Shown here in pieces: positions 1-32,983 of a stretch of DNA of 32,983 bases (positions within the stretch are counted from its first letter, which is position 1; every line of letters starts with the position of its first letter). Under the pieces are notes generated by a model that saw only the letters and a program-made list of their open reading frames with translations, searched no databases and had not been told where the DNA came from. Location of the stretch: positions 1-32,983 of the forward strand of contig DROB01000121.1 in NCBI GenBank assembly GCA_011321985.1, read 5' to 3'. This DNA comes from Gammaproteobacteria bacterium. Its GTDB lineage: Bacteria > Pseudomonadota > Gammaproteobacteria > SZUA-229. The position numbers were made by a program, and so were the translations under genes.

Positions 1-168
1 AGAAACAAACCAAGAATTATGGAGCTCAGTGCCATAATAGTTTTATTTTTATTCTGATAGTCTAACTATAGCTGTTTATGAGAGAATTATTCAAGTCGGG
101 TTAACATCGATGGGGTTTATCAAACGATAGGAAACCATGTATTTGTCTTTGAAAACGAAACCAAAAGC

Positions 169-232
169 TTATTCACCGCAGAGGCACAGTAGACAAAAGA
201 AAACTCTGTATCTCTGTGGTGAATAAGTTTTT
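169..232. repeat. Terminator-like hairpin formed by two inverted copies of a short dispersed repeat (TTCACCGCAGAG-type)
   Basis: 169-189 ttattcaccgcagaggcacag pairs with 206-226 ctgtatctctgtggtgaataa (18 Watson-Crick pairs, 2 G-T, 1 mismatch). The loop is 16 nt. A T-run gttttt follows at 227-232 and an A-run lies at 163-166 on the other flank. Confidence 0.6.
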
Positions 233-317
233 AGTCCGCTAAAGATGACTATCAGCCAGTAGCGGATCTTCCGGGTCGGTTGAAAATATATGATTTGTAC
301 GTTTAATTTAACCTCTG

Positions 318-382
318 TTCGCGGAATAAATTCCGCTCCTACAGGTGAGGCGAACCTGTAGGAGCGGTTTGCAAACCGCGAT
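318..382. repeat. REP-like (repetitive extragenic palindrome) pair in inverted orientation
   Basis: The reverse complement of 318-345 is cctgtaggagcggaatttattccgcgaa, and 355-382 is cctgtaggagcggtttgcaaaccgcgat. The copies share the CCTGTAGGAGCGG...CCGCGA frame. Each holds its own internal palindrome (gcggaat-aa-attccgc at 321-336, gcggtttgcaaaccgc at 365-380). The two copies can also pair with each other (ccgctcctacagg / cctgtaggagcgg). Confidence 0.7.
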
Positions 383-448
383 GCCACACTTTTGATCTAA
401 AGACTACTATCGACCATTAATGGACGTTTAAAAAAAGTCAAAAGCAAA

Positions 449-464
449 TTTACCGCAGAGGTAC
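449..464 (+). repeat. Single copy of the dispersed CCGCAGAG-type short repeat
   Basis: tttaccgcagaggtac matches the arm ttcaccgcagaggcac at 173-188. Confidence 0.45.
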
Positions 465-517
465 TCTGGCAAAGTAACAGCCCGTTCAGATTTGAACTAA
501 TACAATTTAGTATCTTG

Positions 518-1072
518 CTAATGTGTTGATCTAAATCGCTCATTCAGCCGTTCCCAGTCAAACCCTGTGCCCGGATCTTTTTTGCGTCCGGGGGATATAT
601 CGCAGTGACCCGTAATGTTGCCCGAGATCTCAGGGTAAGCCTGTTGCAAGGCTGATATGAGTTGCGCCAGCTGAGCGTATTGTGCCTCTTCAAAAGGATC
701 GGTATCCGTGCCTTCCAGCTCTATACCGATGGAAAAGTCATTACAACGTTCGCGCCCCTGGAAACATGACTGGCCTGCGTGCCAGGCCCGTTCATGGAAA
801 GGGACGAACTGTATGACCTCCCCGGTACGCTTGATCAGGATATGAGAGGAAACCTGCATGGTGTGTATTTCTTCAAAGTAGGGGTGTGCCTCTCTATCCA
901 GTTTGTTCTGGAAGAACTGCTCGATCTCGTCGCTACCGTATTGCCCTGGTGGCAGGCTGATCGAGTGGATGACGATCAGATCAATAACTGTATTTTTCGG
1001 CCGGTTGTCTTTGTTGGGTGAGGGACATTGTGAGGCATTTTCCAGTAGCCCGGTCGATGTGTTTATCTTCAT
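518..1072 (-). CDS. ampD: 1,6-anhydro-N-acetylmuramyl-L-alanine amidase AmpD (amidase_2 family)
   Basis: 184 aa. The N-terminus CPSPNKDNRP...LIVIHSISLPPGQYG parallels E. coli AmpD VPSPHYDCRP...LLVVHNISLPPGEFG. Other family motifs present: HAGQS, NDFSIGIELEG, GHCDISPGRKKDPG. Confidence 0.9.
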   Translation of the reverse strand: MKINTSTGLLENASQCPSPNKDNRPKNTVIDLIVIHSISLPPGQYGSDEIEQFFQNKLDREAHPYFEEIHTMQVSSHILIKRTGEVIQFVPFHERAWHAGQSCFQGRERCNDFSIGIELEGTDTDPFEEAQYAQLAQLISALQQAYPEISGNITGHCDISPGRKKDPGTGFDWERLNERFRSTH

Positions 1073-1078
1073 CTGATG

Positions 1079-1106
1079 ATTATAGCTGCTGGTGGATACA
1101 GGTCAA
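1079..1106 (-). promoter_or_regulatory. Sigma70-type promoter abutting the ampD start codon (possible leaderless transcript)
   Basis: On the minus strand the order is TTGACC (1101-1106), a 16-nt spacer, TATAAT (1079-1084), 6 nt (catcag), then ATG at 1072. No Shine-Dalgarno sequence lies in between. Confidence 0.45.
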
Positions 1107-1169
1107 AATTTGAAATATTTTTTCACCGCGCCGCATACACATCCTGTTCCGACATACCTGTAGAAAAAA

Positions 1170-2024
1170 TTACCGGATAGCGGTCGTGCCTGAGATATCT
1201 AATGGCAGTCTATAATTTTTTAATAGATCAAGTCCGGTATCGATCGTAACATTACCTTTGAGCTGATAAGCCACTGGTGATTTATTAACCAGAGCAGTGT
1301 AAGCCGATCTGCCGGCACTGAGCAGGTTAAGTTTTACCGGTATCTCGACGAAGCCCTTGCCCTTTCCGGGGATGTTGCTGCTCCTGGTTACCTTTCCCTG
1401 CCCCCAGTTTTGCTGGTTAACCTCTAACTGGTAATTCAGTTTGCTTATGGTCAGGCCAAAATCATTCGGGTTATCGATCTCCACCAGTGTTACCAGCTCA
1501 GCCGAGGTGAAGCTGATGTTTTTGACTTTGACATCCTTTATCTTTATGTCGGGAATCCTGGGGACGGGTAGTTCTCCCTTCTTGCTGACCGGGATCGCGT
1601 AATTACCTATCACCGGCAGGTTCACATTTAATTGAGAGATCAGCTGGTAGCTGATCTTGTCCTTATTCCATAACTCGCCGGGCAATTTTTTAAGATCATC
1701 AAATTTCAGTGTAATGGGTAGCTGGACAGGGCTGGTAGAATTTGCTTTTACTTTTATGGCCTGCGCCGTGGTACCACTGACCAGCGATTTATCTTCTATT
1801 TTTAAATCATAATCCAGGCCGGCCAGTTTGAGCGAGACCGGATTTTTATTTTCGATGGCAAGATCAAAAACCAGATCGACCTGCTCGAAGTTAATGTTTG
1901 CCAGCCGCATGCTGGTGAACTTTGCTGTGGGTTTTGCTATATCGGCACGCCTGGCTAATTCTGCGCAGCTGATGAGGGACAGTGCGACGAGCAGGAGGAG
2001 TAATTTTTTGACTGAAGGCTTCAT
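1170..2024 (-). CDS. Lipoprotein with two tandem LEA_2 / WHy (water-stress and hypersensitive-response) domains
   Basis: Signal peptide plus lipobox LISC. Two repeats of the LEA_2 pattern are present (VDLVFDLAIENKNPVSLKLAGLDYDLKIEDKSL... and AELVTLVEIDNPNDFGLTISKLNYQLEVNQQN...). Confidence 0.75.
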   Translation of the reverse strand: MKPSVKKLLLLLVALSLISCAELARRADIAKPTAKFTSMRLANINFEQVDLVFDLAIENKNPVSLKLAGLDYDLKIEDKSLVSGTTAQAIKVKANSTSPVQLPITLKFDDLKKLPGELWNKDKISYQLISQLNVNLPVIGNYAIPVSKKGELPVPRIPDIKIKDVKVKNISFTSAELVTLVEIDNPNDFGLTISKLNYQLEVNQQNWGQGKVTRSSNIPGKGKGFVEIPVKLNLLSAGRSAYTALVNKSPVAYQLKGNVTIDTGLDLLKNYRLPLDISGTTAIR

Positions 2025-2242
2025 GTTTTTCGTATGATGGTTAAAGATATGTGGTGTATGTTAGCGGTGAACAGGGGTAATTTCCAGACATAAAATTATC
2101 ACCGTTCAGGTGAAACAATCTGTTACGAAAAATATCAATCATTTATACCGATAAAAATCACTTTCGATAAAATAGTTTTTATATTGAACAAAAAACAAAA
2201 ACTATCGCGTAGAATACCCGGCTTCGAGTTGGTTTCAGAAAG

Positions 2243-4270
2243 ATGTCTTCACAGCCCCAAGCAACAAATAAACCCGGACTTAATCCACAGCAGAAGCAGG
2301 CCGCACGAACCATCAATGGTCCGATGTTGGTGCTGGCGGGTGCGGGTAGCGGTAAGACCCGTGTTATCACAGAAAAGATCGCCTACCTGATCGGTGAATG
2401 CGGGATCTCACCGTCGAGGATCGCAGCGGTAACGTTTACCAATAAATCTGCACAGGAGATGAAGAGCCGTGTCAAAAAACTGATAGGAGGTAAAGCCAGC
2501 CGTGGTCTGCGCGTATCTACCTTTCATCGTCTGGCACTAACCATCTTGCAGAAAGAATATGCAGCACTGGATTACAAATCGGGCTTTTCAGTATTTGCAA
2601 CCGGTGATTGTATTACCGTGTTATCTGAATTGCTCAAGGTGACCGGCGAACGTGGGCTGGACGTGGCTGAATCGGCACACTGGCAGATATCACAGTGGAA
2701 GAATGATGGTGTCATGCCAGATCAGGCGATACTGGTGGCCGAAGATGACAGGCAGCTTGGTATCGCCAGATTATATGGCCAGTACCAACGACAGCTGCAC
2801 GCCTATAATGCCTTCGATCTGGATGACCTTATCCTGCAGACTGCACACCTGTTCAGGACACACGATGATATCCTGCAGCGATGGCAGAACAAGATCCATT
2901 ATCTGCTGGTCGATGAATATCAGGATACCAATGCCATGCAGTATGAGCTGGTTAAAATGCTGGCCGAGAGAAGGCAATGTCTGACCGCGGTCGGCGATGA
3001 TGATCAGTCGATCTATGCCTGGCGTGGTGCGAAGCCGGAAAACCTGGTGCAGTTATCAAAAGACTTTCCGGATCTGAAGATCATCAAGCTGGAACAGAAT
3101 TACCGTTCGACACGGCGTATCCTGAAACTGGCTAACGAGCTGATAAAAAATAATCCTCACGTCTATGAGAAAAAATTGTGGAGTGATCTTGGTATGGGAG
3201 AAGGTGTCCGCCTCATCCAGTGTAATAGCGAAGAAGACGAAGGTGAGCGTGTCTGCATGGAGTTGCAATCACACCGGATTCAGAACCTGACAAAGTTTAA
3301 AGATTACGCGATATTGTACCGTGGTAATTTTCAGGCACGTGTATTTGAGACCTATCTGCGTGGGATGCATATCCCATACGTCGTAAGCGGCGGCATCTCA
3401 TTCTTCGAGCGCACCGAGATAAAAGATATCGTTGCATACCTGAGGTTGCTGGTTAACCCCGATGACGATGCCGCATTCCTGCGCGTTATCAATACCCCCA
3501 GACGCAGCATCGGTGCGGCCACATTAGAGAAACTGGGTAAGTACGCCACCAGACGTGGTGTCAGCATGTTAGCGGCCTGTGGTGAAGTCGGACTGGAAAC
3601 AAGGATATCCAAAACGGCTTATAAGAATCTGACAGTATTTACCGACTGGTTATTGAGGCTGGCACATCGTGCAGAAGATGAAGCAGCAACAGAGATAACA
3701 CGACAACTGCTGGATGATATTCACTATGAACACTGGTTGCACGAGCAGAGCAAGGACAGTGAAACAGCAGAGAGACGCTGGAAAAATGTCATCGAATTGA
3801 TGGACTGGTTAGCCCGTCTGCAGAAAAAAGACTCGGACGCAAGTGTTGCGGAACTGATGGCACAGTTATCGTTGATGGATATATTGCAACGGAACCAGGA
3901 TGAGACGGATCTGGATGCAGTGCAACTGATGACCTTGCACGCGGCAAAAGGCCTGGAATTCCCGCATGTGTTCCTGGTCGGCTTCGAAGAGGAACTTATC
4001 CCGCATGCGACCAGCATCCAGGAAGATAATATCGAAGAAGAGCGTCGTCTGGCTTATGTAGGTATCACCCGTGCAGAAAAGAGTCTGACCATGACCATGG
4101 CGAGAACGAGGAAACGTTATGGAGAAAAGATCATGTGTGAGCCCAGCCGTTTTCTCGAAGAGTTACCCGAAGACGAGATCGACTGGCTGGGGGGTAAAGC
4201 ATCAAAAGAAAAGTCGACACAGAATAAAGGCAAGGCGCATCTGGATGGTTTAAAGGCACTGTTGGGTTAA
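2243..4270 (+). CDS. rep: ATP-dependent DNA helicase Rep (UvrD/Rep superfamily 1)
   Basis: 675 aa. LNPQQKQAARTINGPMLVLAGAGSGKTRVITEKIAYLI...AAVTFTNKSAQEMKSRV aligns with the E. coli Rep N-terminus. Also present: LLVDEYQDTN, QNYRST, and the C-terminal LAYVGITRAEKSL. The length matches Rep rather than UvrD. Confidence 0.9.
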   Translation: MSSQPQATNKPGLNPQQKQAARTINGPMLVLAGAGSGKTRVITEKIAYLIGECGISPSRIAAVTFTNKSAQEMKSRVKKLIGGKASRGLRVSTFHRLALTILQKEYAALDYKSGFSVFATGDCITVLSELLKVTGERGLDVAESAHWQISQWKNDGVMPDQAILVAEDDRQLGIARLYGQYQRQLHAYNAFDLDDLILQTAHLFRTHDDILQRWQNKIHYLLVDEYQDTNAMQYELVKMLAERRQCLTAVGDDDQSIYAWRGAKPENLVQLSKDFPDLKIIKLEQNYRSTRRILKLANELIKNNPHVYEKKLWSDLGMGEGVRLIQCNSEEDEGERVCMELQSHRIQNLTKFKDYAILYRGNFQARVFETYLRGMHIPYVVSGGISFFERTEIKDIVAYLRLLVNPDDDAAFLRVINTPRRSIGAATLEKLGKYATRRGVSMLAACGEVGLETRISKTAYKNLTVFTDWLLRLAHRAEDEAATEITRQLLDDIHYEHWLHEQSKDSETAERRWKNVIELMDWLARLQKKDSDASVAELMAQLSLMDILQRNQDETDLDAVQLMTLHAAKGLEFPHVFLVGFEEELIPHATSIQEDNIEEERRLAYVGITRAEKSLTMTMARTRKRYGEKIMCEPSRFLEELPEDEIDWLGGKASKEKSTQNKGKAHLDGLKALLG

Positions 4271-4489
4271 TCGGATGGGAAGATCGGGTAAAGTTAACAA
4301 AAGTTAACACTTCAGGGCTTAAATCAAGGGATTAGATCATGTTTAATGCTCGTCTGCTCTGAATCAAAAGTGTATAATCGCGCCACAGTGGCCTTTCCTG
4401 GAGATTACTCGGATTAAGTGAGTGCTCTGAAGAAGGATGTTACATTGACAATTTATAGATATTTATTCAAAAAATAGAGAGATAATTAC

Positions 4490-5137
4490 ATGAAAGTTAA
4501 AATCATAGGTACATTGGTAATGTGTGCTGCATCTATGCAGGTAATGGCAGATAATGCCCCTTATTGGTCTGGCAGCGACGGTAACTATGCTCGTGGCCGT
4601 GATGGTCACTGTGTTCGTACTATCACCTGGACTGCGAAAGATGCGATCGCAGGCTGTGAAGGTGGTAAAACTGCAGCTGCAAAACCAGCACCAGCTGCTA
4701 AACCGGAGCCAGTAGCTAAATCTGAGCCCGTAGCAAAACCTGAGCCTGTTGCCAAAGCGACATCAGCAGCACCTGAATACACTGATCTAAGCCTGGCATC
4801 AGGCGCGTCATTCAAGTTGGGTGGCAGTACACTGAGTGCTGATGGTAAAGCGGCAGTCGCTAATCTGATCTCTAAATTCGATGGTGAAACGATCGACTCT
4901 GTTGTCGTCGAAGGTTATACCGATGACCGGGGTGCAGCCTCATTTAACCAGCAGCTTTCTGAAAAACGTGCCAGTGCCGTCAAAGCCGAGCTTGTTAAAA
5001 ATGGTGTAGATGCAGATAAGATCTCAACAGTAGGTTATGGCGAAGCGAATCCGGTAGCCAGTAACGGTACACGTGAAGGTCGCGCTCAAAACCGCCGTGT
5101 CGTGATCAAGGTTGATGGTAAACGACGTCAGCTATAA
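4490..5137 (+). CDS. OmpA-family peptidoglycan-binding protein, RmpM-like (small Cys-pair N-domain, Pro-rich hinge, OmpA_C domain)
   Basis: Signal peptide ends ...MQVMA-DN. The hinge reads KPAPAAKPEPVAKSEPVAKPEPVAK. The C-terminal OmpA-like motifs are VEGYTDDRGAASFNQQLSEKRASAV...GYGEANPVA...NRRVVI. Confidence 0.85.
   Translation: MKVKIIGTLVMCAASMQVMADNAPYWSGSDGNYARGRDGHCVRTITWTAKDAIAGCEGGKTAAAKPAPAAKPEPVAKSEPVAKPEPVAKATSAAPEYTDLSLASGASFKLGGSTLSADGKAAVANLISKFDGETIDSVVVEGYTDDRGAASFNQQLSEKRASAVKAELVKNGVDADKISTVGYGEANPVASNGTREGRAQNRRVVIKVDGKRRQL
4681..4752 (+). repeat. Four in-frame 18-nt tandem repeats encoding the (K-P/S-E/A-P-V/A-A) hinge of the OmpA-family protein
   Basis: The four units are aaaccagcaccagctgct / aaaccggagccagtagct / aaatctgagcccgtagca / aaacctgagcctgttgcc. 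Confidence 0.8.
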
Positions 5138-5155
5138 GCGATAAGATCGTTCCTG

Positions 5156-5186
5156 AAAAATGCCTTCCTTCTGGAAGGCATTTTTT
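5156..5186. terminator. Bidirectional rho-independent terminator between the convergent OmpA-family and GGDEF-EAL genes
   Basis: The element reads aaaaa-tgccttcc-ttct-ggaaggca-tttttt: an 8-bp stem and 4-nt loop, with an A-run upstream and a T-run downstream. Confidence 0.85.
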
Positions 5187-5283
5187 ATGCGTGGAATAAT
5201 ATTTCAGGATGGTGCAGGAACATTCCATCCACGGGAAGTGGTACGAACTCAACGGAGTGAGATGAGCAGGATGTTATGGCAGG

Positions 5284-7293
5284 TTATAGAGAACCGGAGA
5301 TGGCAGAGTAAAAATCATCGGCAGGTAATATCAGCTGTTCCAGTGGTAAAGGTTTTCCGAACAGGAAGCCCTGAAATTTCTGGCACCCTCTGGATAGTAA
5401 AAAGTCCATTATCTGCTGAGACTCCACGCCTTCAGCGACGATGTCGATGCTCATGTTCCTGGCCATCGCGATGATGGTCTTTATGATAGCTGCATCGTTT
5501 GCATTATTGACGGACTCCAGGACGAAAGATTTGTCGATCTTCAGGATATTGATCGGGAGTTGTTTCAGGTAAGTCAGTGATGAGTAACCTGTGCCAAAGT
5601 CATCGATCGCAAAACTGATACCGATCGATTTTAATATCTTCATCTTCTCGATCGTCTCATCGATATCTTTTAATACCATACCCTCGGTTATTTCCAGCTG
5701 TACATTATCAGGATTTATCGTTGTTTCGGCGATGACCGTTTTTACTTTCTGGATAAAGAGAGGCTCACTGAACTGACGTGGGCTCACATTGATGCAGATC
5801 TTTATGTCATCGTTACCGCTTATTATTTCAGAAAATTGCTGGCATGCTGTTTTTAATACCCACTCACCGATAGGGACGATGAGCCCGCTTTTTTCTGCTA
5901 TCTCGATGAACTCGTTCGGCAGGATCTGTCCTTTATCAGGATGGTTCCAGCGTAATAAAGCTTCATAGCCGATGATGTTTTTCTCATGGTCGACCTGAGG
6001 TTGATAATTTAATTCGAATTCATTATTCGCCAAGGCATGGTGCAGATCCTTTTCGATGGCCCGTCGATTATTGACCACCTGTTGCATTTCCGAGAAGAAT
6101 AAACGCGCGGTATTACGTCCCGCTTCTTTCGCTTCATATAGCGCGACATCGGATTTCTGTATTATGTCATCCGAACTGGTTTCATCGAGCGGAAAAAGTG
6201 ATATCCCTATGCTGACACTGGAATGTATGATGTGCCCGTCGATATCGAAGGCATCCTGAAATAACCGGAGTATCTCTGCCGAAAAATTTTCAGCATTGTC
6301 CGTCGCACTACTCAATTCATCTCCTGCTTCTGATATGAGAATGATAAACTCATCTCCACCGAGACGGGCGACGGTGTCTTCGTCCCTGACACGTTTTTTG
6401 ATACGGTGCGCCACCTGTTTTAATAACTCATCTCCGATGGCATGGCCGAGAGAATCATTGATGGTCTTGAAGTGGTCGAGGTCCAGAAATAATACAGCAC
6501 CGTAATGCTCGTGCCGGCTGGCGCGTTTCATCTCATGATTCAGACGTTCACTTAATAAACGACGGTTGGGTAGATCGGTCAGCATATCGTAGTGGGCCTG
6601 ATAGTGGATCATTTTCTCATCGATCAGCCGTTGATGCCGTATCGTCATCGACTCCCTGATCGTCCGGTTCAGGTTCTTTGATGTGACTATCATCATCACC
6701 GTGAATAACAGGGCCATCACAGCCATGTAGGTGGTTATCACAGAGTCTTCGAGCAGGAAGCGCGTGGTCAGGGGAATCGTCGTAAGCAAGATGAAGGCAA
6801 AAGAGGAAGATTTCAGAGGAGATAATGTCGCTACTGCTCCTGCAGACATACCGGTGAGGACAAAGGCGACAAACACCTGATGTGCCAGGTCGTTCGTGGG
6901 GAATAACCATATGGCGGCACTGCCCCATAATGCGCCCGAAGCGATACTGGTGATGAATGTTATGGTGCACCAGTAATCCGGTATGGCTCGCTCCATACCA
7001 AGCTTTTTAAACTTTCTGGCGATTCCGATGCGGGCCAGTGAAAGGGAATTGGTCGCAAAAAACCACACTAATATGGTTTCATGTGAAATCACATTCCACT
7101 GGATGATGCTGAGGATGGTGCTATTGATCAGCACGGCGGTCAATGTGAGTGCCAGTGAGGAATAGACTGTGCGTATTAAGTCCGAGGAGATATCGGGAAT
7201 ACTGACAGTGTTGTCGCCATCCGCAGCAAGTTCCGATGCCGTAATGTTCGTTTGTGCTCCAATAGTATTCGGAATAGGGTTTATACTGGTCAT
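5284..7293 (-). CDS. Membrane-anchored GGDEF-EAL protein (diguanylate cyclase / c-di-GMP phosphodiesterase) with a multi-TM N-terminal sensor domain
   Basis: 669 aa with about 7 hydrophobic helices at the N-terminus. An I-site-like RDED lies 5 residues before an intact GGDEF (RDEDTVARLGGDEF). EAL-domain motifs present: EALLRW, DDFGTGYSSL, KIDKSF, VAEGVE, QGFLFGKP. Confidence 0.9.
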   Translation of the reverse strand: MTSINPIPNTIGAQTNITASELAADGDNTVSIPDISSDLIRTVYSSLALTLTAVLINSTILSIIQWNVISHETILVWFFATNSLSLARIGIARKFKKLGMERAIPDYWCTITFITSIASGALWGSAAIWLFPTNDLAHQVFVAFVLTGMSAGAVATLSPLKSSSFAFILLTTIPLTTRFLLEDSVITTYMAVMALLFTVMMIVTSKNLNRTIRESMTIRHQRLIDEKMIHYQAHYDMLTDLPNRRLLSERLNHEMKRASRHEHYGAVLFLDLDHFKTINDSLGHAIGDELLKQVAHRIKKRVRDEDTVARLGGDEFIILISEAGDELSSATDNAENFSAEILRLFQDAFDIDGHIIHSSVSIGISLFPLDETSSDDIIQKSDVALYEAKEAGRNTARLFFSEMQQVVNNRRAIEKDLHHALANNEFELNYQPQVDHEKNIIGYEALLRWNHPDKGQILPNEFIEIAEKSGLIVPIGEWVLKTACQQFSEIISGNDDIKICINVSPRQFSEPLFIQKVKTVIAETTINPDNVQLEITEGMVLKDIDETIEKMKILKSIGISFAIDDFGTGYSSLTYLKQLPINILKIDKSFVLESVNNANDAAIIKTIIAMARNMSIDIVAEGVESQQIMDFLLSRGCQKFQGFLFGKPLPLEQLILPADDFYSAISGSL

Positions 7294-7305
7294 TATCTGT
7301 AAGGT

Positions 7306-7319
7306 GTTGAAATTTCAAC
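7306..7319. promoter_or_regulatory. Perfect 14-bp palindrome GTTGAAATTTCAAC 13-26 nt upstream of the GGDEF-EAL start codon (candidate operator)
   Basis: Read directly from the sequence. The palindrome lies in the 330-bp divergent intergenic region. Confidence 0.3.
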
Positions 7320-7640
7320 AAAATTTATTAGCAGGGAGTTAATATTCTTATAGATGATGATTGTGCATACGGCAATCGAATTCCACTGTTTGGATGAACA
7401 ATCTGACCAGGTGTCGCGTTTTTCATCAGATCTACCGTGCATCGGCGCTGTCATGGTTGCCCCATAGCACATCCGGATTTTGATGCAGTACGTGCCCGAT
7501 GCAGGACAGGATGCCTGAATACCACTGGCTGTCGGTATTATTTTTGGAGTCAGAGGTGATTTAAATGCCTTATTGGAGTTGCTCTAAACCACCGAAACAT
7601 GCAATATATGTACTAATTAATCGTGTTTTTTGGGTCACCC

Positions 7641-8492
7641 ATGAAAAATGACATTATTGCCAAGAAGGGACGCGCCGTTTTGAGAGGGAAGACCAGTTCT
7701 GTAGAGAGTGAAGGTCAGTTTGTTTCCAAGCTGCGAAACGCTATCAACGGTGATGAACTGAGCCTGCATTATCAACCGCGTTTTGATATCGTGCAGGGTA
7801 AAGCCGATGTTCTTGAAGCACTCGTACGCTGGTATGAGCCGGGGGTAGGCCTGTTTCACCCGGAAGTATTTATCGGCCCGGCAGAAGAGAATGGTCTGAT
7901 CTTTTCGCTGGATCTGTGGGTCTTTGAACAATGTTGTAAAGACATGAAACAGCTGCAGGCAACGGTTAACCCGAATGTGAAAATTGCAGTTAATATTTCG
8001 ATCCTGACCTGCGAAAGTATCTATTATGCCCAGAAGATCATCGAGATCAGCGAGAGGCACGGGGTCTCCCTGCTCGACTTCGAGTTTGAGATAACGGAGA
8101 CCAGTCAGATACGTGATATCCGGAAAGTCATCGCCTTTTGTGACACCTTGAAAAGTTATGGTGCAACATTCTGCCTGGATGATTTCGGGACCGGGCAGTC
8201 AGCACTGGTGAACCTGCAGATGTTGCCGGTCAGTACGGTAAAGATCAATCAATGTTTTGTTCAGGGTATCGGACAGTCAGATCGCAGTGAGAGTATCATC
8301 TGTGGTCTGATCAGGCTGGTAAAAGAACTGGGTATGCAGACGGTCGCCGAAGGTATCGAAACGAACGAGCAATACTGGTTCATGCGTGAGGCAGGTTGCG
8401 ATCAACTGCAAGGTTTTCTACTGGGCAGACCATTACGATTTATGCAGCTAAAAACGCAGTCACTAAAAGAACCTGTTATCAAAAACGGGTAG
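7641..8492 (+). CDS. Stand-alone EAL-domain protein (c-di-GMP phosphodiesterase)
   Basis: Motifs present: LEALVRW, NIS, EFEITE, DDFGTGQSAL, VKINQ, VAEGIE, QGFLLGRP. I placed the start at ATG 7641. The ORF track opens at GTG 7623, and neither start has a strong SD. Confidence 0.85.
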   Translation: MKNDIIAKKGRAVLRGKTSSVESEGQFVSKLRNAINGDELSLHYQPRFDIVQGKADVLEALVRWYEPGVGLFHPEVFIGPAEENGLIFSLDLWVFEQCCKDMKQLQATVNPNVKIAVNISILTCESIYYAQKIIEISERHGVSLLDFEFEITETSQIRDIRKVIAFCDTLKSYGATFCLDDFGTGQSALVNLQMLPVSTVKINQCFVQGIGQSDRSESIICGLIRLVKELGMQTVAEGIETNEQYWFMREAGCDQLQGFLLGRPLRFMQLKTQSLKEPVIKNG

Positions 8493-8565
8493 GGCGTTTC
8501 TCTCGGGTATTTTCTCTGTCGTCCAGCTACTCCAGTTCACGCTGATCCGTTCAGCGGTTTCACCG

Positions 8566-8841
8566 TCAGCTGTTATGGTCACAGTTACCGGGCAGTGACA
8601 CATCGATGGTCTTCTCTGCCAGAGCTTTCCAGAAATAGACTTCCGTCGTGGCAGGGTCGCACGACTGACAGCTGGTTCCACAGGATGCGGTTGCTGAGCG
8701 TCTCTCTACTTTCCCTTTTTTTATCCACACATCGAGCATACCGCGAACCGCATCTGCATCGGTATCGAAATGCAGGGCAATATCACTGAGTGTGCATTGG
8801 CCTCGTTGTTTGAGGTAATCACGTATTTGAGACAGAATCAT
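8566..8841 (-). CDS. feoC: Ferrous iron transport protein FeoC (winged-helix with Cys cluster)
   Basis: MILSQIRDYLKQRGQCTLSDIALHFDTDADAVRGMLDVWIKKGKVER...SCGTSCQSC matches the FeoC/YhgG family. I trimmed the start to ATG 8841, which is 14 nt after the feoB stop. The longer track ORF would overlap feoB. Confidence 0.8.
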   Translation of the reverse strand: MILSQIRDYLKQRGQCTLSDIALHFDTDADAVRGMLDVWIKKGKVERRSATASCGTSCQSCDPATTEVYFWKALAEKTIDVSLPGNCDHNS

Positions 8842-8854
8842 ATCAGTCGCCCGG

Positions 8855-11242
8855 TCATGCACCCATCTCTGATGCGTTAATATCACGGTTGATGCCTTTA
8901 TGCGCCCATTGTCGCAGTCCATAGATAAGGCCGATCAGCAGTATGATTATGACACCTAACCATGATGCAGAAAACAGTGGATGTTGTGCATAGGTGCTGA
9001 TCTGGTAATAGCTGGTGGCCGTGATGTAAGCGATCGATGTCGTCCAGGCTGCGACGAACATGGCCCACCGTGTTCCCGCTTCACGGCGGATAGCACCGAT
9101 GGTTGCGACACAGGGAAAATACAGTAAGACAAACAGCAGATAGGCGAATGCTCCGGCCTGACCATCGAAGCGTTTTATCATGGCACCGAAAGTGGCATTA
9201 TTGACTGCCTGATTAGCTGCTGCGGCTTCGATCGAATCGATATCACCGACATCCAGTTGCAGGGGGTCAGTGAAGGCCTCACTGATGGCGGCAAGGTTTT
9301 CAGGCACGGTGGCGACAGCATCATCGATAGCCTGCCAGAAGTCATAAGCGGCTTCTGTTTCTACGTGACCTGCATCCTGCCTCGCCAGTTGCGTATAGAG
9401 TGTATCGAGTGTGCCGACGACGACTTCTTTTGCCAGCACGCCAGAGATAATGCCGAGCACGGCTGGCCAGTTATCCTCTTCGATGCCCATGGGGGCGAAT
9501 ACCGGTGTTGCGGTTTTACTGATGAGCGAGAGTACCGAGTCATTGGCATTTTCATCGGCGATGGAACCATCCGTGCCGATGGAATTGAGGACGTTGATGA
9601 CCAGTACCATCACTACGATAACCTGACCGGCATCTTTGATGAACAGGCGGACACGGTCCCAGGTACGCAGCATGATGCCTTTTAACGTCGGCATATGGTA
9701 AGGCGGTAATTCCATCATGAAACCACTGCTCTCACCTGACAATATCGTGCGTTTCATCAGCATGCCTGTAAGTACCGCGACGGTGATGCCGATGAGATAC
9801 AACAGGAACACCAGATTCTGTCCATTGCTCGGGAAGAAGGCGGCGACGAATAAGGCGTATACCGGCAGGCGCGCGCCGCAGGACATGAACGGGTTCATCA
9901 GGATGGTGAGTTTACGTTCACGTTCGTTTTCCAGCGTACGTGTCGCCATTATCGCAGGTACATTGCAACCGAAGCCGACGATCAAAGGCACAAAGGCTTT
10001 TCCGGGCAGGCCGATACTACGCATAAAGCGATCCATGACAAAGGCTGCGCGAGCCATATAACCACTGTCTTCGACGGCAGACAGGAACAGATACAGGGCG
10101 GTAATGATGGGGATGAATGTCGCCACTATCTGTATCCCGCCACCGAGGCCGTTGGCGAGGATGATGCGTAAAAAATCCGGTAAGCCGATACCGGTCAGGA
10201 TCTCAGAGAGGCCGTCGACAAAGATAGCCCCGGCGATGCCATCGAAAAAATCGACGAAGGCACCACCGAAGTTGATGGTGAACATGAACATCAGGTACAT
10301 CACCAGCAGGAAAAACGGCACACCAAAAATCTTGCTCAGTACGAAGTTGTCGATCTTGTCTGTGATGGTCTTGCCGATCTTGCCTTTTTCATTGATCACG
10401 GATTGCGCCAGTGCGTGGGCGTGATTGAAGCGGCTGTCAGCGATATGGATATCGGCTTCTTCGCCGGCGCGCTCTTCGATGGTATCTTTCCACTTCGTTA
10501 CTTCATCGAGTACCGAAGCGCCACATTGTTCTTTTGCATTGTCGTCGCTTTCCAGTAGTTTAAGTGCCAGCCAGTGCAGGTTGTCTTTCGCTGCGATACT
10601 GCATTTTTCCAGACGCGGGATAAGATCAGTAATGGCCTGTTCGACCACCTCATCGTGCGCCAGGCGGAAGCCACCACTGTGTGCTCCCGAGGTGATGTCG
10701 AGGATCTCCTGTTTTAGTTCATCCATGCCTTCACCGGTAATGGCCACCACCGGCACCACCGGACAGCCCAGCTCCTGTGACAGTTTTTTCATGTCGATAT
10801 CGATGCCGCGTTTGCGGGCGACATCCATCATGTTTAATACCAGCACGATGGGTACATTCATCTCGAGTAACTGTGCGGTGAGATAGAGGTTACGTTCCAG
10901 GTTAGCCGCATCGACCACATTGATGATCAGGTTGGCTTCACGCGTTAATAGATAATCGCGGGTAACCTCTTCATCGATGGAACTGGCATCCAGCGAATAG
11001 ATACCGGGCAGGTCAAAAACGGTTACCGTATGGTTCTGCAGGTCGAAAAAGCCCTGTTTACGATCGACCGTGACACCCGGCCAGTTACCGGTTTTCTGGC
11101 GGATACCGGTAAAGGTATTGAACAGTGCCGATTTTCCACAGTTGGGGTTGCCTGCTATGGCTATCGTGAGTGAACTGAGGTCAGATCTGTCTTTTCCTTT
11201 AGAGCCCGGTTTGTTAGAGTCGTCACAGCAGCCCATCATCAA
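8855..11242 (-). CDS. feoB: Ferrous iron transporter FeoB (N-terminal G-domain plus polytopic permease)
   Basis: 795 aa. The G1 motif is AGNPNCGKSALFN, with DLPG also present, followed by a long hydrophobic permease region. The start overlaps the feoA stop (ATGA). Confidence 0.95.
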   Translation of the reverse strand: MMMGCCDDSNKPGSKGKDRSDLSSLTIAIAGNPNCGKSALFNTFTGIRQKTGNWPGVTVDRKQGFFDLQNHTVTVFDLPGIYSLDASSIDEEVTRDYLLTREANLIINVVDAANLERNLYLTAQLLEMNVPIVLVLNMMDVARKRGIDIDMKKLSQELGCPVVPVVAITGEGMDELKQEILDITSGAHSGGFRLAHDEVVEQAITDLIPRLEKCSIAAKDNLHWLALKLLESDDNAKEQCGASVLDEVTKWKDTIEERAGEEADIHIADSRFNHAHALAQSVINEKGKIGKTITDKIDNFVLSKIFGVPFFLLVMYLMFMFTINFGGAFVDFFDGIAGAIFVDGLSEILTGIGLPDFLRIILANGLGGGIQIVATFIPIITALYLFLSAVEDSGYMARAAFVMDRFMRSIGLPGKAFVPLIVGFGCNVPAIMATRTLENERERKLTILMNPFMSCGARLPVYALFVAAFFPSNGQNLVFLLYLIGITVAVLTGMLMKRTILSGESSGFMMELPPYHMPTLKGIMLRTWDRVRLFIKDAGQVIVVMVLVINVLNSIGTDGSIADENANDSVLSLISKTATPVFAPMGIEEDNWPAVLGIISGVLAKEVVVGTLDTLYTQLARQDAGHVETEAAYDFWQAIDDAVATVPENLAAISEAFTDPLQLDVGDIDSIEAAAANQAVNNATFGAMIKRFDGQAGAFAYLLFVLLYFPCVATIGAIRREAGTRWAMFVAAWTTSIAYITATSYYQISTYAQHPLFSASWLGVIIILLIGLIYGLRQWAHKGINRDINASEMGA

Positions 11243-11484
11243 TCTTCCAGTGGTTCAACCAATAGTTTTTCTGCCATACCCGGTCCCAGGGCCACGCGAG
11301 TTCCTTTGTTCTGTATGACGACGCTTTTACCACGATGATTGAGCATATTAACAACAGTGCCGACACGCAGGCCAAGCGAAAGCATACGTCTGACCATCTG
11401 TTTGCCACCTTCGATCGAAGAGATACGTGCACGATGGCCCTTCTGTAGTTTCAGCAGGCTGGTTGTGGTTGCAGGATCGGACAT
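11239..11484 (-). CDS. feoA: FeoA (small SH3-like ferrous iron transport protein)
   Basis: 81 aa. LLKLQKGHRARISSIEGG...MLSLGLRVGTVVNML...VVIQNKGTRVALGPGMAEKLLVEP is the typical FeoA pattern. The gene is 4-nt coupled to feoB. Confidence 0.9.
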   Translation of the reverse strand: MSDPATTTSLLKLQKGHRARISSIEGGKQMVRRMLSLGLRVGTVVNMLNHRGKSVVIQNKGTRVALGPGMAEKLLVEPLED

Positions 11485-11534
11485 GACGGATAAGCGATAA
11501 CTAAATTATTCAGTTGTATGTTTATATCGATAAA

Positions 11535-11553
11535 GAGAATCGTTCTCATTCTT
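11535..11553 (-). promoter_or_regulatory. Candidate Fur box upstream of feoABC
   Basis: Minus-strand AAGAATGAGAACGATTCTC matches the 19-bp Fur consensus GATAATGATAATCATTATC at 13 of 19 positions (hand count). It lies 51-69 nt upstream of the feoA ATG. A second partial ATGATAAT-type site is at 11565-11572. Confidence 0.45.
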
Positions 11554-11734
11554 AATTGCGTTTATGATAATCCTATAGCAAAAAGAATGCAAGAAGCCCA
11601 AAGAGGGTATATAACGAAACCCTTCTGAGACAGGGTGGACTGGTTCTAATATCTTGTTTTAATTGCATTAATCTTTGTCGCGTTACGGCAAAAATCGCCT
11701 GACACAACCTACTCCTGTAATGTCGTTAACAAAT

Positions 11735-11764
11735 CTGTGCTTTTCTCTGCGTCTCTGCGGTTAA
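11735..11764 (-). repeat. Copy of the dispersed CCGCAGAG-type repeat
   Basis: The reverse complement is ttaaccgcagagacgcagagaaaagcacag. The palindrome gcggttaaccgc plus tttt follows at 11757-11772. Confidence 0.5.
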
Positions 11765-11939
11765 CCGCTTTTAATCTTTCAACGTCAGCTTTGTGTCGAC
11801 TAGAGCCATCGATGGCCGATGAAATTAAATAAAGCCAGAAGCCACTGAACATTATGCGATATAGTTGGTCTTTGATCGTTCTGTTTACCACGATTCAGGG
11901 ATAGGCCGGATGCAGGGTGATGGCAAACCGATAAAAAAC

Positions 11940-12587
11940 ATGAATACACATAAAGGTTACTCACTGCTGGAAGAACGAATTAATATTTCTTCGCATGTGA
12001 TCGGTCTGTTGTTGAGCATCGTGGCGCTGGTGTTTCTGGTCATACGCGCGACAGCCAGTGGTGAGCTGGTGAACATCATTAGTTTTACGGTGTTCGGTAT
12101 GAGCTTGATCGCCCTGTACGCTGCCTCGACCATCTACCATAGTGCTCCTGTGAGCGAACGCAGAAACCGGTTGCGAATAGTCGATCATGCGGCTATCTAC
12201 GTCCTTATCGCAGGCTCCTACACCCCTTTTACATTGATAACATTAGAGGGTTTGACAGGATGGCTGTTGTTCGGTATTGCCTGGGGTATGGCTCTGACAG
12301 GGATCATATTAAAGATATTTTTTACCGGAAGATATGACCTGATCTCGACCCTCATGTATGTATTCATGGGCTGGATCATCATTTTTGCGATAAATCCATT
12401 GATGGAAAACTTATCTCCCGACGGTCTGTCCTGGCTCGTTGCGGGGGGCGTTGCTTATACTGTCGGTGCTATTTTATACGGTATCGATAAGATGAAATTT
12501 AACCATGCTATCTTCCATGTATTCGTATTACTGGGGAGTTTCTGCCATTTCATGGCGGTGTACTTTTATGTTTTGCCTGCTGAATAA
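11940..12587 (+). CDS. Hemolysin III / PAQR-family 7-TM protein
   Basis: All three PAQR motifs are present: EERINISSH (E-x2-N-x3-H), STIYH (S-x3-H) with VDHAAIY, and HAIFH (H-x3-H). There are seven hydrophobic segments. I placed the start at ATG 11940. The track ORF opens at TTG 11865. Confidence 0.85.
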   Translation: MNTHKGYSLLEERINISSHVIGLLLSIVALVFLVIRATASGELVNIISFTVFGMSLIALYAASTIYHSAPVSERRNRLRIVDHAAIYVLIAGSYTPFTLITLEGLTGWLLFGIAWGMALTGIILKIFFTGRYDLISTLMYVFMGWIIIFAINPLMENLSPDGLSWLVAGGVAYTVGAILYGIDKMKFNHAIFHVFVLLGSFCHFMAVYFYVLPAE

Positions 12588-12990
12588 GTTAATACCCGGT
12601 CATCGGCTTGCGGTATCTGTTTTTGCCTTCATTCCGGCGTTGCTATACGCCAGCGAATTGAAGCCGTTTACGAGTGATGGATGCAGTGCCTTTCCTGATG
12701 GTACACTGGCACAGAGGCAACTATGGTTAGATTGCTGTACCGAGCATGATCGTGCTTACTGGAAAGGGGGAACCTACGAAGAGAGGCTGGATGCGGACAG
12801 GCAGTTGAGGGCATGTGTGGCCAGGGTAGGTGAACCTGAAGTCGCACTATTGATGCTGGCAGGGGTCAGGGTTGGTGGTACACCGTATCTCCCTACGGCA
12901 TTTCGATGGGGTTATGGCTGGTCATATCCTCGTTTTTATGGCCCCCTTGATCAGGAAGAATTAAGCATGGTAAAAAAGCTATCAAAATAA
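12568..12990 (+). CDS. Secreted small Cys-containing protein with a phospholipase-A2-like CCxxHDxxY motif
   Basis: The signal peptide is MFCLLNKLIPGHRLAVSVFAFIPALLYA-SE. The mature part contains DGCSAFPDG, LDCCTEHDRAYWKGG and LRAC (4 Cys). Start ATG 12568 overlaps the hlyIII-like gene by 20 nt. Assignment is at motif level only. Confidence 0.5.
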   Translation: MFCLLNKLIPGHRLAVSVFAFIPALLYASELKPFTSDGCSAFPDGTLAQRQLWLDCCTEHDRAYWKGGTYEERLDADRQLRACVARVGEPEVALLMLAGVRVGGTPYLPTAFRWGYGWSYPRFYGPLDQEELSMVKKLSK

Positions 12991-13008
12991 CGTGAGGATT
13001 ATAAGAAT

Positions 13009-13425
13009 ATGTTGATGCACATGTTGAAAGCAGGCAATGTTTTTATTGCGGGTATCTTCCTTCTCTTTATCACAGGCTCAGCACTGGCGAATGAGGTAGA
13101 GATCATTGGTGTTGATCTTGATAAAACAGCGGATGATAAATGGTCGGTTAACGTAACCCTGCAACATACGGATACTGGCTGGGATCACTATGCAGACAAC
13201 TGGCGGGTCGTCGATGAAAAAGGCAAGGTGCTGGGAGATCGTGTGTTACACCATCCGCATGTGGGTGAGCAGCCTTTTACCCGTGGGTTAAGCGCAGTGA
13301 CTATTCCCGCGGATAACCACATCGTTTATATCGAGGCGCATGACAAAGTACATGGCTGGTCACCCGTCCGCCTGAGAGTCGATATGGCGAAGGCTGTCGA
13401 TGGAAAGTTACGTATCCGGCCCTGA
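13009..13425 (+). CDS. Secreted His-rich hypothetical protein
   Basis: The signal peptide ends ...ITGSALA-NE. The mature part is about 110 aa and carries HTDTGWDHY, LHHPHVGEQPFTR and EAHDKVHGW. GAGGA lies 10 nt before the ATG. Confidence 0.6.
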   Translation: MLMHMLKAGNVFIAGIFLLFITGSALANEVEIIGVDLDKTADDKWSVNVTLQHTDTGWDHYADNWRVVDEKGKVLGDRVLHHPHVGEQPFTRGLSAVTIPADNHIVYIEAHDKVHGWSPVRLRVDMAKAVDGKLRIRP

Positions 13426-13502
13426 GGGAATATACCTGAATCGTCGTCATGCGATCTTAAGGGCGCAGTCAATCAATAGAGCTACCCTTAACAGAGGTAC
13501 CG

Positions 13503-13994
13503 TTAGAATTGATAGGGTTTATTAATACCGAATTTTCTGCGCAGGTCTCTTAATATCAGGTATGTCCATGGCCACAACAGGGTGCTGGTGAGGGTGGGCA
13601 TGAAGTATAAGCCGCTGTCGGGTGCACGGCCCAGCATACCATCGACCCACAGGATGAGTAGTTGTTTCAATAACAGCAGGAAAAAGATAACGATGGCCTG
13701 TTGCAATAGTGAAGCAACACGTAAACGCTGATGCTGCACGTGGATAACATAGATGACCAGTACCAGCCCCACTGCATGTTGCCCCATCAATGTGCCGTAA
13801 CTCACGTCCAGCAATAACCCGGCGATCCATGCCATGGTGACACCCACCTTTGAAGGTAATGCCATAGCCCAGTAGATTAATACCAGCGTAACCCAGTCGG
13901 GGCGGAACTCGGCCGCCCACTCGGGTAATGGCATGATGGCGAGCATGAAGGCGGCGATGACGGTGAAGATACCGATGCGAAGTGTTTTATTCAT
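13503..13994 (-). CDS. mreD: Rod shape-determining protein MreD
   Basis: Hydrophobic protein of about 163 aa. PLPEWAAEFRPDWVTLVLIYWAMALP...GLLLDVSYGTLMGQHA is the typical MreD pattern. The gene overlaps the end of mreC. Confidence 0.85.
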   Translation of the reverse strand: MNKTLRIGIFTVIAAFMLAIMPLPEWAAEFRPDWVTLVLIYWAMALPSKVGVTMAWIAGLLLDVSYGTLMGQHAVGLVLVIYVIHVQHQRLRVASLLQQAIVIFFLLLLKQLLILWVDGMLGRAPDSGLYFMPTLTSTLLWPWTYLILRDLRRKFGINKPYQF

Positions 13995-14928
13995 CGCTAT
14001 CACTCTGTACCGGGGCTTTTTTATCGTCGCCTGTTGTCGTTTTTAACTTTTTGTTATCCGTGCTCTTTTTATCCGGTTCAGAAGTATTCTGTTTCGACTT
14101 TTTCTCAGGATTATTTCGCCAGACCAGCAGGACTTCCCGGGTTTTATCCAGCTGGGCGAGGGGCTCTGCTTCGACATGCGCAAAAGGCTCACCGGCAGGG
14201 CGTTCGACTTTTGTGATACGAGCTACGGGGTAATTGGGAGGGAAAACGCCGCCGAGGCCTGAGGTGATCAAGGTATCACCCACCCTGATATCCACATTGT
14301 GTGTCAGGTGGCGCAGGTCGAGCTGACTGATCTTGCCGGTGCCGAAGGCGTTGGCACGTAATCCGGTGCGGTCTATCTGGACAGGCAGGGCATGGCTGGC
14401 ATCGGTGATCAGCATCGCCGTCGAGGATAATGGGCCAACATGGATGACCTGCCCCATGATGCCCTGTGCGTCGATGATGGGCTGGCCCTGATAAACCTCG
14501 TTGTTGCTGCCCTTGTTTAGCAGGATCAACTGCCGGAAAGGATCGACATCGACATTGATGATCTCTGCGATGAGTAGGCGCTCGGTAATCTTTGGTGTCG
14601 CGCTCAGCAGCTTACGCAGACGAGCATTTTCTTTTTCTATGATATCCAGTTTTTGCAGTTGTACCCGATTTTCCAGGTGGCGGGCTTCGAATTCACGGTT
14701 TTTTTCCAGCAGGGCTTCCTGGGAACTGAAGACTTCCTCTGACCAGTAATAGAGTCGGATGGGCAGGTCGATAGTGTATTGTAGAGGGTATATAACGCTG
14801 GAGAGTGCGCTGCGCGCCAGTTCCAGCGAGTGCCATCGGTGGTCTGCTGTCATCAGCGCGATGGAGGCGATAAGCAGCACCACCATGCGGAAGGTCGCTG
14901 AAGGGCCACGTGAGAAGAGCGGTTGCAT
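13987..14928 (-). CDS. mreC: Rod shape-determining protein MreC
   Basis: N-terminal TM segment, a coiled-coil (LLEKNREFEARHLENRVQLQKLDIIEKENARLRKLL), and beta-barrel domains with GDTLITSGLGGVFPPNYPVA. It sits between mreB and mreD. Confidence 0.9.
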   Translation of the reverse strand: MQPLFSRGPSATFRMVVLLIASIALMTADHRWHSLELARSALSSVIYPLQYTIDLPIRLYYWSEEVFSSQEALLEKNREFEARHLENRVQLQKLDIIEKENARLRKLLSATPKITERLLIAEIINVDVDPFRQLILLNKGSNNEVYQGQPIIDAQGIMGQVIHVGPLSSTAMLITDASHALPVQIDRTGLRANAFGTGKISQLDLRHLTHNVDIRVGDTLITSGLGGVFPPNYPVARITKVERPAGEPFAHVEAEPLAQLDKTREVLLVWRNNPEKKSKQNTSEPDKKSTDNKKLKTTTGDDKKAPVQSDSDE

Positions 14929-15017
14929 GTCCTATTTATCCGAACAGTAGGTGATGGTAGCGAGGTACCGGGTGAAGGGTGCGAGCAGGAGTGCGCTATT
15001 ATCACCACTCATAATAA

Positions 15018-16082
<1,065 letters not shown>

Positions 16083-16467
16083 TTAATGTGTTCTTTAAGA
16101 TGCTTTCATAGAAATCTACCGGACCTTAATGTCGGGTATGGAAATCTGTGATCTGAGAGCCCTTGTTTATTGTTGGTTTATTATTGTTTACTGATAATAG
16201 ATTTTTTTAGCAGAATTACCACGATTATCGGCTTAATTGACCGTGTCAGCTGGCGCGTACTGTAGCAATCAGGCTGCATTTGGGCAAGGTTTATTGTCTT
16301 TAGTTGCTGCAGATATACCAATTATTAGTAAAAAAGAGTGAAATCTACACTATCCGGCCTTTTATGGAGGGTTTGAGTAGAGCAATTGGTCAGAATGTGC
16401 TATTTTTCCGCCTCGATTTATCGGTTATACCGCCGGCTTTACCGGTGTTCAATTACGGGAGTAATCC

Positions 16468-16755
16468 ATGTCGATCGATGTTGATGAAGTTAAAAAAATA
16501 GCCCGGCTGGCCTGTTTGAATATTGATGAGACAGACATGCCGTCATATGCGACTAATCTGTCCAATATCCTGGATCTGGTGGCACAGATGAACGCGGTCG
16601 ATACCACCGGCGTAACACCGATGTCGCATCCTTTCGATGCCGTGCAGCGACTACGTGAGGATGAGGTCACCGATTTTGATCGTCGTGAAGATTTTCAGGC
16701 GATCGCCCCCATGACCGAAGACGGCCTGTACCTTGTTCCCAAGGTACTCGACTGA
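16468..16755 (+). CDS. gatC: Glu/Asp-tRNA amidotransferase subunit C
   Basis: 95 aa. VKKIARLACLNIDETDMPSYATNLSNILDLVAQMNAVDTTGV matches GatC. GGGAG SD is present, and gatA and gatB follow. Confidence 0.9.
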   Translation: MSIDVDEVKKIARLACLNIDETDMPSYATNLSNILDLVAQMNAVDTTGVTPMSHPFDAVQRLREDEVTDFDRREDFQAIAPMTEDGLYLVPKVLD

Positions 16756-16803
16756 CTACAGCTGTAACTTTAACGATTAGCCATTGCTATTGAGCCAAGT
16801 CTT

Positions 16804-18276
16804 ATGAGTATGTACCACACAAAAACCGTGACTGAACTTTCCGCCATGTTGCAGGCGGGCGAAGTCAGCAGTGTCGAACTAACCCGGTATTTTCTCGATC
16901 GCATAAAGAATAGCGACGATAAATTAAACAGTTTTATCACTGTCTGTGAAGAGCAGGCGCTGGCACAGGCAAGAGAGTCGGATGAAAAATTAAAAGCCGG
17001 TAACGCTCCTGCCCTGACCGGTGTTCCTGTAGCTCATAAAGATATTTTTTGTACCGATGGTGTGAAGACCAGTTGCGGTTCGAAGATGCTGGATAATTTT
17101 ATCTCGCCGTATGATGCAACCGTGATAACGAATATGCGCAAAGCCGGTGTCGTCATGCTGGGTAAGACCAATATGGATGAATTTGCGATGGGCTCATCGA
17201 ACGAGACCAGCTATTACGGTGCAGTCAAAAACCCCTGGAATCTGAAAGCGGTACCGGGTGGTTCCTCGGGCGGTTCAGCCTCTGCTGTTGCAGCACGGTT
17301 AGCTCCCGCATCGACCGGCACCGATACCGGTGGCTCTATCCGGCAACCCGCGGCATTCTGTGGCATTACCGGATTAAAACCGACTTACGGGCGTGTATCA
17401 CGATTTGGCATGATCGCTTTTGCTTCAAGCCTGGATCAGGCCGGGCCGATGGGGCAGAGTGCCAGCGACTGTGCGCTATTATTAAATGCCATGGCCGGGT
17501 TCGATGAAAAAGACTCTACCAGTATCGAAAAATCGGTACCGGATTATTCCGCCGATCTGGATGAACCATTGGCAGGTTTAAAAATTGGTCTGCCCAAAGA
17601 ATACTTCGATCATAAAGAAGGTGGTATGAACGCAGATGTCGAAGCTACTGTTAAAACCGCGCTGGAACAATATAAATCGATGGGTGCGGAGTTGATCGAG
17701 ATCGAGTTGCCTAACAGTAATCTGTCTGTCCCGGTCTATTATGTGGTTGCACCGGCAGAGTGTTCTGCAAACTTGTCGCGTTTCGACGGTGTGCGTTATG
17801 GTTATCGTTGTGAAGACCCGAAAGATCTGAACGATCTGTATACACGTTCACGTGGTGAAGGGTTTGGTGCCGAAGTCCAGCGTCGTATCATGGTGGGGGC
17901 GTATGCACTGTCATCCGGTTATTACGATGCGTATTACCTGAAAGCGCAGCAACTGCGCCACCTGATCAGCGATGATTTCAAAAAAGCGTATGAGAAAGTG
18001 GATGTCATCATGGCCCCGGTGACTCCGGAGACCGCGTTTAATATCGGTGAGAAAACCGACGATCCTATCTCGATGTATCTATCAGATATTTTCACCATCG
18101 CGGTTAACCTCGCGGGTATTCCTGCCATGTCTATCCCCGTGGGTTTCGTAGAAGGTATGCCTGTGGGTATGCAGATAATGGGCAATTATTTCGAAGAAGC
18201 TAAATTACTCAATGTAGCACATCAGTATCAACAGCAGACCGACTGGCACAAACAGATGCCTGAGGAGTTCAAGTAA
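16804..18276 (+). CDS. gatA: Glu/Asp-tRNA amidotransferase subunit A (amidase signature family)
   Basis: 490 aa. Motifs KDIFCT..., the amidase signature [13 protein letters not shown], and [16 protein letters not shown] are present. Confidence 0.95.
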
Positions 18277-19733
18277 TGTCTAGCGCGATGAATTCTGAGT
18301 GGGGGAAATGGGAGGTCGTCATCGGTCTGGAGATACATGCCCAGCTGGCCACCCGATCAAAAATATTCTCGGGCGCGAGTACCGCTTACGGTGCTGAGCC
18401 AAATACACAGACCAGTGTCGTCGATATCGCCCTGCCTGGTGTGTTACCTGTTTTGAATAAGGAAGCGGTGCACATGGCGGTAAAGTTTGGCATGGCGATC
18501 GATGCTGAAGTGGCAGACCGCTCGGTGTTCGCGCGCAAGAACTATTTTTACCCTGATCTTCCCAAGGGCTATCAGATCTCGCAGTTTGATCTGCCGATCG
18601 TCGGTCTGGGGTCTATCGATATCGAGCTGGAAAATGGCGATAAAAAGACCATCGGTGTCACCCGTGCGCATCTGGAGGAAGATGCCGGTAAGTCACTACA
18701 TGAAGATTATGCGGGCATGACAGGTATCGATCTGAACCGTGCAGGCACCCCGTTACTGGAGATCGTCTCCGAGCCGGATATGCGCAGTGCCAAAGAAGCC
18801 GTCGCCTACATGAAAAAAATCCATACCCTGGTACAGTACATCGGTATCTGTGATGGCAATATGCAGGAAGGTTCTTTCCGTTGTGATGCTAACGTTTCGG
18901 TCCGTCCTGCAGGTCAGGAAGAATACGGTACCCGTGCAGAATTAAAGAATATCAATTCATTCCGCTTCGTCGAACGTGCGATCAATATCGAAGTCGAACG
19001 TCAGATTGATCTGATCGAAGACGGTGGCGAAGTGGTACAGGAGACCCGTCTCTATGACTCGGTCAAGAATGAAACGCGCTCCATGCGTAGTAAGGAAGAG
19101 GCCAATGATTATCGCTACTTCCCTGACCCCGATCTGTTGCCGGTGATGATCACCGAAGAATATCGCCAGCAGGTGCGTGCGGAATTACCGGAGCTGCCCG
19201 AACAGAAACAACAGCGTTATATTGATGAGCTGAGCCTGTCGGCTTACGATGCCGGTGTCATAACGGCTTCGCTCGCGCTATCGAGTTATTTCGATACGGT
19301 GGCAGAGAAGACCGGTGATGCAAAATTATCGGCTAACTGGATCACCGGTGAGTTATCCGCAAGGTTGAACCGGGAAGAGATCGAGATCGATAAAGCACCG
19401 GTCGATGCAGAGGCTTTCGCTCAGCTACTGTCTCGTATCAGTGATAATACTATCTCAGGAAAGATCGCCAAAGATGTGCTGGATGCGATGTGGGAGGGTG
19501 AAGGCAGTGCCGATGATGTCATCGAGAGCAAGGGCCTGAAGCAGATCACGGATACCGGTGCCATCGAAGCCTTTGTCGATGAAGTGATCGCCAATAACCC
19601 GTCACAGTTCGAAGAATTAAAAGGCGGCAAAGACAAGATGATGGGTTTCTTTGTCGGCCAGGTGATGAAGATGTCGAAAGGTAAAGCGAATCCGGCGCAG
19701 GTCAATGAGCTTATCCGCAGTAAGATGAAATGA
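18276..19733 (+). CDS. gatB: Glu/Asp-tRNA amidotransferase subunit B
   Basis: 485 aa. [39 protein letters not shown] and a C-terminal YqeY-like tail are present. The start overlaps the gatA stop (TAATG). Confidence 0.95.
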
Positions 19734-19745
19734 AAAATTGTTTCC

Positions 19746-19774
19746 CTCTGCGTCTCCGTGCTTCTGTGGTTCAA
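19746..19774 (-). repeat. Copy of the dispersed CCGCAGAG-type repeat (gatB-cyaY spacer)
   Basis: The reverse complement is ttgaaccacagaagcacggagacgcagag. Confidence 0.45.
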
Positions 19775-19806
19775 ACTGTTGCTAGGCAGCTTTTAAGGTT
19801 TTTAAA

Positions 19807-20136
19807 ATGAACGAATCAGAATTTCAGGAAATTGCCGAACAGACCATCGAGGATATCCAGGATGCCATCGACAACAGCGGTGCCGATATCGATTACGATG
19901 AGATCGGCGGTGTGTTAACACTGGAGTTTGATAATGGCAGCAAGATTATCTTCAGCAAACAGGGTGCGATGAATCAATTGTGGATGGCAGCTAAAGCAGG
20001 TGGGTTTCATTTTGATTATGACCAGAGCTCAGCACAGTGGTTATGTGATAGCGGTGATGGTGAAGAGATGTATGCCATGCTGTCGAGATTAGCGAGCGAA
20101 CAGGCAGGTGAAGAAATTATCATCTCTGCGGAATAA
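19807..20136 (+). CDS. cyaY: Frataxin homologue CyaY (iron-sulfur cluster assembly)
   Basis: 109 aa and acidic. DIDYDEIGGVLTLEFDNGSKIIFSKQGAMNQLWMAAKAGGFHFDYD is the typical CyaY pattern. Confidence 0.9.
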   Translation: MNESEFQEIAEQTIEDIQDAIDNSGADIDYDEIGGVLTLEFDNGSKIIFSKQGAMNQLWMAAKAGGFHFDYDQSSAQWLCDSGDGEEMYAMLSRLASEQAGEEIIISAE

Positions 20137-20183
20137 TTTTCGTCGTCTGTAATGACAGACCAGTAATCATATCGGAGAAAATC

Positions 20184-20741
20184 ATGAGTGAAGACATCAT
20201 TAACAATCTGGGACCATTAGCACCGCTTGCCGGAACATGGGAAGGGAATGGCGGTATCGATACCTCCCGGATCCACAGTAAGGAGACAGTGACAAAATTT
20301 CGGGAAAGAGCCGTGTTCGAACCGGTTGGTCCGGTAAACAATGGTCCGCAGAAACTGTATGGACTGCGTTATTCGATGACGGCGTGGCCACTCGGTAGTG
20401 ACGATGCCTTTCATGAAGAACTGGGTTACTGGTTATGGGATAAAGAGCATGGTCAGGTGTTAAAAACATTGATGGTGCCCCGTGGTGTTACGGTCAATGC
20501 CGGTGGCAGTGTGGCGGCAGACAGCAGACACTTTCGGCTGGAAGCGCAGTGCGGTTCTGAAACCTACGGTATCATGTCCAACCAGTTTCTGGATGAGACC
20601 TATAAAACAAAAAATTATTCGGTGGATGTCACGGTCAATGATGATGGCACATTCAGCTATAAACAGGATACACAGCTGTGGATCCCGATCAATCAGGCAA
20701 TCTTTCATCACACAGATGAAAATACATTAGCGAAAGTCTGA
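20184..20741 (+). CDS. Nitrobindin / THAP4-type heme-binding beta-barrel domain protein (DUF1794-like)
   Basis: LAPLAGTWEGNG near the N-terminus, FHEELGYWLW, and a C-terminal HHT...L motif. The size is about 185 aa. Confidence 0.6.
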   Translation: MSEDIINNLGPLAPLAGTWEGNGGIDTSRIHSKETVTKFRERAVFEPVGPVNNGPQKLYGLRYSMTAWPLGSDDAFHEELGYWLWDKEHGQVLKTLMVPRGVTVNAGGSVAADSRHFRLEAQCGSETYGIMSNQFLDETYKTKNYSVDVTVNDDGTFSYKQDTQLWIPINQAIFHHTDENTLAKV

Positions 20742-20795
20742 GCGGGCATTGTTTGCCATCACAGAGCCTGCAACGGGTACGCCACGAACAGAATC

Positions 20796-21287
20796 ATGCT
20801 CTCTGAAAAACAGATAAAATTCCAGTCTGATTTTTTATCACCTTTAAAGCAGAAACTTTTTTACCTGAAAGATCTGCCGATGGGGCTTATCGCGGGAATC
20901 CGCTTGATCCAGCTGGATGAGTCTGTCTGTGTCACCGAAGTGCCTTTTCGCTGGCGAAATAAAAACCCGTTCAGATCTATCTATTTCGCGGTGCAGAGCA
21001 TGGCAGCAGAACTGTCAACTGCGGCACCGGTACTGCTGGTGCTGAAAGGACTGGAAGCCAATATTGCTTATATCATCGTCGATCTGAAGGTGACGTTCGT
21101 AAAAAAAGCACAATCAAAAATCACTTTTACATGCACGGATTATGGCAATATCCTCGATGCACTTTCGTCCTTGAGGCACCCGGATGATAATGCCGAAGTC
21201 ACCCTGAAAACAGTGGGCAGAGATGCGCAGGGTGAGGAGGTAGCGGTGTTTCATTTTACCTGGTCATTTAAAGTCAGATCCTGTTGA
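20796..21287 (+). CDS. Hotdog-fold protein (DUF4442 / PaaI-thioesterase-like)
   Basis: 163 aa. The pattern is IRLIQLDESVCVTEVPFRWRNKNPFRSIYFAVQSMAAELSTAAPV. Assignment is from overall pattern only. Confidence 0.45.
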   Translation: MLSEKQIKFQSDFLSPLKQKLFYLKDLPMGLIAGIRLIQLDESVCVTEVPFRWRNKNPFRSIYFAVQSMAAELSTAAPVLLVLKGLEANIAYIIVDLKVTFVKKAQSKITFTCTDYGNILDALSSLRHPDDNAEVTLKTVGRDAQGEEVAVFHFTWSFKVRSC

Positions 21288-21296
21288 GAAGATATC

Positions 21297-22112
21297 TTAC
21301 TCGAGGACGTCCTTGATTGCCTGATCGATGTCTTCATCAGGGTATTGCAGCATGAATGTTTCGAGTTCCCGTCTTGCGGTTTCAAGATCATCCAGATCGA
21401 TTAATAGCTGAATTTTTTTAAGCCATTGCGCGGGTTTCAGACGTGGTTCGGCGGCATCACCAGCCAGCAGATTGTCCTGTTCTAACATCGGTGCTCTCGA
21501 AGTATTAGCTTCAGGGCTTTTGCTTATACCCGATGAGAAAAGATACAATGGCGTGGTTTTTTTAGCGGCGCTTCGTTGTTCCAGAGCCTGTACCCTGTTT
21601 GGTTTTAGTGCTGCGGGTCGCATCGCCTCTGCTTCTTTCAGGGCCGCTGGTGCCTGGGGTTGTGATCGACGCCAGGTATGTGGCTGCTTTTTCTTATCGG
21701 TTTGAAGGCGTTTTTTTTCAGTTATCGAGCGTGTTTTTATCGCAGTACGTTGTTCCCGGAGCGATGCCTTTCCACCATCATCTACCTGCTCGATTGCCTT
21801 ATCGAATGATGATGCGGGCTCTTGTGTGAGGCTGTCCGTCGGCGTGGTCGATGATGTCTGTTCGATTAATGGAACAAGAATAATACTGATGATCAGTACC
21901 GCAGCGACGGACAACAGAGCCGGCAGGCCGCCTGAAAACGGGCCCTTTATGACAGTAGGACGGGCAGGGCTGTGGGCGGACGATGCAGTTTCGTCGTGAT
22001 CTTCGGTGGCTTCATGTGCCGCAGCAAGTATCACCTTGTCCAGCCGCGCAGGTGGCCCCGGTTTTTTACCTTGCTGGTAAAGACGGGTGATCTTTTCGTC
22101 ATCTGTTGCCAT
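21297..22112 (-). CDS. Single-pass membrane protein, putative anti-sigma factor
   Basis: Its start overlaps the ECF sigma stop (TGATG). It has a short cytoplasmic N-terminus, one TM (LPALLSVAAVLIISIILVPLI), a low-complexity periplasmic region, and a C-terminal helical motif WLKKIQLLIDLDDLETARRELETFMLQYPD. No zf-HC2 motif is present. Confidence 0.55.
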   Translation of the reverse strand: MATDDEKITRLYQQGKKPGPPARLDKVILAAAHEATEDHDETASSAHSPARPTVIKGPFSGGLPALLSVAAVLIISIILVPLIEQTSSTTPTDSLTQEPASSFDKAIEQVDDGGKASLREQRTAIKTRSITEKKRLQTDKKKQPHTWRRSQPQAPAALKEAEAMRPAALKPNRVQALEQRSAAKKTTPLYLFSSGISKSPEANTSRAPMLEQDNLLAGDAAEPRLKPAQWLKKIQLLIDLDDLETARRELETFMLQYPDEDIDQAIKDVLE

Positions 22113-22672
22113 CAGTCTTCCCCGGAAAGTTGATCGAGTGAGTCGCGTAATTTTTTTATCGCATAACGCAATCGGCTCTTCGCTGTTTCGAAATTGATGC
22201 CACAGGTTTCGGCGATCTGTTCGATACTCAGTCCGGCTTCTTCACGTAATAAGAATACCTCTTTCTGTTCTGCCGGCAGCCTGGTGATTGCGTCCAGCAA
22301 ATCGTCATATCGTGTCTGTGTCTGCAGTCGTTTTTCTGGTTGCGCTACCACCGTGTCTACGATGTTGTCCAGTTTGTCACTGTGGTTATCGACAGGGCGA
22401 ATATGATTCCTTCGGTACTGGTCGATGAGTCGGTTTCGAGCCAGATGGTATAACCAGGTTTTAAAACGGGCGGTCACCTGATAGTTCTTTCGGGCATTGA
22501 TGACTTTTAGCCAGATGTCCTGGAACAGTTCATCGACCGAGCCCTGATCGCTCTGTCTCAGTACGAAACGGTACAGCGGGTCTTTGTGCCGCTGGTACAG
22601 GCGGTCGAAAGCCTCTGCATCACCCGTGCTGTAGCGCATCATCAGATCCTCGTCAGATGTCGTATTGTCCAT
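22112..22672 (-). CDS. ECF-type RNA polymerase sigma-70 factor
   Basis: Region 2 reads FDRLYQRHKDPLYRFVLRQ...FQDIWLKVINARKNY...FKTWLYHLARNRLIDQYRR. Region 4 reads LPAEQKEVFLLREEAGLSIEQIAETCGINFETAKSRLRYAIKKL. I placed the start at ATG 22672. The track ORF extends to TTG 22750. Confidence 0.88.
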   Translation of the reverse strand: MDNTTSDEDLMMRYSTGDAEAFDRLYQRHKDPLYRFVLRQSDQGSVDELFQDIWLKVINARKNYQVTARFKTWLYHLARNRLIDQYRRNHIRPVDNHSDKLDNIVDTVVAQPEKRLQTQTRYDDLLDAITRLPAEQKEVFLLREEAGLSIEQIAETCGINFETAKSRLRYAIKKLRDSLDQLSGED

Positions 22673-22708
22673 AGGCCAAGCATACGCTATTGTTTTATCG
22701 CGGCAACC

Positions 22709-22740
22709 CCTGCAGGTGCGAATGGCGTTGCACCTGCAGG
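22709..22740. other. GC-rich 11-bp-stem hairpin between the VWA gene stop and the ECF sigma start
   Basis: cctgcaggtgc (22709-22719), the loop gaatggcgtt, then gcacctgcagg (22730-22740). No U-run follows on the transcribed (minus) strand. Confidence 0.6.
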
Positions 22741-22746
22741 TGTCAT

Positions 22747-24552
22747 TCAACGTATTGCCTGTATGTTTTCATCGGCCTGTGTATTTTCTTCAGTCTGTGT
22801 CGACAATGAGCTGGCCAGGTTCACCAGCGAGATAAATTCGCCTCTGTAGCCATAGTTATCATCACCTCGCGATTTTCTTGCCAGCGTTAATACATCATCA
22901 TAAGAAAAGTTTTCTGTGTGTTTGCCGCCACGCAGCAGTTGCCCAAAACCGGCGACCGAGGCAGAGAAACGGTAGTGGTTACTCATGCTGGCCAGCTGTG
23001 TGTTGATATCTGACGCGTGGATAACCTGTTCGATCAGCTTACTCTTGTTTGCTTCCGGTTTTTTATAGCGAAGTCGCAGATGGGCCAGTTCATCCGAATG
23101 GTTTATTTTCCGGTCTATCGGTTTCCCATACCGTAAAGGGTCGATGGCGTGGCGTTTACTGTCCGTTAATGTGATCTCATAGAGTGCGGTCACCGTGTGG
23201 CCTGCTCCGATGTCACCGGCATCCACTTTATCGTTATTAAAATCTTCGCGTTTTAAGGCACGGTTCTCATAACCGATGAGGCGATACTCGGCAACCACGG
23301 CAGGGTTAAACTCGATCTGGATCTTCACATCTTTTGCGATAGTATTAAGCGTTGAGCTCATCTCGTCGACCAGCACTTTCTGTGCTTCATTCAAGGTATC
23401 GATATACGCATAGTTACCGTTACCGGCATCGGCGAGTTGTTCCATCAGATGGTCGTTGTAGTTGCCGGTACCAAAACCCAGTGTGGTCAATGAGATGCCG
23501 GTCTTGCGTTTTTCTTCGACCAGATCTTTTAAGGCTTCAAAGTTCACGGTACCGACATTAAAGTCGCCATCGGTAGCGAGGATGACGCGATTGATCCCGT
23601 CTTTGATGAAGGCCTGTTCTGCCAGCAGGTAGGCACTGCGGATACCAGCTGCACCGTTGGTGCTGCCACCGGCGGCCAGTGAGTCCAGTGCCTGTGTGAT
23701 ATCTGCTGATCGGTTGGCTGCCACGGGTTCGAGCACCACACCGCTCGCCCCGGCATACACCACGATAGATATTTTATCTTCGGCGCGCATCTGTTTGCTG
23801 AGTAGTTTGAGTGCCGATTTCAGCAGGCCGAGTTTGTCAGGCGAGTTCATCGATCCGGAAACGTCGATCAGGAATACCAGATTGGAAGCCGGCAGTTTTT
23901 TACTGTCCAGATCATACCCTTTGATACCGATATGCATCAGTCGTGTGTCCGGGTTCCACGGTGTTATACCGATCTCTGTGGTCACACTGAAAGGGGTCTC
24001 ATCATTCTCGGGTAAGGGATAGTCATAAGAGAAATAATTGACCAGTTCTTCGACGCGAACCGCATCTTCACGTGGCAGGCTTCCGGCATTGATCAATCTG
24101 CGGACATTACTGTACGAGCCGGTATCGACATCAATACTGAAGGTAGAGACAGGCGTTTCAGCGACCAGTGTGATGCCGTTGTCATCAAAATGATGATAGT
24201 TTTCACGGTTGAGTGCTTCGGCAGGTGCACGTATCGGCAGCGATGACCGGTATGCGTAATGGCTGGTGGATAGCATCCTCTGTTCCGATGCAGGTAGACG
24301 TAAGTAGGTAAGCGCATCATTTTTTTTGCGTAGCTTACCCGGCAGGGCGGGTGCACCTGAGGATTCAGCTGAAAGTTTATTTACTTTATCGTGTTCTCTG
24401 GCTGTCATCTCTATAGCCGGTTGTGGTAATGGCACGATCTGATTGTGGGTCTGGTCATGTTGCTGCGAAGGTGCGCACGCCAGTAATACAGAGCTGGTGA
24501 GTGCGGCTGTTAGCGCCATACGTGGCGTAGAAACGGGGTAATATTTATGCAT
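22747..24552 (-). CDS. YfbK-like von Willebrand factor A (VWA) domain lipoprotein
   Basis: 601 aa with lipobox LLAC. The N-terminal module PVSTFSIDVDTGSYSNVRRLINAGSLPREDAVRVEELVNYFSYDYP is characteristic of the YfbK family. The VWA MIDAS motif is DVSGSM with a downstream TDGD. A C-terminal DUF3520-like region is also present. Confidence 0.85.
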   Translation of the reverse strand: MHKYYPVSTPRMALTAALTSSVLLACAPSQQHDQTHNQIVPLPQPAIEMTAREHDKVNKLSAESSGAPALPGKLRKKNDALTYLRLPASEQRMLSTSHYAYRSSLPIRAPAEALNRENYHHFDDNGITLVAETPVSTFSIDVDTGSYSNVRRLINAGSLPREDAVRVEELVNYFSYDYPLPENDETPFSVTTEIGITPWNPDTRLMHIGIKGYDLDSKKLPASNLVFLIDVSGSMNSPDKLGLLKSALKLLSKQMRAEDKISIVVYAGASGVVLEPVAANRSADITQALDSLAAGGSTNGAAGIRSAYLLAEQAFIKDGINRVILATDGDFNVGTVNFEALKDLVEEKRKTGISLTTLGFGTGNYNDHLMEQLADAGNGNYAYIDTLNEAQKVLVDEMSSTLNTIAKDVKIQIEFNPAVVAEYRLIGYENRALKREDFNNDKVDAGDIGAGHTVTALYEITLTDSKRHAIDPLRYGKPIDRKINHSDELAHLRLRYKKPEANKSKLIEQVIHASDINTQLASMSNHYRFSASVAGFGQLLRGGKHTENFSYDDVLTLARKSRGDDNYGYRGEFISLVNLASSLSTQTEENTQADENIQAIR

Positions 24553-24560
24553 GGGATGCT

Positions 24561-24596
24561 CCTGCGTTTTATTGGGTTCATACAGGTAAACGCAGG
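24561..24596 (-). promoter_or_regulatory. 5'-UTR hairpin partly sequestering the Shine-Dalgarno of the VWA gene
   Basis: mRNA sense: CCUGCGUUU-(18 nt)-AAACGCAGG-AGCAUCCC-AUG. The stem is 9 bp. Its 3' arm supplies the AGG of the AGGAG SD, which sits 6 nt before the AUG. Confidence 0.4.
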
Positions 24597-24649
24597 TGTG
24601 GCAGAAAAGGGTTAAATTATTTTATTTTGATGTACCTTGGGTATGTCGC

Positions 24650-25585
24650 TCATTCTGGTCGCTCATGTGCTAACGAAAGCCGCCAGTTTTCCTTTTTTGC
24701 CTGTCTTGCCAGAAAGTTGATTAACAGGCGGACACGTTTTGGCATCAGCTCCCGTTCTGGATAGACCAGATAGAACTCGGCTGTTGGGCCGAACCACTGC
24801 GGCAGGATCCGTTGCAGCGTCCCGTCCTCCAGTGATTCCCTGCAGATAAATGCGGGAATCATGGTGATACCTGCTGCTGCCTGAGTGATGCACAGAGCGG
24901 TAGACATATCATTGATACGCAACGCGGGGTTAAAGTTCACCCGTTGTGTTTGTTTGCCTCGTGTCAGCGTCCATGCGCTGAGTCCACTGCGCTGCTCACC
25001 AAAGCCGATGCATCTGTGTTGAATGAGTTCTGAAGGGGTGGTGGGCTGCCCGTGTTGTTCTGTGTAGCCGGGAGCAGCGACCAGCATACGTTCGCTTTTG
25101 CCCAGTCGGCGCGCGACCAGTGTGGAGTCTGTCAGCGGACCGACGCGGAGAGCCAGGTCGTATCCCCGCTCGAAGATATTGATGATCTGATCGCTCAGGT
25201 CGAGTTCAATGTGGATGTGTGGGTGGAGCTGAATAAATTCAGCTAACCATATTCCCAGAAACTGGCCACCAGGGGCTTTGGGCGCAGTCATGCGCAGGGT
25301 TCCACCCTCACTCTGTGTGTTCATTGCCAGCCGTTCTTCGGCATGAGTGACCTGTTTCTCAAGGAGTTGTGCTTCCTGATAGAGCAGGCGTCCAGCGTCG
25401 GTCAGTTCAAAGGCACGGCCCCGCCGATGTAATAAGCGTGCGCCCAGATCATCTTCCAGCCTGGCGAGTCGACGGCTCAGTGTAGATTTTGGCATGCCCA
25501 GACGGCGGCTGGCGGCGCTAAGTCCGCCCATATCAACGATCTGTACGAATATCAGCCAGTTATTTAAATCCACTATTGACTCCAA
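24650..25585 (-). CDS. LysR-family transcriptional regulator
   Basis: The N-terminal HTH reads GGLSAASRRLGMPKSTLSRRLARLEDDLGARLLHRRGRAFELTDAG. The C-terminal part is a LysR substrate-binding domain. 311 aa. Confidence 0.92.
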   Translation of the reverse strand: MESIVDLNNWLIFVQIVDMGGLSAASRRLGMPKSTLSRRLARLEDDLGARLLHRRGRAFELTDAGRLLYQEAQLLEKQVTHAEERLAMNTQSEGGTLRMTAPKAPGGQFLGIWLAEFIQLHPHIHIELDLSDQIINIFERGYDLALRVGPLTDSTLVARRLGKSERMLVAAPGYTEQHGQPTTPSELIQHRCIGFGEQRSGLSAWTLTRGKQTQRVNFNPALRINDMSTALCITQAAAGITMIPAFICRESLEDGTLQRILPQWFGPTAEFYLVYPERELMPKRVRLLINFLARQAKKENWRLSLAHERPE

Positions 25586-25591
25586 TAATGT

Positions 25592-25604
25592 TTCATATAT
25601 GGAA
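25592..25604. promoter_or_regulatory. Candidate LysR-type T-N11-A box (TTC-N7-GAA) in the divergent spacer
   Basis: ttcatatatggaa lies 7 nt beyond the LysR start codon, in the spacer leading to the divergent 4-TM gene. Confidence 0.3.
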
Positions 25605-25699
25605 CGCTAAGTTTGAATATACCCTGTTTTTCTATGGAAGCAACAGGTTTAGTATTTCACTGGTTCAGAAAATCTAAAAAATCATGCAGGGGGAAAGTG

Positions 25700-26065
25700 A
25701 TGCAGCTACCGGAAACAGGTTTGGCGCTTACATCTTTAATCATATTATGTGGTGCCATTATCGGCGGTGCTGCAACCGCATTTGTACGCCTGGCTGATAA
25801 GAATACGCCTTTTGATATCGGTCTGCTTCATGGTCGAGCCGGGGCTCTGGCTACCCTGTTACTGGTTCTCTCTGTGTTCATCGGTAACGAGACAGGTGTC
25901 TCAATAAAACCGGCGATAGGGCTTTTGATTTTGACCGTTGCCGGTGGGGCAGCGTTGTACTTCATCATCAGAAGAAAAGGCCTGTTGCCTAAAAGCATCA
26001 TATTCATACATGGTGCTTTTGCACTGGCGGCTGTTTATACCTTGTTATTTGGTCTGCCGTTTTAG
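25700..26065 (+). CDS. Small 4-TM membrane protein, an internal 2x2-TM duplication with one conserved His per half
   Basis: 121 aa from ATG 25700, with GGGGGAAAG SD. Both halves carry GGAA-x18-HG-x2-A-x-A (GGAATAFVRLADKNTPFDIGLLHGRAGALA and GGAALYFIIRRKGLLPKSIIFIHGAFALA). Confidence 0.65.
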   Translation: MQLPETGLALTSLIILCGAIIGGAATAFVRLADKNTPFDIGLLHGRAGALATLLLVLSVFIGNETGVSIKPAIGLLILTVAGGAALYFIIRRKGLLPKSIIFIHGAFALAAVYTLLFGLPF

Positions 26066-26113
26066 TCTGCGTGGTACACGGTAGAATGCGGTTTTTTTAA
26101 CTGGAGAAAATTG

Positions 26114-26587
26114 ATGTGTAAAGTTTGTTGGTCAATGGTTGTTGTACTGTTAATGATAACAACGGGCCTCGCTTATAAATTTATCGTTCAGGGTGACGTG
26201 ATCGAAATCAATGAGAATCGATTGGCCATACGGTTGAACGAGGGTGAGAGGACACTCGTGCTGTCTGAAATGCGGGTATTCTTACAGAGTGTTCAGCAGA
26301 TCACCCAGAGTATCGCAGAAGATGATATGGCAGCGGTGGTTAGCGCTGCGCGTAGTTCCGGACGCAGCGCACAGGCTGAGGTGCCAGGCTCGCTCGTCGG
26401 TAAACTCCCGCTGCCGTTTAAAAAACTGGGTTTTGATACGCATGCAAAATTTGATGAGCTGGCACTTGATGCCGAGCAGCTGGGTGATCGGGATCATGCG
26501 CTGACGCAGTTGAGTGTCCTGTTACAAAACTGTGTTTCCTGTCATGCCACATTCAGATTTTCTTTGGAGACAGAAAAGTCAGATTAG
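26114..26587 (+). CDS. Membrane-anchored protein with a C-terminal CxxCH heme-c motif (cytochrome c-prime / class II cytochrome c-like)
   Basis: N-terminal TM MVVVLLMITTGLAY, then about 130 aa of predicted helical sequence. A single CVSCH lies 15-19 residues from the C-terminus, the position typical of class II cytochromes c. GGAG SD lies 7 nt before ATG 26114. Confidence 0.45.
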   Translation: MCKVCWSMVVVLLMITTGLAYKFIVQGDVIEINENRLAIRLNEGERTLVLSEMRVFLQSVQQITQSIAEDDMAAVVSAARSSGRSAQAEVPGSLVGKLPLPFKKLGFDTHAKFDELALDAEQLGDRDHALTQLSVLLQNCVSCHATFRFSLETEKSD

Positions 26588-27700
26588 TGTTTGATCCACT
26601 ATCTGATAGTGATCCTGTAGATAAGCCAGCACTTCGTCCCGCTGTCCTTTGAATATCACGCGGTCTGATTTTTTTTCGGTCTGAAAATCATACATCGGGT
26701 CATAATAATCGACCAGCAGGATGCGGATCCAGTCTTTGTGTCGCGCGGTATCGCCGGTTGATTGCTGTTGTTTTATGGCATCGCTCAGCAGTGCCTTGAG
26801 TGCTTTATGGCGAACTCCACCGAGACGGCGTTGTATCTTGTCGAGTGCGGTCTGTAGATGTTCGGCCCAGGAGTCAAACCCCTGTTCAGCGCCATTATGT
26901 GCCAGATGCTCGGCCAGGGCTTCGGTAATATATTCCTGGAACGTGATATCCACCCTCTGTTCGACGCTGGCTTCCAGTATGATGAGTGGCGATTGCTTCA
27001 TCTTCTTCGCCAGTACATCCGGTATGCCTCTCGAACCTATATTGGTGCCTTCATCTTCGAATACGATGTGCGAGAACTGTCTGTGGCGAAGCTTGAGCAG
27101 TTCGATAGACAGTTTGTTTTCGATATCGATCTGGGAAGGCTGGGCCGTAACATGGTTGCCAAATACCGAGCCGCGATGATGATAAATACCTTCGAGGTCG
27201 ATCTGTTGTTCTATTTTTCTTAGCAGCAGTGTTTTACCGATGCCGGTTCTACCACCGAGCATGACGGGATGGATGTTCGCTACCGAGGTGTCCAGTTCGT
27301 CGAGCAGGTAACGACGCATGGCTTTGTAGCCACCTTTTATCCTGGGGTAGATCACACCGGTATGTTCGTATATCCACTGCTGTGATATCTTTGAGCGCAT
27401 GCCGCCACGGAAACAGTAGAGCACGCCCTGCGGATTTTTTTCGATAAAATTCTGCCAGTGTCTTATTCGCTCGTCTCTGGTTCTACCCTGGACAAGTTCG
27501 TGACCAAGTTCAACGGCTTCGTCCTGCCCCAATGTCTTGTAACGGATACCTATCTCTTCTCGCTCTTTATCATTGATCAGTGGATGATTCTCGGCAGAGG
27601 GGAACGCACCCTGATCAAATTCGACAGGTGCACGGACATCTAACAGGGGTATGTCGTTCAGGAGTAGCGAACGATAATCATCGATCTGGGGCAGGTCCAT
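26579..27700 (-). CDS. selU: tRNA 2-selenouridine synthase (rhodanese plus P-loop; SelU/MnmH/YbbB)
   Basis: Motifs present: DVRAPVEFDQGAFPSAENHPL, the rhodanese active-site loop YCFRGGMRSK, and the P-loop GGRTGIGKT. The product is 373 aa from ATG 27700. The track ORF continues upstream into the preceding gene. Confidence 0.85.
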   Translation of the reverse strand: MDLPQIDDYRSLLLNDIPLLDVRAPVEFDQGAFPSAENHPLINDKEREEIGIRYKTLGQDEAVELGHELVQGRTRDERIRHWQNFIEKNPQGVLYCFRGGMRSKISQQWIYEHTGVIYPRIKGGYKAMRRYLLDELDTSVANIHPVMLGGRTGIGKTLLLRKIEQQIDLEGIYHHRGSVFGNHVTAQPSQIDIENKLSIELLKLRHRQFSHIVFEDEGTNIGSRGIPDVLAKKMKQSPLIILEASVEQRVDITFQEYITEALAEHLAHNGAEQGFDSWAEHLQTALDKIQRRLGGVRHKALKALLSDAIKQQQSTGDTARHKDWIRILLVDYYDPMYDFQTEKKSDRVIFKGQRDEVLAYLQDHYQIVDQTLI

Positions 27701-27704
27701 AAAA

Positions 27705-28661
27705 TTATGATTTCGGGTAGGTTTCAAATACAGAGAACAGTTGTTCCCAGTCGATGGGCCGGTCCTGTGAGAGCTCTCTGATCCAGTGCTCGGCTCTCTC
27801 CTGTTTATCTGCATCGGTCGCGGCATAGACGAGGTTTAATTTTTTCAATATCATCAGGCTATTTTTTATATCCCCCAGCTGTTGGCGGATAAATAATGCA
27901 CGCAGAAGTTTATCACCGGCTTCTTCGAATCTTTTTTTCTGGTAATCCAGGTCTGCCCACTGTGTCAGGTTGGCGGCGATGGCGGTCCGGTTAGCCAGAT
28001 TGCGCGATATGTTGAGTGATCTACTGAGGCGTTCAATTTTTTTGTTATTGTCTTCGTCCAGCTCTGCTTCGAAGCGCAGGATGCGGGCCAGATGTGAAGT
28101 AGTATTCTCCTGATTTTTATTTTGCAGGGCGCGGTATCGATCCAGCCATCGCTGTTTATCTTTGCCCTGGGAGAAAGCTATCAAGGTTCGATTCTTCAAT
28201 GCTGCCAGTCGTATCCCGATGCTTTTACTGGCCAGAGGGTTTTCCAGATCCTGGATCGCCTGCTGATAAAGCTGGTTTTTTATGGCTAATGTGGACTCGA
28301 CTAATTTCAGGTGATCATCCAGTTCATCGAGGGAAGCTTGCTCTATCACAGATCTAGCTTTTATCAGGTACTGGCTGGCGGCCTCGTTGTGATTATTTGC
28401 CATCAATGATTTGGTGATGTTCAGGCAGCTTTTGGCGATACCGGCCTGGTCATCGATACTCCTGTACTGCGCCAGTGCTTTTTTGAAGGTGTGGATGGCT
28501 CCAGGGTAATTATCGTTGTCGTATCTGATTATCCCCTGGTCCAGTAGCAGTGCCGGAGATGACAGTGATACGGGTAGCGGTTTTTTTTCAGGGCCACCGG
28601 AGCAGGCCGTTAATGCCAGCAGCATGATGATGAGAGAAGAGGGTTTATGATGCCATTTCAT
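27705..28661 (-). CDS. Lipoprotein with TPR-like helical repeats
   Basis: Signal peptide plus lipobox LTAC. The rest is all-helical repeat-like sequence (e.g. YPGAIHTFKKALAQYRSIDDQAGIAKSCLNITKSL, FEEAGDKLLRALFIRQQLGD). Confidence 0.65.
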   Translation of the reverse strand: MKWHHKPSSLIIMLLALTACSGGPEKKPLPVSLSSPALLLDQGIIRYDNDNYPGAIHTFKKALAQYRSIDDQAGIAKSCLNITKSLMANNHNEAASQYLIKARSVIEQASLDELDDHLKLVESTLAIKNQLYQQAIQDLENPLASKSIGIRLAALKNRTLIAFSQGKDKQRWLDRYRALQNKNQENTTSHLARILRFEAELDEDNNKKIERLSRSLNISRNLANRTAIAANLTQWADLDYQKKRFEEAGDKLLRALFIRQQLGDIKNSLMILKKLNLVYAATDADKQERAEHWIRELSQDRPIDWEQLFSVFETYPKS

Positions 28662-28677
28662 GATGCGTTAATCCTGT

Positions 28678-29694
28678 TCACTCTGAGGCTTCAGGTGAGG
28701 ATAGAGATTGTTTGGTGTCTTTGGGCATGCTGCTCGATAATGGCCAGATCTGTTGCGTGGCTTTTATGGTCTTATCGGCTTCCTCCAGTAGGGGTTTTAC
28801 CTTGTCTGTGAGTTCAGGTAGTTCATCGACCTGCTGCTGTATACTCTCTAATAACGTGCGGGTCTGCTCGGTGATGAGTTTGAGGTTGCTGACAGAGCTT
28901 GAGATATCCTGTTGCATCTGTTTATCATAGATCGAACTTCCCGCTGCACCATGGCCTTGCTGGATCTGATCGGTGATGTCTTTCAGATTACTTATGGTGC
29001 CTGTCATCTCCTGTTGCATCCCGTCATCATAGATAGCGTTGCCGGCAAAGCCTTTTCCCTGACGGATCTGCTCGGTGATGTCCTTCAGATTGTTACTGAT
29101 AGATGAAAGATTGCTGATATTGGTGCCGACCTGCCCGGGGTCGATCTCCTGCAGGATCTCATTCATGCGTTTGATGGAATCCTGTAATGCGCCCAGCACC
29201 GGTTCAAACTTTGCCACCAGCTTGACCAGGTTCAGTGACTCTTTTATGGGAAGGGTATCCCCATTTTCTATGATGGGTAATCTGGGGGAGCCGATAGAGA
29301 TCTCGATGACAGATTTACCCAGGAGAGCAAATTTAAAATTGAGTAGTTCGGCTATCGAATCTTTTCTTATCAGTTTCTGGTATTTTTTCAGTATCATCAT
29401 ACTGACGACGACATGGTTAGTGTCATCGATATTGACCTCGGATACGTGACCGACATTGAGTCCGGAGATGATGACATCGGTGTCTTCATTGACCGCCTGT
29501 ATCGAACTCATGGTGCCATATAAAGTTATCTCGTCCTCGAACAGGTTCTGTGTCTTTTGCGAGGTAAGCAATAACCAGACCAGCAGACCGATGGCGATCA
29601 ATACGAAACTACCTGCCAGTTTCTCCTGTGCAGAGTAACTCAGGCGGTGGATGTAATGTGCCCGTGTCCTGTTATTGCGTCTGTTGTCTGGCAT
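28678..29694 (-). CDS. MlaD/MCE-domain protein with a repeat-containing helical C-terminal extension
   Basis: N-terminal TM, then the MCE domain (ITLYGTMSSIQAVNEDTDVIISGLNVGHVSEVNIDD...VVVSMMILKKY...IRKDSIAELLNFKFALLGKSVIEISIG), then repeats and a coiled-coil-like tail. Confidence 0.85.
   Translation of the reverse strand: MPDNRRNNRTRAHYIHRLSYSAQEKLAGSFVLIAIGLLVWLLLTSQKTQNLFEDEITLYGTMSSIQAVNEDTDVIISGLNVGHVSEVNIDDTNHVVVSMMILKKYQKLIRKDSIAELLNFKFALLGKSVIEISIGSPRLPIIENGDTLPIKESLNLVKLVAKFEPVLGALQDSIKRMNEILQEIDPGQVGTNISNLSSISNNLKDITEQIRQGKGFAGNAIYDDGMQQEMTGTISNLKDITDQIQQGHGAAGSSIYDKQMQQDISSSVSNLKLITEQTRTLLESIQQQVDELPELTDKVKPLLEEADKTIKATQQIWPLSSSMPKDTKQSLSSPEASE
28864..29100 (-). repeat. In-frame tandem duplication of about 34-35 codons (2.3 copies) in the MCE protein C-terminal region
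   Basis: The units are ISNNLKDITEQIRQGKGFAGNAIYDDGMQQEMTGT / ISNLKDITDQIQQGHGAAGSSIYDKQMQQDISSS / VSNLKLITEQ. The nucleotide-level similarity is visible at 28912-29106. Confidence 0.8.
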
Positions 29695-30461
29695 TATGCT
29701 ATGGCTCGATTTCCCTGGCGGGTAATAAATTCACTGACGACAGGTATATCACAATCCAGTATCGCCTGCTTCGAATCGAAATGCAGCAGATTGTCCCTGC
29801 TGGTAAAAATAATCTTATCAGAGATAGCGAGTGCATAGGGTATATCGTGTGTCACGAATAAGAGTGACAGCCCTGTCCTGTTCTGCTTCTCCAGGAAAGT
29901 CTGAAACTGATATTTGCTATCGCTGTTAAAGTGGGCAAACGGATTGTTCAGTGCCAGCACATCCGGTTCCAGTAGCAGGGCTCGGGCGATGGCTATCTTA
30001 TAGCGTTGATCTTTGTCTATATAGGCAGGTAGATCATACAGGTTGATGTCCGGGTCGATATCGTTCAGTAGTGCCCGTGCTTTTTCTGTCAGTAACGGCT
30101 TGTCGAGCGTCGTCCTGTCGAGTCGATGATACAGTGCAGGAGCCAGTACATTAATCAGAGCATTCGCGGCGGACAGCAGCGCGGTATCCTCATGCAGATA
30201 GGCTACTCTCATGCGTGATAAGGCCCACTCTCTGGCACTGATGTCCAGGGTGTCCATGCCTTTTATGAGCACCTTGCCGGAGAGCTGGTCTTCCAGGCCG
30301 CAGATCGTTCTTATCCAGTTCCCCTTGCCGGAATAATTCGGCCCGATGATACTGACGACTTCTCCCGTGTTTATTTTGAGATCAAGCGCATCACCCTGAT
30401 AATCGAAAGGCAGTGCCTGTGGGATCAGGTCCTCGCACTGGATGAGGGTATCGGTCTGCAT
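29694..30461 (-). CDS. MlaF-like ABC nucleotide-binding-domain protein with degenerate catalytic motifs (putative pseudo-ATPase)
   Basis: The overall NBD layout is recognisable. Motif positions read: GPNYSGKGN (Walker A), AYLHEDTALL (Q-loop), YIDKDQRYKIAIARALL (signature), PDVLALNNPFAHFN (Walker B and D-loop), FVTHD (H-loop). It is coupled to both neighbouring genes. Confidence 0.75.
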   Translation of the reverse strand: MQTDTLIQCEDLIPQALPFDYQGDALDLKINTGEVVSIIGPNYSGKGNWIRTICGLEDQLSGKVLIKGMDTLDISAREWALSRMRVAYLHEDTALLSAANALINVLAPALYHRLDRTTLDKPLLTEKARALLNDIDPDINLYDLPAYIDKDQRYKIAIARALLLEPDVLALNNPFAHFNSDSKYQFQTFLEKQNRTGLSLLFVTHDIPYALAISDKIIFTSRDNLLHFDSKQAILDCDIPVVSEFITRQGNRAIA

Positions 30462-30463
30462 GA

Positions 30464-31270
30464 TCAGATGAAGATGGCGAGGGTTAATAGAGCATCGATA
30501 ACGAAGACGAAGCTGAGACTCTGTACGATAGAGGCTGTCGTTCTCTGTGGTACTTCGGTTGCAGAACTCTGCACACGCAGGCCGTTGTAACAGGCGACCG
30601 TGGCGATGACAAAACCAAAGATGATGTTTTTGACCACAAAAATACTTATCAGATATGGCGTGAATGAATTACTGATTTTGAAAATAAAATTGAAGTATGT
30701 CGGGTTGATGAGGACGGTGCTGATCAGTATCCCACTGAGCAGGGCGATTACGGTAAAATAAACAGTGATCGCCAGTTGTGATATAGCGGTGCTGATGATC
30801 CTTGGTGCTATCAGATAATCATTGATGTTGATGCCCAGGTTTTCCAGAGCTTCGATCTCGCCGTGTAATTTCATATTACCAAGGTCGACAACGATGGCAG
30901 ACCCGGTTCGGCTGATAATGATGATAGCTGCGAGGAAAGGACCAGCACTCAGGCAGATAACAGAGATGAGTAGATTGGTAATGTCTTCGGTGCCACCCAG
31001 CGTGTTGGAGATAGAGATGAGTCTGAAGGTGAAGATAAAACCGGTGGCCAGACCCAGGAAGGTGATGGTCGGTAACGCATCGACACCGGTAAATATAATC
31101 TGGGCGACTGTCGCCGAGTAGCTACGTGAATCGAATAATCTGTTTTTGTTAAACCAGTCTCGCAGTGCGAGCATACTAAACGTCATCAGATTGATGACGT
31201 ATAATACGTGGTGGATGATTTTTCGCCCTGGCCATCCGGTGATCGTGCTGACAATTTGAGACGCAGACAT
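30464..31270 (-). CDS. MlaE-family ABC transporter permease
   Basis: 268 aa. Family patterns present: SRTGSAIVVDLGNMKLHGEIEALENLGIN...IAPRI, KNIIFGFVIATVACYNGL, and the C-terminal IDALLTLAIF. Confidence 0.85.
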   Translation of the reverse strand: MSASQIVSTITGWPGRKIIHHVLYVINLMTFSMLALRDWFNKNRLFDSRSYSATVAQIIFTGVDALPTITFLGLATGFIFTFRLISISNTLGGTEDITNLLISVICLSAGPFLAAIIIISRTGSAIVVDLGNMKLHGEIEALENLGININDYLIAPRIISTAISQLAITVYFTVIALLSGILISTVLINPTYFNFIFKISNSFTPYLISIFVVKNIIFGFVIATVACYNGLRVQSSATEVPQRTTASIVQSLSFVFVIDALLTLAIFI

Positions 31271-31353
31271 ATTTATGATAACTGATCAGAATAGCCCTAA
31301 ATATATCATGATATTACGTGTGAAGTGGGCACAAAAATGTGCATAATAATGCT

Positions 31354-32475
31354 ATGTTGAAAAACCGCCTAAAATCGATATCTGCGGTATTGTTACTGGT
31401 CGTTTCCTGTAGCCAGATCGTCCATGCCGAGACGAAGGTTTATCAATATGATGGCAAGCTACCGTTCGTGCAGATGATGCTGAACATGATGGTGGCGATG
31501 GGTATTTTGGATCGCTTACCCGCTAACGGTGCTTACGGTGGGTTTTCGGCTTTTCCTTCATCACCCTGGTCGAGATTATCCAGTCCGTATACCCGGGCGC
31601 TCGCGATGCAGGGGATATCCTCTGGTCCGTTTTCACGTTTATCGGGGTTAAATAATTCAGACACGGCATGGGGCAGTCCTAGCTGGGGGGGCTTGCCGAT
31701 AGAGAGTTATACCACCAATAATTACCCGATATATGAGCAGCCGGGATTCTCTCGGACGTGGCAGTCGACGGAACTGGATGACTGGGTGAATGAGCCGTGG
31801 GAAACATCGGTATGGAACCCTGAAGCTGAAACCACGACACGGTTACCGCCATCGGCGATGCAGAAAGCGCCTCCGCCTCAACAGACGGTGCCACTGGTAC
31901 AGAACTTTAACTACAATGTCCCGGCGAGTGCCGTCACCCCGGTGCCGCCAGCCACCACGCAGGCACAAGCTGCGCGCAGACAGGTCAAGCGACAATCTCC
32001 TCTGTCCAGGCTGGCGCAGCCACGTAATACTGCTCGGCAACCGCAACCCCCGGGAAGTGCTGTAAAAAAGAGACAGCAGAAACCTTCACCATTGCGTAAA
32101 AAACTCAGGCAGAAGCCCTGTATCACTGAATTCTGTGGTCTGAAAAAACCGACCCTGAATGGGTTATGGGTGGCACAGAATGGTGAGATGCTGGGGGTCA
32201 AGAATCGACACTATCTATGGAGTGATAACCAATCACGTTACCTGACGGGGCGGCTAAAGGTGGAGAATGAATACCTGCTTGCCAGCGTAGACGGTTATGA
32301 TAACAAGTTGATGCGTTTCAAGTATAAACTGGCAGGCAATCATCTGTTGACGCTGCAGCCGGATGGCAAGATGCGTGAATTTGTTCGGGTGCCAGTCAGT
32401 CAGAAATCTAACCTTCAGAATTTTAATAACCAGATTTATAATAGTCAGAACTATAATAAACAGAGATACCGTTAG
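31354..32475 (+). CDS. Secreted or lipoprotein hypothetical protein: disordered P/Q/S-rich centre, small C-terminal beta-rich domain, N/Q-rich tail
   Basis: The signal peptide is MLKNRLKSISAVLLLVVSCSQIVHA, so either lipobox VVSC or cleavage after VHA. I recognised no family. I placed the start at ATG 31354. The track ORF opens at GTG 31339. Confidence 0.55.
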   Translation: MLKNRLKSISAVLLLVVSCSQIVHAETKVYQYDGKLPFVQMMLNMMVAMGILDRLPANGAYGGFSAFPSSPWSRLSSPYTRALAMQGISSGPFSRLSGLNNSDTAWGSPSWGGLPIESYTTNNYPIYEQPGFSRTWQSTELDDWVNEPWETSVWNPEAETTTRLPPSAMQKAPPPQQTVPLVQNFNYNVPASAVTPVPPATTQAQAARRQVKRQSPLSRLAQPRNTARQPQPPGSAVKKRQQKPSPLRKKLRQKPCITEFCGLKKPTLNGLWVAQNGEMLGVKNRHYLWSDNQSRYLTGRLKVENEYLLASVDGYDNKLMRFKYKLAGNHLLTLQPDGKMREFVRVPVSQKSNLQNFNNQIYNSQNYNKQRYR

Positions 32476-32557
32476 TAGCGGTGCCCTTTAATCGTCCAGA
32501 GGCACCCTGGAATAACCGGTGGGCTTTCGGCCCATGATCGCTACGTTACCTGTCGTT

Positions 32558-32983
32558 TCATCCATCTTCGAGAACCAGGTCTATTTCCTGCATACCTTTC
32601 TGTTGCTGAGTATAAGCGCGCATCTCCAGCACACCTTTGGTATTAAGGGAGATGATGAGATAGAACACATCCTTGTAACCACTTTCCTCAATATCCTGCC
32701 GTGAAGGAGATGCCACCGTGTCAGGATGTGAATGTATGATGGCAAAAAGTTGCTGGTTTTTATCGCGCATCTGTTTTATCGCTGATATCTGCTGTGGTGC
32801 GTCCATCAGGAAATGGCAGCGGGGATTTCTGGATACGTTTTCGATCGGGTAGTAGTCTTTCTGTTGTGTCGTGCTGTTGCCGATCAAGCCGCATACTTCT
32901 ACGTCAGGATTTTTTTGAGCATGTGCCAGAATTTTGTTGACCAGGGGGCGAGGTAGCGAAAGGTTTGCTGTGTCTGTCGGCAT
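32558..32983 (-). CDS. JAMM/MPN+ (Mov34/PAD-1, M67-family) metalloprotease
   Basis: The upstream Glu is in DVEVCGLIG, and the JAMM motif is HSHPDTVASPSRQD (H-x-H-x7-S-x2-D). 141 aa. The ATG is the last three bases of the window, so the upstream context is not visible. Confidence 0.8.
   Translation of the reverse strand: MPTDTANLSLPRPLVNKILAHAQKNPDVEVCGLIGNSTTQQKDYYPIENVSRNPRCHFLMDAPQQISAIKQMRDKNQQLFAIIHSHPDTVASPSRQDIEESGYKDVFYLIISLNTKGVLEMRAYTQQQKGMQEIDLVLEDG

What the first reader, a model, noticed from the sequence alone, without database searches (positions are those of the whole stretch)
29694..30461. Mla/MCE-type ABC operon whose only ATPase subunit has lost nearly every catalytic motif
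The 255-aa protein between the MlaE-like permease and the MCE protein has the ABC NBD layout. When I read the motifs in order, almost all are degenerate.
- Walker A is GPNYSGKGN instead of GxxGxGK[ST]. The fourth Gly is Tyr, and the Mg-binding Ser/Thr is Gly.
- The Q-loop position reads AYLHEDTALL, with no Gln.
- The ABC signature LSGGQ is replaced by IDKDQ, in YIDKDQRYKIAIARALL.
- Walker B hhhhDE is VLALNN, so both the Asp and the catalytic Glu are Asn.
- The D-loop Asp is Asn (AHFN).
- Only the H-loop (FVTHD) survives.

Mla-type transporters use a homodimer of one NBD gene, so both nucleotide sites would be defective. The ORF is nevertheless full length. It sits 2 nt after the permease stop and overlaps the MCE start (TAATG). 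The flanking permease and MCE genes look intact. That fits a retained pseudo-ATPase better than a decaying pseudogene. The implication would be an MCE lipid-trafficking complex that is energised differently, or one that works as a passive or regulated scaffold.
Basis: partly seen in the sequence, partly recalled or inferred. Interest (0 to 1): 0.72.

Follow-up and report, generated by a model that had tools for sequence, protein, structure and literature searches.

The report
Conserved dead ATPase in lipid-transporter operon
A bacterial envelope lipid-transport operon encodes, as its only "motor" subunit, an ABC ATPase look-alike that has lost its catalytic residues. Evolution has nevertheless kept it in a whole family of Gammaproteobacteria, which suggests these transporters do not run on the usual ATP cycle.

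Summary
The 255-aa ORF lies on the minus strand at 29694-30461, between an MlaE-type permease and an MCE protein. It is a full-length ABC nucleotide-binding domain.
- Fold: AlphaFold pLDDT 95.5, and the top structural matches include E. coli MlaF and mycobacterial MceG.
- Motifs: aligned to E. coli MlaF, it reads GPNYSGKG (Walker A), Glu for the Q-loop Gln, IDKDQ for LSGGQ, NN for the Walker B Asp and catalytic Glu, and Asn for the D-loop Asp. Only the H-loop His is kept.

It is not a decaying gene.
- There are 117 full-length homologues.
- 18 species-level MAG loci carry the same four-gene cassette: permease, NBD, MCE, TPR lipoprotein.
- dN/dS is 0.11-0.22.
- None of the 117 has a catalytic Glu.

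A profile search shows a larger gammaproteobacterial family of the same cassette, including cultured Aliidiomarina quisquiliarum. The signature glycines are absent in all members (0/91). The other catalytic residues were lost repeatedly and patchily. The helical subdomain, which in solved ABC transporters docks on the permease, is invariant.

Best reading: a retained pseudo-ATPase serving as a structural or regulatory subunit. How transport is energised is not shown. I could not test whether a canonical MlaF exists elsewhere in the genome. I found no published description.

The parts
30464..31270 (-). MlaE-family permease (268 aa), first gene of the cassette
   Evidence: Pfam MlaE 165 bits and NCBIfam MlaE-family 120 bits. 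It is 24% identical to E. coli MlaE. It is the most conserved cassette protein: 82-87% identity in near relatives and 40-65% in distant ones. The motif R-x-GSA-x-x-VD-x-GNM-x-L-x-x-E-x-E-x-LE is invariant across the family and aligns with the E. coli MlaE stretch [23 protein letters not shown]. That this stretch is the NBD-contact region is my inference; it was not mapped on a structure here.
29694..30461 (-). Degenerate ABC nucleotide-binding domain (255 aa), the pseudo-ATPase that is the subject of the finding
   Evidence: Pfam ABC_tran 53 bits. AF2 pLDDT 95.5, pTM 0.92. Foldseek: E. coli MlaF 6xbd TMq 0.86, MceG 8fed 0.85-0.86. Register against MlaF. Conservation.
30318..30344 (-). Walker A remnant GPNYSGKGN (residues 40-48)
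   Evidence: Aligns to GPSGIGKTT of MlaF. In 117 homologues: G40 117, Tyr43 97, Lys46 110, and position 47 is Gly 72 / Ser 43.
30189..30191 (-). Q-loop position, Glu91 instead of Gln
   Evidence: Family counts are E65, A30, S10, T5, Q4, D3.
30006..30020 (-). Signature-motif remnant IDKDQ (residues 148-152) in place of LSGGQ
   Evidence: The family consensus is [IL]-[ST]-K-[DE]-[HQ], with Lys at the first Gly position in 108/117. No member of the wider family has the two glycines (0/91; 0/77).
29943..29960 (-). Walker B remnant VLALNN (residues 168-173): Asp to Asn, catalytic Glu to Asn
   Evidence: The catalytic Glu is present in 0/117 (N83, K16, H6, S4, R3, D2, A1). The Walker B Asp is present in 35/117.
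29925..29936 (-). D-loop remnant AHFN (residues 176-179)
   Evidence: Family counts at position 179 are N72 / D38.
29844..29855 (-). H-loop VTHD (residues 203-206), the only canonical catalytic motif kept in this copy
   Evidence: His is present in 82/117 of the clade and variable elsewhere (D16, N6, Q3, R3).
28678..29694 (-). MCE (MlaD-family) protein, 338 aa: cytoplasmic N-terminus, one TM helix, one MCE domain, and a C-terminal region of about 190 aa predicted helical
   Evidence: Pfam MlaD residues 56-133. 23% identity to E. coli MlaD (183 aa) over the MCE domain only. Family alignment A4. Relatives have a weak Pfam Helical_needle hit. Its own AF2 model failed (pLDDT 36.6), so only the secondary structure is used.
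27705..28661 (-). TPR-repeat lipoprotein (318 aa), fourth gene of the cassette
   Evidence: Weak TPR hits. N-terminal signal with lipobox LALTAC. A lipobox Cys is present in 20 of 21 orthologues inspected. It always lies directly downstream of the MCE gene.

Best explanation
The ORF encodes a conserved pseudo-ATPase. It is a correctly folded ABC nucleotide-binding domain that can no longer run the canonical ATP-sandwich hydrolysis cycle.

It is kept because it is a structural, and possibly ligand-regulated, cytoplasmic subunit of a four-protein MCE envelope complex. The complex would be an MlaE-type permease dimer, two pseudo-NBDs, an MCE ring with a long helical extension, and a TPR lipoprotein.

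Shown here:
- the NBD fold;
- the register and loss of Walker A Ser/Thr, the Q-loop Gln, the signature, the Walker B Asp, the catalytic Glu and the D-loop Asp;
- purifying selection;
- co-inheritance of the four genes;
- relaxation at catalytic columns against invariance in the helical subdomain.

Inferred:
- two copies dock on the permease dimer as MlaF does;
- they fix or gate the permease conformation rather than power it;
- lipid movement through the MCE conduit is therefore passive (down a gradient) or driven by something other than this protein's ATP hydrolysis.

Within the window's clade, the P-loop Lys46 and a new Lys at the first signature-glycine position are well conserved. A residual phosphate- or ligand-binding role, or a nucleotide-independent NBD-NBD contact, is therefore possible.
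For: 1. Register and motif loss were confirmed three ways.

2. The fold is intact. AF2 pLDDT is 95.5. The structural matches with the highest query TM-scores are MlaF and MceG, at TMq 0.85-0.86.

3. The gene is retained.
- 237 homologues at E<=1e-5; 117 of the 120 listed are full length.
- The cassette permease-NBD-MCE-TPR is present in 18 species-representative MAG loci and in several metagenome contigs.

4. Selection is purifying. NBD dN/dS is 0.11-0.22 in the five least saturated pairs. For comparison, permease is 0.03-0.05, MCE 0.04-0.09 and TPR 0.10-0.16.

5. Catalysis is not what is being selected.
- The catalytic Glu is present in 0/117.
- Catalytic columns (91, 149, 173, 179, 205) are less conserved than the median column.
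- S97, A98, N100, N104, P108, A109, Y111, H112, P145, A146, I156, R160, L162 and L164 are invariant or nearly so.

6. There is a wider family.
- Among the top 150 of 1.84 billion representatives, 77 are single-domain relatives, and none has an xSGGx signature.
- Of the 7 sampled, 4 sit in the full four-gene cassette. The other 3 are on contigs under 2 kb that keep the flanking permease, and in two of them the MCE gene as well.

7. On an NJ tree rooted with E. coli MlaF, the signature glycines are lost once. Walker A Lys, the catalytic Glu and the H-loop His change state at least 9, 9 and 21 times. This is the pattern expected once hydrolysis is dispensable.

8. No other ABC NBD lies in the window.
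Against: - No biochemical data exist. Loss of activity is inferred from residues known to be essential in other ABC ATPases.
- Lys46 (110/117) and the glycine frame of the P-loop are conserved in the window's clade, so nucleotide binding cannot be excluded.
- Basal family members keep GxxxxGK[ST], Asp-Glu, the D-loop Asp and the H-loop His (for example P0159, P0183, P0157) and may still hydrolyse ATP slowly. The family as a whole is therefore not uniformly dead.
- I could not test whether the genome encodes a canonical MlaF that might act in trans.
- Physical assembly of the four proteins, and the envelope-spanning architecture, are inferred from synteny and homology. The MCE structure prediction failed.
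- The NJ tree has no support values and a single outgroup.
Confidence: 0.7

Rival explanations
1. Nucleotide-gated switch. The protein still binds ATP, or another phosphate-bearing ligand, through its modified P-loop but does not hydrolyse it. Ligand occupancy, not hydrolysis, opens or closes the permease. The protein would then be a sensor or regulator, not a pure scaffold.
For: - Within the window's clade the P-loop frame is strongly kept: G40 117/117, G45 105/117, Lys46 110/117, Tyr43 97/117.
- Lys46 is among the best-conserved 16% of columns.
- The H-loop His is kept in 82/117.
- Basal relatives keep complete Walker A and B motifs.
Against: - The Mg-coordinating Ser/Thr is Gly in 72/117 and the Walker B Asp is Asn in 78/117.
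- The signature that clamps ATP from the partner subunit is gone in all members.
- Across the wider family the P-loop Lys is absent in 33/91 while the cassette persists, so ligand binding at this site cannot be the family-wide function.
Confidence: 0.2
2. Energised in trans. A canonical ABC ATPase encoded elsewhere supplies the power, for example the MlaF of a housekeeping mlaFEDCB operon. In mycobacteria the single MceG serves several Mce permease sets in this way. The operon's own NBD would be an accessory or assembly factor.
For: - Mycobacterial mce operons lack their own ATPase, and MceG is shared between Mce1 and Mce4 (PMC9947336, listed).
- Relatives of one cultured carrier, the genus Pseudidiomarina, are reported to have MlaBCDEF (PMC10893183). 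A canonical MlaF is therefore probably present in at least some carrier genomes.
- I could not scan the window's genome.
Against: - The operon's own NBD is present in every cassette copy examined.
- Its most conserved surface is the helical subdomain and Q-loop region. From general knowledge of ABC structures, this region contacts the permease coupling helix.
- A homodimeric permease offers only two NBD sites, which this protein would occupy.
- A mixed dimer would still have one site lacking a Walker A Ser/Thr and the other lacking a signature.
Confidence: 0.07
3. Ordinary gene decay: a recently inactivated mlaF on its way to loss.
For: The NBD evolves faster than the permease and the MCE protein. 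This shows some relaxation of constraint.
Against: - The gene is full length with no frameshift in 117 homologues down to 39% identity.
- It is also full length in wider relatives at 24-44% identity.
- dN/dS is 0.11-0.22 with synonymous sites near saturation.
- The substituted motifs are themselves conserved, for example [IL][ST]K[DE][HQ] and GP[DN]YSGK.
- AF2 predicts the fold with confidence.
Confidence: 0.02

Closest known systems
E. coli MlaFEDB (Mla phospholipid ABC transporter)
   Same: - MlaE-family permease, NBD of MlaF-like fold (TMq 0.86 to 6xbd) and MCE-domain protein, all in one operon.
- One NBD gene, which implies a homodimer.
   Different: - The NBD lacks the Walker A Ser/Thr, Q-loop Gln, LSGGQ, Walker B Asp, catalytic Glu and D-loop Asp.
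- The alignment to MlaF ends at MlaF residue 244 of 269, so most of MlaF's C-terminal tail has no counterpart.
- Gene order is E-F-D, not F-E-D.
- No MlaB/STAS or MlaC gene lies nearby.
- The MCE protein is 338 aa against 183 aa, with a long helical C-terminus.
- A TPR lipoprotein follows it.
Veillonella parvula-type MlaEFD with elongated MlaD ('ancestral transenvelope bridge', Grasekamp et al. 2023, PMC10665443)
   Same: - mlaE-mlaF-mlaD order with overlapping F/D start and stop codons.
- Elongated MlaD with an alpha-helical extension.
- No MlaA, MlaB or MlaC genes in the operon.
   Different: - That paper describes MlaF as closely resembling proteobacterial MlaF. In a term search of its text, 'degenerate' does not occur.
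- V. parvula MlaD ends in an outer-membrane beta-barrel. No barrel is evident here, and a separate TPR lipoprotein is encoded instead.
Mycobacterial Mce1/Mce4 with MceG
   Same: MlaE-type permeases, MCE proteins with long helical extensions, and an NBD of the same fold (8fed TMq 0.85-0.86).
   Different: MceG is described as the ATPase that couples transport to ATP and is encoded apart from the mce operons (PMC9947336). Here the NBD is in the operon and is degenerate.
PqiABC and LetAB (E. coli MCE systems without an ABC ATPase)
   Same: They are MCE-based envelope conduits that work without an ABC ATPase motor. PqiB has a C-terminal helical needle and PqiC is a lipoprotein partner. These statements come from my own knowledge of the literature and were not tested here.
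   Different: Their inner-membrane partners (PqiA, LetA) are unrelated to MlaE. No NBD-fold subunit is present.
Heterodimeric ABC exporters with one degenerate site (e.g. TM287/288, BmrCD, Rv1273c/72c)
   Same: Substitutions of the catalytic Glu, signature and other motifs are tolerated and conserved (PMC12038006, PMC5216877).
   Different: Those always keep one consensus, hydrolysing site in a heterodimer. Here a single NBD gene implies that both sites are degenerate.

Membership tests
Catalytically competent ABC ATPase (ABC_tran NBD) | RecA-like plus helical-subdomain NBD fold | tested here: met
   Pfam PF00005 53 bits, above the 25-bit cut-off. AF2 pLDDT 95.5. Foldseek probability 1.00 to many NBDs.
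Catalytically competent ABC ATPase (ABC_tran NBD) | Walker A GxxGxGK[ST] | tested here: not met
   The window protein reads GPNYSGKG: the 4th Gly is Tyr, Ser/Thr is Gly, and Lys is kept. In the clade, position 47 is Gly 72 / Ser 43.
Catalytically competent ABC ATPase (ABC_tran NBD) | Q-loop glutamine | tested here: not met
   Glu91 in the window. Gln is present in 4/117.
Catalytically competent ABC ATPase (ABC_tran NBD) | ABC signature LSGGQ | tested here: not met
   IDKDQ in the window. 0/91 and 0/77 relatives have the glycine pair.
Catalytically competent ABC ATPase (ABC_tran NBD) | Walker B hhhhD followed by the catalytic Glu | tested here: not met
   VLALNN in the window. Glu is present in 0/117 and Asp in 35/117.
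Catalytically competent ABC ATPase (ABC_tran NBD) | H-loop histidine | tested here: met
   THD in the window. His is variable in the family, 82/117.
Catalytically competent ABC ATPase (ABC_tran NBD) | ATP binding and hydrolysis | not testable with these tools
   This needs biochemistry on purified protein or complex.
Mla-type MCE ABC transporter (MlaFEDB) | MlaE-family permease encoded with the NBD | tested here: met
   Pfam MlaE 165 bits. The gene is adjacent, with a 2-nt gap.
Mla-type MCE ABC transporter (MlaFEDB) | MCE-domain (MlaD) protein with an N-terminal TM anchor | tested here: met
   Pfam MlaD 40 bits and TIGR04430 61 bits, the latter below its cut-off. A hydrophobic segment spans residues about 27-45.
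Mla-type MCE ABC transporter (MlaFEDB) | Functional MlaF ATPase driving transport | tested here: not met
   The motifs are lost. No NCBIfam equivalog threshold was reached.
Mla-type MCE ABC transporter (MlaFEDB) | MlaB (STAS) and MlaC partners in the operon | tested here: not met
   No such genes occur in the window or in the +-10 kb of related loci. Their presence elsewhere in the genome was not testable.
Transenvelope MlaEFD with elongated MlaD | E-F-D gene order and an MlaD much longer than 183 aa with a helical extension | tested here: met
   Gene order. The MCE protein is 338 aa. Helices are predicted at 154-320, but the model is low confidence. Weak Helical_needle hits occur in orthologues.
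Transenvelope MlaEFD with elongated MlaD | C-terminal outer-membrane beta-barrel on MlaD | tested here: inconclusive
   No beta-rich C-terminal region appears in the secondary-structure read-out, but the model is unreliable. A separate lipoprotein is encoded instead.
ATPase-less MCE systems (PqiABC / LetAB) | PqiA/LetA-type inner-membrane partner | tested here: not met
   The membrane partner here is MlaE-family. The system may work like these systems but is not a member.

The most novel reading that the evidence does not exclude
A widespread, undescribed class of gammaproteobacterial MCE systems (MlaE permease, pseudo-NBD, long MCE protein, TPR lipoprotein) has abandoned ATP hydrolysis altogether. 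The ABC 'motor' has become a static or ligand-gated clamp. Lipid flow between the membranes is then passive or driven by another energy source. This would be a natural experiment showing that an MlaE/MCE conduit can function without an ATPase cycle.
Probability: 0.45. Interest if true: 0.85.

Novelty: new variant of a known kind. Interest (0 to 1): 0.7.

Why it matters
How MCE systems move lipids between the two membranes, in which direction, and what ATP hydrolysis contributes, is still debated for Mla. A review listed (PMC10212509) is titled 'Forward or backward, that is the question'.

ABC transporters are defined by their ATPase. Known degenerate sites sit in heterodimers that keep one active site. 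Here a single-gene NBD is degenerate at both sites, yet it is kept under selection across a whole family. That offers three things:
- A natural control for what the NBD does besides hydrolysing ATP, such as assembly, clamping the permease or gating.
- A series of natural intermediates, from members that lack only the signature to members that have lost everything, which orders the steps of becoming a pseudoenzyme.
- A culturable entry point, Aliidiomarina quisquiliarum.

It also matters for annotation. These proteins are currently labelled 'MlaF ATPase subunit' or 'ATP-binding cassette domain-containing protein'.

Tried and rejected
1. Alternative motif register. I looked for one with three independent alignments. 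None gives canonical motifs, so this was rejected.

2. Pseudogene decay. Rejected on conservation and dN/dS.

3. A second NBD nearby. None is in the window. The only other NBDs within +-10 kb of related loci belong to an unrelated NMT1/BPD_transp_1-type ABC importer.

4. A canonical mlaF in the same genome. This could not be tested:
- a 1.29-Mb contig carrying the cassette exists, but only +-10 kb can be read.

5. The second protein search, with a broad-family profile, mostly returned the same clade and added little.

6. AF2 of the MCE protein.
- A run with 37 close homologues gave an unusable model (pLDDT 36.6), so the envelope-spanning architecture remains an inference.

7. Promoter and terminator scans around the operon were no better than shuffled sequence.

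8. The permease alignment was searched for family-specific charged residues that might hint at proton coupling. Only D64 and E239 are family-specific invariants. I draw no conclusion from them.

9. Seven literature searches found no description of a degenerate NBD in an MCE system. The library is incomplete, so this is absence of evidence only.

10. Sequence profiles do not place the family closer to MlaF than to ArtP/GlnQ-, LolD- or DppD-type NBDs. The assignment to the MlaF type rests on context and on structural matches.
Full report
**What is there**

The finding's coordinates hold a 255-aa ORF on the minus strand (29694-30461). It is the second gene of a tightly packed four-gene operon:
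- an MlaE-family permease (30464-31270);
- the NBD-like protein;
- an MCE/MlaD-family protein (28678-29694);
- a TPR-repeat lipoprotein (27705-28661).

The DNA shows the permease stop TGA, two bases, then the NBD ATG. The NBD stop overlaps the MCE start as TAATG. Pfam assigns MlaE (165 bits), ABC_tran (only 53 bits) and MlaD (40 bits). NCBIfam gives no equivalog-level match for the NBD.

**Motif register**

Three independent alignments agree: phmmer against PDB chains, a 91-sequence family profile against PDB chains, and BLASTP against E. coli K-12 MlaF taken from NC_000913.3. The MlaF alignment has 25% identity, E 1e-16, and five gap positions over 224 columns.

| Motif | E. coli MlaF | Window protein |
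|---|---|---|
| Walker A | GPSGIGKTT | GPNYSGKGN |
| Q-loop | Gln | Glu91 |
| Signature | LSGGM | IDKDQ |
| Walker B | FDEPF | LNNPF |
| D-loop | GQD | HFN |
| H-loop | SHD | THD |

The one refinement is that the Walker A lysine is retained.

**The fold is intact**

AlphaFold2 with the family alignment gives mean pLDDT 95.5 and pTM 0.92. Foldseek against the PDB gives probability 1.00 to many NBDs. The highest query TM-scores (0.85-0.86) go to E. coli MlaF (6xbd, 6xgz, 7cgn) and mycobacterial MceG (8fed). Sequence profiles alone do not place the family closer to MlaF than to ArtP-, LolD- or DppD-type NBDs.

**It is conserved, not decaying**

- A search of 5.8 billion proteins found 237 homologues at E<=1e-5. 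Of the 120 listed, 117 are full length.
- A scan of one genome per species (GTDB) found 18 loci. All are uncultured Gammaproteobacteria, and two are labelled Thiotrichaceae.
- In 14 of the 18 loci, tblastn shows all four genes in the same order. In the other four the contig ends inside the cassette.
- The same cassette is on JGI contigs of 75 kb, 180 kb and 1.29 Mb, downstream of hemA-prfA-prmC-ThiF-JAB.
- In the five locus pairs whose synonymous sites are least saturated (dS about 1.0-1.3), dN/dS is 0.11-0.22 for the NBD. It is 0.03-0.05 for the permease, 0.04-0.09 for the MCE protein and 0.10-0.16 for the TPR protein.
- All comparisons that involve the window itself are saturated at synonymous sites.

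The NBD is thus under purifying selection. It is nevertheless the fastest-evolving or joint fastest-evolving cassette protein. NBDs are normally the best-conserved ABC subunit (general knowledge), so this is the reverse of the usual pattern.

**What selection preserves**

Counts across the 117 full-length homologues:

| Position | Residue counts |
|---|---|
| Catalytic Glu | never present (N83, K16, H6, S4, R3, D2, A1) |
| Walker B Asp | D35, N78 |
| Walker A Ser/Thr | G72, S43 |
| Q-loop Gln | Gln in 4 |
| Signature | [IL]-[ST]-K-[DE]-[HQ], with Lys at the first glycine position in 108 |
| H-loop His | His in 82 |

Weighted column entropies show two things. The catalytic positions (91, 149, 173, 179, 205) are less conserved than the median column. 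The helical-subdomain stretch S97-A98-x-N100-x-x-x-N104-x-x-x-P108-A109-x-Y111-H112, together with P145-A146 and I156/R160/L162/L164, is invariant or nearly so.

In solved ABC transporters that region forms the groove for the permease coupling helix (general knowledge). Its permease counterpart, R-x-GSA-x-x-VD-x-GNM-x-L-x-x-E-x-E-x-LE, is invariant in the family. Lys46 and Lys150 are also well kept.

**A much larger family**

A profile search of 1.84 billion representatives gave 470 hits at E<=1e-30.
- Of the best 150, 72 are ordinary two-domain ABC proteins that score high by summing two domains.
- The other 77 new single-domain hits are proteins of about 250 aa. None has an xSGGx signature, and 28 keep GxxxxGK[ST].
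- Their motif states range from intact Walker A, Walker B, D-loop and H-loop (P0159: GPQGGGKT, DE, D, H) to total loss (P0164: GIDRKVLD; P0153: GENPSQVS).

Seven of these distant members were looked up.
- Four sit in the full cassette of MlaE permease, NBD, MCE protein of about 320-346 aa and TPR protein of about 310-325 aa.
- The other three are on contigs under 2 kb. These keep the flanking permease, and in two of them the MCE gene as well.
- All the proteins present are orthologous to the window's.
- One carrier is cultured: Aliidiomarina quisquiliarum (WP_252627370.1, GCA_023922585.1).

On a neighbour-joining tree of 91 members rooted with E. coli MlaF, the signature glycines are lost once. 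The Walker A Lys, catalytic Glu, Walker B Asp and H-loop His change state at least 9, 9, 15 and 21 times. The window's clade is the most derived branch. The tree has no support values and a single outgroup.

**Interpretation**

The pattern has three parts: one early loss of the motif that clamps ATP across the dimer, repeated and patchy loss of the remaining catalytic residues, and constant preservation of the fold, the putative permease-contact surface and the gene neighbourhood. This is what a pseudoenzyme family looks like once catalysis has become dispensable.

I therefore read the protein as a retained non-catalytic NBD that remains a structural, possibly regulatory, subunit of the permease. 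Complex formation is inferred, not shown.

**The rest of the machine**

- The MCE protein has a cytoplasmic N-terminus of about 26 residues with an invariant HYIHRxSYxxQE motif. This is followed by one TM helix, one MCE domain and about 190 residues predicted helical. It ends in an invariant IWPLS motif.
- E. coli MlaD is 183 aa and aligns only over the MCE domain.
- Orthologues give weak Helical_needle hits.
- My AlphaFold model of this protein was unusable (pLDDT 36.6).
- The fourth protein has a lipobox cysteine in 20 of 21 orthologues.
- The E-F-D order, the elongated MlaD and the absence of MlaB and MlaC genes nearby resemble the 'ancestral transenvelope' MlaEFD systems described for Veillonella parvula (PMC10665443). 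In a term search of that paper, 'degenerate' does not occur.

An envelope-spanning conduit that needs no periplasmic shuttle is a reasonable inference, but only an inference.

**Rivals**

- A nucleotide-gated, non-hydrolysing switch is compatible with the conserved Lys46 in this clade. It cannot be the family-wide function, because the Lys is missing in 33 of 91 members.
- Energising in trans by a canonical MlaF, as MceG does in mycobacteria (PMC9947336), could not be tested, because I could not scan the same genome. The conserved helical subdomain of the operon's own NBD argues against it.
- Gene decay and mis-registration are rejected.

**Novelty**

Seven full-text searches found no account of a degenerate NBD in an MCE or Mla system. 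Known degenerate ABC sites are in heterodimers that keep one active site (for example PMC12038006). Databases label these proteins as MlaF ATPase or as generic ABC proteins.

I class the finding as a new variant of a known kind (MCE-type ABC transporters) and not as a new kind of system. Interest is high for the ABC and envelope-lipid fields, tempered by the lack of any functional data and by the untested in-trans possibility.

Noticed in passing
window 29617-29694 (MCE residues 1-26) and 28678-28760 (C-terminus): The MCE protein has an invariant cytoplasmic motif, H13-Y-I-H16-R-x-S-Y20-x-x-Q23-E24, just before its TM helix. It also has an invariant I-W317-P-L-S320 motif near its C-terminus. 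Both are conserved down to 30% identity, including in Aliidiomarina. E. coli MlaD aligns only from its residue 37 and seems to lack the N-terminal motif. These motifs are candidate contact points for the pseudo-NBD or permease and for the TPR lipoprotein.
   Followed up: partly
window about 28870-28960 (MCE residues about 245-275): The window's MCE protein carries a duplicated module, 'NLKDIT-QI-QG-G-AG--IYD', in its helical region. This adds about 30 residues. The duplication is shared with L007 and L013 but absent from other close relatives (311 aa against 338-342 aa). The length of the helical extension therefore varies within the clade.
   Followed up: no
window 31339-32475 (+): A 378-aa protein is transcribed divergently from the operon. 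It has an N-terminal hydrophobic signal-like segment, a Pro/Gln/Ala-rich low-complexity middle and a conserved C-terminal region. It has no Pfam match. It holds the same position in the window's near clade and in L009/L015, at 35-62% identity. It is missing from the other far-clade loci and from the wider-family loci.
   Followed up: partly
window 32558-32983 (-), running off the window end: A Prok-JAB (JAB/MPN) protein lies next to the cassette. In related contigs it is preceded by a ThiF-family E1-like gene and by hemA-prfA-prmC. This ThiF/JAB pair stays adjacent to the cassette across the window clade.
   Followed up: no
window 26579-27826 (-): The listed 415-aa ORF overlaps the end of the TPR gene by about 120 nt. 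Homologues align only from residue 43, so the real start is probably the Met at about 27700. The protein combines a rhodanese-like domain with a P-loop. From memory this resembles tRNA 2-selenouridine synthase (SelU/MnmH); I did not verify that. It follows the cassette only in the window, L013 and L016.
   Followed up: partly
window 26111-26587 (+): A 158-aa ORF has a C-terminal CxxCH motif (CVSCH) and a sub-threshold Cytochrome C' hit (21 bits against a 26.5-bit cut-off). It may be a divergent class II cytochrome c.
   Followed up: no
window 5284-7293 (-) and 7623-8492 (+): A GGDEF-EAL protein and a stand-alone EAL protein lie next to feoB. Related contigs carry a PAS-GGDEF-EAL gene a few kb downstream of the cassette. 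No link to the cassette has been established.
   Followed up: no
L029/L032 13260-13745 and window 20796-21287: A DUF4442 (thioesterase-like) gene lies about 0.5 kb downstream of the cassette in Aliidiomarina. One lies about 6.4 kb from the cassette in the window. This may be coincidence.
   Followed up: no
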